Shown here in pieces: positions 1 through 64,000 of a DNA stretch of 64,000 bases (position 1 is the stretch's first letter; every line of letters begins with the position of its first letter). A program made the position numbers and the translations under genes. Origin of the DNA: Acidobacteriota bacterium (GTDB taxonomy: Bacteria; Acidobacteriota; UBA6911; JACQSX01); NCBI GenBank assembly GCA_036507075.1, contig DASXQR010000088.1:19784-83783 (forward strand), read 5' to 3'. The notes under the pieces are model-generated. The model searched no databases and was not told where the DNA came from. It saw nothing but the letters and a program-made list of their open reading frames with translations.

Positions 1-352
1 GAGGCCCGCGGGTGATCGGGCCGGACCTGAAAACGTCCTTCGGCGGACGAACCGTTAAATCCGGCGATAGTGTGACGGCGGAAATCGGGCAAATCGATAC
101 TCCAAACGGCAGAAGCTTCAGCCCATGCCCCCAATGCAAAGCGCGGCTCTTCAGGCCTGCTGTGAAGGACAATCGCTGTTCGGGGCGGATCTTTGCGGCG
201 GATGCGACGGAAGTTGCATCCAGAAGGGCGTGGAGAGCAGATGCTTCAGCCCCAAAAACGGCAGAGCGTGGACTCGGCGCGGCGGTCAAACCAGCCGATG
301 CGCCCAGTGCGACAATCAGCAATAGTATCGCGGCCTTGTTCATTCCCTGCAT
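1..352 (-). CDS. Partial small secreted protein running off the window, ending ...ITRGP(P?)
   Basis: Manual translation of the minus strand from ATG 352 or 343: MNKAAILLLIVALGASAGLTAAP...GPITRGP. No stop before position 1; N-terminus looks like a signal peptide. Absent from the ORF track because the stop lies outside the window. Confidence 0.6.
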   Translation of the reverse strand, partial: MQGMNKAAILLLIVALGASAGLTAAPSPRSAVFGAEASALHALLDATSVASAAKIRPEQRLSFTAGLKSRALHWGHGLKLLPFGVSICPISAVTLSPDLTVRPPKDVFRSGPITRGP

Positions 353-498
353 GAATCCAGTTTATCAGGTCGGCGCCGATCTAAGGTAATTACAGAATGC
401 AGTCAGCCCAGCCGCGCAGCGGCGCGAAGCGAAAGTCATCGTCTCCCCCTGCACCGTTTGTGGTTCGATAACAGGCAGACAAGGCAGGCGCCCCATGC

Positions 499-1833
499 TC
501 ATGGAGGAACTTCGAGTTCAAGATTCCAGTCGTCGTTGGATTGCCAAAAGGGTTTGCTCGCGGGACGATTCAACAAACTCCTGTATCGGCGGACAGTGTA
601 ATAAAGAGGAAGCGGCGTGTCGGGGTCGACGGTGAGCCGAAACGAAGATTCGCTTAGCTTCTCGTATCGCAGCTTCAACCGGTCGCCTCCGGGAGCCAGC
701 GCTTGCGGCTCGTTAAGCCACGTGGTGAATTCAGGCTCGCCGGCGGGCAGTCTTCGCATTCGCCGGGCCATCGCGATCGCCTTGACGGCCAAGGTGGTGA
801 GTCGATGCCGCGTGGCGGTGTTGAGAGATTCACTTAAGACACGCCTCGAATCGGGCATGGGGATTCTGCGCCGCCATGCTGCGGAGCTTCCCGCAGTTCT
901 CTTCGGAAGCGGGATCGAACCGGTGCGATTTTGAATCCAGCCCTCCATGCGATTCAGATAATCAATATGCGGTGTAACGTCAGGCGGGCCGAAGAACCAA
1001 TCAAACAGCAAGCGTGGGGACAATGCCTCCGCCCTGGCGTCGGTTTCGGTCTGATCGAACCGGTGCATAAGTCTGTGCCGAAGATAGGAATAGAAAAGGA
1101 GTTCGCCATGCACGTAATCGGCTGCCCACTTGAAATAAGGATGCTGCTCACGCAGCCAGGAAGCTTGAGCATTCGCAGGCAATCGATTCTGAAGAGCCAG
1201 TTGGAAATAAATTTCATCACGGATGTTGTGCACTGACCTGGCCGCCTCGACATCAAACGATACGCGCGCCGCAAGATGAGCCTGGAAGAGACGATCTAAA
1301 TTTGTGAGGTCCGGGCCGGGATCGGGACTGAGCATGGCGGAGTAGCCAAAATAATAGGCGCCCCATCTCGACACATGCAGGTTCGGTCCTCTCACCTGCG
1401 TGAGCGACTTCCCTGCTTCTTTGTCCCGGCGCGCCCAGCCACCGGTTCCGATCCGGAGAGATTTGTGTGCCAGCAGGATCCGGAGTTTTTTCCCTTGCCC
1501 TTCCAACTCTCTTAACAGTTCAATCAATCGGGCCGGAGGAGCTGCGGTTTGACCCATGGCCCACGCCTGCCAGGAGCGGCGCTGCGCCCACCATCTTGCA
1601 GATGGCGCGCGTGCCACCTCCGACTGCCAGGCCCAATACTCCTCCTGAACCGCTTCGTCAACCGGCCCTCCGGCAGCGAGCCACTCGAATGGATCTTCGG
1701 AAACGGGCGCTTGCGCTGCGCTGTTGTTTTTCTCCTCGGGCGCGGCGGCATTGCGAGACCGCAAGATAATGACAAGAATTGAAAACGTCACTATTATCCC
1801 GGCGCCCGCGATCAGCAGCTTCTTCAAGACCAA
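499..1833 (-). CDS. Hypothetical membrane-anchored protein
   Basis: 444-aa ORF with an N-terminal hydrophobic helix (LLIAGAGIIVTFSILVIIL); no recognisable motif. Confidence 0.6.
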   Translation of the reverse strand: MVLKKLLIAGAGIIVTFSILVIILRSRNAAAPEEKNNSAAQAPVSEDPFEWLAAGGPVDEAVQEEYWAWQSEVARAPSARWWAQRRSWQAWAMGQTAAPPARLIELLRELEGQGKKLRILLAHKSLRIGTGGWARRDKEAGKSLTQVRGPNLHVSRWGAYYFGYSAMLSPDPGPDLTNLDRLFQAHLAARVSFDVEAARSVHNIRDEIYFQLALQNRLPANAQASWLREQHPYFKWAADYVHGELLFYSYLRHRLMHRFDQTETDARAEALSPRLLFDWFFGPPDVTPHIDYLNRMEGWIQNRTGSIPLPKRTAGSSAAWRRRIPMPDSRRVLSESLNTATRHRLTTLAVKAIAMARRMRRLPAGEPEFTTWLNEPQALAPGGDRLKLRYEKLSESSFRLTVDPDTPLPLYYTVRRYRSLLNRPASKPFWQSNDDWNLELEVPP

Positions 1834-2166
1834 TTCCCCCAGAAACGGCGGTCATGTATTGCACTTGGCGCCTTGATTCTACTTGCGTGAGTGTGCGGAG
1901 CGCACGCATCTTGCGCGCGACGTCGCTTCTTTCGCAGGTACTTTTGGAGGTGCCGCTCACGGCCTGATCGACCGTTTCTGCTACGCAGCATCCCACAACC
2001 GGACACTTGGGGCACAGGTACTCTTTCGTAAGTGGACCAGATTCCAATATTAATGGCACTCCTGCGGAGCGGTATGGTATTTGCTTGATGGACGATGCCG
2101 ACTAAAGATTTTTGGACATGCGTGAACGCGGATTGGAGGGCGGATGAAGACGGAGTGGGAGAATCG

Positions 2167-4593
2167 ATGAGCGGCAGTTTGATCCAAGATACTCGCTATG
2201 CAATACGCGGATTATGGCGCAATCGCGCGTTTACGGTCGTGGCCGTTCTTTCGCTGGCGCTGGGGATTGGGGGGAATACTGCCATATTCAGTTTGGTGAA
2301 TGCAGTTCTGCTGCGGGCGCTGGCGTTTCCTGATGGTCAGCGGTTGGTGATGGTATGGGAGGAGGCATCCTTTGCCGGGTTTCCTCGTAATGATGCTGCA
2401 CCGGCCAATTATCTGGACTGGAAATCGCAGCAATCTGTGTTCGAAGATATGGCGGCATTGAGCTGGGAGCACTTCAATCTCACCGGAGACGGCGAGCCTG
2501 AAAAAGTCTCGGCCAATCTGGTGACAGCGAATTTCCTCTCCGTGCTCGGCGTCAAACCGGCGCTGGGGCGCAGTTTCGTCGCGGAAGATGTCCGTCCCGG
2601 CACGAAAGTGGCAATCATCAGCCATGGCCTGTGGCAGCGACGGTTCGGAGGAGACCGCTCGGTTCTCGGCAGGCAGATCTTGCTCGACGATCAGAAGTAC
2701 GCCGTGATCGGCGTCATGCCGGCTCGCTTTCAATTCCTGGAAGGTTACATCAACCTCTGGATTCCGCTGGTGTTGTCCAGCCAGGGTTGGGCCAGCCGCG
2801 ATGCCCACTACCTCACTGTTGTGGCTCGCCTGAAACCGGGCGTCAGCTTACAGGCGGCACAGGCCGATATTGAAACCATCACTCGGCGGATTTCTCACGA
2901 CCATCCAAACGAGGCGGCAAAAATCGGGTCGGTCGTGCTGCCGCTGCGCGAACAACTCGCCGGAGATGTTCGCCGCCCTCTGATCGTGCTGCTCGTCGGC
3001 GTCGGCTTTGTGCTGATGATCGCCTGCGCCAACATCGCCAATTTGTTGCTGGCGCGCATGGTGGCTCGCCGCAAAGAAATTGCCCTCCGCACAGCTCTCG
3101 GCGCCGGTCGCGCCAGAATTGTCCGGCAATTGTTGACCGAAAGCCTGCTGCTGGCCGGCATTGGCGGTCTGGCAGGATTGCTGGTTGCTTCCTGGAGTTT
3201 TGAGTTCCTCCAAAAATTGATCCCGCCCAGCATGACCTTTTCCACCACGCTGAGACTCGACGCGCGCGTGCTCGCTTACGCGCTGCTGGTCACGATCCTC
3301 ACGGGTGTGCTCTTCGGCCTTGCTCCGGCGCTTCAGGCTTTCAAATTTGATTTGAGCGAAGCTCTCAAACAGGGCGGCCGCACCGTGTCCGGGGCAGGGA
3401 GCAGCCGGCTGCGCGCTTCAATCGTGGTGGGCGAGGTTGCTCTTGCGCTGCTCCTGCTGGCCGGCGCCGCTTTGCTTCTTCAAACCTTTTGGCGTCTACG
3501 CGGCCAGTATTCCGGAATCCGGCCGGAAACTGTGCTCACTTTGAGGACGGTTCTTCCGCGCAGCAAATATCCGCAGTACTACCAGCGCACCGCCTTTTAC
3601 GATCGGGTGATCGAGGCTGTCAGGCGGTTGCCCGGGGTCACTTCGGCAGGCTACACCACTTCGGTCCCGCTGGAGTGGAGAGGAGGGACGAGTGGTTTTG
3701 TCATTGAGGGACGCGCGCCGGAACCGGGCCTTACCAACGATGCAATCCACCGCCAGGTCAGCACAGACTACCTGAGAACGATGGGAATCGCGCTGCGGCA
3801 AGGGCGATACTTTGACGAGCACGATAATGCCACGTCGATGGCGGTTGTAATCATCAACGAGACAATGGCTCGTCAGTACTGGCAGAATACAAACGCTGTC
3901 GGGAAGCGGTTCCGCCTCGACGATGCGGATTCAACGCTCGCCTGGGTGACCATCGTAGGCGTGGTTGCCGATGTGAGACAGATGGGGGCCGGCGCACCGG
4001 TGAAGGCCGAGATGTATCTCCCTAACCACCAGGTGAAATACCAGCCCTGGTTTTCTCCGCGCGACCTGGCCGTTCGAGCGGTAGTGGACCCGCAGAAGCT
4101 TGTGGGGATGATTCGGCAGGAGATTCGCGCGATAGATCCAAATCAGCCCATTTCAAACATCCGAACTATGGAAGAGATCCTCGACGAGGAAACCTCGCAG
4201 CGTCGAGTCGGCACAATATTACTGACCGCGTTTGCTGCACTCGCGCTGTTGCTGGCGTCGCTCGGGATATACGGAATTCTCTCATACTTTCTTTCACAAC
4301 ACACGCCGGAGATCGGCGTTCGTGTGGCGCTGGGGGCTCAGAAGAGCGACATTCTGGCGCTCGTTTTGAAAAAAGGAATGGGACTGGTTCTCGTCGGCAT
4401 TGCTCTCGGCCTGACGTTTTCGCTGGCGCTGACGCGTCTGATGGCGAGTTTGCTTTTTGGTGTGAGCGCAAGCGATCCGTTCACGCTCGGGTTGGTTGCT
4501 CTGCTGCTTGCTGTCGTTGCCCTGGCGGCGTCTTATCTTCCCGCACGGCGTGCGGCACGCCTCGACCCGATGGTCGCACTGCGGTATGAATAG
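2167..4593 (+). CDS. ABC transporter permease, duplicated MacB/FtsX type (acidobacterial ADOP-like)
   Basis: Family motifs QDTRYAIRGLWRNRAF..LALGIGGNTAIFS, LMIACANIANLLL, EIALRTALGA, EIGVRVALGA and C-terminal PARRAARLDPMVALRYE. ATG 2167 follows GGAGTGGGA and is preferred over 2095. Confidence 0.92.
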   Translation: MSGSLIQDTRYAIRGLWRNRAFTVVAVLSLALGIGGNTAIFSLVNAVLLRALAFPDGQRLVMVWEEASFAGFPRNDAAPANYLDWKSQQSVFEDMAALSWEHFNLTGDGEPEKVSANLVTANFLSVLGVKPALGRSFVAEDVRPGTKVAIISHGLWQRRFGGDRSVLGRQILLDDQKYAVIGVMPARFQFLEGYINLWIPLVLSSQGWASRDAHYLTVVARLKPGVSLQAAQADIETITRRISHDHPNEAAKIGSVVLPLREQLAGDVRRPLIVLLVGVGFVLMIACANIANLLLARMVARRKEIALRTALGAGRARIVRQLLTESLLLAGIGGLAGLLVASWSFEFLQKLIPPSMTFSTTLRLDARVLAYALLVTILTGVLFGLAPALQAFKFDLSEALKQGGRTVSGAGSSRLRASIVVGEVALALLLLAGAALLLQTFWRLRGQYSGIRPETVLTLRTVLPRSKYPQYYQRTAFYDRVIEAVRRLPGVTSAGYTTSVPLEWRGGTSGFVIEGRAPEPGLTNDAIHRQVSTDYLRTMGIALRQGRYFDEHDNATSMAVVIINETMARQYWQNTNAVGKRFRLDDADSTLAWVTIVGVVADVRQMGAGAPVKAEMYLPNHQVKYQPWFSPRDLAVRAVVDPQKLVGMIRQEIRAIDPNQPISNIRTMEEILDEETSQRRVGTILLTAFAALALLLASLGIYGILSYFLSQHTPEIGVRVALGAQKSDILALVLKKGMGLVLVGIALGLTFSLALTRLMASLLFGVSASDPFTLGLVALLLAVVALAASYLPARRAARLDPMVALRYE

Positions 4594-4719
4594 AAGGGCG
4601 AAAGGCAGGTAATTCGCGGAACCAGAGAAGGACGTGTCTTGCTAGAATCCGCGGACTCTTGCGCGGGCCAGAGCCGGTCCGAGCCAAAACTCGTTAGATT
4701 CACCCGCCGCGCCCTGACG

Positions 4720-4917
4720 CCCGGATTATTCACAAACTGAAAGAATTGGCCGCTGATCTACACGGAAAACACGGATTAGTATCGGGGTCGAGGGATGGGC
4801 TCCATAACTACAGTGTGTCAGTTTTGCCGGACGTCGACGCCCATCCCTCGACCCCGATACCATCAGCGTTGTCCGCGCAAATCGGCGGCTAGTTCTTGCG
4901 GTTTGTGAATAATCCGG
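4720..4917. mobile_element. MITE-like nested palindrome with terminal inverted repeats CCGGATTATTCACAAAC
   Basis: CCGGATTATTCACAAAC ... GTTTGTGAATAATCCGG, with inner arms GTATCGGGGTCGAGGGATGGGC / GCCCATCCCTCGACCCCGATAC. The same end recurs at about 12487-12503. Confidence 0.6.
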
Positions 4918-4922
4918 CTGAC

Positions 4923-4984
4923 GGGACGCGGCACTGAATGCGTGCTGGAGGGACGCGGTACTGAATGCATGCTGGAGGGACGCG
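4923..4984 (+). repeat. Direct repeats of GAGGGACGCGGTACTGAATGC (about 2.3 copies); inverted copy at 8808-8828
   Basis: Read directly from the sequence. Confidence 0.75.
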
Positions 4985-4988
4985 TTCC

Positions 4989-7900
4989 CTACGGCTGGCG
5001 GAACAATAACCGCGAGGGGTTGCCGGAATTGTCACGCAGGATCAACCGGCCCTCCGCGGCGAGGGGGCCCGGGTTGGCGAGGATGATTTGGGTTTGGAAG
5101 CCGGCGCCGGTAACAATCTGGGGGAAGATGCGATCGCGGGCGTCTGCAGCGCCGGCAAGGAGCAGGGTGCTGATCAGGGTTTCGCCTCGAGGCGTTGTGC
5201 GGACACGCAGAGGGAGGAATGCGCAGCGCGCCGTTGAAAGGCGTAGATAACCTCGAGCGGATGGCGGCAGGTCGGTGAAGAGTTCGGTGATGTGGCGGGA
5301 AATTTGTCCGCCGGCGGGCATGTCGAGCATGGCGGTTTGCACTTGCTCGGACCCGTCGCGCAGGAAAAGCTCGAAGCGGATCTGCTGCGGTCGGTCGGCC
5401 GTGTTGACTACGGCGATTCCCGTGTTCAGATTCTCTGCTGTTTCCCAGTGGGAATCGGCGGTCGAAGAGGGAATGATCAGCGGAATGCCTGTTTCGGTGC
5501 GCAGGCCGGCGGGGGAGTGGCGAATTATTGCGCCGCCTGCCGGCAGCGGGGATCCGTCGGAAGGTTCCAGGCGGGCGTAGCCGACCTGGATGTCTGGCTG
5601 CAGGCCGTCGGTGATCCAGCGCATCAGTCCGTGAGGGGGGATGTAGTAATCGAGTTCGGTTGCGCCGGCTCCTACGATTCCCAGCGACCACGGGCCGCCG
5701 ATGGCGCTGAAAAAACGAATTTTTCCGGTGAGCCGCTGATCATACGGATTCAACAGCAGCCACTCGGTTTGATAGCCGCCGCCGTCTGTGAGTTGGGGGA
5801 GGATGGCGGGTTCGAAAATCGGAGCGCTCTCCTCCGCGTGGGACGGAAGGCTGGTCATGATGAATTCACCGCGGGCGTTGGTGGTGCCGCGGAGCGAAAG
5901 CATTGCCAGCGGAACGTCGCTGCTTACCTGCAGTGTGCCTCGAAAGGGCGGAGGAATTTCGGTTTCACTGAACCACTCGGAGAGGAAACGCGCCATTTGC
6001 TGGCCTGCAGCCATGGGAAAGGATCGGCTGGCCAGCGGGCGGCCTTCTGAGTCGAAGAGCTGCAGCAGGATCGAGGCGCCCTGCATGCCGGGATTGGCGA
6101 GCGCCAGGCCGATTTGCGAGGGAGCATTGATTTCAGCCGTGGTCCACAACGTGCGCGTGGGCGCCACAGCGGGAACAATAAGTTCCGACGTCAGCGTCTC
6201 GCCCGTGGAAAGTGAGAGCACAGCGCCGGCCAGCACGGGCGTTCCGGTGGATGCGGGGTGAAGAACGGCATAATTGACGCGAACGCTTTTCGGGTCTCCG
6301 TCGGCGATCCAGGTTCTGGCCGAGCGCGGGACAAGACCCCATCCTCTGTCGCTTCCGGCGGTGATTCCGGCATTGATCTTTACTGCCAGGTCTCCCTGAA
6401 ACGGTGGAAGCGCAAGACTGAGGCGGCCGTCCGGAGCATTCAGTTCAACTTCGGAAAGCAGATCTCCATTGCCGCCAGTGCTGTAGAAAGAAACGAGATG
6501 ATGGCCGGGGGTGAGATCCGATAACTCTACAGAAGCGTTTTCCGTGTTTCTTTTCTCCAGCGACGCCGGGCCCCAGCCGGTCCCATAGGCATCGCTAGAG
6601 TCTCGGATCCAGAGATAAGCGCGCGAAGGCTCCTGCAGACCGTACGCGCGGACCTGGCCCTGCGTTGTGATAACTGCATTGCGCAGGGCGCCGGCCGCGA
6701 TGTCTTCTCCGCCCCAGAAAGAAAAGAGCGCGGGAAACAGCCGGGCATTCAAAGGGAAATCGGGAGCGCGCCGGTTCCTGCGCGCATCTTCCGCCATATA
6801 ACAACCCCACCACCAGTTCATCGCGCCGCTTTGGCTCACCGCAGCCGACCAGAGGGCGTTGCGCAGCACGGTGCCGGCTCTCAGGTGATCGCGATTGGCC
6901 ACCGTCCGTTCCGACACAGGAATCTGCTCGTTGCTCAGAAAGCCCTCCGGATCAAAGTTGCACTCCCGCTGCGAGTCCGCGCTCACGCCCGTTTCCGCGA
7001 TCAGAACCGGTTTGCCATGGGCCTGCTGCGCGGCGGCGGCAAATTCGCGGATGCGCGCATCGCGCAGATCGGGCGGCTGGCTGTAGTGATGGCTCTGCAC
7101 CAGGTCGATGCCCGACATTTGCCAGATGGCGGCAAAGCCCGTGGAGCCCGAATCATCGGAGCTGGTCGTCACCAGATGTCCGAAGGGATCCCGCGCTTTG
7201 AGGAACTCCGACATTTCCCGATGCCAGTCGACAACGGCCGCGCGTGTGGCCGCGTCGTTGCGGAAATTCTGAGATGGAGTTCCTGCAAACTGGACTTCAT
7301 TCCACAATTCCCAGGCAAGCAGGTTTGGCTGAGCGGACCAGCGCGCAATCAGGTATCGCAGGCGGCGGCGAAAAAGATCGCGCGCCCCGCGGTCGGAAAA
7401 GAACAGCTCCGGGTTGGACTGCGGAACTGGGCCTCCTTCGACCGAAGCGTAAGGATTGCCCATGTTCCATCGAGCGTTGGCGTAAGTGCTGAACTGGCCG
7501 TGGTCGTTCAACACCAGTTGCACCTGGACTCCATTCTCTTCAGCAATCGACAGAAACTGGTCCACCCTCCAGGCGGCGCGCTGCGAATAAGTTCCCACCC
7601 CCTGGTAGAAACCGGAAAAATGAGCGCGGCCCCATTCCAGCGCCGTGCGGCTGAAATCGGTCATCCAGAAACGCGCCCAGTTTTCTCCGCCGCTGCTGAA
7701 TGAAGTGAGAAGACGGCGGTAATACGCCGTCCCGTTCAGATCGGGATTGCCGTCTTCGAAGCCAAGGTTGTGGCCGCGCGGAAGGTACAGCCCGCCGCCG
7801 GCAAATTCAAGATGAAGCGGATTGCCGGCGTGCCGCCGCACCGGCCCAGGAGCCTGCCGAGGCGCGACAGCAAAAGAAAACAGACCCGCTTCTTCAACGC

Positions 7901-8801
7901 TCCCGTTTTTGTCCCGCGCGATCAGCCGCAAGGTGTGCGCTCCTTCCTCAGAAGGTAGAAACCGAACGCGCCAGTGCGGCGCTCCGGCCGGGGCGTATTG
8001 CTCGTAGCGCTCCGTCCCGGCCACGACCTGGTAATCCTGAAACCAGAACGCCGGCAGAACGACTTCCCTTCCCGACGGCAGAAGGAAACGCGCCTGGACG
8101 TCGATCTCTGCCGGATCATACGGGTTGTCGTACGTGCGGGTCAGCGTGAAGGTGGACGTATAGACCTGGTAGCGAGCGCCGGAGGAGGGCGCAGTGACGT
8201 CGGTGATTGCCAGAGGCGTCGAGGGATCGGGAAGAGGACGTGGAATGGCAGTCACGGCAATGATCTCCAGTTGGGCTGCGCGCGCGCGATTGTCCGCACG
8301 CACCTGAACGCCGAAGGTTTCCACCATCGATGGGTCGACCATGGACCCGCCGCGGATGCGCAGGCGCGTCAGGCCGGCACCGGCAGTTACCATTGTGTCG
8401 CGGTCGCCGCCGTCGCGAAAGAGCCAGCCGGAAGTTTGAGTGAATGGCTGGACAAGAAGAGCGGTGTCGGATTTCACCCAGATGTGAAGTTCTTCGAAGC
8501 GGGAGAAATCGTAGGGGCCTCTAACGGTTATTCCGATTGCAACGTTGGTGTCAGGTGGAAGTATGACGACGGTTCGACCTTCGACAGAGCGAATCACCCG
8601 CGACCGCGGAGACGCTCGAAAGCCATCGCCATCCCGCTCGAAGCCTAACGGCCAGTTTGAATATGAGTCATGGAGAAGGGAGAGGACCGGTTCCCCCTGG
8701 AATCGAGCCTGACCTTCGGCAGCTCCGGCACAAAGAAGCGCTGTCGAGATCGCCGCAGCGAGGCTGCGCGATCTCACCAGGGCTAAGATCTCGCGCAACA
8801 T
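4989..8801 (-). CDS. Secreted glycoside hydrolase (DUF5060-like domain plus GH5-like TIM barrel) with acidobacterial-type C-terminal domains
   Basis: YDNPYDPAEIDV..AFWFQDY..WRVRFLPSEEG (DUF5060-like); LAWELWNE and KPVLIAETG (clan GH-A acid/base and nucleophile motifs). Start moved to ATG 8801 because 8802-8999 is repeat DNA. Confidence 0.75.
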   Translation of the reverse strand: MLREILALVRSRSLAAAISTALLCAGAAEGQARFQGEPVLSLLHDSYSNWPLGFERDGDGFRASPRSRVIRSVEGRTVVILPPDTNVAIGITVRGPYDFSRFEELHIWVKSDTALLVQPFTQTSGWLFRDGGDRDTMVTAGAGLTRLRIRGGSMVDPSMVETFGVQVRADNRARAAQLEIIAVTAIPRPLPDPSTPLAITDVTAPSSGARYQVYTSTFTLTRTYDNPYDPAEIDVQARFLLPSGREVVLPAFWFQDYQVVAGTERYEQYAPAGAPHWRVRFLPSEEGAHTLRLIARDKNGSVEEAGLFSFAVAPRQAPGPVRRHAGNPLHLEFAGGGLYLPRGHNLGFEDGNPDLNGTAYYRRLLTSFSSGGENWARFWMTDFSRTALEWGRAHFSGFYQGVGTYSQRAAWRVDQFLSIAEENGVQVQLVLNDHGQFSTYANARWNMGNPYASVEGGPVPQSNPELFFSDRGARDLFRRRLRYLIARWSAQPNLLAWELWNEVQFAGTPSQNFRNDAATRAAVVDWHREMSEFLKARDPFGHLVTTSSDDSGSTGFAAIWQMSGIDLVQSHHYSQPPDLRDARIREFAAAAQQAHGKPVLIAETGVSADSQRECNFDPEGFLSNEQIPVSERTVANRDHLRAGTVLRNALWSAAVSQSGAMNWWWGCYMAEDARRNRRAPDFPLNARLFPALFSFWGGEDIAAGALRNAVITTQGQVRAYGLQEPSRAYLWIRDSSDAYGTGWGPASLEKRNTENASVELSDLTPGHHLVSFYSTGGNGDLLSEVELNAPDGRLSLALPPFQGDLAVKINAGITAGSDRGWGLVPRSARTWIADGDPKSVRVNYAVLHPASTGTPVLAGAVLSLSTGETLTSELIVPAVAPTRTLWTTAEINAPSQIGLALANPGMQGASILLQLFDSEGRPLASRSFPMAAGQQMARFLSEWFSETEIPPPFRGTLQVSSDVPLAMLSLRGTTNARGEFIMTSLPSHAEESAPIFEPAILPQLTDGGGYQTEWLLLNPYDQRLTGKIRFFSAIGGPWSLGIVGAGATELDYYIPPHGLMRWITDGLQPDIQVGYARLEPSDGSPLPAGGAIIRHSPAGLRTETGIPLIIPSSTADSHWETAENLNTGIAVVNTADRPQQIRFELFLRDGSEQVQTAMLDMPAGGQISRHITELFTDLPPSARGYLRLSTARCAFLPLRVRTTPRGETLISTLLLAGAADARDRIFPQIVTGAGFQTQIILANPGPLAAEGRLILRDNSGNPSRLLFRQP

Positions 8802-8854
8802 ATTTTTGCATTCAGTACCGCGTCCCTCAATTGCGCGCATCCGTGACAAAGCGA

Positions 8855-9301
8855 GCGAAGTCGTAAACGTAATCGTGGACGTTGACGTGTCACGTGCTCG
8901 TAGACGTGGACGGTTTTGAAAAACTTTGCCAAAATAACAAGAAGTTGCCAACAGGTTACGCAGCGCGGCAGAGCCGCAACCAAACGCGGCATCAGTCATT
9001 AGTCATTAGTCATTAGTTATTAGTCATTAGTTAGAGAATCTTGCTAAGAAAACAAATTCCTTATAGAGCCGCGCAGCGGCGCAAGATTTGTGCCCGGGTG
9101 GAGCGAAGCGGAACCCGGGGCCACAATTCTGGCCGCCGCTGTGCGGCTCTATAAGGAATTTGTCTTTTTCTCCTGGTTGATTTCCTCTCTGTGTAACCTG
9201 TTGGCGATTTCTTGTTTTAGAAAGATTTTTGAACTAATGACCAATGACTAATGACCGATGACGTTTGGTTGTGGCTGTGCTGCACTGTGCCTCTGTGGTG
9301 A
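8855..9301. mobile_element. Composite of conserved-end repeat elements around a central palindrome
   Basis: Hexamer array, right-end/left-end junction at 8959-8963, GTCATTA array, palindrome 9051-9163, then an inverted element copy at 9190-9285. Confidence 0.7.
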
Positions 9302-9411
9302 AATCCCTTTTTCAATAGCAGCCAAACCAGCCCACTACGTAAAAATGTCCAAAAGCCCACATCTGCGGGCCGGCGAAGTAGAATAGTCTCTCTTGACAAG
9401 GAGGTCTTCAA

Positions 9412-11052
9412 ATGAAATCGCTTCCGGCTTTATTCTTGCTTGGGGCTGTGTCTGTGGGTCAGGCTGCCGGCCAGGGAACGCAGCCGCACAACCACGCGGA
9501 TCATGCGCATGAAAAACTGGGAAAGGTGAACTTTCCGGTAAGTTGCGCCGGCGGAGTGCAGGCGCAATTCAGCCGGGCGGTGGCGCTGCTGCATTCCTTC
9601 CAGTATGAAGAAGCCGAGCAGGGTTTTCGCCAAATCGCCCAGGCTGATCCTTCCTGCGCGATGGCGTACTGGGGCATCGCCATGAGCACCTATCATCCGC
9701 TCTGGGTACCGCCGAGCAAAGAGGAACTTGCCAAAGGGGCCGCAGCCGTCGAGAAAGCACGAGCCATCGGCGCCGGAACCGAACGCGAAAAGGCGTACAT
9801 CGAAGCCATCGGCGCATTCTACCGCGATCATGACAAGCTTGATCATCGTGCGCGCGCGCTTGCCTATGAGGGGGCCATGGAGCAGCTTCAGGCGAGGTTC
9901 AAGGACGACAGCGAGGCGGCTATTTTTTACGCGCTGGCTCTGAATTCCACCGCGCTTCCCACCGACAAAACATTTGCAAATCAGAAAAAAGCCGTGGCCA
10001 TTTTGAACACGGTGTTCGCGCGGCAGCCCGAGCATCCGGGCATAGCACACTACATCATTCATAATTTTGACACGCCCCAGCTTGCCGAGCTGGCACTCCC
10101 GGCGGCGCGCGCTTACTCGAAAATTGCTCCCGACTCGGCGCATGCCCTCCATATGCCGTCGCACATCTTCACGCGCCTGGCGCTGTGGAACGATTCCATC
10201 CAGTCCAACCTTGCCTCGCGCGCAGCGGCGCGTCGCTATGCCGGCAGGGCGTTCCCAGGCCGGGTTCACTGGGAGGAATTGCATGCGATGGATTACCTGG
10301 CTTACGCCTATCTTCAGTTGGGACGCGACACGGACGCCGAGGCGGTGGCGGCCGAGGCGAAGAAGGTGGAAAAACTGAGCCTGGAAAACTTTGCGGCGGC
10401 TTATGCCTATGCGGCGATTCCGGCGCGGTTTGCTCTGGAGCGACGTGACTGGAAGGAAGCCGCGAAGCTTTCTCCGCAGCCGTCGTCATTCCCGTGGGAC
10501 AAATTTGGGTTTGCCGAAGCGATATTCCACTATGCCAACGCCCTGGGCGCCGCCCGCCTCCATGATCCGGCGCAGGCACACCGCGCCATCGAACGCATGC
10601 GCGAGCTGCATCGCAAGCTGGTGGATTCAAGGGACGGTTACTGGAGCGGGCAGACCGAAGTGCTTCTGAAGACCGCCCTTGCGTGGACCGTGCTTTCTGA
10701 GGGAAAGAATGACGAAGCGCTCAATCTGATGCAGTCTGCCGCCGACATGGAGGACTCAACCGAGAAACATCCGGTCACTCCCGGCGCCATCCAGCCCGCG
10801 CGTGAACTGCTGGGCGAAATGCTGTTGCAGCTTCAACGGCCGGCGGAGGCGCTGGCCGCTTTCGAGAAATCTCTTGCGAACAATCGAGATCGTTTCAACG
10901 GAATCTACGGCGCCGCCCGCGCGTCCAGGCTCGCCGGAAATGACGCCAAGGCAAGGCAGTACTACGCAAGGCTCTCCTCGCAGGCCCAGGCAGCCAGTCG
11001 ACCGGAAGTCAGAGAAGCCCGGGAATTCCTGAGCGGCCGGGCAGGCAGATAA
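9412..11052 (+). CDS. Secreted TPR-like helical protein (HMPSHIF family)
   Basis: SD GGAGG, signal peptide, motifs LGKVNFPVSC, CAMAYWGIAM, HYIIH and HALHMPSHIF, TPR-like C-terminus. Confidence 0.8.
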   Translation: MKSLPALFLLGAVSVGQAAGQGTQPHNHADHAHEKLGKVNFPVSCAGGVQAQFSRAVALLHSFQYEEAEQGFRQIAQADPSCAMAYWGIAMSTYHPLWVPPSKEELAKGAAAVEKARAIGAGTEREKAYIEAIGAFYRDHDKLDHRARALAYEGAMEQLQARFKDDSEAAIFYALALNSTALPTDKTFANQKKAVAILNTVFARQPEHPGIAHYIIHNFDTPQLAELALPAARAYSKIAPDSAHALHMPSHIFTRLALWNDSIQSNLASRAAARRYAGRAFPGRVHWEELHAMDYLAYAYLQLGRDTDAEAVAAEAKKVEKLSLENFAAAYAYAAIPARFALERRDWKEAAKLSPQPSSFPWDKFGFAEAIFHYANALGAARLHDPAQAHRAIERMRELHRKLVDSRDGYWSGQTEVLLKTALAWTVLSEGKNDEALNLMQSAADMEDSTEKHPVTPGAIQPARELLGEMLLQLQRPAEALAAFEKSLANNRDRFNGIYGAARASRLAGNDAKARQYYARLSSQAQAASRPEVREAREFLSGRAGR

Positions 11053-11054
11053 GC

Positions 11055-12251
11055 ATGCGACATCCTCGGATTTCAGGCACAGAGTTGATGGGGGTTGTCT
11101 TCTTCCTGGCATTTGCGTCGTCGATGCTCTGCGCTCAGGGGGTGATTTCGGTGTTTCCGCAGTTTGCGAGCGGCGGCGGGTGGACGAGCGATATCTTCAT
11201 TGACAATCAGGGGACTTTGGCAGCGATTATTGATGTGGCGTTTTACGGCGATGACGGCGCTGCGCTCACCGTGGACACCACTCTCGGCTCAGGTCCATCT
11301 TTTTCGGTCAATCTCAACGGAGGCAACACCAAGCTGGTGCGCGTTACTTCGGGCAGCGCCGTCAAGATCGGCTACGTCGTGCTCTCGTTTCCCAACGGCG
11401 CGTCCGTGCGCGCGTCGGAAGTTTTTCGCTTCGAGCAGAACGGCGTGGTGATTTCAGCGCTCGGCGTCGCCCAGCAGTTTCCTTTGACGAGCTTCTCTTT
11501 TCCGGCCGAGGTGGATCTGGCACGGGGAGTTAACACGGCCCTTGCCATTGCTAACGGCCCGTTTGAAACCGGCGGCAGCAAGGCCCAGATGTGCGTCGTC
11601 AATCTGGTCAAGAGCGATGGAAGCCTGCAGGGCACCGCGATCGTAAATTTTGGCGCGGGCGAGCACTTGTCCAAATTTCTCAACCAGGGCGGCCTGTTCC
11701 CCGGCTTGGATGGCTTTTCCGGAACTGTCAGCATCTCGGCGGCTCGCCCCTTCGGCCTGGTGGCGCTGCGTCAGGACCAGGCCGCATTCGGCTCGGTGTC
11801 GGTGGACGCCGGGCCGATGGTGGCGCCGTTTCTTCTCAACACGGCCGCGATTCCTGAGGTCGAACCGAACAACTCCCGAAGCCAGGCCCAGAGAATCAGC
11901 GGCGCGGCGGTGATCGCCGGAACCATTTCTGTTCCCGGAGATGTAGATTACTTTCAGTTTACAGGTAAACAGGGAGACGTTCTCAGCGCTCTTGTCTCGA
12001 CCGTGTCCTTGACCTCAGGCCTCGACTCGGTGCTGTTTCTTGTTAACTCCGATGGAACGGTCGTTGCTTCCAATGATGAGAACGGGTTATTCTTCAGCAA
12101 CGACTCATTTATACAGACGGTTCTTCCCGCCGACGGCACTTACTATCTCGCCGTGACGGATTTCTCCAATCGCGGCGGGCCGAACGGTACGTATCGATTG
12201 CATTTGCAGTTCCTGACGCCGGCTGTAAAACAATTCACCCCACAGCGTTAG
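11055..12251 (+). CDS. Secreted protein with C-terminal pre-peptidase (PPC)-like domain
   Basis: Signal peptide; EVEPNNSRSQAQ..GDVDYFQF..DSVLFL..ASNDE..GTYYLAV. Confidence 0.7.
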   Translation: MRHPRISGTELMGVVFFLAFASSMLCAQGVISVFPQFASGGGWTSDIFIDNQGTLAAIIDVAFYGDDGAALTVDTTLGSGPSFSVNLNGGNTKLVRVTSGSAVKIGYVVLSFPNGASVRASEVFRFEQNGVVISALGVAQQFPLTSFSFPAEVDLARGVNTALAIANGPFETGGSKAQMCVVNLVKSDGSLQGTAIVNFGAGEHLSKFLNQGGLFPGLDGFSGTVSISAARPFGLVALRQDQAAFGSVSVDAGPMVAPFLLNTAAIPEVEPNNSRSQAQRISGAAVIAGTISVPGDVDYFQFTGKQGDVLSALVSTVSLTSGLDSVLFLVNSDGTVVASNDENGLFFSNDSFIQTVLPADGTYYLAVTDFSNRGGPNGTYRLHLQFLTPAVKQFTPQR

Positions 12252-12271
12252 CCGAACCCACCCCACGGCGC

Positions 12272-12575
12272 TAGCCGAACCGCGCGCGTAAGCAAGCGGA
12301 CCCTCTCCGAATGCGGAATGCAGAATGCGGAATGCGGAATGATAGATAATGAAAGATAAAGAAAGATCCTTGATGGCAAAGACTCCTGCCGGGCAGGAAA
12401 ATCACATTCCCACATTGAGAAATCCGCTCTCGCATTCCCCATTCTACATTCCCAATTCCGCATTCCGAAAGGGTCCGCTGGCTTACCCGGATTATTCACA
12501 AACTCAGCCCAATACCGTTCGGTGAAGTTGCCCCTTTTGCTTTCACCGCCGAGGCGCCGAGCACACCGAGGTTCG
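12272..12575. repeat. Nested palindrome: REP-like CCGAACCGCGCGCGTAAGCAAGCGGACCC, GAATGCG/CGCATTC heptamer arms, a MITE-like end and a 9-mer half-site
   Basis: Direct inspection. The REP-like unit recurs at about 35216-35246 (inverted) and about 41428-41450. Confidence 0.7.
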
Positions 12576-13121
12576 CGGAGTGGAGCCGTCGTTGGCCCGC
12601 GCCGCGCGCACTTGCTGCCCGACCCGGGAACCCCATTCCTGACCGGCAGAAGTGCGCCCTCCGGGGCCCAATACCGCCAAGTCGGTTTGAAGCTGCGCAT
12701 CATATCCAGGAGACGAATCGGGAAACCCTGTGGCCAGGTCCGGAAACTCCCCGGCTAGCACAGCGTGCGCCGCGCTGGAGGCTGCCGCGTAGAGATCGCC
12801 CTGCGGGGGCGCGTCTTTGGAAGGCACGAGCGCGTGTTCGCGGCCTGTGTGTTCGCCCTGACGTGACATGATGCCGTTTACCGCGTCATAGATGGCGACA
12901 TTGACCATCGCATACAATCGCGCAGCCACTGCATCGCTTCCCTGCTTGACACGCACGGTTTTCAGCGCAAGCTCATTCCATGAGCACATCGGGTCCAGTC
13001 CGGGTGCAGGTGGGCTGGATCGGGCGGCCGGGCTCCCCATGGCCGCAGCGAGCAGGACGATGGCAAACGACAGAACTCTGGCGAGGAGCCTTCTCGAGCG
13101 AATTGTGCGAATGACGTTCAT
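12543..13121 (-). pseudogene. 3'-truncated vanadium haloperoxidase / PAP2-family protein
   Basis: N-terminal half motifs WNELAL..AARLYAMVNVAIYDAVN..AAASSAAHAVL..RANDGS. The frame then enters repeat DNA and stops; the catalytic C-terminal motifs (KxxxxxxRP, PSGH, SRxxxGxH) are absent. Confidence 0.7.
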
Positions 13122-13319
13122 GACCCCCTCCTTTTTCTCACGAGGGTTCCGGCGTCGAATCGATATGGCTGTTTCGGTTCGACACGGGCTGTTCGTGGAG
13201 AAAAGGTATATCAATGAGCAAGCTTCAAAGAGGGTTCAATTTCTATTCAAATTTTTTTCAAAAGGCTTTCAAAATCGTTACCGGAAAGATGCCATTTCCT
13301 GACGCTTCAGACACTGGCT

Positions 13320-13389
13320 GGGAGCGCACGCTTCCAGCGTGCTATCCGGCAACTGACTCGCAACAGGCACGCTGGAATCGTGCGCTCCC
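13320..13389. repeat. REP-like inverted doublet GGGAGCGCACGCTTCCAGCGTGC
   Basis: Two inverted hairpin units; a related single unit lies at about 1897-1918. Confidence 0.65.
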
Positions 13390-13454
13390 GGGATTGGAAC
13401 AAAGACGACTGGATTGACGTCTAAAGTGCTGACCCTGGCATTGGAGCGTGGATT

Positions 13455-15098
13455 ATGACGTCAAAAAAAGCACCCTTCCTTTATTTCTGCCTCGCGCGTC
13501 CCAACTGTTCTCTTCGGCTCTGTTACCTGCTGATTCTCACTGGGACTCTGCTTCCATCGACCGTTGTTCACGCACAGAGTCCCAGGGTCGTAGTGGTCAA
13601 TCCTTCAAACGGGGAGCTAAGGCGTGCCGCGCATCGGCTTCGGATTTCTCCGGAGCACCTTCTGCAGGCCCGGCAGGCGCTGGAGAGGGCAACGGATGTG
13701 TGCATCGACTGGATCCAGGAAACGCCGGAAATAACAGGCCGGATGCCGGAAATGTACAGCCTTCCACATCTCTGGACGCGATTGAACCGCCCCAAAGCCG
13801 CAAGTCAACTCGTTTCCATCCTCGAAGCGCTCCGCGCCCGCGCGGCGCGCGCAACCAGCGCGGATGTCTACAGAACATTGACAGAAGCGGCGCAGCCGCT
13901 GGTGGGTCCGCTCTGTTTCCTGGATCTTCCCAAGGCCCGTCAGATCGTTGAGCAATGGCCGCCGCGCCCGAAGGATGCCGACGCGGGATCTCCATCTGCG
14001 CCTAGCCGAGCCCGTTACAACGAACTGCACCGCGCGCTGTGGCTCAGTGTTTCCGCCTTCGACCCGGATGCTGCATGGGCATCCGTGAACTCGCTGCAAG
14101 AGGGTGTGCCCGAAGACGCTCCGGCGGCCTACATCGCGCAAAAACTGCTGGAGAGGAACCGGCGCGCCGATGCGGAAAAAGTGATCGACGAAACGCTGCG
14201 GAATTTCGGCATGCTGACAACCAAGAATGCCAATAGCTTTTCGGCGTTTCTGGCAGGAATTGGCTGGGCCTTCCCCGACCGGTTTGAGCGCGCGCTCGTT
14301 CAGGCATTGCCCCTTCTTATCCAGATAGAGGCACGCGCCCCGTCCATTGAATTGGATGTACGTGGCCAAAAGTTGCATCTAACGCCCGGAGAGAATCTTT
14401 TTATCAATACCTTGCGTTCGATCCAGAGCCGGCCGGACGCCGTGGCAAGGGTTTTATCGGCAGTTCCCGAATTGCGCTCAAAGCTTGATGCCGCAGGTGG
14501 AATCGATTATGTCCTCAATCCGGAGATAAAGTTTGAGAACAACCTGCGGCAGAATCCGTACGACTTCGGTCAAAAAATGACATCCGACCTTGTCGCCTCC
14601 GGATCGAACACTCCGGCAGGACTGCGAGCTGCTCTTCAGCGACTGCCTGACGTGCCGGACCAGTTCCTGGTCGCGCTGTCAATCGCCCAGTCACAAAATT
14701 ACAACGAACCGGAGCTTAGTCATGAGGCACTCGAAGTTGCCAGGACCCTTCTGATGAAATTAGAACCCTTGAGCACGCGCGCGGAGAAATGCGGCGTGTT
14801 GCTGGATGTGTGGCTCCGCTGCGAAGGAGAAATCGACAATGGCCTGCTTCAGGAAGCTTGGACTATTCTCAGCCAGCTCCGCAAAGCCGAGGCCGAGCCG
14901 CCTGCGCGAATTCCTGAAACCGGGCAAGCAACGGCAGAACGCCTGCGTCAGGCAGCCGACCAGTTTGAGATTACGGCCGTCGTTTACCGGAGTGCGGCTG
15001 ATTTTAGTGGAGCCTTGCAGCACGTCAACACGATCCCGGATGCAGTTCGCCGTTTTCGCGCACTGATCCGGCTGGCCGAAGTGCTTTCGTCGAACTGA
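13455..15098 (+). CDS. Hypothetical secreted alpha-helical protein
   Basis: 547-aa ORF with signal peptide ending VHA-Q; no recognised motif. Confidence 0.6.
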   Translation: MTSKKAPFLYFCLARPNCSLRLCYLLILTGTLLPSTVVHAQSPRVVVVNPSNGELRRAAHRLRISPEHLLQARQALERATDVCIDWIQETPEITGRMPEMYSLPHLWTRLNRPKAASQLVSILEALRARAARATSADVYRTLTEAAQPLVGPLCFLDLPKARQIVEQWPPRPKDADAGSPSAPSRARYNELHRALWLSVSAFDPDAAWASVNSLQEGVPEDAPAAYIAQKLLERNRRADAEKVIDETLRNFGMLTTKNANSFSAFLAGIGWAFPDRFERALVQALPLLIQIEARAPSIELDVRGQKLHLTPGENLFINTLRSIQSRPDAVARVLSAVPELRSKLDAAGGIDYVLNPEIKFENNLRQNPYDFGQKMTSDLVASGSNTPAGLRAALQRLPDVPDQFLVALSIAQSQNYNEPELSHEALEVARTLLMKLEPLSTRAEKCGVLLDVWLRCEGEIDNGLLQEAWTILSQLRKAEAEPPARIPETGQATAERLRQAADQFEITAVVYRSAADFSGALQHVNTIPDAVRRFRALIRLAEVLSSN

Positions 15099-15251
15099 GA
15101 TTCACTGCCTCGTGCGTTAGGCGCGTATTGACCGAATAATACGAGTGCCATTAGTCGCGTTTCTCCGGGCCGCTACAAGCGGCCTGAGAGTTGATGCTAA
15201 AATTCTGGTCCGGAGTGAATTTTTTCATATTTCAGCATCCGGTTTCCAGTC

Positions 15252-15926
15252 ATGAGTACCCCGTACTTCACGCCGGAACTATTTAAATTCTTGCGGGAAC
15301 TGAAGCGAAACAACAATCGCGAGTGGTTCCTGGCCAACAAGACGCGTTATGAAACGCAGGTACGTGATCCCTTCTTGCGTTTTATCTCCGATCTCGGTCC
15401 GCGGCTTGCGAGCATCAGCAATCGGTTTGTGGCGGATCCCCGGCCGAGCCGCGGTTCGCTTTTTCGCATCTATCGGGACGTTCGCTTCTCTGCCGACAAG
15501 AGCCCCTATAAAACGCATGTTGCCGCCCGCTTTCCGCACCGCGACGCAGGCAAGAAGATCCACGTGCCAGGTTTCTATCTCGGACTGGAGCCCGGAAAAA
15601 GCTTTGCCGCTGCCGGCTGCTGGCATCCGGATCCTTTGACGTTGAGAAAAATCCGCGATGGCATCATCCGCCGGCCCGATGCCTGGAAGGAGATACACCG
15701 CCGGCAAATCCCCGTTGAAGGAGACGTGCTGAGCCGTGCGCCGCGAGGATACCCGACTGAGCATCCGCTTATCAAAGATATCAGGCGCAAGGACTTCATT
15801 ACCTGCGTCGATTTCACTGACAGCCAGGTCTGCGGCACGCGCTTCCTGGAAGACTTTGTTTATGCCTGCCGAAATATGAGCCCGCTGGTAGAGTTTTTGA
15901 CGCGTGCATTGGCGCTGCGTTGGTGA
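15252..15926 (+). CDS. DUF2461 family protein
   Basis: FLRELKRNNNREWF..FRIYRDVRFSADKSPYKT signature. Confidence 0.92.
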   Translation: MSTPYFTPELFKFLRELKRNNNREWFLANKTRYETQVRDPFLRFISDLGPRLASISNRFVADPRPSRGSLFRIYRDVRFSADKSPYKTHVAARFPHRDAGKKIHVPGFYLGLEPGKSFAAAGCWHPDPLTLRKIRDGIIRRPDAWKEIHRRQIPVEGDVLSRAPRGYPTEHPLIKDIRRKDFITCVDFTDSQVCGTRFLEDFVYACRNMSPLVEFLTRALALRW

Positions 15927-15934
15927 GCGAAGCT

Positions 15935-15955
15935 CAGGGCTTCGCCCTGCCTTTT
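15935..15955 (+). terminator. Possible intrinsic terminator
   Basis: Stem CAGGGC-TTC-GCCCTG followed by CCTTTT just after the DUF2461 stop. Confidence 0.4.
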
Positions 15956-16218
15956 GGACATTTCACAGTCTGGTCCGGCTGGATTCCGGCGGTGTCAGAG
16001 CGCGAGTGTAAGTGAGGGGCCCGTCTGGCTTCCATTGCACCCTGCTTCCGGCAGAGGTAAAATTGCTCCACATCGATCAAATCAAGTCTCCTGCCGAAAC
16101 CCAGGTGAGACCGTTCAGACCGGTTTTGATCTGCGCACCGGTAGGCAGATCTAAAGGAACACAGCCAGGCAGTTGTTATAATCTGAGTTAAGAAACCACA
16201 GATGTTACAGGAGGAAGT

Positions 16219-17286
16219 ATGGACAGCATCTTGCGAAGGCTCCGCAACATGGATCATGTAAAAAACTTGCGCCGCCGGGTTTCCGGTACAGTGCTCGTGG
16301 CATTGCTGGCGGTCGGCCAACTCGTTATGGGCGGAGAGCCGGGAGACTTTCCGGCCAAGACCCCGAGCGGAAACAAGTCGGATTTCAAGCTGAAAACAGC
16401 GTTGCATTCGGTCAGCTATGCCGGATTTTGGCGCGGTCAGGCGCAGCTTTCAGTCGATGAGTTTCTCCTCAAGGCCAAAGAGCTTGGCTTTGACGGAGTC
16501 GTGCTTGTGGCCAAGCGGCCGCATTTGTCTCTGCTCGATTATGATGACGCGGGGCGCAAGAAATTGCGGGCGCGACTCAGCGAGCTGGGACTGGAGCTGG
16601 TCGCGCTGGCCGGATATACCGATTTCACGGCGGGGCTGGACAGGCCCGGCATTCCACACACTGAAATTCAGGCCGAATATGTCGGACAGTTAGCCAGGAT
16701 GGCACGCGATCTGGGGACCAACATCGTTCGCATCTTCACCGGCTACGAACGTTCTTCGGTTCCCTACGACAGGCAGTACGCCACTGTGGTGGAAGGGCTG
16801 AGACTGGCGGGAAGAGAGGCGGCAAAATACGGCGTTACGCTCGCAGTGCAGAACCACCATGACATCGGTCTGCACCACGAGGAAATGTACTGGCTGCTGA
16901 AGGAAGTGAACATGCCCAACGTCCGGGCCGGCTGGGATGCATGGTCTCCCACTCTGGAAGGCCTGGACCCTCAGGGTCTGCGCCAATCGATTCTGAAAAT
17001 GAAGCCGTACATCGTCCACACGATCGCCGCCGATTACGTCCGCGTGCCCCGGTTTCAGTACAAGCACGAACTGACTAATTACTCCGCCGGAGAAAGTTTG
17101 ATGCGGGCCGTTCCCATGGGTCAAGGGATCATTGACTACAACACATTTATCGGCACGCTCAAGGAAATCGGCTACCAAGGCTACATTACCTACGAAATGT
17201 GCGAGGTCCTGGATGGAGGCGGATCCGTCGAGAATCTGGACAAGACCGCCAGAAAGTTTCTGGATTTCGTGCAAAGGTTCAAATAG
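16219..17286 (+). CDS. Sugar phosphate isomerase/epimerase (xylose isomerase-like TIM barrel)
   Basis: AKELGFDGV, IVRIFTG, LAVQNHHD, VPMGQGIIDY..LKEIGYQGYITYEMC. Start may be 16249. Confidence 0.85.
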   Translation: MDSILRRLRNMDHVKNLRRRVSGTVLVALLAVGQLVMGGEPGDFPAKTPSGNKSDFKLKTALHSVSYAGFWRGQAQLSVDEFLLKAKELGFDGVVLVAKRPHLSLLDYDDAGRKKLRARLSELGLELVALAGYTDFTAGLDRPGIPHTEIQAEYVGQLARMARDLGTNIVRIFTGYERSSVPYDRQYATVVEGLRLAGREAAKYGVTLAVQNHHDIGLHHEEMYWLLKEVNMPNVRAGWDAWSPTLEGLDPQGLRQSILKMKPYIVHTIAADYVRVPRFQYKHELTNYSAGESLMRAVPMGQGIIDYNTFIGTLKEIGYQGYITYEMCEVLDGGGSVENLDKTARKFLDFVQRFK

Positions 17287-17445
17287 GGCAGACTCGGTAG
17301 CAAGCGGGCCCCCGGCGTCATTGGTCATCTGTCATTGGTCATCGGTCCGCGGGCGCCGGTCCATTCAGTATGAAAATTCACGAGGCTTGGTGTCTTGGTG
17401 GTAAAAAAATCTGAACCACCAAGACACCAAGTCAGGTTTCTACTA

Positions 17446-18312
17446 ATGGCGGGATTCATTCTTTTGTGCGCGTTGATGGCGCAGTCGCAGAATCCGGGGT
17501 TGCCGTTTGAGACTTCGGCGCGGGGGGAGTTTCGCAGGGATATTGAGTTTGCAAATATCGGCGGCGTCAGTCTCACGCTCGATGCCTGGATTCCGGAAGG
17601 CGCGGGTCCTTTTCTATCCGTCATCGTGGTGCATGGCGGTGGATTCGTCAACGGCAACAAACAAACGTACGTCAAGCCGCTGTTTGCCCCACTCGCCGAT
17701 GCCGGATTTGTCTGGTTTACCATCAATTACCGCCTGGCTCCGCAGTACCGTTTCCCTGCCGCCGTTGAAGACGTGCATCGCGCCATTGAATTTGTAAAGA
17801 TGCATGCCCGTGAGTTCAAGGCGGATCCGCATCGCCTGGCATTGGTGGGAGAATCGGCCGGGGGCTATCTTGTGTCCTATGCCTGCGCCGAAAACAAGCA
17901 GGATTCAAACGTCGCGGCTGTGGTCTCCTTTTACGGCCCGCACGATTTTGAGTCGCGCGCCCGAACCGAAGGAAAGCTGTCCGATTCGGCCAAGGCTTTC
18001 TTCGGCGTAACGGAACTGGATGCTTCGGCCTTTTCGGTATTGCGGAAGGTTTCCCCCATCAATCTGGTCAAGCGGGACACGCCGCCGTTCCTGCTGATCC
18101 ATGGCACTCAGGATGCCCAGGTTTCGTATCAGCAGTCCGTGCTGATGTGCGAAAAGATTCGCAAGGCCGGCGGGCAGTGCGAACTCTACACGATCCAAGG
18201 CGCCGGGCACGGAGTGGGAGGCTGGGAAGACAAGCCGTATACGGGCGCCTATAAGCGCAAGATGGTGGAATGGTTGCGGGAGACGCTGAGCGCGGCAAAG
18301 CCGAGGCATTGA
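17446..18312 (+). CDS. Secreted alpha/beta hydrolase (esterase/lipase)
   Basis: HGGGF oxyanion motif, GESAG nucleophile, PPFLLIHGTQD, GAGHG. Confidence 0.9.
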   Translation: MAGFILLCALMAQSQNPGLPFETSARGEFRRDIEFANIGGVSLTLDAWIPEGAGPFLSVIVVHGGGFVNGNKQTYVKPLFAPLADAGFVWFTINYRLAPQYRFPAAVEDVHRAIEFVKMHAREFKADPHRLALVGESAGGYLVSYACAENKQDSNVAAVVSFYGPHDFESRARTEGKLSDSAKAFFGVTELDASAFSVLRKVSPINLVKRDTPPFLLIHGTQDAQVSYQQSVLMCEKIRKAGGQCELYTIQGAGHGVGGWEDKPYTGAYKRKMVEWLRETLSAAKPRH

Positions 18313-18362
18313 GAGTCACCAATTAATCACCACAAAGGCACCAAGGACACAAAGGAGGCACC

Positions 18363-19013
18363 ATGCACAAAGAGATTCTTGTGATGCGTTTTTTGCCGGC
18401 GCTGTTGCTTTCTTTTTGCCTCGCTCTGACGACGAGTACGGTTCCTGCGGCTGAAAAAATCGCCGCCTCTGCCGATGAAGTTTGCCCCCTGCTGATCGGC
18501 GCCAAAATTCCAAAAGTGATCTTTACGCGTGTGGATGGAACTCCCTTCGATCTGTCCGCTGCGGTCTCGCAGAAACCGGCTGTCTTGATTTTCTACCGCG
18601 GCGGCTGGTGACCGTACTGCAACAGGCAGTTGGGTCAACTGCAAAGCATTGAGCCGCAGATACTGGAACTGGGATACCAAATCATCGCTGCCAGCACGGA
18701 CCGTCCCGAGAAGTTAACACCGACCGCCGATAAGAATAAGTTGAAATACCAGCTTGTTTCCGACAACACAATGGCCGGCGCCAAAGCTTTCGGGATCGCG
18801 TTTCAGGTGGACGCCAAGATGCTGCACAACGCTCCCCAGTTTAAGTCCATGCTGGAGGAATCCTCCGGCCTGCAGCACCATCTTCTTCCCGTTCCAGCCG
18901 TGTTTCTGATCGGCACAGACGGCGTCATCAGTTTTGAATACATCAATCCGGATTACAAAATCCGGCTGCATCCCGATGTCCTGCTGGCGGCGGCCAGGGC
19001 TCTGAAAAAGTAA
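18363..19013 (+). CDS. Peroxiredoxin-like (AhpC/TSA) selenoprotein with in-frame TGA read as Sec at 18609-18611
   Basis: Track ORFs 18363-18611 and 18630-19013 are in one frame and read FYRGGW-TGA-PYCNRQL, matching the RGGWCPYC family motif. A SECIS-like hairpin follows. Start may be 18384. Confidence 0.85.
18612..18648 (+). promoter_or_regulatory. Bacterial SECIS-like hairpin
   Basis: GCAGTTG-GGT-CAACTGC (18626-18642): perfect 7-bp stem with a G-containing apical loop, starting 15 nt after the TGA. Confidence 0.7.
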
Positions 19014-19151
19014 TCTCTTCGTTGCGCGACGCTGACATTAATCAGCGTAGTTCGCGGAAATCGGCGGCTGGTTCTATCCGTGTTAATCCGCGGAAATCGG
19101 CGGCCAGTTCTCGGGTCGATCACCACAAAGACACAAAGGACACAAAGAGGA

Positions 19152-20918
19152 TTATTCCGTCCGCGTGTTCACAGCGTACGCGATCTTGCCGCCCAGAATC
19201 GTGGTCACAACTCGCGCCTTGGAGATTTCATCTTCAGGAATCGACAGAATATCTTTGGAGAGGACGGTGATGTCCGCCAGTTTTCCAGGCTCCAGCGAGC
19301 CTTTGGTGCCTTCCTCAAAAGCAGCGTAGGCGGCACTGACCGTGTAGGAGCGCAGCGCCTGCTCGCGGCTCATGCGCTCCCCGGGGAAGAAATAAGAACC
19401 GTCACGCAGCCTGCGGGTCACCGAAGCGTAGAAGCACGCAATCGGATCGACGTCTTCCACGGGCGCGTCGGTTCCGTTGCTCACGACGGCCCCGGAACGG
19501 ATCAGGCTCTGCCACACGTAGGCGCCTTCCCTGGCCCGCTTCTCTCCCAGACGCTTGACAACATAAGGGCCGTCTGAAGTGCAATGAATTCCCTGCATTG
19601 AAGCGATGACCTTGAGTTGCGCAAAACGCGGGATGTCGGCCGGGTGCAGGTGCTGGGCATGTTCCACGCGCCAGCGAAGATCCCCGGCACTTGCGTTCTT
19701 GAAGGCCTCCTGGAAGATATTCAGGGTTTCGCGGTTGGCGCGGTCTCCAATGGCGTGCACGCATAACTGAAAGCCGTGCTTGAGCGCCAGGCGCGCCGTT
19801 TCACGAATGACCGCAACGGGCGTTGTGTTCAGGCCAGTGCTGTCGGGGGCGTCCGAATAAGGCTCCAGGAGCCACGCTCCGCGTGGCCCGAGGGCGCCGT
19901 CGATGGCGTGCTTGATGGCGCGAACCGTGAGCCGTTTTTCCCCCAGATCTATGAGGCGGTAATCGGACAGCTTGCGGGCCAGTCCTTCGTTGCGTACACG
20001 GATCATCACCCAGAGCCGCATCCCCAGCTTGCCGTCCCGGGCAAGGCGTTTGAGGAGATCGATGGTCTCAAACGAAGATCCTGCATCCTGGAAACTGGTG
20101 ACACCCTTGGACAGGCATTCTTTTGTCGCCAGTTCTACAGCCCGCAGTTCTTCGGCTTCCCTGTCGCCGGCGGACAAACGATCCCGGCTATTCGACTGGG
20201 CCTGTCGCACTAATCCCTGGCCGGTTTCGCGCAGCATGCCCGTGGGCTCGCCGCTGGCGTCGCGCAGGATTTCGCCGCCGGGAGGGTTGCGCGTGTTCCG
20301 TGTGATTCCGGCAAGCTCCATCGCCTTGGCGTTGGCGAATGCAGCGTGACCGCTGGCGTGCGTCAACAGCACCGGATTTTGCGGAGCGGCCCTGCTCAGG
20401 GATTGATGAGTGGGGAAACCTTCAACATTCGGCTGCGGGACCCGATCCCACTTTTCCTGATGCCATCCGCGACCCAGAATCCATTGGCCCGGCTGCGCCT
20501 TGCCGGCCGCCTGGCCGACCATGGCCACGATCTCATCCCAGTTTTTAACCTGCATCAGGTCGAGCATCATCTTCGACTGCCCCAGGCCGAGGAAGTGCCC
20601 GTGGCCTTCGATGAATCCCGGAATTGCCAGCTTGCCTGACAAATCGGTAACCCTGGTGGACGGGCCTATGAGTTTTCGAATTTCTGCATTGCTGCCGACA
20701 GCAATGAGGACCTCGCCCCGGGCAGCCAGCGCCTCGGCTTGTGGTTGCTTCGGGTTCATGGTCACAATCTTCCCGTTCACCAGAACCAGATCGGCCGCGC
20801 GTTCCGGTGACTGGGCGAGATTATTGTTAAGAGCACCGGGCGTCCCGATTCGCGCGGTACAATGAAGCCCCGACAGGACGATCAGGACAAGCGCAAGGAT
20901 ACGGCCGCATAGCTTCAT
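19152..20918 (-). CDS. Amidohydrolase (YtcJ / Amidohydro_3 family), secreted
   Basis: PGFIEGHGH, DGALGPRGA, VHAIGDRAN, RVEHAQ, GTDAPVE, GSLEPGKLAD. Start moved to ATG 20918 because upstream codons are repeat DNA. Confidence 0.92.
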   Translation of the reverse strand: MKLCGRILALVLIVLSGLHCTARIGTPGALNNNLAQSPERAADLVLVNGKIVTMNPKQPQAEALAARGEVLIAVGSNAEIRKLIGPSTRVTDLSGKLAIPGFIEGHGHFLGLGQSKMMLDLMQVKNWDEIVAMVGQAAGKAQPGQWILGRGWHQEKWDRVPQPNVEGFPTHQSLSRAAPQNPVLLTHASGHAAFANAKAMELAGITRNTRNPPGGEILRDASGEPTGMLRETGQGLVRQAQSNSRDRLSAGDREAEELRAVELATKECLSKGVTSFQDAGSSFETIDLLKRLARDGKLGMRLWVMIRVRNEGLARKLSDYRLIDLGEKRLTVRAIKHAIDGALGPRGAWLLEPYSDAPDSTGLNTTPVAVIRETARLALKHGFQLCVHAIGDRANRETLNIFQEAFKNASAGDLRWRVEHAQHLHPADIPRFAQLKVIASMQGIHCTSDGPYVVKRLGEKRAREGAYVWQSLIRSGAVVSNGTDAPVEDVDPIACFYASVTRRLRDGSYFFPGERMSREQALRSYTVSAAYAAFEEGTKGSLEPGKLADITVLSKDILSIPEDEISKARVVTTILGGKIAYAVNTRTE

Positions 20919-20995
20919 GGGATGGCTCCGTGGAAGAGAAAAACTTACCATCTTTGCGGCCTTTGTGGTGAAAGATCTTGAACCACAAAGGCACA

Positions 20996-21119
20996 ACGCG
21001 GCAGAGCCGCAACCAAACGCGTCATCGGTCATCAGTCATTCGTCATTAGTGTCATTAGTCATTCGTCATTAGTTAGAGAATCTTGCTAAAAAAACAAGAA
21101 ATCGCCAACAGGTTACACA
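20996..21119 (+). mobile_element. Conserved-end non-coding element inserted in a 9-mer repeat (cleanest copy)
   Basis: ACCACAAAGGCACA[ACGCGGCAGAGCCGCAACCAAA-(GTCATTN)n-TTAGAGAATCTTGCTAAAAAAACAAGAAATCGCCAACAGGTTACACA]AGGTCACAAAG. Confidence 0.7.
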
Positions 21120-21173
21120 AGGTCACAAAGACCCGCGGATCATCGCTGCGGCGAACGCGGGGACCATAATTCA

Positions 21174-22211
21174 TTATTTCGGCGGCAAAACGCGCTTAGG
21201 GATCTTCAGCGCCATCGAGCCGGCGACGGTGACGACTTCATACTCGCCTTGATAGCCGATCAGAAGGTGCGCGGCCCACGGTTCCAGCTTGTAATCTTCG
21301 ACGAGCCACTTTGCCATGTCGCTGGTGGCAAGTTGCAGCCCGCGATTCAGCGAGCTGGCAAACTCCGGCTGGCTGCCGACGCTGATGATGTAATCTGACG
21401 TCTCCACGCGCGGGCCCGTCAGATTCGCCTTTTTGCGAATCTGCGTCGTGAATTCCACGTCCAGCGACGTCTCAATCCCTGTGCCGGTCGGCTCGCCGTC
21501 GGCCTGAAGCGCGTGCCCATCGCCGATGAATAACAGCGCGCCGGGATGGTACACGGGAAGGATCACCGTGGAACCTTCGCCGATTTCGTTGTAATCGAGA
21601 TTTCCGCCGTAGGAGCCCGAAGGGGCAGAAGTAGGCGCAAATTCGCCTTCAGGAGCAACCCCCACACAGCCAAGCATCGGCTTGGCCGCAAATTCCAATT
21701 GCATCGCCCGGCTTGACGGCTCCCGCAGGCGCACGGTCTTACGCTCCGGATCGATGTCCCATGGCACCAGATTGGAGCGGCCCGGACGAATCAGGTCGTC
21801 CTTGTACCGATTGGGATAGAGAGTTTCAATCGAATCGGGAGCGAGCGAAAACAGGCCGAGACGGTAAGCCGACCAACCCCACTTGCGATTCAACTTTAAC
21901 TTTGTAAATCGCACCAGAAGCGCGTCGCCGGGCTCGGCGCCGTCGATGTAAAAGGGCCCGGTAAGCGGATTACTCGGCGTTGAAAGACGCGCATCCTTTT
22001 CATCCTGTCCGCCGGCATCCAGAGTCTTAGTCGCGACCGTGTCACCCGGGCGCACGCGCTTGAGGACAGGATGTGCGGCCGAGAAAGTGTGATGATACTT
22101 AGTGGCAGCTACCTGATGAGTCTCGGCCATGACTGGTCCTTCCAAGAACAGAAAAAGCGTTATCGGGAATAAAGAGAAGATCGCCCACCGGAAAGCAGTT
22201 TTCAATTGCAT
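21174..22211 (-). CDS. Acetamidase/formamidase family protein
   Basis: NPLTGPFYIDGAEPGD, PMLGCVGVAP, GGNLDY, GALLFIGDGHALQADGE. Confidence 0.9.
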   Translation of the reverse strand: MQLKTAFRWAIFSLFPITLFLFLEGPVMAETHQVAATKYHHTFSAAHPVLKRVRPGDTVATKTLDAGGQDEKDARLSTPSNPLTGPFYIDGAEPGDALLVRFTKLKLNRKWGWSAYRLGLFSLAPDSIETLYPNRYKDDLIRPGRSNLVPWDIDPERKTVRLREPSSRAMQLEFAAKPMLGCVGVAPEGEFAPTSAPSGSYGGNLDYNEIGEGSTVILPVYHPGALLFIGDGHALQADGEPTGTGIETSLDVEFTTQIRKKANLTGPRVETSDYIISVGSQPEFASSLNRGLQLATSDMAKWLVEDYKLEPWAAHLLIGYQGEYEVVTVAGSMALKIPKRVLPPK

Positions 22212-22227
22212 GACGTTACTCCTTTCT

Positions 22228-22307
22228 TGAGCACGAATTACACGAATTTCACGAAGTAATTAAAGAAGATTCGTGAAATTCGTGAAATCCGTGAAATTCG
22301 TGCTCAA
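22228..22307. repeat. 9-mer palindrome TTGAGCACGAATTACACGAATTTCACGAA / TTCGTGAAATTCGTG...CTCAA
   Basis: Same family at 49760-49986 and a half copy at 57286-57326. Confidence 0.8.
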
Positions 22308-22537
22308 CCCCCGAGAAATATCCTTAACAACTTCCACTTATATATCCGAAAATAAAGCATAAATTAAATCACGTCCGTTGGGCCGACAAAAAACTGACGC
22401 GGATCACATATCCCCCAGCGTCCTGAACAGGTAGAATTTTCTCCATCCTTTCATAACTGGACTCATTTTTTGAAGCACTGAACGCGTTTGGCGCCGAAGG
22501 AACGCAAGAGAAGGGCGGAGGCTGAGGAGAGTCCACC

Positions 22538-25500
22538 ATGTGCAGCCGAGAGGGTTCAAGTAACAATTCACGAAGGTCAACACGATTGCGAAGCTGGCTG
22601 CTGATCGGTTGCCTGTCAGTGGCCGCGGTTGCCGGCATCCGCTGGATTTCTGCCGCCCAGGCAAATCCGTTCCTTCGACAGAATCCTGCCCAGCTTCCAG
22701 GCGGCGCCACTTCATTTGCGCAGCCGGCATCGCCGCAGCAACAGGCAAAAGACCCCCAGGTTGAAGACCAGCTTCTAGTCAAGTTCAAAGACCAGGCCTC
22801 AGAAGCCTCCATGCAGGCGGCACACGGGCGGGCAAGGGCGAACGTTCTGAAGAAATACAAGATCCTCAAGAACCTGCACCTGGTGAAACTTCCCAAGAAC
22901 ATGACCGTCAAGGAGGCTGCCCTTCTGTACCGGGAAAATCCCGACGTCTCCTACGCCGAACCAAACACGATCATCCGCCTGGAAACAACTCCCAACGATC
23001 CTTCCTTCCCCTCCCTGTGGGGATTGCAAAACACCGGCCAGAATTCCGGCACACCTGACGCCGACATCGACGCCACCCAAGCCTGGGACATCACGCGTGG
23101 AAGCAGCAGCGTGGTGGTGGCCGTCGTGGACACGGGCATTGACTACAACCATCCCGACCTGGCCGCCAACATCTGGAGCAACACAGCCGATTGCAACAAC
23201 AACGGCATCGACGATGATGGAAACGGCTACATCGATGACTGTCATGGGATCGACCTGGCCAACGGGGACAGCAATCCCATGGACGACCACAGTCATGGAA
23301 CACACGTGGCGGGAATCATCGGCGCGTCGGGTAATAACTCGGCCGGAGTGGTCGGCGTGAACTGGAATGTTTCCCTGATGGCCTGCAAGTTTATTTCGTC
23401 CGGGGGTTCGGGAACGCTGGCGGCCGCCATCGGGTGTCTGGAATACGTGCAGACAATGAAGGATCGCGGTGTAAACATCGTTGCCACCAACAACAGTTGG
23501 GCCTCGAATCAGTTCTCTCAGGCGCTGCTGGATGCCATCGAAGCTCACCGCCAGCGCGGGATCCTTTTCGTTGCCGCGGCGGGAAATGACGCCTTCAACA
23601 ACGACACTGCTTCCGTCTACCCGGCCAATTACTTCCTTCCGAACATCATCTCCGTAGCCGCCACAACGCGCACCGATTCGCTTGCCTATTTTTCAAACTT
23701 CGGAAGACGCTCCGTGCACGTCGGAGCGCCCGGTCATGAAATTCTGAGCACCACGCCGTCGAATACCTATTCCACGTACAGCGGAACGTCCATGGCGACT
23801 CCACATGTCACCGGATTGACGGCGCTGCTGAAAGCCCAGGATCCATCGCGCGACTGGAAGGCCATCCGCAATCTGATTCTTTCGGGCGGAGATACCATCT
23901 CCGCTCTTTCCGGCACCATCACACAGAGACGCATAAACGCCTTCGGCTCTCTGGCGTGTCTTGGCTCCGTCGTCGTGTCGCGTCTTCGACCCGTCCGCAG
24001 CGTGGTGTCTGGAACGATCGGCCAACCGGTCGACCTCGCGGCGCTCCACATCAATTGCGCTGTTCCAAACGGGCCGGTAATTGTCGGAGTTGACAACGGG
24101 CAGACAGTGACGCTGCTGGACGACGGCTTGGCGAATGATCAGGTCGCGGGCGACGGCATTTATTCGGGGCAGTGGACACCTCCTTCACAGGGAAGCTTTA
24201 ATCTCAGTTTCCCCGGCGGCGATGTTGTGACCGTGCATGCCCTTTCTAATTACGCTCCCGTCTCGACAGTTTTTAACTGGAGAACCTTTACCGGCGCCAG
24301 TCTCAATCTGGGAGACGATGCGGCGGCTCAGATCACATCTCCCTTTCCGATCCTGTTCGGCGGCGGAAACTTCACGTCACTTTTCGTCGGAAGCAACGGC
24401 TACATCAGCTTCAGCAATGCCTTTACCGAGTACTTCAATCTCTCTCTTCCGACCTCGCGCATCTCGACTTTAGTTTCGCCTTTCTGGGACGATCTCAGCC
24501 CGACTTCGAATCAGGCGCAAAATGTCTATTGGGGCGTGCTCGGCACGGCTCCCAACCGCGAGTTGGTGGTCGAGTGGAGAGACGTGCCGCACTACAGTTG
24601 CCCGGCAGAGAACGGTGTGAAGTTCCAGGTGGTTTTCTTTGAAGGAAGCAGCGACGTCGTGTTCAACCACGCGGACGTAATTTTCGGATCGCCCTGCTCG
24701 GGATATGACCAGGGAGCTTCCGCCACTGTGGGAATTCAGGTCTCCTCGGCGCTGGCGAGCCAGTACAGCATTTACGCTCCCAGTCTGAGCAACAACACTG
24801 CTCTGCTTTGGAAGATCAACGTTCCTCCCACCGATCTGATCGTGTCGTCCGTTTCTGCGCCGGCAGCCTCGCCGGCAGGCGCAAGCATCACCATCTCGGA
24901 CACCACAACGAACCAGGGCCCCAGCTCGTCGGATCCATCCACCACAAAACTTTATCTTTCCGCCAACACGACTGTGGATGCTTCCGATCTGCTCCTGGGC
25001 AGTCAATCCGTACCGGGCCTCGCATCGGACGCTTCGAGCACGGCTTCAATGACGGTCACTCTGCCCGCCGGAACGGCAGGTTCCTATTACATCCTGGCAC
25101 GGGCGGACGCCAACAATGAAGTAGCGGAAGTCAACGAGAGCAACAACGTAAGCTACTCCTTCCTGCAGATCGGCGCCGACCTTACCATCTCGGCATTTTC
25201 CGCGCCTCCCACCGGGGGAGCGGGCGGGACAATTACGGTAACCGACACCACCAGGAACCTGGCAACAGTGGCAGCCGACGTTTCCGTCACTCGCTTCTAT
25301 CTCTCCACTGACAGCGCGATTGATGCGGCAGACACGATGCTGGGTGGTCGTGCCGTGCCGAGCCTTCCGGCGGGAGCCGTCAGCACCGGCTCCACGTCGG
25401 TGACCCTCCCGACGGGAATTTCGGCGGGAATCTACTACGTGATGGCGAAGACCGACGCGGACAATACGGTGGCCGAAATCAGCGAAACCAACAACATCAC

Positions 25501-28500
25501 CTACGTGCTGATACAAATCGGATCCGATCTGGTCATTTCCAGCTTCAACTCACCGGTGACGGGAGGCGCGGGAGCAACGATTACGGTAAGCGACACGACT
25601 CGAAACCAGGGTGGAGGAGACGCGGGCGCTTCAGTAACCCGTTTTTACCTGTCCAGCGACGCCGCCGTCGACGCAGGCGACAGCGTGCTGGGAAGCCGAG
25701 CCGTTCCCTCCCTTACTTCAGGCGGATCCAACTCGGGCTCAATATCGGCCACCATACCCGCAAGCACCGGCACGGGCAGTTATTACATCGTGGCGAAGAC
25801 GGACGCGGACAATCTGGTGTCGGAAATCAGCGAAACCAATAACGTGACCTATTCTGCCATTCAAATTGGAGCCGATCTGGTGATGTCCGGGTTGACGGCG
25901 CCTTCCGTCGGTGGAGCCGGCAGCTCGATCACCATCAACGATACAACCAAGAATCAAGGCGGGGGCACAGCTATTGCGTCCATCACTCGCTTTTATCTCT
26001 CCAGCGACGCCCTGATCGACGCCGCCGACACGATGCTTGGCAGCCGCTCGGTCGGGTCTCTGGCAGCGGGAGCGACCAGCAGCGGATCGACATCGGTCAC
26101 AATCCCGGCCAGTACTCCTGCCGGTTCGTACTACATTCTCGCCAAGGCCGACGCGGACAACGTGGTTGCAGAGACCGGGGAGACAAACAACACGACATTC
26201 ACTTTTATCCAGACTGGACCCGACCTGATCGTGGCCACGGTCTCGGCCGGTTCTAACGGCGGCGCCGGATTGCCGCTCACCGTAACAGACACTACTCGAA
26301 ACCAGGGCGCCGGAAACGCCGATCCGTCGGTGACTCGATTTTACCTCTCGTCGAACGGCACGCTCGACGCGGCCGACAGTCTGCTGGGCAGCCGATCGGT
26401 CGCATCGCAGGCAGCCGGCGCAAGCAGTACGGCCAACACCACGGTGACCATTCCGGCGGGTACCGCCACAGGACTGTACTACCTGTTTGCAAAAGCGGAT
26501 GCCGACGGAACGGTCAGTGAGACCACCGAGACGAATAATATTTCCTACGCCACGCTGACGGTCGGCCCCGACCTGGTGATGTATGCGTTGTCGGCGCCGT
26601 CGAGCGGAGGAGCCGGGACAAATATCACGGTCAATGACACTGCGAAGAACCAAGGGGCGGGCGATGCAGGCGCTTCCACAACGCGCTTCTATTTGTCCAC
26701 TGACAGCACGGTAGATGCCTCAGATGTTGTACTGGGCGCGCGCCCGGTTCCTTTGCTTGCTGCGGGAGCAACCAACAGCGCAGCCACAACGGTCATGATT
26801 CCGGCAGGGACCGCGGCAGGGTTCTACTACCTTTTGGCAAAGGCTGACGCCGACAGCGCGGTAACGGAGACTATCGAGACCAACAACACGACCTACGCCT
26901 TCATCACGATAGGCTCGGATTTGGTGACGCTTTCCATCTCCGCGCCGTCAGTCGGAGGCGCGGGCGCAAGCATTACCATTACAGAAACAACAAAGAACCA
27001 GGGTTCCGGCGTCGCCGATCCTTCAACTACGAAGTTTTACCTTTCCAGCAATACAACCGTTGACGCGGCCGACATATTTCTGGGAGGCCGGCCTGTTCCC
27101 TCGCTTGGATCGGGCGCAACCAGCTCCGGATCGACCACAGTGACGATTCCAGCCGGCACGCCGGCGGGTTTTTACTACCTGCTGGGCAAAGCCGATGCAG
27201 ACGGGGTGGTAACCGAGACCAGTGAAACCAACAATACCAATTACACCTACTTGACGGTGGGATCGGATCTGGTCATGTACAGCCTGACGGCGCCGTCTTC
27301 TGGTGGAGCAGGTTCGGCGCTGGCCGTTAGCGACACCACTCGAAACCAGGGCGGCGGAAGCGCCGATGCTTCGGTGACGCGGTTCTACCTTTCCACTAAC
27401 AGTTATCTTGACGCGCCGGACATCGTGCTTGGCAGCCGGCCTGTTCCCTCGCTTGCTGCCGGCGTTTCCAACAGCGCCTCGACTTCCGTTACCATTCCTG
27501 CGGGAACGGCGACCGGTTTTTATTATCTGCTGGCCAAAGCGGACGCCGATGATTCCGTCGGGGAATCAAACGAAACCAACAATACAACGTATGCCTATCT
27601 CTACGTCGGCCCCGACCTGGTGATGTCCTCTCTTACGGCGCCCCAGAGTGGAGGAGCCGGCGCTCCACTTTCGATCACCGACGGCACGAGAAATCAGGGA
27701 GGCGGCACAGCGTCGGCTTCCACGACGAGCTTTTACCTTTCGACCAACGGATCGCTGGATGCGGCCGATACCTTCCTCGGAAGCAGATCTGTCGCCGCTT
27801 TAGCGCCCGGCGAAATCAGCACGTCTTCCACGGTCGTGACTATTCCGCCAGGAACGGCCACCGGTTCCTATTACCTGCTCGCGAAATCGGACGCGGACAA
27901 TTCTGTGGTCGAGACCAACGAAACCAACAACACGACGTATACCTATCTGCAGATCGGCTCCGATTTGACCCTGTCGGGATTTACGGCGCCGGCCAACGGC
28001 GGAGCTGGTGCGACCATCGTCGTCACCGATACTACTCGAAACTCGGGCGGCGGGCCCGTGGGAGCGTCCACTACGAGATTCTATCTTTCCGGCAATGCCA
28101 GCGTTGATGCAGGCGATGCGGTACTGGGAAGCCGGAGCGTTCCGGCTCTGGCGGCGGGCGAAACCAGCACAGCTTCGACGACGGTAACGATTCCAGCCGG
28201 AACAGGTCCAGGCTGGTACTACCTGCTGGCAAAAGCCGATGCCGATGACGTCGTGGCAGAGCTGAACGAGACAAACAACACGACCTACACTTACATTCAG
28301 ATCGGCCCGGATTTGGTATTCGCCGGTTTTTACGGCCCGCCGTCGGCCGCTCCCGGCAGCTCGATCACGGTAACCGACAGCACTCGGAACCAGGGCGCGG
28401 GCAGTACCCCGGCTTCCGTAACCAGGTTCTATCTTTCTACCAACAGCACAGTGGATGCTGGTGACGTTTATCTTGGCAGCCGCTCCATTGCCGGGCTGGC

Positions 28501-28660
28501 GGGCAGCGAAACCAGCACTGGCGACACGGTGCTGGTGATTCCGGCCGGCACCGCCGCGGGATGGTATTACCTGATTGCTAAAGCCGATGCCGACAACGGA
28601 GTGACGGAACTGGACGAGACAAACAATACCAGCTACAGGTTTATCCAGATTGTCCCATAA
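22538..28660 (+). CDS. Secreted S8 (subtilisin-like) serine protease with 11 C-terminal CARDB-like repeats
   Basis: Catalytic triad motifs VVDTG, HGTHVAG and GTSMATPHV; propeptide; DDG..DQVAGDGIYS module; 11 repeats of about 116 aa (xDL..T.NQG..FYLS..G.YY..AKAD...E.NETNN). Confidence 0.93.
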   Translation: MCSREGSSNNSRRSTRLRSWLLIGCLSVAAVAGIRWISAAQANPFLRQNPAQLPGGATSFAQPASPQQQAKDPQVEDQLLVKFKDQASEASMQAAHGRARANVLKKYKILKNLHLVKLPKNMTVKEAALLYRENPDVSYAEPNTIIRLETTPNDPSFPSLWGLQNTGQNSGTPDADIDATQAWDITRGSSSVVVAVVDTGIDYNHPDLAANIWSNTADCNNNGIDDDGNGYIDDCHGIDLANGDSNPMDDHSHGTHVAGIIGASGNNSAGVVGVNWNVSLMACKFISSGGSGTLAAAIGCLEYVQTMKDRGVNIVATNNSWASNQFSQALLDAIEAHRQRGILFVAAAGNDAFNNDTASVYPANYFLPNIISVAATTRTDSLAYFSNFGRRSVHVGAPGHEILSTTPSNTYSTYSGTSMATPHVTGLTALLKAQDPSRDWKAIRNLILSGGDTISALSGTITQRRINAFGSLACLGSVVVSRLRPVRSVVSGTIGQPVDLAALHINCAVPNGPVIVGVDNGQTVTLLDDGLANDQVAGDGIYSGQWTPPSQGSFNLSFPGGDVVTVHALSNYAPVSTVFNWRTFTGASLNLGDDAAAQITSPFPILFGGGNFTSLFVGSNGYISFSNAFTEYFNLSLPTSRISTLVSPFWDDLSPTSNQAQNVYWGVLGTAPNRELVVEWRDVPHYSCPAENGVKFQVVFFEGSSDVVFNHADVIFGSPCSGYDQGASATVGIQVSSALASQYSIYAPSLSNNTALLWKINVPPTDLIVSSVSAPAASPAGASITISDTTTNQGPSSSDPSTTKLYLSANTTVDASDLLLGSQSVPGLASDASSTASMTVTLPAGTAGSYYILARADANNEVAEVNESNNVSYSFLQIGADLTISAFSAPPTGGAGGTITVTDTTRNLATVAADVSVTRFYLSTDSAIDAADTMLGGRAVPSLPAGAVSTGSTSVTLPTGISAGIYYVMAKTDADNTVAEISETNNITYVLIQIGSDLVISSFNSPVTGGAGATITVSDTTRNQGGGDAGASVTRFYLSSDAAVDAGDSVLGSRAVPSLTSGGSNSGSISATIPASTGTGSYYIVAKTDADNLVSEISETNNVTYSAIQIGADLVMSGLTAPSVGGAGSSITINDTTKNQGGGTAIASITRFYLSSDALIDAADTMLGSRSVGSLAAGATSSGSTSVTIPASTPAGSYYILAKADADNVVAETGETNNTTFTFIQTGPDLIVATVSAGSNGGAGLPLTVTDTTRNQGAGNADPSVTRFYLSSNGTLDAADSLLGSRSVASQAAGASSTANTTVTIPAGTATGLYYLFAKADADGTVSETTETNNISYATLTVGPDLVMYALSAPSSGGAGTNITVNDTAKNQGAGDAGASTTRFYLSTDSTVDASDVVLGARPVPLLAAGATNSAATTVMIPAGTAAGFYYLLAKADADSAVTETIETNNTTYAFITIGSDLVTLSISAPSVGGAGASITITETTKNQGSGVADPSTTKFYLSSNTTVDAADIFLGGRPVPSLGSGATSSGSTTVTIPAGTPAGFYYLLGKADADGVVTETSETNNTNYTYLTVGSDLVMYSLTAPSSGGAGSALAVSDTTRNQGGGSADASVTRFYLSTNSYLDAPDIVLGSRPVPSLAAGVSNSASTSVTIPAGTATGFYYLLAKADADDSVGESNETNNTTYAYLYVGPDLVMSSLTAPQSGGAGAPLSITDGTRNQGGGTASASTTSFYLSTNGSLDAADTFLGSRSVAALAPGEISTSSTVVTIPPGTATGSYYLLAKSDADNSVVETNETNNTTYTYLQIGSDLTLSGFTAPANGGAGATIVVTDTTRNSGGGPVGASTTRFYLSGNASVDAGDAVLGSRSVPALAAGETSTASTTVTIPAGTGPGWYYLLAKADADDVVAELNETNNTTYTYIQIGPDLVFAGFYGPPSAAPGSSITVTDSTRNQGAGSTPASVTRFYLSTNSTVDAGDVYLGSRSIAGLAGSETSTGDTVLVIPAGTAAGWYYLIAKADADNGVTELDETNNTSYRFIQIVP

Positions 28661-28709
28661 CCGCTGCACCCATGTCAGAGGTGCCGGAGCCGGAGTTTCT
28701 AGATTTGGG

Positions 28710-28802
28710 GCGGAGAGACGGCCTGAGGGCCGTCTCAGGGAATCTCCCGGGATGGGCCTGCCGTCGACTTCGCCTGAGACGGCCCTCGGGCCGTCTCTCC
28801 GC
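28710..28802. repeat. REPIN-like inverted doublet GCGGAGAGACGGCCTGAGGGCCGTCTCAGG
   Basis: Two hairpin units in inverted orientation between convergent genes. Confidence 0.75.
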
Positions 28803-28812
28803 ATGACTAAGG

Positions 28813-30513
28813 TTAAAACGCATCCGGCCGGCCGGCGATTTCATCCAATTGGCGGCGCGTGTAGGAACCGAGGCTTCTGAAATCCAGATTGACGTAATTC
28901 TGCACCCACTGCAGGGAAATCTTGCACGCCTTCTGGTAGCTTTCTTCCGCTCCGGCATTGTCTTCATCGGCAGGAGCGCCGCGCAGATGAGCCACGATGT
29001 CCTGTGTCTCTTCCTGCAGCAGCCGCTTTGCCAGAGGAAAATCATGGACGTCGGCGGAATCGGTGCAACGCACACGGTGTCGAATCCGCTGTGCGATTTG
29101 CGCCACCGAGATCCGCGCCGTCGCCAGGTCTTCCATTAGAGCCGGGTGAATTCCAGGCTTGCCCGCCAGGCTGTCGATTCCCTTGGCTCCGCGACCATTG
29201 AGCCAGCCTTCCAGGTACTCAACCAGCATGCGGGCGTTGCGACGTGTTCCAGCAAGCGTGATCGGTCCTGCAGGAACTCCGATCCGGACAGGATAATTCT
29301 CCGGTTCGGCCATTTCCCGCGTTGGTTTCCAACCCGAGCCGCGCAACTGTCGAAACGGGTCGCCTGCCGTTTTCATGTGAAAGATATGGGCCACCCATCC
29401 GCGCAGGAATCCCTGGCGCGCTTCCCATTCTTTGTCTGTGCGAATGGCCGCGGCGGCCGCCTTGTTTACCTCGTCGTCCTTGCTTGGAAGAGCGGTCGCC
29501 ATGCCTCCGATGGGAACAGCGCCGCGCTTCAGGCATACCGCTACCAGGCGTCGGAATATGTTGGCCAGAAAATCAGTCGTTTTGATATCGACCCCAAAGC
29601 GGTCCGGCCACACCGAGGCCGGATCATTCATGACAAACTCCAGAAGACTTGCTTTGAAATCCCAGCGCGCCGCATTCAGTCCCGCGGCATACGGGCCCAG
29701 GGCAAACAACATCTCTTCCATTTGATACGCGGCGGGCAGGGACTCGATCAGCAGAACAGCGCGGATCACCGCGTTCTTCAGAAAGGGAACCTGTTCCTGC
29801 GCCGCCTGAAAAAAATCTCTCCAGTATTTCGCCTCCGCCGCGGATTCAAGCTTCGGCAGGTAAAAATAGATTCCCTGCCCGCGCTCCACCTGGGCCCGTC
29901 CGGCGTGAAACAGCGTAAGCGCTGTCCCCAGGATGCTGGCGGGAACAGGCCGCCCGCCGATTGTCACATCGGGTTCATCAAGGTGAATCCCGCGCTCGCG
30001 ATGCATGAAGAAAGGAAGCTCGCCTTCCGCAATGCGGTAGGTTTTTCCTTTTTTTTCATCTTTGTATGTGAGCGTGCGTTCCACTGCCCCTTTGCGGTTC
30101 CACGCGGCGCGAACCGTGTCTTCAAAGCGGTGACCGGCAGAATCTTCGTCGTCGTCCAGGTCCCCTTCGGCGCGAACGCCATCAGGGCCGGGATTGAGCG
30201 CGTTGATGAACATTCCCGTCACTGAAGCGGGGCCTGATATCTCTATACCGGGCCTTTTCAAATCCTCCGGTACCCACAGGACACGCCAGTCTGCTGCGGC
30301 CTCGATGCTGAGAGGAAATTGTCGCGGCTGGTTTCCCGCGTGGGCCAGCTTGAGAACTTCGGCACGTTTTTGTCTCAGTTCATGAATGAGGGGAGTAAAT
30401 CTCTGATTCACGTATGTCAGGAAACGGACGAAATCGGGGGTGAAGAGATCGGCGGCGCCTTCCAGGGCCGCGAATTGAATTGCGCGACTTTGAGCAGCCG
30501 GTTCAGTTGACAT
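28813..30513 (-). CDS. aceB: Malate synthase
   Basis: FYLPKLES..EA..W, IRAVLLIESLPAAYQMEEML, AGLNAARWD, IGGMA, GWVAH, LMEDLATARIS. Confidence 0.85.
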   Translation of the reverse strand: MSTEPAAQSRAIQFAALEGAADLFTPDFVRFLTYVNQRFTPLIHELRQKRAEVLKLAHAGNQPRQFPLSIEAAADWRVLWVPEDLKRPGIEISGPASVTGMFINALNPGPDGVRAEGDLDDDEDSAGHRFEDTVRAAWNRKGAVERTLTYKDEKKGKTYRIAEGELPFFMHRERGIHLDEPDVTIGGRPVPASILGTALTLFHAGRAQVERGQGIYFYLPKLESAAEAKYWRDFFQAAQEQVPFLKNAVIRAVLLIESLPAAYQMEEMLFALGPYAAGLNAARWDFKASLLEFVMNDPASVWPDRFGVDIKTTDFLANIFRRLVAVCLKRGAVPIGGMATALPSKDDEVNKAAAAAIRTDKEWEARQGFLRGWVAHIFHMKTAGDPFRQLRGSGWKPTREMAEPENYPVRIGVPAGPITLAGTRRNARMLVEYLEGWLNGRGAKGIDSLAGKPGIHPALMEDLATARISVAQIAQRIRHRVRCTDSADVHDFPLAKRLLQEETQDIVAHLRGAPADEDNAGAEESYQKACKISLQWVQNYVNLDFRSLGSYTRRQLDEIAGRPDAF

Positions 30514-30538
30514 TTACGTCTTCCTTCTTTGAAACGCT

Positions 30539-30607
30539 GATTTCACCACAAAGGCACAAAGGGCACAAAGAATCTTTTCGTGTTCCTTGTGTCTTCGTGG
30601 TGAAATC
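30539..30607. repeat. Intact 9-mer palindrome (CACCACAAAGGCACAAAGGGCACAAAG / ...GTGGTGAAATC)
   Basis: Direct inspection; related arms at 17386-17431, 18328-18354 and 19119-19147. Confidence 0.75.
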
Positions 30608-30628
30608 TGCAGAAGAATAATCTGCACC

Positions 30629-31567
30629 ATGATCGAAATAACACCTGAGACGCGACTGAACGAAGCCACTTCGCCGCGCGCGCCCTCTCGCCGGGCAGCG
30701 ATTGCCGGAAATATCGGAGCCATTTTTCTGGGTGGCGTGTTACTGGTGGCGGCGTGGGGAAAAACTACCGATCTGATGGCATTCAGCCAGCAGGTGCACA
30801 CCGAGGGCCTGGACTTTTTGTTTTCCGCAAAAGCCGTCGCTGTAGCCGCTCTTGCTCTGGAAGCAGGGCTGGGCATGATGCTCTTGCTCGGAATTCGCCG
30901 CTTGTGGGTCCTGATTCCGGCGGCGTTGCTGGCGGCATTTTTTGTCTTTCTGACCGGACGCAATTTTTGGCTGGTCTCCAAAGGACTGCGCGACCCGGCT
31001 GCGTCCTGCGGCTGCTTTGGAAGCCTTGTCCATCGCACCCCCGGCCAGGCGCTCTGGCAGGACCTGGCGCTGCTCGTGCCGGCCCTGGCGCTTTCATTCG
31101 CAGGCCGAGGCTTCGGCGCATCGCCCCTGCCGAAATGGCGCCTGCTTGCGGCCCTGTCTGCGGCCGTATTGCTCCCCGCGTATTCTCTTCACATTTCCGA
31201 TCTCCGCATGATTGACATCACCACGCAAGCGGTTCCCGGTAATCTTTCCGGCTTTCAGGAGACGCGCGACTACCTGCTCTTTGTCGACGGAAAACAGGAA
31301 CCGCAGGCAAAGATTTATATCTCGGACGTGTCGGTTGCCTTGTTGATCGTCTCGCCGGCACTCCCCTCGATTGTAGTTGTCAAGCCGAATACCTCTGAAG
31401 TTGCAACCGTAGACGGCTCGGCAATGGTTCCGCGCGCCGGCGGCGGGATAGACTTGCGTTCGCGCGCGCAACTCAAGCCCGAGGGCAAATTCGAGATCAT
31501 CGGGGACGCAATGACGTTTCAGGCGGGGTCGCATCAGATACGACTTCAAAACCGGCCCCGCGGTTGA
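30629..31567 (+). CDS. MauE/DoxX-family membrane protein with soluble C-terminal domain
   Basis: About five hydrophobic helices, AAWGK, ALEAGLG and SCGCFG motifs. Confidence 0.75.
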   Translation: MIEITPETRLNEATSPRAPSRRAAIAGNIGAIFLGGVLLVAAWGKTTDLMAFSQQVHTEGLDFLFSAKAVAVAALALEAGLGMMLLLGIRRLWVLIPAALLAAFFVFLTGRNFWLVSKGLRDPAASCGCFGSLVHRTPGQALWQDLALLVPALALSFAGRGFGASPLPKWRLLAALSAAVLLPAYSLHISDLRMIDITTQAVPGNLSGFQETRDYLLFVDGKQEPQAKIYISDVSVALLIVSPALPSIVVVKPNTSEVATVDGSAMVPRAGGGIDLRSRAQLKPEGKFEIIGDAMTFQAGSHQIRLQNRPRG

Positions 31568-31578
31568 CCAAAAATCCG

Positions 31579-31752
31579 AGTAAGAATCTTCTCACCACAA
31601 AGACACAAAGGTCACAAAGTCAGACGAGGGGCTGGCAGAGTCTGGTCAGGTCTCAAAGTGAGCAGTGGCAGCGGATTCCAAGGTGACCAGACTCTGCCAG
31701 CCCCTCGTCTGACTTTGTGACCTTTGTGTCTTTGTGGTGAGAAATTCTTACT
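31579..31752. repeat. Near-perfect long inverted repeat (arms about 69 bp, 35-nt spacer)
   Basis: 31579-31648 versus 31684-31752 differ by a single indel. Confidence 0.9.
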
Positions 31753-32298
31753 TCAGATGGCGACGTTCAAGACGTTACCGGGGGGCCGGTTTTCAGTTCC
31801 GCAGATTTTGCTCACCGATGAGGTGTCGATGTTAATCGGCGTGTCGGGCGCCGCCATGTCCGCTACTCTGTGGAAGTGTTGCAATACATTGACTGGCGAG
31901 CGAAATCTGGACAATTCGGCGCTCTTCTGCGCCAGAAACCACAGTCGCACCAGCCGGTCTCCCTGGGGGCCGATGACGGCCTTTCCCTGCTCGATTCGTG
32001 AAAATGTCTGCGCCGTATAACCGAGCTTGTCTGCAAATTCCTTGGATTTCATCGCCAGGTTCTTTCGCAGAAAGCGAACCTCTTTGCCGGACAACCTGCC
32101 GGGCTTTTCGATCACATATAACGCAATGCAAAGTTGAACGTAGAGCAGGTTCGGAATCTCAGGCATCAGTGTTTTGCATTTGGGGCAGCGCCGCACCTGC
32201 ACAGCGGTAAGGTAGACATTATCCAGCCCGCTCTCGGTGTAGTGATAACGACTGACTTCTTTGGGGATTAACTGGGAACCGCATTTAAGGCACTTCAT
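31753..32298 (-). CDS. MqsA/YgiT-type zinc-finger plus HTH antitoxin
   Basis: MKCLKCG..HYTESGLDNVYL..RCPKC, then LSGKEVRFLRK..SKEFADKLGYTAQTFSRIEQG (XRE-type HTH). Confidence 0.88.
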   Translation of the reverse strand: MKCLKCGSQLIPKEVSRYHYTESGLDNVYLTAVQVRRCPKCKTLMPEIPNLLYVQLCIALYVIEKPGRLSGKEVRFLRKNLAMKSKEFADKLGYTAQTFSRIEQGKAVIGPQGDRLVRLWFLAQKSAELSRFRSPVNVLQHFHRVADMAAPDTPINIDTSSVSKICGTENRPPGNVLNVAI

Positions 32299-32310
32299 AC
32301 AATCTCCCTG

Positions 32311-32592
32311 CTACACGGCAACATCCCGAATTGTAAGGCGGAATTCTTCCACCGTCAGGAGGATTTTTAATCGCTGGCCCTCGAGATTCTTACCAGCCAC
32401 AGAATACATCCAACTGTGAAGGTTGGGAACCCAGACCGGGGGTGAATCATAGTTTCCATGCTCGAGAGCATGAATCAGATCGTTATCGTCGATTCCCTGC
32501 TCTTTCATCTGGGACTTGCATTGCGGATCGATCAGGGTATTGCCCGTCTGTACGGCGTTTGAGACAACTCTCTTCAGTTGAGAAGGGTTCAA
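32311..32592 (-). CDS. DUF4258-like (RelE/MqsR-type) toxin
   Basis: 93-aa ORF immediately upstream of the antitoxin; QMKEQGIDDNDLIHALEHG..WMYSVAGKNLEG. Confidence 0.65.
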   Translation of the reverse strand: MNPSQLKRVVSNAVQTGNTLIDPQCKSQMKEQGIDDNDLIHALEHGNYDSPPVWVPNLHSWMYSVAGKNLEGQRLKILLTVEEFRLTIRDVAV

Positions 32593-32632
32593 TATAGGAG
32601 GCCCCCATATTCATGTATCGCTCCTCCTGAAA

Positions 32633-32663
32633 TTGACTTTATGTTAAGTTTTCCGTCCGTCAA
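32633..32663 (-). promoter_or_regulatory. Putative sigma70 promoter/operator of the TA operon
   Basis: Minus strand TTGACG-16 nt-TAAAGT, bracketed by TTGAC...GTCAA inverted half-sites. Confidence 0.45.
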
Positions 32664-32698
32664 GACCAGGAACCTACGAAGGCTGGAAAAAACCCGTC

Positions 32699-32863
32699 GG
32701 AATGGGGAATGCCGCCAAAAATGCGGAATGCGGAATGGGGGAATGCGGAATGGGGAATGCAGAATGGAAATTCTACTCAGGCCTGATTCTTCAAAACAGA
32801 CGAAATTGCTTCGCCATTTCGCATTTTGACGGCATTCCGCATTTTGGGGGCATTCTGCATTCC
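32699..32863. repeat. Heptamer palindrome (GGAATGC)n / (GCATTCC)n
   Basis: Direct inspection; same heptamer family at 12308-12466 and 43861-43966. Confidence 0.8.
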
Positions 32864-34234
32864 TTACGCCGCCGGCAGCAATTTTGCCCCTTCGGACCGC
32901 GCCACGTAGACGGCTGCGGTGATGTCGCCGGTCACGTTCAGCGTTGTGCGGGACATATCCAGAATCCGGTCCACGCCAAGAATGACGGCAATCAACGCCG
33001 GATTCACTCCGATTGTAGCCAGCACCATAACAACAAAGGGAATGGATCCTGCCGGAACACCTGCGGTTCCGATACCGCCCAGCATCGCCAGGTAAACCAC
33101 AATCAACTGCTGGCCGACTGAGAGATCTACTCCTGCCAACTGGGCAAGAAACAGCACCGTGACACCTTCATACAGCGCTGTTCCATTCTGATTGGCCGTG
33201 GCTCCGACGGTGAGTACAAACGAGTTGATTTCCCGCGGCACGCCGAGATTCTCCTCCGATACCCGCAAAGCAGTCGGCAGCGTGGCGTTGGAGGAGCTGG
33301 TCGAGAACGCGGTAATTATCACTGTGTTGATGCGGCGAAAGAATTCGATCGGGGAGATGCGCGCAAGGAACTTCACCGACAGCGAGTACACAACAAACAT
33401 GTGAATGGCCAGCCCGAGCAGTACGGTGGCGACGTACCAGCCGAGGCTTATCAGAAATCCGAAGCCGAACTGTGCGGTCATGGTAAACAGCAGGCAGGCA
33501 ACCGCAAAAGGCGCAAACTTCATGATGATTTCAATGATTTTGGCGACGGCTTCATAAACGCTCGTCAGAACGGAGATCAGCGGTGCGGCGCTTGACGGCT
33601 TGAGCAACGTCAATGCGACGCCGAACACGAGAGCGAAGAACATCAGACCCAACATGTCCGGTGTGGCGCGCGCCACAGACTCGATCGGGTTGGCGGGAAC
33701 AATGGTCTTGACCACAACCATCAGAGGAGTGTCGGGGTTTTTGGATTGGGCGCTGGCTTCAGCCACGCGCCTGCTTGCATCGCTCGAGTAACGGGCCATC
33801 AGCTCGTCGCGCGTGGCGGGATTGATGCGTTCACCCGGGCGAATGGTGTTTGCCAGCGTCAAACCGATTCCCACCGAGATCGCCGAAAAAACAACGGTGT
33901 AGGCGAAAGACTTGAGTCCAACCCGGCCCAGTTTGCGAATATCTCCAATGCCCGCGACGCCGATCACGAGCGATGAAAAAACAAGCGGCACTACGATCAT
34001 CAATAACGATCGCAGAAAGAGTTGTCCAACCGGGTCCGTCAAGTGTTTGACGACCCAGGACAGTTGGGGAGAACCGGCGCCCAGGATCTGCTTGGCCGCT
34101 CCACCGGAGGCAGCTCCAATCACAAGCCCGATAAGGATTCGGATGTGCAAGGGCATGCGCCGTCGCGCTTCAGCCAGATCATCTGTCTTGTCATCAAGGT
34201 CGGAGACGGTCTTTTGTTCGAAGGAATCAGCCAT
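32864..34234 (-). CDS. Dicarboxylate/amino acid:cation symporter (GltP/DctA family)
   Basis: AFSTSSSNATLP, GATANQNGTALYEG, GTAGVP, GVDRILDMSRTTLNVTGD. Confidence 0.93.
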   Translation of the reverse strand: MADSFEQKTVSDLDDKTDDLAEARRRMPLHIRILIGLVIGAASGGAAKQILGAGSPQLSWVVKHLTDPVGQLFLRSLLMIVVPLVFSSLVIGVAGIGDIRKLGRVGLKSFAYTVVFSAISVGIGLTLANTIRPGERINPATRDELMARYSSDASRRVAEASAQSKNPDTPLMVVVKTIVPANPIESVARATPDMLGLMFFALVFGVALTLLKPSSAAPLISVLTSVYEAVAKIIEIIMKFAPFAVACLLFTMTAQFGFGFLISLGWYVATVLLGLAIHMFVVYSLSVKFLARISPIEFFRRINTVIITAFSTSSSNATLPTALRVSEENLGVPREINSFVLTVGATANQNGTALYEGVTVLFLAQLAGVDLSVGQQLIVVYLAMLGGIGTAGVPAGSIPFVVMVLATIGVNPALIAVILGVDRILDMSRTTLNVTGDITAAVYVARSEGAKLLPAA

Positions 34235-34322
34235 ATCGGAGGCTCGCATCGTATCAAAAGAGGCTTTGAAACGTTAATCCTTCTTGCGCAAACGCCGTGC
34301 CTGCAATATAAACGCCTCGCAT

Positions 34323-34444
34323 CTGCCACGAAGGCACGAAGACACGAAGGACAACGATTAAGTTAGAAGTGGCCATTTGTCCGACAACTTGGATCGATGA
34401 GAAGTGTCACTTCAAAATAGAGGTTCTTCGTGCCTTCGTGGCAG
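34323..34444 (+). mobile_element. About 125-bp palindromic element, copy 1
   Basis: GCCACGAAGGCACGAAGACACGAAG ends with a shared interior; inverted copy at 35069-35205. Confidence 0.7.
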
Positions 34445-34490
34445 ATGCGGGTTGCGAGTTAACGAGTAGCGAGTACGGGAGGATAGCGGG

Positions 34491-35057
34491 ATGAAACGTA
34501 CGATCATAGGTTTTTTGATCTGTTTTGCTATGGGTGGTTGGCTCCGTGCGCAATCAGAGCTGGAGCTTTTTACCGGTGGGTACAGCCCGGGATCGGAAAT
34601 CACCGGAACTGACTTTGACAATGGAGCGCTGCTGGGGTTTCGTCTTGGCCATTCGATCGCGCGAATCTTCGGCACTGAATTTTCCTACACATACGTCAAG
34701 AGCCTGCAGGAGGTCGGCAAGAATTTTGATGGACACGCAAATCTGTTGAATGGCAACTTCCTGCTACAGCTTCCGCTCGGAAAGCCGGTGCCGTTTGTTA
34801 CCTTGGGTCTCGGCAGTATTATCGGCGAAAGCAATACCTTTCTCCGGGTTAAGAGCGCCTTCGCATGGAATGCGGGCGGCGGACTAAAAATCAGGCGCAT
34901 GGGCGGCCCGGTGGGGTTACGCATCGACGTGCGGTATTACAAGGTTCCCGACGGAGTGGAGATTTTCGGAGTGCCGGACATTCGTGGAATTCGCAGCATT
35001 CGAAAAGTGGATTTCGATTTTGCGGAAGTCAGCGGCGGGATTCTGTTCAGCTTCTGA
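34491..35057 (+). CDS. Small outer-membrane beta-barrel protein
   Basis: Signal peptide, alternating beta strands, VPFVTLGLG, WNAGGGLK, GLRIDVRY and C-terminal Phe. Confidence 0.85.
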   Translation: MKRTIIGFLICFAMGGWLRAQSELELFTGGYSPGSEITGTDFDNGALLGFRLGHSIARIFGTEFSYTYVKSLQEVGKNFDGHANLLNGNFLLQLPLGKPVPFVTLGLGSIIGESNTFLRVKSAFAWNAGGGLKIRRMGGPVGLRIDVRYYKVPDGVEIFGVPDIRGIRSIRKVDFDFAEVSGGILFSF

Positions 35058-35068
35058 CGGTTGGGGAT

Positions 35069-35205
35069 TTGCCACGAAGGCACGAAGACACGAAGAATCG
35101 CTATCCATTTTGAAGTGACACTTCTCATAACTCGATTCAGGTTGCCGGAGAAGTGGCACTTCTAACTCAATCGTTGTCCTTCGTGTCTTCGTGCCTTCGT
35201 GGCAA
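35069..35205 (-). mobile_element. About 135-bp palindromic element, copy 2 (inverted)
   Basis: Reverse complement aligns end to end with 34323-34444, including the interior. Confidence 0.7.
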
Positions 35206-35252
35206 ACTACCGGCGGAGGGTCCGCTTGCTTACGCGCGCGGTTCGGATAGGG

Positions 35253-36317
35253 ATGGAGAAGTGTCAACGTCCTCGCGGCTTGCTCATATTTCTTATGCTC
35301 GGCGGGTGCGCCAAGGTGGCCGATCCACAGCCTCCCAATATCACGCCTCCGGCCACGATCAATGACCTGCGGCTGGAGCAGCTCGAAAACCATATCGTGC
35401 TGGATTTTTCTCTGCCGCTGACATACGAAGGCGGGGCGCCTCTGCCATTGAAAAATATGGCGATCTACCGCCTGGTACTGCCGCGTTCCAGCAGCTCTCT
35501 CGCCACGCCGGAACAGATGGAGCAGGAAGGTCAAATCATCAAGAAGCTCTGGCCCGATGACCTTCAGGCGCTGCTCAAGAACGGCCGCACCCGTTTTTTT
35601 GACGTGGTTGCCTTTCCTGATCCGCTGACGATCTTTCAAAGAAACCTTGTATATGCGGTGCGCTTCTACTCGCCGCGGAAAGTTGCCTCCCGGTTTTCCA
35701 ATATGGCCTTTATCTCGCCCCTGGCGCCCGCGCTGGCGCCGGTCTTGCGGCCTCCCCGGGTATCGGAGAATGGTGTCACTCTGCTGTGGAATCCACCGGC
35801 CCGCAACATGGACGGTTCCATTCCGGCGCGCATTGCCGGCTACCGCGTTTTCCGGGGTTCCAGCGACAAGGAACTGGAACAACTGGCGGACATCGAGGGG
35901 AATGCAACGGAGTTCAGTGACACCAGCGTGGTTGCAGAGCAGACCTATTATTACGCGGTCCGGACCCGGTCGGCCGTCGATCCGCCCGCCTTCGGGCCGG
36001 TTTCTGCCGTGGTTTCCGCCGCCACGACCGACGTATTCGCGCCGGCGGCGCCCTCGGGCCTGAGCGCATCGGCCACGGCCGGAAAAGTCGAGCTGGTGTG
36101 GGAACCTAATTCGGAAATCGACTTGCAGGGGTACAATGTATATAAGAGCGCTGCTCCTGATGGGCCATGGCGCAAGCTGAATTCAGCGGTGCTTGTGCCC
36201 AACAGCTTTCCCGATCAGGAGCCGGGCGCCGGGGTTTTTTATTATCGCGTCACCGCAGTGGACCGCAAAGGCAACGAAAGCGCGCCATCTCAGCCGGCGC
36301 GCGTGGAAATTCAATAA
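35253..36317 (+). CDS. Lipoprotein with fibronectin type III domains
   Basis: Lipobox-like LMLGG-C, then [10 protein letters not shown]; two FN3-like units (L.W..P..GYRVFR..YYYAVR and [21 protein letters not shown]). Confidence 0.8.
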
Positions 36318-36327
36318 GGAGATCGCC

Positions 36328-37002
36328 ATGAAATTCTTTTTAGACACCGCCAGTATCAGTGAAATCAAGGAAGTCGCTTCCTGGGGGATTTTAGACGGGG
36401 TGACCACCAATCCTTCGCTCGTGGCCAAGGAGGGAAAAAGTTTCCAGCAACTGATCGAGGAGATTACCAAGATTGTCGACGGGCCGGTGAGCGCCGAGGT
36501 CACGGCCACCGACACGGAAGGAATGCTGCGGGAAGGTCGCCAGTTCGCGCGCATCGGTCCCAATGTCACCGTCAAGATTCCCTTCATTAAGACCGGAATC
36601 CGCGCCATCAAGACGCTCACCGATGAAGGAGTCCCGATCAACGTGACGCTGATCTTTTCGGCCGTTCAGGCGCTGATGGCCGCCAAGGCGGGAGCCACGT
36701 ATGTGAGTCCCTTTGTGGGGCGTCTGGATGACATCGCGCACGATGGCATGGAGCTGATCTCGCAGATCGTGAGTATCTTTGAAAATTATGACTTTGGAAC
36801 CGAGGTGCTGGTTGCCTCGGTGCGACATCCCCTGCATATAATCCAGGCCGCGCAAATGGGAGCCGGAGTGGCCACCATGCCTTTCAAGGTGATGGAGCAG
36901 ATGATTCATCATCCGCTCAGCGACATCGGACTGAAGAAATTCCTGGAAGACTGGGAAAAAATCCCCAAAGAACTGCGGGAAGGCACGCCTGTCAAAGCCT
37001 GA
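36328..37002 (+). CDS. tal: Transaldolase / fructose-6-phosphate aldolase
   Basis: [55 protein letters not shown]. Confidence 0.93.
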
Positions 37003-37009
37003 GCCCACA

Positions 37010-37144
37010 AAAGATTGAACCGCCAAGAACGCCAAGAACGCGAAGCCACTGATTGACCGAGTTTGGTTGTCAGTGGCTGAGCTCCAATACAGGGGCCAGT
37101 TAAAAGCTTGGCGCTCTTTGCGTTCTTGGCGGTTCAATCTTTTT
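37010..37144. repeat. 9-mer palindrome GAACCGCCAAGAACGCCAAGAACGCGAAG / CTTGGCG...GGCGGTTC
   Basis: Same family at 52668-52696, 53804-53887 and 55064-55132. Confidence 0.8.
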
Positions 37145-37149
37145 TGCCC

Positions 37150-38700
37150 ATGGATCTCAAAGACAAACTCGAAGAGCTGGAGAAGCGAAATCGCGCCGCC
37201 GAACTGGGCGGGGGGCAGGCGCGGGTGGAGCGCCAGCACTCGGCGGGCAAGCTTACAGCGCGCGAGCGGGTCGAGCTGCTGCTGGACGAAGGCTCCTTCA
37301 ATGAAGTCGACAAGTTTGTCACTCACCGCTGCAATGATTTCGGGATGGACCAGCAGAGAATCCCGGGCGACGGCGTGGTCACCGGCTATGGCAAGATCGA
37401 CGGACGGCTGATGTTCGTCTTTGCCCAGGATTTTACCGTCTTTGGCGGGAGCCTGAGCGAAACCTATGCCCAGAAGATCTGCAAGATCATGGATCTCGCC
37501 CTCAGGATGGGCGCTCCGGTGATCGGTTTGAATGATTCAGGCGGGGCGCGCATTCAGGAAGGCGTCGTCAGTCTGGGCGGCTACGCCGATATTTTCCTGC
37601 GCAATACGCTGGCTTCGGGTGTGGTGCCGCAGATTTCCGCAATCATGGGGCCGTGCGCCGGCGGGGCCGTTTACAGTCCGGCCATCACCGACTTCATTTT
37701 CATGGTCCGCGATACCAGCTACATGTTCATCACCGGCCCGGATGTGATCAAGGCGGTGACCCACGAAACGGTCACCAAGGACGAGCTGGGTGGAGCTTCC
37801 ACGCACAACGAAACCAGCGGCGTGGCGCACTTTGCGGCGGCCGACGATGCTTCCTGCCTGGCGATGATTCGCGAGCTGGTCTCCTACCTTCCGCTGAACA
37901 ACAGGGAAGATCCGCCGCGCTACCAAGCCGGCGATGCCGCGGATCGGGAAGATGCTTCGCTCGATCAGCTCATCCCGGCCGATCCCAATCTTCCGTACGA
38001 CATCAAAGACCTGATTCGCCCGGTGGTGGACGAGCATCATTTCTTTGAAGTCCAGGAAGGGTTCGCGCAAAACATGGTGGTTGGACTGGCGCGGCTGAAC
38101 GGACGCTCGGTGGGAGTGGTGGCAAACCAGCCGGCCGTGCTCGCGGGAACACTGGACATCAACGCATCGGTCAAGGCGGCGCGTTTTGTGCGCTTCTGCG
38201 ATGCGTTCAACATCCCGCTGGTCGTGTTTGAAGATGTTCCCGGTTTTCTGCCCGGAGTGAATCAGGAGTACGGAGGCATTATCCGCCATGGGGCCAAGCT
38301 GCTTTACGCTTTTGCGGAGGCCACCGTTCCCAAGATCACAGTGATTGCGCGCAAGGCTTACGGCGGAGCCTACTGCGTGATGGCGTCAAAGCACATCCGC
38401 ACCGACGTGAATTACGCCTTCCCCACGGCGGAAATCGCCGTGATGGGCCCCGAGGGCGCCGTCAGCATCCTGCACCGCGCCGAGCTGGAGCGCGCCACGG
38501 ATCAGGAGGCCTTCCGGCGCGGCAAGATCGAAGAGTTCCGCAACAAATTCGCCTCGCCTTACATCGCCAGCGAACGGGGCTATATCGACGAAGTAATCCT
38601 GCCGCGCCACACCCGCCCCAGGCTGATCCAGGCCCTTGAAATGGCCTCCAACAAAAGAGACAAGAACCCGCCCAGGAAGCATGGCAATATTCCGCTGTAG
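37150..38700 (+). CDS. pccB: Acyl-CoA carboxylase carboxyltransferase (beta) subunit
   Basis: [55 protein letters not shown]. Confidence 0.93.
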
Positions 38701-38703
38701 AAT

Positions 38704-39458
38704 GTTCGTGGTCTGTTGTCCGTTGTCAGTTGTCCGTGGTCAATGGCTATCGAGTTCATTCCCTTCAGGCGTCAAGTTTTGCCAGTTTTTGTTGTGCCGA
38801 TTGAGCGCAGGTAAGCATTCAGTCTGGGGGCCAATTCGTCTATTATTGGCTTCAGTTGCTGAACTTGAGCTTCGGAAAGCAATTGGCGTCGAAACACCCT
38901 CCTTAACCAGTGCTTTGTCTCATTAAGCGAACCGCGGGCGGTCCGAACGAACCGCCGGTTGTCCGGAAAGCTGCCGCGCCCTGTTCCCTCGGCAATGTTT
39001 GATCCGATGCTGTCAGCAGCCGACACAAGTTGCTTGCCCACCGTAAACCGAGCAAAGGTCTGCCATTGAAAGACGATGTTCCAGATTCGATCCGCCAGGT
39101 CTTCGGCGAGCCGATAAACATCAAGCTGCTCGAAATTCGTTCTCGTCGTCATTCATCGCCTCCTGCGTACACAACCGCCCGAATCGGAAATTTGCGAAAT
39201 TATTTTTGCCGGAATACGATTTAGCCATGATTTGGGTCCGTTGTCAGTGGTCCGTTGTCAGTGGATCGTCGTCAGTGGTCCGTTGTCAGTGGTCACGTTG
39301 TTGTTGCCCATTGTTAGCGGTGAGGATGTTACCTCGCGTGCAAACGCCGTCTTGGCTCACCTCTGCTTTGAGTTGTGAGAGGAGGGTCCCTCGAAATTTG
39401 AAGGTTCTATCCAACTGGACCACTGACCACGGACCACTGACCACGGACCACTGACAAC
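38704..39458. repeat. Heptamer arrays (GTCCGTT/GTCAGTG and inverse) flanking the four-helix-bundle gene
   Basis: Arrays at 38704-38741 and 39236-39300; inverted array at 39413-39458. Confidence 0.85.
38772..39152 (-). CDS. Four helix bundle protein (23S rRNA IVP / Avd-like family)
   Basis: FEQLDVY..QLVSAADSIGSNIAEG.GRGS..DNRRFVRTARGSLNETKHWL. Confidence 0.92.
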   Translation of the reverse strand: MTTRTNFEQLDVYRLAEDLADRIWNIVFQWQTFARFTVGKQLVSAADSIGSNIAEGTGRGSFPDNRRFVRTARGSLNETKHWLRRVFRRQLLSEAQVQQLKPIIDELAPRLNAYLRSIGTTKTGKT

Positions 39459-39462
39459 ATTT

Positions 39463-40938
39463 ATGTTTAAAAAGATCCTGGTTGCCAATCGGGGCGAAAT
39501 CGCCGTCAGAATCCTGCGGGCTTGCCGTGAGATGAAAATCACGGGCGTGGCGGTCTATTCGGACGTGGATGAGACGGCGTTGCATGTTCGCATGGCTGAT
39601 GAGGCGTATCGCATCGGCGCGGCTCCCGCCGGCGAGAGTTACCTGCGCGCGGATCGAATCATCGAAACGGCGCGGCGCTGCGGCGCCGAGGCGATCCATC
39701 CCGGCTACGGATTCCTTTCCGAAAACGCGGAATTTGCCGGGCAGTGCCGCTCGGCCGGTATCACCTTCATCGGCCCGCCGCCGGAGGCAATGCGAAAGCT
39801 GGGCGAAAAGATTCCGGCGCTGGAAATAGCGCGCGGCGCCGGCGTTCCCACTATTCCCGGATCAAACGGAGCCGTTCGGGAACTGACCGCCGCGCTCAAG
39901 ATCGCGCTGGAAATCGGATATCCGGTGATGCTTAAAGCCTCGGGAGGCGGCGGAGGCAAAGGCATGCGCCTGGTGGGTTCCGAAGAAGAGTTGCGCCGGG
40001 TCTGGGATGTCACGCAGAACGAAGCGGCATCGTCGTTCGGCAATCCTGTTGTTTTTCTGGAAAAGTACCTTGTCCATCCGCGCCACATCGAGATCCAGGT
40101 GCTGGCCGATCATCACGGCAATGTCCTCTACTTCCCCGAGCGCGAATGCTCGCTGCAGCGCCGCCACCAGAAAATCGTGGAGGAGTCCCCGTCGCCGGCC
40201 GTCGATCCGGCGCTGCGAAAGAAGATGGGAGAAGCCGCGGCGCTTCTGGCCTCAACGGCGGGTTATCAAAACGCCGGCACGGTGGAATTTCTGATGGATG
40301 CGGACGGGAAGTTTTTCTTTCTTGAAATGAACACGCGCCTGCAGGTGGAGCACCCGGTCACGGAAATGGTGACCGGGGTCGATCTTGTTCATTTACAAAT
40401 CCGCATCGCGGCAGGCGAGCAGCTCCTCCTGGGCCAATCCGGGATCGATGCGCGCGGCCATGCCGTCGAGTGCCGCATCTACGCCGAGGACCCCGGCAAT
40501 CAGTTCATGCCTTCGCCCGGGACAATCGCATCGTTGGAAGAGCCGGCGGGCCCCGGGATACGAAACGACACGGGAATATATCCGGGCGCGGAAATCTCGC
40601 TCTATTACGATCCGCTGATTTCCAAGCTGATTGCGCATGCGGGCACCCGACAGGAAGCGCTGGCGCGGGCGGTTCGGGCGCTGCGGGAGTACCGGATTTC
40701 AGGGATTCGAACATCGATCCCGTTTCTGAGCCGGCTGCTGCAGGATCCCCGCGTCGCGAGTGGCCGGCTGCACACCGGACTGGTGGCGGAAATCCTGGAA
40801 TCCTCCGATGGGACCGAAGACGAAGGATGGCGTGAAGCGCTCATTGCCGCCGCCCTGATGTACCAGTCGCCGCAGAAACGCCGCCTCGCTCCCGAGCAAA
40901 GTTCCTGGCGGCAGGGTTTCTGGGAACACATGCCGTGA
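39463..40938 (+). CDS. accC: Biotin carboxylase subunit of acyl-CoA carboxylase
   Basis: KILVANRGEIAVR, IHPGYGFLSEN, GGGGKGMR, RECSLQRRHQK, EMNTRLQVEHPVTE, YYDPLISKL. Confidence 0.93.
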   Translation: MFKKILVANRGEIAVRILRACREMKITGVAVYSDVDETALHVRMADEAYRIGAAPAGESYLRADRIIETARRCGAEAIHPGYGFLSENAEFAGQCRSAGITFIGPPPEAMRKLGEKIPALEIARGAGVPTIPGSNGAVRELTAALKIALEIGYPVMLKASGGGGGKGMRLVGSEEELRRVWDVTQNEAASSFGNPVVFLEKYLVHPRHIEIQVLADHHGNVLYFPERECSLQRRHQKIVEESPSPAVDPALRKKMGEAAALLASTAGYQNAGTVEFLMDADGKFFFLEMNTRLQVEHPVTEMVTGVDLVHLQIRIAAGEQLLLGQSGIDARGHAVECRIYAEDPGNQFMPSPGTIASLEEPAGPGIRNDTGIYPGAEISLYYDPLISKLIAHAGTRQEALARAVRALREYRISGIRTSIPFLSRLLQDPRVASGRLHTGLVAEILESSDGTEDEGWREALIAAALMYQSPQKRRLAPEQSSWRQGFWEHMP

Positions 40939-41444
40939 AATTTGAAGCGCGTCTGGAGAACGGCCAAAGGCATAGCGTCGAGGTGAAGCGCCAGGGCGGC
41001 CAACTTCAGGTGTTGATCGACGGCGATCCGGTGAGCGTTCGCTTCCGCAGGGTAAACGACAATCAGTGCCTGCTCGAACTGGGCGGCAAGATCGTCGATG
41101 CGGTCATCCACCGCAATGGCGTCGACCAGGAGGTGCTGATCGCGGGCATCACGCACCGGCTGCGGCTGATCGATCCCAGGCTGCAGCCTGACCCCGGAGA
41201 AGTTTCAACGGGCGGACCGCTCGCCGTGAAGGCCCAGATGCCGGGAAGAGTGGTGCGGGTTCTGAAGGCAACGGGCGACAATGTGGAAAAAAACACCGCC
41301 GTGGTGGTGATAGAAGCGATGAAGATGCAAAACGACATCCGCGCCCCCCGCGCCGGCGTCATCGCAACGCTTGAGGTGAAAGAAGGAGAATCCGTGTCGG
41401 CGGGGCAACTGCTGTTTGAAATAGCCTCCGAACCGCGCGCGTAA
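40935..41444 (+). CDS. Biotin carboxyl carrier protein
   Basis: AQMPGRVV..EAMKMQN biotinylation motif; GTGA overlap with the upstream gene. Confidence 0.93.
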   Translation: MKFEARLENGQRHSVEVKRQGGQLQVLIDGDPVSVRFRRVNDNQCLLELGGKIVDAVIHRNGVDQEVLIAGITHRLRLIDPRLQPDPGEVSTGGPLAVKAQMPGRVVRVLKATGDNVEKNTAVVVIEAMKMQNDIRAPRAGVIATLEVKEGESVSAGQLLFEIASEPRA

Positions 41445-41462
41445 GCAACCCGGACGGTCCCT

Positions 41463-42113
41463 CTACGGCTGCGGCTCGGCCAGGCCGCTGGCTACCTGGA
41501 GGTACAATTCGCGCTCGCGCACCCACAGCTCGTAATGCCGCCGCAGCCCGTAGAGCGATGTCGCCAGCATCAGCAATGCCAGAACATACAGCAAGGTTCC
41601 GAGCTGCGAGTCGACCTCGGTGGGAAAGTATGCCACCAGCTTGCGCTCGAAGCGGAGAAGGAACAGTGGCACGGGCATGAGCACCAGCAGAATAATGTTG
41701 GCCAGCAGGCCTGCCTTGAATTGCCCCATGGAAAGCTGAATGTGCAGCAGCGCGCCCGCGTTGTCCCGCAACTGCCGGCTGCGCAGCGACACCTCGATGC
41801 GGCGCCACAGCGAATGGAGCAGCGTCAGGCCCACAAACACCGCGCAGATCAAAAAGAAGAGCGCCAGCCCCTGGGCGCTGATCAGCAGGATGAGCCGTCC
41901 GGTGGAACTCTTGATCGGCTTGCCGAAAAGGAGCGACAGTTCGTAAATGAAGAACACTCCGCTGTAGGCGGAAAGCGGCAGAAGCGCCAAAAACACCCGC
42001 AGGCCGTTCAGAGTACGGATCTGGCGCGGTAAATCTTTGCTGATCCGGCCCAGAATCCAGCCCATCAGCAGGACGGCGGATCCTGCAATCAACGCCAGGT
42101 CCCAGTAACGCAT
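41463..42113 (-). CDS. Hypothetical integral membrane protein
   Basis: About five hydrophobic segments; no recognised motif. Confidence 0.65.
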   Translation of the reverse strand: MRYWDLALIAGSAVLLMGWILGRISKDLPRQIRTLNGLRVFLALLPLSAYSGVFFIYELSLLFGKPIKSSTGRLILLISAQGLALFFLICAVFVGLTLLHSLWRRIEVSLRSRQLRDNAGALLHIQLSMGQFKAGLLANIILLVLMPVPLFLLRFERKLVAYFPTEVDSQLGTLLYVLALLMLATSLYGLRRHYELWVRERELYLQVASGLAEPQP

Positions 42114-42161
42114 GCCGCTATTTTAAACCCGGCCCCGCGCCGAAGATAGCTCTGTGTTCCC

Positions 42162-42490
42162 TGTGTAGCAAGTTAGCAACTTCTTGTTTTTTAGCAGGGT
42201 TTTTAAAACCGTTCACGTCAAGGACCACGTCTCACGTTCACGAGCACGAGCATGTCAACGTCCACGCGGACGATCACGTCGACGGTTACGTCTAAAGTCT
42301 TGCACGGTGCGCCTAACTAAGCTTCAGAGGAATTAGAGCTGAATGTTGTCGAAATCATCGATCTCGGAGGTGGACGTTGGCGTTCTCGTAATCGCAGGAC
42401 GTGGAGGTTGACGTGATCGTGCTCGTAGACGTGAGGCGTGGTCGTTGACGTATTCGTGGACGGTTTTTTGGTTGCGGCCCGTGGCCGGGC
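42162..42490 (-). mobile_element. Conserved-end element with a hexamer (CACGTC/GACGTG-type) palindromic interior
   Basis: Minus strand: ..GGCCACGGGCCGCAACCAAA...AAAAACCCTGCTAAAAAACAAGAAGTTGCTAACTTGCTACACA followed by the 9-mer GGGAACACAGAG. Confidence 0.6.
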
Positions 42491-42508
42491 ACAAAGGACG
42501 CAGGAAAA

Positions 42509-43789
42509 CTAGCGTCGCAGGAGCGTTTTGATTTCTCCCACCAGGTACAGCGATCCGCACGCCAACAGGGTTCCGTGCTCGCCTGCGGCCGCCAAGCCGA
42601 GCGTGGTGGCCTCTTCGGAGTTGCGCGTCACGGTGCAGGAATTATTCGGGAAGTATTGCTTCAACTGCGCGGCCGAAGCGCTGCGCGCGTTTTGCACCGG
42701 TGTAAGGAAAACCTCCCGGCATAGCGGGGCCAGAATTCCGGCGCAGGCGGCAATCTCCTTGTCCTTCATCATGGCGAAAACCAGATGCACTTTCTCGGGG
42801 AATTTGTCGCGAATAAATCTGGCGACCGCCTCCATGGCGGGCTGATTGTGCCCCCCATCGATGAAGAAAATCGGATGGCTCAGCACCTTTTCCAGGCGTC
42901 CCGGAATTTCAGTCGCCTCCAGGGCGGGCGCGATCGCGGCCTTGGGAATTTTCAAACCTGCGGCGGCCAGCGATTCCACCAGTCTTACCGCAAGCGCCGC
43001 ATTTGCCGCCTGGTGCTCTCCAAAAAGGCGCAACTGAAATTCGATATTCTCGTGCCCGCAGCGCATTTGAACGCGGTGGCGCCCCGAGCCGGTATCGCGG
43101 CTGGCCCAATGCGTGTCGGCCAGCCTCAAAATGAGGCTCTCGGGCGCCGAGCGGCGGATCGCCTGTTCCGCCTCGTCGCTCATCAGGCCCAGCCACAACG
43201 GCCGGGCCGGTCTGGCAATGCCTGCCTTTTCGCGCGCGATGTCCGGGATGGCGGATCCGAGGATGTCGCAGTGGTCGCGCCCGACCGTGGTAATGCAGCA
43301 AACCAGCGGCTGGGACAGATTGGTGGCATCCAGCCGACCGCCGAGCCCTACTTCCAGTATGGCAATGTCGACCGACTGTCTTTGGAACGCATGGAAAGCT
43401 GCCGTCGTCATCGCCTCGAAATAGGTGAGGTTGCGCGGCAGGGTTTCCGCGTGCGCCAGCTTGTCCTGCGCGTCGACAACCTGGCTCAGGCTGAAAGCGA
43501 AATCCTCCGGCGAGATGGCCGCGCCGTCGATATTGATCCGCTCCAGCACGGATTCCAGGTGGGGAGAAGTGTAAAGGCCGGTTCGGTAGCCTGCCTGTCG
43601 CAGCATGGACGCGGCAAAGCTGCTTACCGAGCCTTTGCCGTTGGTGCCGCCGATCAGCAGCGTGCGGAATGAATAATGGGGATTGCCCAGTTCCTGCAGC
43701 ACGCGCGCCGCCGGCTCGAGGGTGAGCTGCATGTGCAGCACTTCATTGCCGAGCTGCTTCAGGTACGCATAGGCTTCAAGTGGGTTCAT
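42509..43789 (-). CDS. folC: Folylpolyglutamate synthase / dihydrofolate synthase
   Basis: GGTNGKGS, GLYTSPHL, LEVGLGGRLDATN, DGGHN, CGSLYLVG. Confidence 0.95.
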   Translation of the reverse strand: MNPLEAYAYLKQLGNEVLHMQLTLEPAARVLQELGNPHYSFRTLLIGGTNGKGSVSSFAASMLRQAGYRTGLYTSPHLESVLERINIDGAAISPEDFAFSLSQVVDAQDKLAHAETLPRNLTYFEAMTTAAFHAFQRQSVDIAILEVGLGGRLDATNLSQPLVCCITTVGRDHCDILGSAIPDIAREKAGIARPARPLWLGLMSDEAEQAIRRSAPESLILRLADTHWASRDTGSGRHRVQMRCGHENIEFQLRLFGEHQAANAALAVRLVESLAAAGLKIPKAAIAPALEATEIPGRLEKVLSHPIFFIDGGHNQPAMEAVARFIRDKFPEKVHLVFAMMKDKEIAACAGILAPLCREVFLTPVQNARSASAAQLKQYFPNNSCTVTRNSEEATTLGLAAAGEHGTLLACGSLYLVGEIKTLLRR

Positions 43790-44023
43790 TGTGCGCCGGG
43801 AATTCTCTGTATCCTCCAACAGCTGGCGACTTCTTCCAGCAATATTTCTAGCCGACTTCTAAATGCGGATTTCGGAATGTGGAATGCGGAATCGGAAACT
43901 GACTTATCTCGGCCTTGAAGACCTAACTCGGATATTCCTCATTCCGCATTCCCCATTCCGCATTTGGAAGTACGATAGAAGATCTTACCGAAAGCAAGAG
44001 GTTAGACTTGCCAGGCACAAAGG

Positions 44024-44893
44024 TCACAAAGTGGATGTCGTGCCTCGCACCGGCAGCAGGCGGATGGCCTGCGCCAGATAATCCCGGAGATCCTTGCGCG
44101 GCACAACGGCATCCAGCATTCCGTGCTCCAGCAAAAACTCGGCGCGCTGGAAGCCTTCCGGGAGCTTTTGACGGATCGTCTGCTCGATCACCCTTGGGCC
44201 GGCAAAGCCGATCAGGGCTTTCGGCTCGGCCACGTTCAAGTCTCCCAGCATTGCAAAACTGGCGGTCACTCCTCCGGTGGTGGGATCGGTCAGGACCGAA
44301 ATGTAGGGGATTCCTTCGTTGTCCAGGCGCGCCAGCGCGGCGCTGATCTTGGCCATCTGCATCAGCGAGAGGGCGCCTTCCATCATGCGGGCGCCGCCGG
44401 AAGCGGAAATAATAATCAGCGGGCGCCGCTGCGACAGCGCCGCTTCGATGGCGCGCGTGATCTTTTCGCCCACCACCGATCCCATGCTGCCGCCGATAAA
44501 GCTGTACTCCATGGCGGCCACGATCACGGGAATTCCCGTCAGGCTGCCGCGCGCGTTCAGCACGGCTTCCTTTTCGCCCGTGCTCTCTTCGGTGGCGGCA
44601 AGGCGGTCGCGATAAGACTTTTTGTCGACAAACTCGAGCGGGTCGGCCGATCTCATGTCGGCGTCGAATTCCTCGTACCTGCCCTCATCCAGCAGCCACT
44701 GCAGGCGCTGGCGCGCGGAAATCTTGAAATGATAGCTGCACTTGGGACAAACTTGCAGATTGCTCTCGAGATCTTTTTTCCAGATGACCGCCTTGCATTC
44801 TTCGCATTTAAGGAACAGGCCTTCGGTGCGGACGCGGCGCTCTTCGGTGGGCGTAGGGTTCTGAATTCCCTTTTCCTTCTTAAACCAGGCCAT
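44024..44893 (-). CDS. accD: Acetyl-CoA carboxylase carboxyltransferase beta subunit
   Basis: Zinc ribbon CEEC/CPKC, GGSMGSVVGEKI, SGGARMMEG, PTTGGVTASFA, IGFAGPRVIEQT. Confidence 0.97.
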   Translation of the reverse strand: MAWFKKEKGIQNPTPTEERRVRTEGLFLKCEECKAVIWKKDLESNLQVCPKCSYHFKISARQRLQWLLDEGRYEEFDADMRSADPLEFVDKKSYRDRLAATEESTGEKEAVLNARGSLTGIPVIVAAMEYSFIGGSMGSVVGEKITRAIEAALSQRRPLIIISASGGARMMEGALSLMQMAKISAALARLDNEGIPYISVLTDPTTGGVTASFAMLGDLNVAEPKALIGFAGPRVIEQTIRQKLPEGFQRAEFLLEHGMLDAVVPRKDLRDYLAQAIRLLPVRGTTSTL

Positions 44894-44916
44894 CCACGAA
44901 AATATATTAGAGATTC

Positions 44917-46164
44917 ATGAAAAAGGGAAAGACTTTGCCTCCCGGGGGCGGCAGAAGGCGCGGCAGGAGAGTGTGGATCCTGCTTGGCGTTCCGCTGGGA
45001 ATCCTGGCCGTCATCTGGGGCTATTACCACTACCGTTTCTATCGCTTGCACCGGGCGATCGTGGAATTAAAGACGCTTGACGACTCCACGCCCGGTTTGC
45101 AGGACCTGCGCGGGGTGATTCACGCGCACACGGCGGCCGGGGGCCACAGCGTGGGGACGCTGGATCAGATCGTGGAGGCGGCGCGCGAGGCGGGGGTCGA
45201 CTTTGTGGTGATTACCGAACACAACCGGCCGCACGCTTTTTCGGCCCGCTACGAGCAGGCGCCCGGGACGCGCCCCATCCTGATCTTCGGCGAGGAGCGG
45301 GAAGAAGGAACGGCTCGCGTGCTGGTGGCCGCCGGTCCCGGCGGCGAGGCGCTGCGAGTGGCGGCGCATTGGATGTCGGGACCGCAGGAGGGGGTTGCCG
45401 AAGTTATCAACCTGCATGAAGAAGCCGAGCAGGCGCCGCGCCTTTTTGCGGCCGCCGCGCTGCTCGGCTCCCTTCCCGGTTACAGCGGATACTTTCTGCT
45501 TCCGGTGCAGAGAGTGTTCCGCGACAAGCTCGAACAGTGGGACGAAATCCTCCGTCGCCGTCGCCTGTGGGCGGTGGCGGGGAATGATTCGCATGCCAAC
45601 ACCGGCCTGCGGCTGCAGTATTCGAGTGGAAAGCCGCTGCTGGATTTCACCATCGACAAATATGCCGACAGTTTCCGCTATCTGAGCACGCACGTACTGC
45701 TGCCAAAAAATCAAACTCCTTCGCCGGCGAATATTCTCAATGCTCTGGCGAATGGATCTTCCTACGTTTGCTTTGACTTTCTCCATCCGCCGAAAGGTTT
45801 TCTCTTTGTCGCGAAAGCATCCGCGGCTGCCGCCGCGCCCGCGCCCGCGGCCGCGGCGCGCGCCGTTCCGGCCGGCGCCACCCTGGCGGTCAGGTCTCCC
45901 GTTCCCGCGCGCATCCGCCTGCTGCGCGACGGCGGAACGCTTCGCGAGTCTCCCGACGCGCGCGGGCTGGAGGAGAAGGCCACAAAACCCGGCGTTTATC
46001 GTGTCGAGCTCTACCTGCCCCAGCTTGGCCCTTGGGCGGCCGATACGCCCTGGGTAATCAGCAATCCGATTTTTGTAGGCGAAGTTCCGGTTCCCGGTTC
46101 GCGGGTCCCGAGTTCCGGATCGCGAATTAAAGATTCAAAATTCAAGGAAGGGAAACCGAAATAG
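44917..46164 (+). CDS. Membrane-anchored PHP-domain metallohydrolase
   Basis: RGVIHAHT, DFVVITEHN, GNDSHAN, PGVYRVE..WVISNPIFV. Confidence 0.75.
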   Translation: MKKGKTLPPGGGRRRGRRVWILLGVPLGILAVIWGYYHYRFYRLHRAIVELKTLDDSTPGLQDLRGVIHAHTAAGGHSVGTLDQIVEAAREAGVDFVVITEHNRPHAFSARYEQAPGTRPILIFGEEREEGTARVLVAAGPGGEALRVAAHWMSGPQEGVAEVINLHEEAEQAPRLFAAAALLGSLPGYSGYFLLPVQRVFRDKLEQWDEILRRRRLWAVAGNDSHANTGLRLQYSSGKPLLDFTIDKYADSFRYLSTHVLLPKNQTPSPANILNALANGSSYVCFDFLHPPKGFLFVAKASAAAAAPAPAAAARAVPAGATLAVRSPVPARIRLLRDGGTLRESPDARGLEEKATKPGVYRVELYLPQLGPWAADTPWVISNPIFVGEVPVPGSRVPSSGSRIKDSKFKEGKPK

Positions 46165-46208
46165 CGAAGTGTAAGGCCCCGGGCTTAATGCACTGGCTGC
46201 TGGCGCGT

Positions 46209-46367
46209 CACATTGCTTTCACCGCAGAGCCGCAGAGGGCGCCAAGCCGCGCTGAGCTTTGCCTTTGCAACTCTGCGGAAACTCGGCGCCCTCCGCGCCT
46301 CTGCGGTGAAAGCAATGTAGCCGTCTAGGCCAACCCGCAACCCGTCAACCCGCAACCCGCCAACCCC
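46209..46367. repeat. 9-mer palindrome (TTTCACCGCAGAG...) plus CAACCCG heptamer array
   Basis: Direct inspection; the inverted heptamer array follows xseA at 47777-47881. Confidence 0.75.
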
Positions 46368-46395
46368 CAGCGGAGCGCTGTGCTAGAATGCCTCG

Positions 46396-47748
46396 GTGGA
46401 CAATCTCAGCCTTTTTTCCGAGAAAAAGATTTACACCGTTTCCGAGCTGGCTTTTGAAGCCAAGGCCTTTCTGGAACGGCAGTTCCTGGATGTCTGGGTG
46501 CAGGGAGAGGTTTCCAATTTCCGCCATCCGCACTCGGGCCATTACTATTTCACTCTGAAGGACCGCGACTCGCAGGTAAAGGCGGTCTGCTTTCGCACCC
46601 ACAACCGCTATTTCAAGTTCAAGCCCGAGGACGGGCTGAGCGTTTTGGTCCGGGGGCGCGCCTCGCTTTACGAAGCCCGCGGCGATTTCCAGCTCGTTGT
46701 CGACTACATGGAGCCGGCCGGGATGGGAACGCTGCAGTACGCCTTCGAGCAGCTCAAGAAGAAGCTGAGCGCCGAGGGCCTGTTCGACCCTGCGCGCAAG
46801 AAGCCGCTTCCGTCCTTCCCGCGAAGAATTGCCGTGGTGACCTCGCCCATGGGAGCAGCGATTCAGGACATCCTGCGAATTCTGAAGCGGCGCAGCCGGC
46901 ACATCCACGTGTTGATTTATCCGGCGCGCGTGCAGGGTGACGGCGCCGCCGAGGAGATCACGCAGGGAGTGCGGTATCTGGGCGAGCGGCGTGACATTGA
47001 CGTGATCATCGTGGCGCGGGGCGGAGGGTCGCTCGAGGATCTGGCTCCGTTCAACGACGAGCGGCTGGCGCGCGCCATCACCCAGTCGGGAATTCCCGTC
47101 ATCTCGGCGGTGGGCCACGAGATTGATTTCACCATTTGTGATTTTGTGGCCGACCTGAGAGCGGCCACGCCTTCGGCGGCTGCTGAAATCGTTTCGCAGA
47201 CGCAGGAGGAGCTTTGCGGCAGGATTGAAAACCTGCTGCGGGGCGCGCGCCAGGACACGCTGCTGATTATCGAACGAAAGCGCAGCGCGCTCGAGCGGGC
47301 CGCTTCCAACCGCGCCTTTGCTTCTGCCGAGAGCCGGCTGTCGTCCATCGCGCAGCGCCTGGATGACTTTACTTTACGCATGCAGGGGGCCTGCCGCCGT
47401 AATGTGGAGCGCGGATCGGATCGCCTCGGCCGGGCGCAGGAGCGGCTCGGTCGCGTCGACCTGGGGCGGATGCTGGACCGCGGCAGGGAAGAGGTGGAGC
47501 TGGGACTGAAGAATCTGGAGCAGGGAGTGCGGCATGTTTTAGGTCAGAGGCGCGCAGATTTTGAGACGCTGGGCGCCAATCTGCACGCCTACAGCCCGCT
47601 TGGGGTGCTGCAGCGCGGCTATGCCATCGTGCGAAAGGAAAACCGCCAGATTGTAAAATCCGTGCGCGACGTGCATGTCGGCGAAGATGTCCGCGTCCAC
47701 CTGCATCAGGGCGAGCTGACCTGCAGGATTCAGGGAATGAAGTCGTAG
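46396..47748 (+). CDS. xseA: Exodeoxyribonuclease VII large subunit
   Basis: VWVQGEVSNF..SGHYYFTLKD, VARGGGSLEDL, SAVGHEIDFT..ADLRAATPSAAAE, LQRGYAIV. Confidence 0.97.
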   Translation: MDNLSLFSEKKIYTVSELAFEAKAFLERQFLDVWVQGEVSNFRHPHSGHYYFTLKDRDSQVKAVCFRTHNRYFKFKPEDGLSVLVRGRASLYEARGDFQLVVDYMEPAGMGTLQYAFEQLKKKLSAEGLFDPARKKPLPSFPRRIAVVTSPMGAAIQDILRILKRRSRHIHVLIYPARVQGDGAAEEITQGVRYLGERRDIDVIIVARGGGSLEDLAPFNDERLARAITQSGIPVISAVGHEIDFTICDFVADLRAATPSAAAEIVSQTQEELCGRIENLLRGARQDTLLIIERKRSALERAASNRAFASAESRLSSIAQRLDDFTLRMQGACRRNVERGSDRLGRAQERLGRVDLGRMLDRGREEVELGLKNLEQGVRHVLGQRRADFETLGANLHAYSPLGVLQRGYAIVRKENRQIVKSVRDVHVGEDVRVHLHQGELTCRIQGMKS

Positions 47749-47749
47749 T

Positions 47750-48250
47750 TAGTCGGTTGTCAGTTGTCCGTGGTCCGTTGGCGGGTTGCGGGTTGGCGGG
47801 TTGCGGGTTGACGAGTTGGCGGGTTGGCGAGTTTCGGGTTGACGAGGAGCGGGTTGGCGGGTCGACGGGATGCGGGTTGGCGCGTTTACGAATTCAAGAT
47901 TCAAGATTGAGCTGAAAGCAAAATGCTGCCGGTCGGAAAGAGCAGAGGCTGTCGATATCTAAAAGAACACAGTACCGCGACCGTAAGGGAGCGCGTGGAG
48001 AATGTGACAAGGTTCCTGGTTTGTCCGTGGTCCGTTGTCAGTTGTCGGTGGTGGTCGGTGGTCTCTTGTCCGTTGGTTGTCGGAATCGAAAGGCAAAAGT
48101 CTGAAGGTCGAAAGTCAAAAGTCTAAAGGCCGATCATCGATTTTTGACCTTCGACCTTCGATCTTCGACTTTCGATTCCGACAACGGACAACGGACGAGT
48201 GACAACGGACAACGGACAACCGACAACTGACAACCGACAACGGACCAACG
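47750..48250. repeat. Multi-layer nested heptamer palindrome between xseA and xseB
   Basis: GTCCGTT-type, GCGGGTT-type, TTCAAGA-type and GTCGAAA/TTCGACC-type arrays, plus REP-like CCGCGACCGTAAGGGAGCG at about 47975. Confidence 0.85.
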
Positions 48251-48260
48251 AGGCACGATA

Positions 48261-48500
48261 ATGGAATTCAAAGACTTTGAAGAAGCGTTGAAGACACTGG
48301 AAGAAATTGTGGGCAGGCTGGAGAAGGGCGACCTGCCGCTGGAAACGGCGCTGGAATTATTCGAGCAGGGTGTGCAAATTTCCAAGTTCTGCAACTCAAA
48401 GCTTACCGAAGCCGAACGAAAAGTGGAAATCCTGATGCGCGGCAGCAAGGGAGAAATGCAGGCAGAGCCCTTCCAAATTACCATCGACGGGCAGGAGTGA
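48261..48500 (+). CDS. xseB: Exodeoxyribonuclease VII small subunit
   Basis: FEEALKTLEEIVGRLEKGDLPLE.ALELFEQG..C...L.EAERKVE. Confidence 0.97.
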   Translation: MEFKDFEEALKTLEEIVGRLEKGDLPLETALELFEQGVQISKFCNSKLTEAERKVEILMRGSKGEMQAEPFQITIDGQE

Positions 48501-48520
48501 AACCGCTCGTGGCGGCCGCT

Positions 48521-48857
48521 ATTGGTCAACGGTCATTGGTCATCGGTCAATAGTCGTTGATCTTTGGTTATGGTTGTCGGGTTTCGGGTTTTCGGGTTAC
48601 GAGTTGTCGGGTTACGGGTTATGAGTTGTCGGGTTACGAGTTATGAGTTGTCGGGTTATGGGTTATGGAATTCACGTAGGGGTGGCTTAACATGACCACC
48701 CCCGTTGTTGCCGTCACCGAAAATCGCAGAATCGGGCGGCCATGTTAGGCCACCGCTGCAGTTTTCAATTTGAACTCCCTAAGCCGTGGCTCTCACAACC
48801 CGCAACCCGACAACCCACAACGCGACAACCAATGACCAATGACCAATGACCAATGAC
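48521..48857. repeat. Three-layer nested palindrome between xseB and ispA with a GTAG REP doublet core
   Basis: Outer TTGGTCA/TGACCAA arms, middle GGGTT/AACCC arms, core GTAGGGGTGGCTTAACATGACCACCCC ... GGGCGGCCATGTTAGGCCACCGCTGC (48676-48759). Confidence 0.85.
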
Positions 48858-49763
48858 TTAAGCGTTAACGCAGCCGGTCTCGCCGCCCTCAGCCCCCACT
48901 TTGCTGCCCAGCGCGAGAAGATAGATCAGACGCTTGACCGGCTGCTTCCTTCCGACACTGAGTATCCGCAGTCCATCCACGAAGCGATCCGCTACAGCGT
49001 ATTTGCCGGCGGCAAGCGCGTGCGCCCGCTGCTGCTGCTGGAAACCGGGGAAGCGTTCGGCGGGGAAGAAGAGTGCCTGCTGCAGGCGGCAGCCGCCGTC
49101 GAGATGCTGCACACCTACTCGCTGATCCACGACGACCTGCCGGCCATGGATGACGACACGCTGCGCCGCGGCATGCCCACCAGCCATGTCAAGTTCGGCG
49201 AGGCCACGGCCATCCTGGCGGGCGACGCGCTTTCCACGCTTGCCTTCCAGGTGCTGGCCAATCTTCCGGTCGACCCGCCGCGCGTGCTGCAGGCGATCCG
49301 GACGCTGGCGACTGCCGGCGGGACGCTTGAAGGCATGATCGCCGGCCAGGTGATGGATCTCAAATATGAAGGCAGGAGCCTGGATCTTTCAAAGCTCGAA
49401 CAGCTCCACCGCGCCAAGACGGGCGCGCTGATCCGCGCCAGCATCCGAATCGGGGCGCTGCTGGCGGGCGCCGGCGCGACGGCACTGGAGCGGCTCGATG
49501 CCATCGGCGCCAGGCTGGGGCTTGTTTTTCAGGTGATGGACGACATCCTGGATGTCGAGTCCACGCCGGCCCAGTTGGGAAAAACTCCGGGGAAAGACAG
49601 GAAGGCTAAAAAGTACACCTTTGCCGATGCGCTGGGGCCCGACCAGTCGCGCCGCTACGCGCAGCGTCTCACCGACGAAGCCCTGGCCGAACTGGAACAG
49701 CTTGACGCCGACACCTCCAAGCTCAAAGACCTGTGCCTGTTCCTGCTCCACCGCCGTAGTTGA
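48846..49763 (+). CDS. ispA: Farnesyl/geranylgeranyl diphosphate synthase
   Basis: GGKRVRP, HTYSLIHDDLPAMDDDTLRRG, AILAGDAL, KTGAL, FQVMDDILD, LGKTPGKD. Confidence 0.95.
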   Translation: MTNDLSVNAAGLAALSPHFAAQREKIDQTLDRLLPSDTEYPQSIHEAIRYSVFAGGKRVRPLLLLETGEAFGGEEECLLQAAAAVEMLHTYSLIHDDLPAMDDDTLRRGMPTSHVKFGEATAILAGDALSTLAFQVLANLPVDPPRVLQAIRTLATAGGTLEGMIAGQVMDLKYEGRSLDLSKLEQLHRAKTGALIRASIRIGALLAGAGATALERLDAIGARLGLVFQVMDDILDVESTPAQLGKTPGKDRKAKKYTFADALGPDQSRRYAQRLTDEALAELEQLDADTSKLKDLCLFLLHRRS

Positions 49764-50033
49764 GCACGAATTTCGCGTTGAACACGAATTTCACGAATTT
49801 CACGAATCTTTAATTAATCATGACATTGTTGCAAATTCGTCGTGCTCCACCCCTTTGCTCGACTAAGGGCTTCCCAGGCGTAGTACTTTATGATACAAAG
49901 TTCTTTTAGGTAGAGAGCTACTGAGAGGAATAGAAGGAATAGAAGGATTCGTGAAATTCGTGTAATTCGTGAAATTCGTGCTCAACCCTTATAATACCTA
50001 TCTTTGGCCCGCATGGATGGGGCCGCCAAGCTG

Positions 50034-52001
50034 ATGCAGGAAAAAGAGCCGAAATTCTTACCTTTCATTGATTCCCCCGAAGATTTGCGCAGGATCAAAA
50101 AGGAAGACCTCCACCTGGTCTGCCGCGAGCTGCGCGAATACCTGATATTCATGGTCTCCAAAATGGGCGGGCATCTGGCCTCCAGCCTGGGCGCCGTGGA
50201 GCTGGTGGTGGCCGCCCACTATGTCTTCAACACCCCCGACGACCGGCTCATCTGGGACGTGGGCCACCAGGCCTACGCGCACAAAATAATCACCGGCCGG
50301 CGCGACAGGTTTCACACGCTGCGCCAATACGAAGGGCTGAGCGGATTTCTGCGCCGCGAGGAAAGCCCCTACGACGTGTTTAACGCCGGGCACGCGGGAA
50401 CGTCCGTGTCGGCCGGTCTGGGAATGGCCACCGCGCGCGACCTGCTGGGAGAAAAGCGCCGCGTGATCGCCATCATCGGCGACGGCGGCCTGACGGCCGG
50501 CATGGCGCTGGAAGGCGTCAACCAGCTCGGGCACCTGAAAAAGGACATGATCGTCGTGCTCAACGACAATGAGATGTCCATCTCTCCCAACGTGGGCGCC
50601 ATCGAGGGCTATCTGAACCGCATCATCCACGGCCAGGTTTATGTGAAATTCAAGAAGGACGTCGAACACACGCTCACCCGCATTCCTCTTGTGGGAAACA
50701 GGATCTTTGAGCTCACCAAGCGCATGGTCGACGTAACCAAGACGTTCCTTGTGCCCGGCACGCTCATAGAAGAGCTCGGATTCCAGTACGTCGGTCCCAT
50801 CAACGGGCATGATGTGGCGGCGCTGGTGGATACCTTCGAGGAAGTAAAAAAGGAGAAGGGGCCGTTCCTGATCCACGCCGTCACGGTAAAAGGCAAGGGC
50901 TATGTCCCCGCCGAGAATTATCCGGTCAAGTGGCACGGCTCGGCTCCCTTTGACATCGAGCAGGGCGAGTTCCTCAAGAAGTCTTCCGCGCCGCCCGATT
51001 ACACGTCCGTGTTCGCGCAGGCGCTGATCAAGCTGGCCGGCCAGGACGACAAGATCGTCGCCGTCACGGCGGCCATGCCGGGTGGAACGGGACTGGACAA
51101 GTTCGCCAAGGCGTTCCCCGGGCGCTGCTGGGACGTCGGCATTGCCGAACAGCACGCCGTCACTTTCTGCGCGGGCATGGCGCTGGAGGGACTTAAGCCG
51201 GTGGCGGCCATTTATTCCACCTTCCTGCAGCGCGCCTACGATCAGATCGTGCACGATGTTTGCCTGATGGATATTCCCGTAAAGTTCTGCATCGATCGCG
51301 CCGGCCTGGTGGGGCAGGATGGAACCACGCACCATGGCATCTACGATCTGGCTTACCTTCGCACGCTGCCCCAGATGCACATCATGGCCCCCAAGGACGA
51401 AAACGAGCTGCAGCACATGCTCAAGACCTGCATCGATTGCCCGCACCCGGCCGCGCTGCGTTATCCGCGCGGCGCCGGATACGGAGTGCCGCTGGACGAA
51501 GAAATCCGCGCGCTGGAGATCGGCCGCGGCGAGCAGTTGCGCGAGGGCAGGGACCTGGCGCTGGTGGCGCTGGGAAGCATGGTTTATCCGGCCCTGGCAG
51601 CCGCCGAAATGCTGGCCAAGGACGGTATCGACGCCGGCGTGATCAACGCGCGCTTCGTAAAGCCGCTGGACACGGCGCTGCTGCTTTCCGCCGCCGCGCA
51701 GACGGGAACGCTGGTGGCGCTGGAAGATCATTCCGAGCACGGCGGTTTTGGCAGCGCGCTGCTCGAGATGCTCGTCGACCACAAGATGTTCGACATCCAG
51801 GTGCTGCGCATAGCCGTGCCCGACCGCATCATCACGCACGGACCTCCCAGCCTGCTGGCGGCCAAATACGGGTTGGATTCGGATGGAATCTACCAGCGGG
51901 TCAAGGCCTTCCTTGAAGAATGCAAAGAACGAAAATCCGAATCGACGAATTACTTGTTGCGGGCGGATTTGCTGAAAGTCGTCAAAAAGCCCACGCCCTG
52001 A
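50034..52001 (+). CDS. dxs: 1-deoxy-D-xylulose-5-phosphate synthase
   Basis: GGHLASSLG, WDVGHQAY.HK, IGDGGLTAGM, NDNEMSIS, DVGIAEQHA, YSTFLQRAYDQ, LRYPRG. Confidence 0.97.
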   Translation: MQEKEPKFLPFIDSPEDLRRIKKEDLHLVCRELREYLIFMVSKMGGHLASSLGAVELVVAAHYVFNTPDDRLIWDVGHQAYAHKIITGRRDRFHTLRQYEGLSGFLRREESPYDVFNAGHAGTSVSAGLGMATARDLLGEKRRVIAIIGDGGLTAGMALEGVNQLGHLKKDMIVVLNDNEMSISPNVGAIEGYLNRIIHGQVYVKFKKDVEHTLTRIPLVGNRIFELTKRMVDVTKTFLVPGTLIEELGFQYVGPINGHDVAALVDTFEEVKKEKGPFLIHAVTVKGKGYVPAENYPVKWHGSAPFDIEQGEFLKKSSAPPDYTSVFAQALIKLAGQDDKIVAVTAAMPGGTGLDKFAKAFPGRCWDVGIAEQHAVTFCAGMALEGLKPVAAIYSTFLQRAYDQIVHDVCLMDIPVKFCIDRAGLVGQDGTTHHGIYDLAYLRTLPQMHIMAPKDENELQHMLKTCIDCPHPAALRYPRGAGYGVPLDEEIRALEIGRGEQLREGRDLALVALGSMVYPALAAAEMLAKDGIDAGVINARFVKPLDTALLLSAAAQTGTLVALEDHSEHGGFGSALLEMLVDHKMFDIQVLRIAVPDRIITHGPPSLLAAKYGLDSDGIYQRVKAFLEECKERKSESTNYLLRADLLKVVKKPTP

Positions 52002-52669
52002 TCCTGGCCGGGCGCGTGTTTGCAGATTCCCAGAAAATCGAGAAGCCGGGAACGCTTGTCTCCCGGGTGGCCGCCGTAGAGGTGCGCGGGCAGCGCCGGT
52101 TTGTGGGCCGCGGCGGCGAAAAGCTTCTGGCCGCCCTGCGGCATTTCCATATTGAAGTGCCCGGCCGAGTGTGCGTGGATCTGGGGACGTCGACGGGAGG
52201 CTTTGTCGATTGCCTGCTGCAGGGCGGCGCATCCTCGGTTTACGCCTTTGACGTGGGCCGGGGCCAGATCGCCTGGAGCCTTGCCGTGGATGCGCGCGTC
52301 AAGCTGCGTGACCGGTACAACGTGCGCCGCCTGCGCGCCGCGGACCTCCCCGAGCCGTTTTTTCTGATGACGGCCGACCTTTCCTTTATTTCCCTGCGCA
52401 AGGTCCTGCCGGCGATCCGGGAAGCGTTTCGCTCGGCGGCGCAAGCGGATGCCATCCTGGTTCTTCTGGTCAAACCCCAATTCGAACTGCCGCGCGGGCA
52501 GGTTGCCCGGGGCGGCCTTGTGATCGACCAGGCGGCCGGCCGGCAGGTGGTGGATGAAATCGCGGCCGTTGCGATGGAACTGGGATTCTCCGGCCCGCAA
52601 GTCTTCGCCAGCCCGCTGCGGGGCGCCGAAGGCAATCAGGAATATTTCCTGAAGCTCGGCAAAGCCTGA
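51920..52669 (+). CDS. tlyA: TlyA family rRNA methyltransferase
   Basis: S4-like RIDELLV, GRGGEKL, DLGTSTGGF.DCLLQ, DLSFISL, LVKPQFE, GAEGNQEY. Confidence 0.93.
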   Translation: MQRTKIRIDELLVAGGFAESRQKAHALILAGRVFADSQKIEKPGTLVSRVAAVEVRGQRRFVGRGGEKLLAALRHFHIEVPGRVCVDLGTSTGGFVDCLLQGGASSVYAFDVGRGQIAWSLAVDARVKLRDRYNVRRLRAADLPEPFFLMTADLSFISLRKVLPAIREAFRSAAQADAILVLLVKPQFELPRGQVARGGLVIDQAAGRQVVDEIAAVAMELGFSGPQVFASPLRGAEGNQEYFLKLGKA

Positions 52670-52767
52670 ACCGCCAAGAGCGCCAAGAACGCGAAGAATT
52701 TTGGATTCAAAAAAGAATTCAGTTGCCAACTGGTTGGCCACAGGATCAAGCTTCGCCTGTGGCCTCG

Positions 52768-52871
52768 GTAAAACCTGTTGGGATTCTCTCGATTTTTACA
52801 AGAACTTTACCTAATGGCCAATGACATATGACCAATGACCAATGACGCATTTGGTTGCGGCTCTGCCGCGC
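52768..52871 (-). mobile_element. Conserved-end element copy with degenerate right end
   Basis: Minus strand CACCACAAAGACGCA[GCGCGGCAGAGCCGCAACCAAA-(GTCATTG)n...CCCAACAGGTTTTAC]. Confidence 0.65.
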
Positions 52872-52906
52872 TGCGTCTTTGTGGTGACAACAACCCTGGA
52901 GTCCCT

Positions 52907-53797
52907 ATGAAAAGACGACATTTCCTCGCAAGCGCCCCGGTTCTCGCCGCTTCCGCTCGCGCGCTCTTCGCCGAATGCAAGCCCACCAGCAAGGACATCA
53001 TCGGCCCCTACTACCAGGCGGGCGCCCCCATGCGCACGCAGGTCGCGCAGCGCTCCGAGCCGGGAATGAAGTTGCTCGTTCGCGGCAGCGTTTCCAATTG
53101 CAGCGGTCCGGCCGCGGGAGCGCTGGTCGAGGTGTGGCAGGCCACTCACGACGGCTGCTACAGCATCAACCAGGAGTGCGGCGTGCTGCCGGGCACGCCC
53201 GACAAGTTCCGGCTGCGCGGCAAATTCCTGGTTGACCAGAGCGGCGCTTATCTTTTCCGCACCATCAAGCCGGGCCAGTACGACATCGGCGGCGGCAAAT
53301 TTCGTCCCAGCCACATTCATTACAAGATCACGCTGGCCGACGACAAGGGCGCCGCAGGCACCGAGCTGATCACGCAGCTTTATTTCAAGGGCGACAAGTA
53401 CAACGAAATCGATGAGTCCTCGCGCACGCCCGAAGGCCGCGCGCGCACCATTGATCTTCAGATCGACGAGAAATCCAACAGCGCCGCCGGGCGTTTTGAC
53501 ATCGTGCTGCCGGCCGCCGCGGCCGCGGGCAAGCGCGCCGCATTGGAAGGGATGAATTCAGCCGACGGCGATTTCCTGGTGCACCGCCTCGACGGCAAGC
53601 TGCTCTTCACGGTTCCGGGCGATCTGGCCGGCGCCGGGCGTGTGGAAATCTATTCCCCCGAAGGCGCCCGTATCGAGCGCCTCGCGCTGCGCCAACACCA
53701 GGCCCTCTGGAACCCGAAGGTCCCGCGCGGCGTCTACCTTGCCCGCGTCTTCCTGGACGACGCCGGCCTCGAGCACGCCGCGCACCTGGCGATTTAA
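52907..53797 (+). CDS. Intradiol ring-cleavage dioxygenase-like protein with Tat-like signal
   Basis: MKRRHFL twin-arginine leader; GPYY, VEVWQA..G.Y, FRTIKPGQY, RPSHIHY, TQLYF. Confidence 0.85.
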   Translation: MKRRHFLASAPVLAASARALFAECKPTSKDIIGPYYQAGAPMRTQVAQRSEPGMKLLVRGSVSNCSGPAAGALVEVWQATHDGCYSINQECGVLPGTPDKFRLRGKFLVDQSGAYLFRTIKPGQYDIGGGKFRPSHIHYKITLADDKGAAGTELITQLYFKGDKYNEIDESSRTPEGRARTIDLQIDEKSNSAAGRFDIVLPAAAAAGKRAALEGMNSADGDFLVHRLDGKLLFTVPGDLAGAGRVEIYSPEGARIERLALRQHQALWNPKVPRGVYLARVFLDDAGLEHAAHLAI

Positions 53798-53903
53798 AAG
53801 ACGGAACCGCCAAGACCGCAAAGAGCGCAAAGCTTTTAGGGAATGCGAGAATTAATTCCTTGGCGCTCTTGGCGTTCTTCGCGGTTCAAGTTTTGAGGGT
53901 CCG

Positions 53904-55049
53904 ATGCCGCCGGAAATCACCGACCCCACGCCCGCTCCCGACGCCTTCCGCGAGCTCACCGACGCGGCCGCCCAATCCCAGGCGGCGCTGCTTCTCTTGC
54001 TGGGCCGCCGCCTGCGCGCCGATGACTCTTCGGCCCGTGCGCGCCTTCTTTCCGCCCGGAGCGCCGCGCTTGCCGACACGCTTCCCGAAGAAGACCTGGC
54101 CCGTTTTCCCGTGCCCGACATCGAGCACACCGGCGAGCGCATCAGCGCCGAGCGCGCCGAAGCGCGCCTGGTGGAATCTTTCCTGCGCGGGCGCGTCGCC
54201 CGCCGGGAAGAACAACTGGCAAGCGGGGAGTTCTGGCACGGCCTGGCGTCCCGGCTGTACGAAGAAAGAACCGCGCTGGCCGTGGCCGTCCTGATGGAGG
54301 CGTGCCTGCGCCATCCTAACGAGCTGGTGCGCGTGGCCGCGGCCTCTTCCTATTTTGACCTGAGCGATCAGCCCTCGCGCATGCTCGAGGTGCTGGTGCG
54401 CGGGACCTACAGCTATGACGAGCTGGTGCGCGACCTGGCCGCCACGGCGTTGGCGCGCGTGGCGCCCGAGCACCCGCGGCTTTTCGACCTGACAAAACCG
54501 GCGCCGCTTGCCGGCGGCGAGCCGACGCGCACCAGTCTTCTGGTCCACGGCACCTACGCGCGCAACGCTTCCTGGTGGCAGCCGCTCGGGGATTTCCATC
54601 TTTATCTGGCCGCGGTGCGGCCCGATCTGTATGGGGCGGCCGATCAATTCAGTTGGAGCGGCGGCTACAGCGACGCGGCGCGTGCGCTGGCGGCCGTCGA
54701 GCTGCAAAACTGGGCGGGAGCGCGCAATCTGGCCGGCCTGGATCTTTTCACGCACAGCCACGGAGGCAGCGCCTGCATGCTGGCAAGCCAGGCCGGGATG
54801 AGCATCGGCAAGCTGGTGCTGCTCAGTTGCCCGGTCCACTTTCCCAAGTACATGCCCCGTTTTGACAGGATCGCCGGCGGCGTGGTGTCGGTGCGCGTGC
54901 ATCTGGATCTTGTCATCCTGGCCGACGGCGGCGGCCAGCGCTTCAATCATCCCCAGATCCGCGAAAACGTGCTGCCCGTCTGGTTCAACCACTCAGCCAC
55001 CCACGACCGCGCCACCTGGCAGCGCCACAATGTTCCGGCAATGCTGTGA
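53904..55049 (+). CDS. Hypothetical protein: HEAT-like helical region plus alpha/beta-hydrolase-like domain
   Basis: LVRVAAA and LVRDLAATALAR helices; LLVHGT, FSWSGGYS, THSHGG nucleophile elbow, LVLLSCP, late His. Confidence 0.6.
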   Translation: MPPEITDPTPAPDAFRELTDAAAQSQAALLLLLGRRLRADDSSARARLLSARSAALADTLPEEDLARFPVPDIEHTGERISAERAEARLVESFLRGRVARREEQLASGEFWHGLASRLYEERTALAVAVLMEACLRHPNELVRVAAASSYFDLSDQPSRMLEVLVRGTYSYDELVRDLAATALARVAPEHPRLFDLTKPAPLAGGEPTRTSLLVHGTYARNASWWQPLGDFHLYLAAVRPDLYGAADQFSWSGGYSDAARALAAVELQNWAGARNLAGLDLFTHSHGGSACMLASQAGMSIGKLVLLSCPVHFPKYMPRFDRIAGGVVSVRVHLDLVILADGGGQRFNHPQIRENVLPVWFNHSATHDRATWQRHNVPAML

Positions 55050-55152
55050 CCTCCGGCGGAAATGACTGAACCGCCAAGAAAAACGGGGACAGTCCCTTTT
55101 CTTTGCGCTCTTGGCGTTCTTGGCAGTTCAGTTTTTCGTGTAAGATGACCCC

Positions 55153-55503
55153 ATGCGTCCCGCTCGAGCCGCGCGACTCTTTGCCCACCAGGCGCTCTGG
55201 CGTTACGCCCGGATGCGTCCTGCCGGGCGCGCCCTGGTGCGCGAGCTGGGTTCGCGCGACGAAGACGTGCGCACCATCGCGGCCATGTTCCTGCTCAAAA
55301 GCGGCCGCCGCTCCGCCCCGCTCCTGCTGGAAGCCCTGTCGCGCCGCCAGCATGTCCCGATGGTCCTGCGCGTGCTGGGCGACATCGGCGACCAGAAACT
55401 CGCCCCCGAACTGCAGCGCTTCACCGCCGACCCGGACCCCCGCGTCGCCCAGGCTGCCCAGGACGCCCTGCGCGTCATCGACGTCCAAGCTCCCGGCGTG
55501 TAG
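55153..55503 (+). CDS. Small HEAT-repeat protein
   Basis: DEDVRTIAA..L, VLGDIGD, DPDPRVAQAAQDAL. Confidence 0.65.
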   Translation: MRPARAARLFAHQALWRYARMRPAGRALVRELGSRDEDVRTIAAMFLLKSGRRSAPLLLEALSRRQHVPMVLRVLGDIGDQKLAPELQRFTADPDPRVAQAAQDALRVIDVQAPGV

Positions 55504-55540
55504 AGCTCCGACGTCCCGGCCATGCCGTTAATTTCGACCC

Positions 55541-55700
55541 GTAGAGACGCGATACATCGCGCCCCAATCTGAGGTGCCGCAGGCGCGGATAATTTCGAAC
55601 CGTAGGACCCGTAGAGACGCGATACATCGCGTCTGAGTTGGGCGCGATATATCGCGCCCGGCGCCGCTTTGCGGCGCCCCGGACGCGACCTGTCGCGTCC
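55541..55700. repeat. GTAG-type REP cluster downstream of RAYT
   Basis: GTAGAGACGCGATACATCGC(GTCT) at 55541 and 55611; related hairpins at 55641 and 55681. Confidence 0.85.
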
Positions 55701-55785
55701 CATCGCTGCAAAGCAGCGCTCCTGGGATTCCGGCGGCATCCGTGGACGCGAAGTATCTGACCCGGACAATCGCCATGTCGCAACC

Positions 55786-56310
55786 CTACCGCTTTCGCTT
55801 CAATTCCCACCGTTCCGGATTTCTGCCGATATACTCACGAATGTTATTCAATGACCGCTCATCGCTGATTCCCTGGTCGCGGAACCTCGGTTGCCAGTCA
55901 AAATCAGCGTATCCGTTTCGATGGCACCATCGGGTGACTGCGGCTTTATAGGAACCCATGATGACGGACAGAGAGCCGGGTTTCAGCGGACCAAAAGCGG
56001 AAACAAACGAGGGCTCTGGTGAGACAGGCGCTTTATAGCCGTTCCAAATGCCCACGGTTCCGTGAACGTGGTTAGGCATGACAATGAAGCGATCAAGAAC
56101 AACGCCGGAAAAGTGGCTGAGTATTTCCATCCAGAATTGCTCGGCTACTCTTCCCATTTGAGATAGCTGAACCTCGCCTCCAGAAACTTGCCCAAAGAAG
56201 TGCCTCCCTTGCTTGGTGCAAATGGTCACGAAGTAGCAACCGTTCAGAGAGTAGTCCCAGTTCTTTAACCGGGTCGATTCCAGTCGATATTTAGTTTCGA
56301 ACCAGGGCAT
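55786..56310 (-). CDS. REP-associated tyrosine transposase (RAYT, Y1 HUH)
   Basis: RLKNWDYS..G.YFVTICT, FIVMPNHVHG (HUH), SYKAAVT, WQ.RF.D, REYIGRNPERW; SD AGGAGG before ATG 56310. Confidence 0.92.
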   Translation of the reverse strand: MPWFETKYRLESTRLKNWDYSLNGCYFVTICTKQGRHFFGQVSGGEVQLSQMGRVAEQFWMEILSHFSGVVLDRFIVMPNHVHGTVGIWNGYKAPVSPEPSFVSAFGPLKPGSLSVIMGSYKAAVTRWCHRNGYADFDWQPRFRDQGISDERSLNNIREYIGRNPERWELKRKR

Positions 56311-56430
56311 AAAAATTCCTCCTGGCATACAAAACCCCGCAACGGTCGAATCTGCGAAAATTTCTTTCAGGAAAACGTGCTTTTTTTTGTGGAAGGCCGA
56401 CACCCATTCGTATGGACGTGACACCTGCTC

Positions 56431-56552
56431 GTAGAGACGCGACACTGTCGCGTCTGAGGCAGGCGCGATAAATCGCGCCTGGATCGCTGCTTCGCAGCGT
56501 CGGGACGCGACATGTCGCGTCCCCACTCAGACGCGACATGCCGCGTCTCTAC
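56431..56552. repeat. GTAG-type REP cluster upstream of RAYT
   Basis: GTAGAGACGCGACACTGTCGCGTCT ... AGACGCGACATGCCGCGTCTCTAC with two internal hairpins. Confidence 0.88.
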
Positions 56553-56787
56553 GGCCCGCGCGGCGAATCGGCATAATTCTCGCAACTATCCGGCTGATTT
56601 TTAAGAGCTCCGACCTGATTGGTCGGGAAAGAGGGAGACAGAGCTTTTACGCCTCTTATTGAAGCAGTTGAGCGGATGAAAGCAAGAGCCTTCGGCGGTA
56701 GCGATTCCGGCAAAAATGGAGTGGCAGACTCCAGGCCGGCGGCGTTATCTATGGCGATTTTGAGGCAGGAAGAAGAGTCCCGGGGAA

Positions 56788-57024
56788 CTAACCCGGCGAT
56801 CTGAACTCTTTCCCATCCTCATCGTACTCGACGTATTCGAAGACGCTACGCGAGTCTTGCACAACTAGCCGGCTCGGACGGTGATCCCGCGCGACGGCAA
56901 CAGCGTAGTCCTTGGCTTGACGAAAATTGTGAAACGATTGACCGGTCCGTGATCCGAGTCGAATCAACAGCCAGTTTTTACCATCGGGGAATACGTGGAA
57001 GATTGTTGGAGCTCCGACCTGCAT
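56788..57024 (-). CDS. Small DUF2188-like protein
   Basis: FHVFPDGKNW..G....SF....QA..YA...A....SRLVVQD resembles the DUF2188 pattern. Confidence 0.55.
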   Translation of the reverse strand: MQVGAPTIFHVFPDGKNWLLIRLGSRTGQSFHNFRQAKDYAVAVARDHRPSRLVVQDSRSVFEYVEYDEDGKEFRSPG

Positions 57025-57153
57025 TGATGCCTGCCTTCAGCCCCCCGCCTCCGTCGCATCCAATTCACTTGGATTGTACCGAGGATTCCGTCTCCGTCAA
57101 GATGGGCCCGTTTACTCACTATCCTCTTCTTCTTCGCGCAGATAACGCTGTTT

Positions 57154-57268
57154 AAAAAAGGGGACTGTCCCTCTTTTGGACTAGAAAAGGGGACTGTCCC
57201 CCTTTTCACCCAAAAAAAGGGACTGTCCCTCTTTTGACTGACTGAAAAAAGGGGACTGTCCCTCTTTT
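57154..57268. repeat. Four tandem palindromic units AAAAGGG(G)ACTGTCCC(T/C)CTTTT
   Basis: Direct inspection; one inverted unit at about 55084-55100. Confidence 0.85.
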
Positions 57269-57510
57269 CCTCTTTTCAATGAAAAGATTCGTGTAATTCG
57301 TGAAATTCGTGTAATTCGTGCTCAACGCCTGTTTTGGCATAACCAATACTTATTGACTGCCGGCGCTGCCTCTGATCTCAGGTCGACAAAAACGCTCTGA
57401 TTTTTCCGCCAGATTTTTGACGTTTTCTATTGACTGGTTCTGGGGGGCGATAGTATCGTCCGCGCCAGTCCTAGATATCCCGGAAAACTAAATTCAAAAC
57501 GTAGGCTTTT

Positions 57511-60435
57511 ATGCCTTTACGTTCCTTTGCGCGCAGACTGTCCACGGGTCTGCAGGTGTTCGGCCTCTTTGCCGCTACGGCGACGGCTGCCGATTCGGGA
57601 TGGATTCTGGTCGGATCGGGTCCCGCCGAAAAAGACCGCGCTGAAGTGCGCGCCTACAAACCGGACAAGACGCTGGCACTGCAGCTCTTCCCCTTTGACG
57701 ATTTCAAGAAGCCTCCCGCCATGGAAATTGCCGCCGGCGACGTCAACGGCGACGGCCGGCCCGAGCTGATCCTTGCGGGCGGCAGGCAGGACAAAAACGC
57801 GGCCGTAGTCCGGGCTTTTGACTTGAAGAAGGCCGGCATCTGGGAATTGCAGCCCTACGCGGACCTGAAAAAGGACGACGATCAGATCGCCGTTGCCGCC
57901 GGTGATCTGGACGGCGACGGCACAGACGAGCTGATCGTGGGCGAGGCATCCGACTCCAATGGCCCCAACCGGCTGCGCGTCTTCCGTTTTCAGGACGGAA
58001 GCCTCCGGCAGGCCGCCGAATTCCTGATTGCCGATCTGAAAAACATCGCCGTCGCTGCCGGCGACCTGGACGGCGACGGCAGGGCCGAAGTCCTGGTGGC
58101 CAACCTGAAAGCCGCCGGCAAAGGCGCCGACATCCGCGTGCTGCGGGCGCAGACCGAAGGCGGCTGGAAGCTGATCCAGAGCGCCTCATTCAACCCCGGC
58201 CCGGCAAAACAGGGATTCCGCATCGCGGCGGGCGACATCAACGGCGACAAAAAAGACGAAATCCTGCTGGCCTTCGAGCCAACGGGCAAGGACGATCCGT
58301 CATGCCTGGCGCTGGACGGCAGCGGAAAACTGCTACTTGCCCTGGCCGCTCCTTTCAAACACAAGAATCACCTGCGCGTCTCCGCCGTCGATCTGAATGC
58401 CGACGGCAAAGAGGAAATCCTGCTGGCCCACGTCAAGCCCGAGGGCGAAAGCGAACCCGACGACGAATCCGGTCTGGTCCGCGTGTATTCGGGCGACGGC
58501 AAGCCCTTCGGCTTTGAAGTCGGCACTTCCTTCCGGAGGGAAATCAACGTCGCCGGCCTGGGCTTTGACATCACGCCGCCCGTTCTGACGTTTTCCGAGC
58601 CGCTCAACGGCGACATCGTCCCCGCCTCGCCTCTAAAGATCAAAGGCAACGCCAGCGAGCCGCTCAAGTTCGTCCGCCTGGAAGGGGAGCCGCCGGCATC
58701 TCCGACTCCTGTGCAGGCGCTTCTTTCATCCCGAAAAGATTTCGAAGGCAATCTCCCCATCCCGAAAGCCGTCAGCCACTACAAAGTAATCGCCCAAGAC
58801 CGCTCCGGAAACGAAACCGTGGTACGGCGATCGGTGATTTACGAGGAACCGGGGCCGTTGACGGTGAAGATTACCTCGCCAGTAGCAGGAGCCGTGTTGA
58901 ATTTTGCGTCGGTCACCGTTCGAGGAATCGTAAACAAGCCCACTTCGATTGTAATCTTGAATGGAACCCGCGCCTTTCCAAATATGGATGGAAGCTTTTA
59001 TGTTCCTGCAGTTCCTGTCCAAGTAGGTGGAAACCTCATCTACGCAGTCGCCCGGGATTTTTACGGCAATAAGAGTGAAGATTTCTTAACCTTTAGCGCC
59101 GACGCGAATCTAACCTCAAATGTTCAGATAATCCCCTCGATCACCGTCGGCCAGGCACCATTAACCGTAAGTTTTCAAATCCAGATAAATCCGTCTGTAA
59201 AAGCTCTGAAGATCTTGTGGAGTCGAACAGGTGCTCCGGCGCAATCGACTCTGATGGAGTCTGTAAGTGGACTTCAGGAAACATACACTGAGCCCGGTTT
59301 CTACCGACCCATACTTCAAATACAAGATCAAAAGGGCGAAATCCATGCCAGCAGCATTTTTTTGAGTGTGCAAGATACCTATTTAGAGAGCCAGATCCTG
59401 AATACATTCGGCGCTGCAATGCGGAAGGACAGGCAAGGTCGGATCTGGGTCTTGGATTCACAAGGCACTTTTGTAGTCTGGGATCCGACAACAAGATCAA
59501 GCAAAACGATTAGGATTGCAAGTCCAAATGGCACGATTACTGGAGGAACAGCACTGGCGATTGATGAGAACGGGACTGTTTACGTGGTCGATTCGAAACA
59601 GAAAAAGATTCACGCATTCAATTCCGATGGAGTCTGGCAGAAGACTTTTGGGAACGACAAAATTACGGAACCCTCTGCGATCGCCGCTGGGGACTGCTCT
59701 CTAGATTGTAGAGTTTTTGTTGCCGATTCGAGCAGAAACTTGATCGTAGTTTTTGACAGCTCCGGTAAGTACATTGAAGAAATCGGGAGTATCGGTGACG
59801 CTACTCTCGTTAGTTTGAGTTCCCGATCTGTCAATTACACCGTTAAGACACTAGACTTTCCTCGTGCACTCCGCTCGCAGTTTGGTCTCCTCTTCATCAT
59901 GGATCGCTCTCACACTTACATGACTCTCGGCGGACATATGTCGGCTCCTTTTGTTTCAGTTCCAGCTCTTGATGTGGCTTTGCTACCAAAGCGCAGACAA
60001 TCTGCGTTACTCCTTCCCAACGGTCGCGAAATTAAAATAGTAGATGATAGAACTTTGGCCGACGTTGCACGCATAGGTCTTCATCATACGGCCCAATCTA
60101 TAGAAGCGGCTGATGAAGGCGATCGCCTTTGGTATACAGGCCCTGAGAATACGTTTGAAGTCGCGTTCAAAGGGGAGGACCCTCGGTCAGCCGTTGAGAG
60201 ATTCCTGAAAAGCTGGCAAGAAGGTGACCTCCAAGCGGCGGCGGAACTCATATCTGTCCATGGTTATCATCGGGTTTATCCGGTACTGCTTAGCCCGATT
60301 AAAGTCTTTAGAATGGAAACTGGCTTCGACATGAATGGTGACACTGTAAGTATTCGGGTTGTCATAGACGGAGAGCCGCGGGTGATCAGTATTTCCAAGG
60401 ATGAGGCGAATCACTGGAGCATTTATGATTTATGA
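57511..60435 (+). CDS. Secreted multidomain protein: FG-GAP-like repeats, Ig-like and PKD-like domains, NHL-like propeller, small C-terminal domain
   Basis: Five GDxxGDGxxE-type motifs; DITPPVL..P..G and ITSPV.GA Ig-like units; GQAPLTVSF..YTEPG.Y (PKD-like); LAIDENGTVYVVDS and VFVADS (NHL-like). Confidence 0.75.
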   Translation: MPLRSFARRLSTGLQVFGLFAATATAADSGWILVGSGPAEKDRAEVRAYKPDKTLALQLFPFDDFKKPPAMEIAAGDVNGDGRPELILAGGRQDKNAAVVRAFDLKKAGIWELQPYADLKKDDDQIAVAAGDLDGDGTDELIVGEASDSNGPNRLRVFRFQDGSLRQAAEFLIADLKNIAVAAGDLDGDGRAEVLVANLKAAGKGADIRVLRAQTEGGWKLIQSASFNPGPAKQGFRIAAGDINGDKKDEILLAFEPTGKDDPSCLALDGSGKLLLALAAPFKHKNHLRVSAVDLNADGKEEILLAHVKPEGESEPDDESGLVRVYSGDGKPFGFEVGTSFRREINVAGLGFDITPPVLTFSEPLNGDIVPASPLKIKGNASEPLKFVRLEGEPPASPTPVQALLSSRKDFEGNLPIPKAVSHYKVIAQDRSGNETVVRRSVIYEEPGPLTVKITSPVAGAVLNFASVTVRGIVNKPTSIVILNGTRAFPNMDGSFYVPAVPVQVGGNLIYAVARDFYGNKSEDFLTFSADANLTSNVQIIPSITVGQAPLTVSFQIQINPSVKALKILWSRTGAPAQSTLMESVSGLQETYTEPGFYRPILQIQDQKGEIHASSIFLSVQDTYLESQILNTFGAAMRKDRQGRIWVLDSQGTFVVWDPTTRSSKTIRIASPNGTITGGTALAIDENGTVYVVDSKQKKIHAFNSDGVWQKTFGNDKITEPSAIAAGDCSLDCRVFVADSSRNLIVVFDSSGKYIEEIGSIGDATLVSLSSRSVNYTVKTLDFPRALRSQFGLLFIMDRSHTYMTLGGHMSAPFVSVPALDVALLPKRRQSALLLPNGREIKIVDDRTLADVARIGLHHTAQSIEAADEGDRLWYTGPENTFEVAFKGEDPRSAVERFLKSWQEGDLQAAAELISVHGYHRVYPVLLSPIKVFRMETGFDMNGDTVSIRVVIDGEPRVISISKDEANHWSIYDL

Positions 60436-60476
60436 AGCTGGCGCTGATGTCTTAATTCAACGAACTTAATCTGAGT

Positions 60477-60866
60477 ATGATTCTCTTTAGCTATACGGCC
60501 GCCCTGATAGTTCTCACGGTCTTTTGTATTCTGCCGAGCATGGTTTTATGGGCATTGTTGCGCATAAAACGAGATCTCTTAAGTGCTGTGAAGCTGATCT
60601 CTGGAGTGACTGCTTTGTTTGTGCTCGAGTATTTCTTTGGCCTCTGGCTAATCGCCCGCCTCATAGATCCCTATGTCGCAGTATTTGCTTCGCAGAACAT
60701 TAACCTATTCACTTGCCTCTGGCTCGCTTCGTGGATGTTAAACGCTCCCGCAAAAGTCAGACGCTATTGGGTGATATTTTGGTTCCTTATCCTACTGATT
60801 CCCGGTGGCTACTGGACTTTTACTTCAATTAACGACTTTGCTGGCCGTTTTCAAACGTACAGGTGA
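60477..60866 (+). CDS. Small four-helix membrane protein
   Basis: 129 aa, almost entirely hydrophobic, lower GC than the window. Confidence 0.7.
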   Translation: MILFSYTAALIVLTVFCILPSMVLWALLRIKRDLLSAVKLISGVTALFVLEYFFGLWLIARLIDPYVAVFASQNINLFTCLWLASWMLNAPAKVRRYWVIFWFLILLIPGGYWTFTSINDFAGRFQTYR

Positions 60867-63800
60867 TCGGCATACCGGTTTTGGGCTCGTTGTCGAGTGC
60901 GAAGAGGAAGGCCGTCTGGAGGTGTAGGGCCTCCGCATGCTTCATTCTCCTTCTGCTTGGAGCGGGAAATTCACTTGTGGCCTGGGACCAACTTCACGGG
61001 CACAAACAAATGAGTTCCTATTGTGTGCGTATTTCCAACTTTTTTAGGATAAGGCTGGAAGCATGGGGTGTAGGTGAACGAGGATTTGCTGAAGCCATAG
61101 TCTCAGGATCAGTGGCGGAGGATGAGGCGCCAAGATTTTTAAATCATTTTCACAATCCTCTCCAATCTGAGGAGGCCGCTGGTTCCATCGGAAACTCCGC
61201 TCTTCGTTGGGCTAGGGGAGATATTCCCAGCAACCAGTGGTCTTACAAGGTCAGTAAAGAGTACTTATATGATGGATTGACCAATTTCTCTGCTAGTAAA
61301 AGAAATCTGGCGCTGCAGAAAACGTTCCGAGGCATTGGGCAGGTTATTCATCTAATCCAGGACTTAGCGCAACCAGAACACTCCAGGAACGACTTGCATC
61401 CACTATCAGGCGGATCCTTCAGTTTCTTCGGCTTCGGCATTCCACCGGATCCGCTGGAATTTGATCATTGGTTGGCTACGAATGTCTCTCTCATAGACGA
61501 ATTTGGTGCTTCAGTCACGCAGCCGAAGAAGTTCAAGAAAAAGTCAATCTCAATCTTCTTTGATAGTAGGCAATATTTTAGCGGATCGATCGTGGACCCC
61601 GCGGAAGCTGGAGCGTCAGAAATTTCGAACAGCAACTGTCTCACGCTGGACAGTTACCCTTATTCGATTACTCGAAATGGATTGGTTCTCGGGCGCAGAT
61701 TGCGACGGATAGATAAGAAAGACACCTTTCCACATCCCGCATTGGCGGACTCGAACGAGCCTGACCTAATGAACCGAAATCCCAGTTATCGAGCTTGGGA
61801 TGAGAGCGACTCGAAATTAGACAGCTACGTGGAGATTGTTAGGACTTCTGATAGAGGGAAAGTGGCTCGTGTACGCTACTACCCCAGTCTGACTGACAAT
61901 GCATCTGTACAGGATAAGCTGAACGGAAAATCTGTACTTCCTTGGACGTTAAGCGAGGCAGTTAATCGAGAATACGCAAAAGTCCTGATCCCCCTCGCCA
62001 TCTCCTATGGCGCCGGAGTCCTTGACTTCTTCCTTCGGGGCTCCCTTGACCTGGACGTCCTGGAATGCGGTGAGGACGGTTTTCTGGTGTTTCGCAATAC
62101 TTCGGATGAATCTCTGAACGGCAAATTTCAGCTCTTCTACGACGACGAGCAGGAGAACAGGACAGAGATTGGAGTTCAGGAGGGCTCGCGGTTTGGCGCC
62201 TACGTGCTCGGGCCCAGTGTCGACAGCCAGATCTTTCGCTTCACGGTGCCTGCGCCCTACGACAGCAACAAGAAACAGGGCAGATACATGCTCGTGTTCA
62301 AGGGCCGATTGGGAGAGGAAGACGACTACGTCATGGGTCGTTACGCCAGGGCCACCGAATGCGACTTCGAGCTGGCGGCAACTCCGAGTTATCAAAAGAT
62401 TCTGCGGCGCGGATCCGGAAGCCTTGTTAACAACGTGAAGCTGAAAGCAGTGCTCCCGCCCAAATTCGCAGCGCTGAAAATCGACGAGCTTGTAAAAAAG
62501 AAGAAGGTGCAGTGGGCCCTGTCAGGACCGGACATCGCGCTGTCGGATCAGGAACCGGTAAACCCAAACGCGAATTTCTCCACCGTGAGCCTGAACAGTG
62601 TCGGAATCTACAAGGCTTCTGATTTCCGGCTCACCAACGAAGCCCGGAAGACGGTGGCAAGCAGCGCGACATTCGCCAATATCCAGGTGGTCGACGACGA
62701 CCCCAGGCCTCCCACTTCGCCCAAGCCCAAACCGGTTCCGGGCGACAACACCGTCTATACCTGGACCAACACGCTTTGCACCGAGTGTCCCGACGTCATT
62801 ACCTACGCGCGCCGCGGTATTCCGAAGCTGGGCGCAATCAGCACCGGCAGATTCTCCTCCTGGTGGCCGCTCGGTCCGGGAGGCGGCAACGGTTTGGCTG
62901 AGTTCCGCAGCATGGACTGGACCTCTTTCCTTTCTCCCTATGGTCCGACGCTTTGCGTTCTGGCGCTTTCGGGAACTCTTGCTTTTCAAGGCCAGGATCT
63001 CGAACTTCATATGCAGGTCTTTGCTCCGCCCGGCAACAATCTTGGAAATGTGCGCGTGGTCTTCTCCAGTCCCACAGATCTGAGTGTCACGGGCGTCGGC
63101 ATATCCAAGATGTTCGAAGTGGAAGGAAATCGTTTCGCTGAAATTCCTGTTTCCAGCGCGTTGGAGCCGGCAAAAGACATCGGCTTTCGCGTGCGCGCGC
63201 CCACTACCGGAATCAAGCCCTTCACGCTGGATATTACCGGAGACACCCTTTCTCAAGCGGATCCCTCGCAAAAAGGCGTTTTTGGTCCGATGCAGATCAA
63301 CAGCACCGTGGAAATCTCCAAACCCGAGCTCACCCTTGGCCTCAGCTTCAGCGATGATCTTCTCGACGCCGGCTCGCCGTTTGGTCTGACGACGACTGTC
63401 TTCAACGCGCCGCGTTCCGGAGCCACGGCCTTCAATACAGCCATCGCCGTGCAGGCAGATTCCACGGCGTCACTGGTCGGAAAGTCCACGGCCGCGCTGG
63501 GCAACATCGCTCCCGGCGAAGCGCGCTCCGCCGATTTTCAGTTCATCTCCGGCCGCACCGGAGCGGTACAAGGCGCCACTGCCCGCGCCAGCGCGGGACT
63601 GAACGTGGAAGTCAGCGTTGCGGGGAAAAGAGCATTCCCTCCGATTTATCCGATTCAAGGCTCGGCCGGACTGACCGCCCTGCGCGCGCAGGCGCCCGAT
63701 CTTGCGGCTCGCTCGATGGAGATGCTCGGGATGATTTACGGTGACGGCGTGGGCCGCGGCGACGGCATGGAAAAGTCCACCGTGATTGCCCGCAGCCAGG

Positions 63801-64000
63801 GACTTCACACTGCCGGATACCGCCTGCTTGCCGGTGAGATGCTGCAGGCAGTCCTGCCCGATCTGATTCTCGATCTTGGCATCGGCACAGTCACCCATCC
63901 CGAATACGACTACGCCCGCAGAAACTACCCCGCCGGCAAACTGTGGCGCGACGCGATGAACCAATCCCTTCAATCCGCGTCTTTAGCGCCATCCGCGGCC
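60863..64000 (+). CDS. Partial >1040-aa secreted protein with N-terminal Zn-dependent phospholipase C / P1-nuclease-like domain and Ig-like C-terminal region
   Basis: Manual translation from GTG 60863 finds no stop to the window end. Signal peptide CFILLLLGAGNSLVA is followed by W(60983)DQLHGH, then EDE.PRFLNHFHNP, GQVIHLIQDLAQPEHSRNDLH and YAKVLIPLAISYGAGVLDFFLRG. Confidence 0.8.
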   Translation, partial: MIGIPVLGSLSSAKRKAVWRCRASACFILLLLGAGNSLVAWDQLHGHKQMSSYCVRISNFFRIRLEAWGVGERGFAEAIVSGSVAEDEAPRFLNHFHNPLQSEEAAGSIGNSALRWARGDIPSNQWSYKVSKEYLYDGLTNFSASKRNLALQKTFRGIGQVIHLIQDLAQPEHSRNDLHPLSGGSFSFFGFGIPPDPLEFDHWLATNVSLIDEFGASVTQPKKFKKKSISIFFDSRQYFSGSIVDPAEAGASEISNSNCLTLDSYPYSITRNGLVLGRRLRRIDKKDTFPHPALADSNEPDLMNRNPSYRAWDESDSKLDSYVEIVRTSDRGKVARVRYYPSLTDNASVQDKLNGKSVLPWTLSEAVNREYAKVLIPLAISYGAGVLDFFLRGSLDLDVLECGEDGFLVFRNTSDESLNGKFQLFYDDEQENRTEIGVQEGSRFGAYVLGPSVDSQIFRFTVPAPYDSNKKQGRYMLVFKGRLGEEDDYVMGRYARATECDFELAATPSYQKILRRGSGSLVNNVKLKAVLPPKFAALKIDELVKKKKVQWALSGPDIALSDQEPVNPNANFSTVSLNSVGIYKASDFRLTNEARKTVASSATFANIQVVDDDPRPPTSPKPKPVPGDNTVYTWTNTLCTECPDVITYARRGIPKLGAISTGRFSSWWPLGPGGGNGLAEFRSMDWTSFLSPYGPTLCVLALSGTLAFQGQDLELHMQVFAPPGNNLGNVRVVFSSPTDLSVTGVGISKMFEVEGNRFAEIPVSSALEPAKDIGFRVRAPTTGIKPFTLDITGDTLSQADPSQKGVFGPMQINSTVEISKPELTLGLSFSDDLLDAGSPFGLTTTVFNAPRSGATAFNTAIAVQADSTASLVGKSTAALGNIAPGEARSADFQFISGRTGAVQGATARASAGLNVEVSVAGKRAFPPIYPIQGSAGLTALRAQAPDLAARSMEMLGMIYGDGVGRGDGMEKSTVIARSQGLHTAGYRLLAGEMLQAVLPDLILDLGIGTVTHPEYDYARRNYPAGKLWRDAMNQSLQSASLAPSAA

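Follow-up and report, generated by a model that had tools for sequence, protein, structure and literature searches.

A large three-gene operon family with an N-terminal PLC/S1-P1-fold enzyme that looks like an undescribed, back-to-front toxin-immunity family

In this study we analysed a stretch of 64,000 nucleotides from an Acidobacteriota bacterium (contig DASXQR010000088.1, genome G000), here called the window, which ends where its contig ends. Three open reading frames, A, B and C, were confirmed near this end. The features are as follows.

57511..60435, + strand: gene A, 974 aa; exported partner protein
58864..59397, + strand: Glucodextran_B Ig and PKD conserved core of the A family (Pfam, GC3 fit, family profile)
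60172..60432, + strand: NTF2-like C-terminal domain of A (model on the family alignment, pLDDT 70.5)
60477..60866, + strand: gene B, 129 aa with 3-4 hydrophobic segments; from its position a predicted immunity protein
60863 (GTG), open to the window end, + strand: gene C, overlapping the B stop by 4 nt
60863..60982, + strand: signal peptide of C, predicted from sequence; cleavage between A40 and W41 would release an N-terminal metal ligand
60983..62032, + strand: Zn-PLC/S1-P1-fold enzyme domain (AF2 model, structural match, conserved ligands)
61985..62017, + strand: LIPLAISYGAG helix (family LIPRAVGYSAG), right-hand crossover anchor (GC3 breakpoint 61982; identity restarts there)
62039..62350, + strand: conserved Ig/FnIII-like beta-sandwich domain (model residues 353-456, Z about 8; conserved columns)
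62351..64000, + strand: start of a stalk of ~3,400 aa with Ig-like and CarboxypepD_reg repeats, running on past the contig end
58879..61982, no strand: low-GC, codon-atypical block comprising the 3' half of A, B and the enzyme domain of C (GC3 fit, codon usage)

According to Pfam, gene A carries FG-GAP repeats, an Ig domain, the Glucodextran_B Ig domain, a PKD-like domain and an NHL propeller; it ends in the modelled NTF2-like domain. Its residues 447-629 match a profile built from 55 A-family genes at 79 bits, and its NHL insertion is absent from all full A homologues (0/54). The closest natural structure to the NTF2-like domain is 3f40 (Z 8.1, rmsd 2.6 across 84 residues); its sequence match to the family profile fell short of significance, since 72 of 1000 shuffles reached as high a score, and as modelled it is a divergent positional counterpart of the A family's terminal domain. 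A scan with the N-terminus of A returned 11 generic FG-GAP loci without the operon. Gene C measures about 3,874 aa in its whole length: the protein P0171 is identical to it across 869 aa and then continues for 2,828 aa more, and 11 stretches of the stalk match CarboxypepD_reg. An orthologue, P0169, has 3,879 aa. Another protein, P0040, shares the stalk family and carries an S8 peptidase. The database gene call on the same contig (P0001, 713 aa) begins at residue 334 of C, so that the enzyme domain was missed by it; our first-pass annotation had noted such a miss for the ORF track.

That annotation had also read in the frame from 60863 to the window end a signal peptide, a Trp, a His and the NHFH and HLIQD motifs, and had proposed a Zn-PLC/P1 fold. 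All of these elements are present (W41, H47, NHFH at 94-97, HLIQD..H.RND.H at 163-179) and the fold is borne out. The AF2 model of the enzyme domain (pLDDT 82.9, pTM 0.88) matches the B. cereus PLC 1ah7 with Z 18.7 and rmsd 2.8 across 203 residues, the Listeria PLC 8cqm with Z 18.1 and the S1 nuclease 5fb9 with Z 14.1; six PLC/P1 entries lie at Z 12.8-18.7 and the next-ranked match at 8.6. The sole PDB match of the family profile is the PLC 8cqm (E 1.5e-5), and Foldseek's top matches are clostridial alpha-toxins. The domain as modelled is an all-helical PLC/S1-P1 fold. Ligand residues in the window are W41, H47, D87, H95, H163, D167, H173, H179 and D201. Among homologues the columns are nearly invariant (H47 144/144, D87 150/150, H95 151/151, H179 151/153; H163, D167 and H173 each 153/153), and column 201 is Glu in 152 of 153 homologues and Asp in the window, which counts against a toxin operon. 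Judged by these columns, the His/Asp/Glu set for three zinc ions is present. A small residue followed by Y/W/L/F stands 5-6 positions ahead of the first His in 53 of the 57 full homologues and in the window, and from this pattern we infer a cleavage that leaves a free mature N-terminus.

Gene C does not match Pfam PF00882 (Zn_dep_PLPC), which is weakly matched by 8 of 47 homologues (best E 3.7e-4), all scores among the matches listed being under the 26.8-bit cut-off. Single-sequence scans of gene C against PDB, Pfam, NCBIfam and PADLOC gave nothing useful; the atlas matches at 0.90-0.91 were unnamed clusters, and PF00882 came no higher than 0.84. The Het-C family was absent from the Pfam scans of gene C and the 47 homologues, and no XVIPCD-type family was listed for P0171 or P0169.

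The three-gene arrangement recurs. Of 57 loci, 55 have a gene A upstream; of 64 loci, 57 have a small exported B gene there, which is of the type B1 in 53 and a multi-TM protein in 4. Seven of the 64 loci are without B by the rule used: L050 and L099 have B1 fused in the ORF calls, L066 has a propeller type and L103 an interrupted gene, and L058, L076 and L093 are without explanation and count against a toxin operon. The B slot is filled by three unrelated protein types. Small proteins with 3-5 TM segments occupy it in L033, L080, L089 and L092, and this type goes with particular enzyme clades in a quick version of the enzyme tree. The window's B reaches at best 25% identity across 56 aa with those proteins, had no match in a Pfam scan and shows no significant homology to B1; the last point again speaks against a toxin operon. 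Since it is an unrelated membrane protein, its immunity role is assigned by position. From the gene arrangement, gene B is predicted to be the immunity slot. The terminal domain of A as the immunity protein was unsupported, as A's NTF2-like end is found with every B type; the last 60-90 residues of A move with the cassette.

For the commoner type of B, which differs from the window's membrane protein, a complex of B1 and enzyme was modelled in the homologue L048. It reached an ipSAE of 0.86 (best control 0.00); the mark applied was attained by 116 of 157 solved pairs and 2 of 215 mismatched pairs. The runs share at least 91% of contacts, the partner pLDDT is at least 87, and all confident contacts fall in residues 2-222, including D60, H77, D176, H182, H188 and E210. 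In this model the B1 protein sits over the active site.

It might be possible that the same toxin-immunity system carries an S1/P1-type nuclease or another phosphoesterase, acting for example on lipid carriers. The modelled fold does reach Z 12.8-14.1 with S1/P1 nucleases, and the first His follows residue 1 by 5-6 residues, a spacing nearer to S1/P1 than to the B. cereus PLC. However, PLCs score higher (Z 18.1-18.7), the family profile found a PLC only, and 43 of 47 B1 proteins begin with a hydrophobic segment and would thus be no guard for cytoplasmic DNA. We regard such an enzyme as very unlikely.

Machinery for delivery does not recur beside the operon, which counts against a toxin operon: no flanking family occurs in more than 5 of 80 loci and no T6SS genes recur. 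Matches to the module were confined to 2 of 61 relatives and to 2 of 137 genomes of the class (G000 included). Searches of viral contigs and of plasmids and a metagenome scan for the stalk gave nothing useful, and RNA datasets holding the locus were not listed.

The first-pass annotation had seen the GC content shift at about 58870 and about 61980. A two-changepoint GC3 fit to the three genes (2,151 codons) places the changes at 58879 (2-LL interval 58681-58948) and 61982 (61970-61997), with an LLR of 60 against a maximum of 12.5 among 100 shuffles; GC3 is 0.75 before, 0.49 within and 0.70 after the block. The left breakpoint falls at the start of the Glucodextran_B Ig and PKD core of A. That the block covers the end of A, B and the enzyme domain holds with one refinement: its right edge lies at C residue 374, within the last helix of the domain and not beyond it. 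In codon usage the block ranks at the 0.4th percentile among 2,835 crudely called genes of G000; the corresponding percentiles outside it are the 99th (A 1-456), 78th (C 374-500) and 89th (C 501-1046). The outer halves, which had been thought to look native, vary across the family too.

The block is no mis-assembly, because a single contig of run X1 (possibly the source sample) covers 57297-64000 with zero differences and contigs of run X2, a second study, cross both breakpoints (58760-59387 and 60463-62584); an assembly chimera is ruled out by these contigs. A third run, X3, at a depth of about 3, holds pieces of both outer halves and none within 58913-62223 (about 0.01 by a rough Poisson estimate from 8 listed pieces). 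As no X3 contig joins across the gap, we set it aside as evidence. Across the family, GC4 of the enzyme part is lower than that of the beta domain in 53 of 57 loci; this dip is non-specific, since the tails are likewise lower (44/52) and the loci are related.

Comparison of related loci at the sequence level shows that they exchange the block made up of the end of A, B and the enzyme domain. In L090 and L096, both from a single MAG and possibly co-binned strains, DNA flanks of 94.5% and 98.2% identity enclose, with sharp edges, about 1.9 kb that cannot be aligned; the proteins are 95% identical in the beta domain and 100% in the tail, and 37% in the enzyme, 25% in B and 39% at the end of A. 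Identity restarts at the LIPRAVGY helix in L090/L096, L041/L071, L027/L079 and L035/L038. The window's right breakpoint is the same column, where identity to P0169 restarts as well: it is 132/333 (40%) within the block and rises to 88/127 (69%) and 349/546 (64%) beyond. Conserved outer halves around variable middles had been anticipated for homologous loci, and P0169, L090/L096 and other pairs display them. The reverse pattern exists in L098/L027 (A end 62%, B 57%, enzyme 58%, tail 26%). Identity in B follows that in the enzyme (Spearman 0.54) more closely than that in the beta domain (0.26), in 861 non-independent pairs. Furthermore, orphan cassettes of B and a truncated enzyme gene lie upstream in 8 of 80 loci. 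They include patches of 97.7-100% identity in L105 and L089 and are fused to A ends in L080 and L089; their B genes are full-length and the enzyme partners truncated. None was found in the window or elsewhere in G000, a genome 95.7% complete. The recombining cassette of the earlier reading is seen in the pairs, with B and not the end of A as its predicted immunity slot.

How could such a mosaic have arisen: by insertion, or by divergence alone? A foreign block inserted in one ancestral giant gene, with FG-GAP and stalk halves, was rejected, since P0040 shares the stalk and nothing with A, and P0169 joins enzyme, beta domain and stalk. Fast divergence without recombination is ruled out by the L090/L096 pattern (94.5%, unalignable, 98.2%) and the 100% patch in L089.

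PLC and S1/P1 enzymes frequently serve in scavenging or against eukaryotes, which counts against a toxin operon. C might be a secreted, surface-displayed phosphodiesterase scavenging phosphorus from phospholipid or nucleic acid, with B as a dedicated inhibitor or chaperone shielding only the producer's own envelope, cassette swaps shifting the substrate range and orphans being debris. The Sec signal and the lack of a linked injection system would suit this, as would the tails and A N-termini, which are made up of propellers and Ig domains as binding modules typically are, and the L048 complex fits a self-inhibitor equally well. However, it is hard to reconcile with orphan B genes kept full-length beside truncated enzymes, with alleles on the same trunk just 37% (enzyme) and 25% (B) identical while the ligand columns are conserved, and with three unrelated B types in one slot; we consider scavenging unlikely. 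An anti-eukaryote phospholipase directed at protists or fungi, an alpha-toxin-like enzyme with a C-terminal beta domain and B for self-protection, is brought to mind by the clostridial alpha-toxins leading the Foldseek matches and by Tox-HET-C, which uses the same fold (PMC3482391). But the beta domain matches Ig/FnIII folds, and an arms race with eukaryotes leaves allele-matched B genes and orphan B arrays unexplained, so that such a role appears highly improbable.

The original interpretation largely holds, and we think the operon is probably a Sec-exported polymorphic toxin-immunity operon of reversed polarity, its toxicity being predicted. C would be exported, and signal-peptide cleavage would free residue 1 and, as the fold implies, complete the trinuclear Zn site. 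We propose that the enzyme would for this reason be active only outside the cytoplasm and have to be N-terminal. Most likely it would hydrolyse a phosphodiester in the envelope of competitors, probably membrane phospholipid, as suggested by the closer PLC match and the extracytoplasmic nature of every B type. B would protect the producer and its kin, B1 by plugging the active site as modelled; the window's membrane-type B is predicted by position to protect the producer too. A may be exported along with C as its partner, the end of A varying together with the enzyme. Specificity would be altered when recombination replaces the end of A, B and the enzyme domain, its anchors lying in gene A and at the LIPRAVGY helix. 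One-sided events would strand the other B, with a truncated enzyme gene, as orphans upstream. The window would be the outcome of a double crossover that joined the lower-GC cassette to a native giant stalk and left no orphan behind.

It is conceivable, though we would not presume it, that all this amounts to a widespread, stand-alone, Sec-exported antibacterial weapon made of A and C, its polarity forced by the chemistry of the warhead and three modules exchanged independently: the N-terminal binding module of A, the warhead-plus-immunity cassette and the tail of C. It would comprise thousands of sequence clusters, mostly from uncultured Nitrospirota, Desulfobacterota-related bacteria, Methylomirabilota and other bacteria. 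As the window's tail is a 3,400-residue stalk, its toxin would then be contact-dependent and displayed at the tip, back to front with respect to CdiA.

Our literature search, which left out most subscription journals and the large supplement of PMC3482391, found no description of the operon family; these would seem to be toxin-immunity weapons of a hitherto undescribed family built back to front, with a predicted toxin role. If toxicity holds, this would be a large, apparently undescribed toxin family, accompanied by three or more immunity families that are unrelated to one another. It would explain inverted toxin polarity in chemical terms and show one way in which bacteria of poorly cultured environmental lineages come into conflict with each other. 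It would also supply natural inhibitors acting at the active site of PLC-fold enzymes, along with an allelic series from nature for cognate specificity (L090/L096, L041/L071, and the L080 and L082 orphan arrays), and in these two arrays the protective value of orphan immunity genes would be directly testable.

With the Zn-PLC/S1-P1 superfamily the enzyme shares the helical fold, the His/Asp ligand columns and, as predicted, the mature N-terminal residue after a signal peptide; in S1 nuclease the N-terminal main chain coordinates zinc (PMC5201275). Yet the C domain shows about 15% identity, lies below the PF00882 cut-off, has long insertions, is joined to an Ig domain and to variable tails, and is encoded next to a B gene that is swapped along with it. 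Polymorphic toxins such as CDI, Rhs and Tox-HET-C, as presented by Zhang et al. 2012 (PMC3482391), likewise recombine a toxin domain, here a predicted one, onto a conserved trunk, with an adjoining immunity gene, here again predicted, and orphan cassettes; the table of that paper gives no immunity protein for Tox-HET-C, the toxin domain of the same fold. Here, in contrast, the same fold is reused with new alleles instead of unrelated toxins and, opposite to CDI/Rhs as the first reading had it, the enzyme is N-terminal (residues 41-390 of about 3,874), the predicted immunity gene and the orphans lie upstream and the cassette is bounded by two genes. The T6SS modules of V. cholerae, in the account of Kirchberger et al. 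2017 (PMC5361080), include the 3' end of the upstream gene and are replaced by homologous recombination, with one-sided homology-facilitated illegitimate events building immunity arrays. Our loci differ in their mirror-image order, signal peptides, absence of recurring T6SS genes nearby and a right-hand crossover column that recurs, whereas breakpoints vary in V. cholerae. Reversed polarity is unusual but not unprecedented, since the T4SS effectors of Xanthomonadales (X-Tfes), as described in PMC6759196, have an N-terminal enzymatic domain and an upstream immunity gene. Their C-terminal XVIPCD is recognised in the cytoplasm by VirD4, and the Sec signal predicted here argues against membership in that group, from which the operon is further set apart by its third gene A and the intragenic exchange of its cassette.

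Gene C encodes a predicted signal peptide, a putative enzyme domain, an Ig/FnIII-like domain and a long stalk. On re-checking the sequence we found the three open reading frames (A, 57511-60435; B, 60477-60866; C, from 60863; all on the forward strand), the motifs and the compositional shift as the first-pass annotation had described them. The enzyme domain had indeed been missed by gene calling, the database call on this contig beginning only at residue 334. The contig stops where the window stops. P0171, a protein from another assembly, equals gene C at 100% identity over 869 residues and gives a full length of ∼3,874 aa with CarboxypepD_reg repeats in the stalk. A search of the host genome found no second copy.

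A homologue search with a 1,005-residue query (clusters at 50% identity, E up to 1e-3) matched 3,392 clusters, and the N-terminal module was matched in 148 of the best 150. Among 153 homologues the columns of H47, D87, H95, H163, D167, H173, R175 and H179 show little or no variation. At column 201, 152 of the 153 have Glu, whereas the window and its orthologue P0169 have Asp. The family profile matched a single PDB sequence, Listeria PLC (E 1.5e-5). The AF2 model (pLDDT 82.9, pTM 0.88, 97 sequences in the alignment) recovered the predicted PLC/P1 fold, establishing identity at fold level: B. cereus PLC ranked first (Z 18.7, rmsd 2.8, 203 residues), followed by Listeria PLC and C. absonum alpha-toxin (Z 18.1) and S1/P1 nucleases (Z 12.8-14.1), with the next match at Z 8.6. 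Residues 353-456 form the Ig/FnIII-like domain. In S1 nuclease (PMC5201275) zinc is coordinated by the N-terminal main chain once the signal has been cleaved; on that account the enzyme domain would have to be both N-terminal and exported.

Past the module, the tails of 145 proteins fall into 73 unconnected groups, the few with a Pfam match carrying propellers, FG-GAP or other repeats. P0008 (1,214 aa) lacks the beta domain and joins a shorter enzyme domain to lamin-tail and beta-helix domains; top Atlas clusters also pointed to short stand-alone forms in Minisyncoccota. The stalk of gene C recurs in P0040 (4,449 aa; 29% identity across 449 aa, starting at C residue 615), whose N-terminal region is subtilase S8-like and lacks the PLC domain; hence the giant stalk can carry more than one kind of N-terminal enzyme. 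More distant stalk relatives at loci L017-L026 of the same phylum (genomes G408, G349, G270, G315, G070, G305, G114) are secreted proteins of 2,000-5,000 aa, six of the loci lying directly 3' of another giant gene. None of these relatives showed a PLC module.

Scanning species-representative genomes confirmed 376 stretches. The best 80 loci, to which the following counts refer, come mostly from Nitrospirota, Thermodesulfobacteriota, Methylomirabilota, Burkholderiales and Planctomycetota. Where the sequence extends 1,500 bp or more upstream, 55 of 57 loci have an A-family gene there, made up of a variable N-terminus, Glucodextran_B Ig and PKD domains and a ∼105-aa terminal domain. Where it extends 900 bp or more, 57 of 64 loci have a small gene immediately before the enzyme gene. 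These counts establish the operon structure. This slot holds B1 (exported, CarboxypepD_reg-like) in 53 of the 57 and a protein with 3-5 TM segments in four, the kind to which the window's B belongs; in a quick tree TM-type genes accompany particular enzyme clades. A TolB-like propeller is a third slot type (alone in L066, beside B1 in L051 and L069). The window's A matches the family profile at residues 447-629 (79 bits). Its terminal domain gave no significant sequence match to the family and is NTF2-like in a model built with the family alignment; the NHL propeller preceding it was found in none of 54 other A homologues. The A homologue at L041:3370-7119 has a transglutaminase-like core in its variable part, so A can carry an enzyme domain too. 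An IS-like transposase (L103:8692-9615) splits one PLC gene and leaves the B1 upstream of it intact. In three Nitrospirota loci a ∼2,000-aa protein lies 3' of the operon:

L041:10387-17206, CARDB + alpha-alpha toroid (squalene-cyclase-like/TED) gene
L048:3372-8773, the same
L072:10629-17221, the same

The lower-GC block proposed by eye is delimited by GC3 changepoints at 58879 and 61982 (LLR 60, against a maximum of 12.5 among 100 shuffles), and both are bridged by contigs of two studies. Among 2,835 crudely called host genes, codon usage lies at the 0.4th percentile within the block and the 78th-99th beyond it; identity to P0169 is 40% in the block and 64-69% past it. The left breakpoint coincides with the start of A's conserved Ig domain, the right with residue 374 (V|LIPLAISY). 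Two loci of one Geobacteraceae MAG, L090 and L096, are 94.5% identical until ∼85 codons from the end of A; the next ∼1.9 kb cannot be aligned, and from an LxPxA|xGYSA motif onward they are 98.2% identical. Likewise, in L041/L071, L027/L079 and L035/L038 identity stops 60-90 residues short of A's end and returns at profile columns 324-325. The window's right breakpoint falls in the same column as these crossovers, its left one further upstream than in L090/L096-type pairs. The reverse, one cassette within unrelated outer halves, occurs in L098/L027 and L036/L065. Judged from these alignments, the cassette is exchanged between loci and has a defined right-hand crossover site. Variable middles were thus found as anticipated; the outer halves are conserved only in part, tails and A N-termini being exchanged too (L035/L038, for example, are 78% identical in the beta domain and 23% in the tail).

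A second short GC3 dip in the stalk (62900-63080; 0.50-0.57), where P0169 identity drops to 38-55%, is possibly another recombined patch. At 57696-57888 sequencing runs X2 and X3 contain a low-depth variant of A's 5' end (23 differences in 193 bases), so both samples include a relative whose A has a similar N-terminus. Just upstream of A lies:

55786-56526, reverse strand, Y1_Tnp-like gene (weak Pfam match, E 0.044)

It is flanked by short repeats, the motifs at 57157-57262 and 57288-57320 occurring 34 and 70 times in the host genome; we take the region 55500-57330 to resemble a RAYT/REP locus.

Orphan arrays accompany the operon at some loci. In eight of the best 80 loci (L028, L031, L034, L038, L080, L082, L089, L105) a truncated enzyme gene lies upstream of a complete B-C pair, its own B visible in six; in L028 and L031 the contig begins inside the fragment. 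The L080 and L089 fragments continue into A-end remnants and contain patches 88-100% DNA-identical to the complete gene. Such arrays mirror the V. cholerae immunity-array model (PMC5361080).

Modelling supports binding of B1 to the enzyme of a homologue. The L048 enzyme module with its own B1 gave an ipSAE of 0.86 (best control 0.00), at least 91% of contacts agreeing among runs and partner pLDDT at least 87. Of 157 solved complexes 116 attain the ipSAE mark, as do 2 of 215 mismatched pairs, counts that are only approximate for the alignments built here. Every confident contact falls in the swapped part (residues 2-222), and six predicted metal-ligand positions are among the residues contacted; in the model B1 occludes the active site. 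Since B1 has no significant sequence relative in the PDB (best E 0.08), the model is unlikely to reproduce an already solved pair.

We consider it quite probable that the operon is a toxin-immunity system with a PLC-type target, toxicity and activity being predicted. Signal cleavage would activate the enzyme, which might attack envelope phospholipid in an antibacterial action; A may be a co-exported partner, and the window's enzyme would be displayed on the stalk. Against this reading stand three loci without an evident B and the neighbourhoods of the homologous loci, where no delivery system linked to the operon was seen. The operon could instead encode a scavenging enzyme with self-inhibition, which we think unlikely. 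Somewhat less likely still are the same toxin-immunity system acting on another substrate and a toxin directed at eukaryotes.

In CDI and Rhs the toxin is C-terminal; here the enzyme is N-terminal, a polarity opposite to theirs as originally suggested, and we do not class the operon with them. Reversed polarity is shared with X-T4SS effector-immunity pairs, which already show it (PMC6759196), and the fold is already known from a toxin domain, Tox-HET-C (PMC3482391). Neither the family, its B proteins nor the combination turned up in the literature searched, and all three are apparently new, although the full supplementary tables of PMC3482391 may bear on novelty. In its mode of working, the operon resembles polymorphic toxin systems, with both recombination and orphans present.
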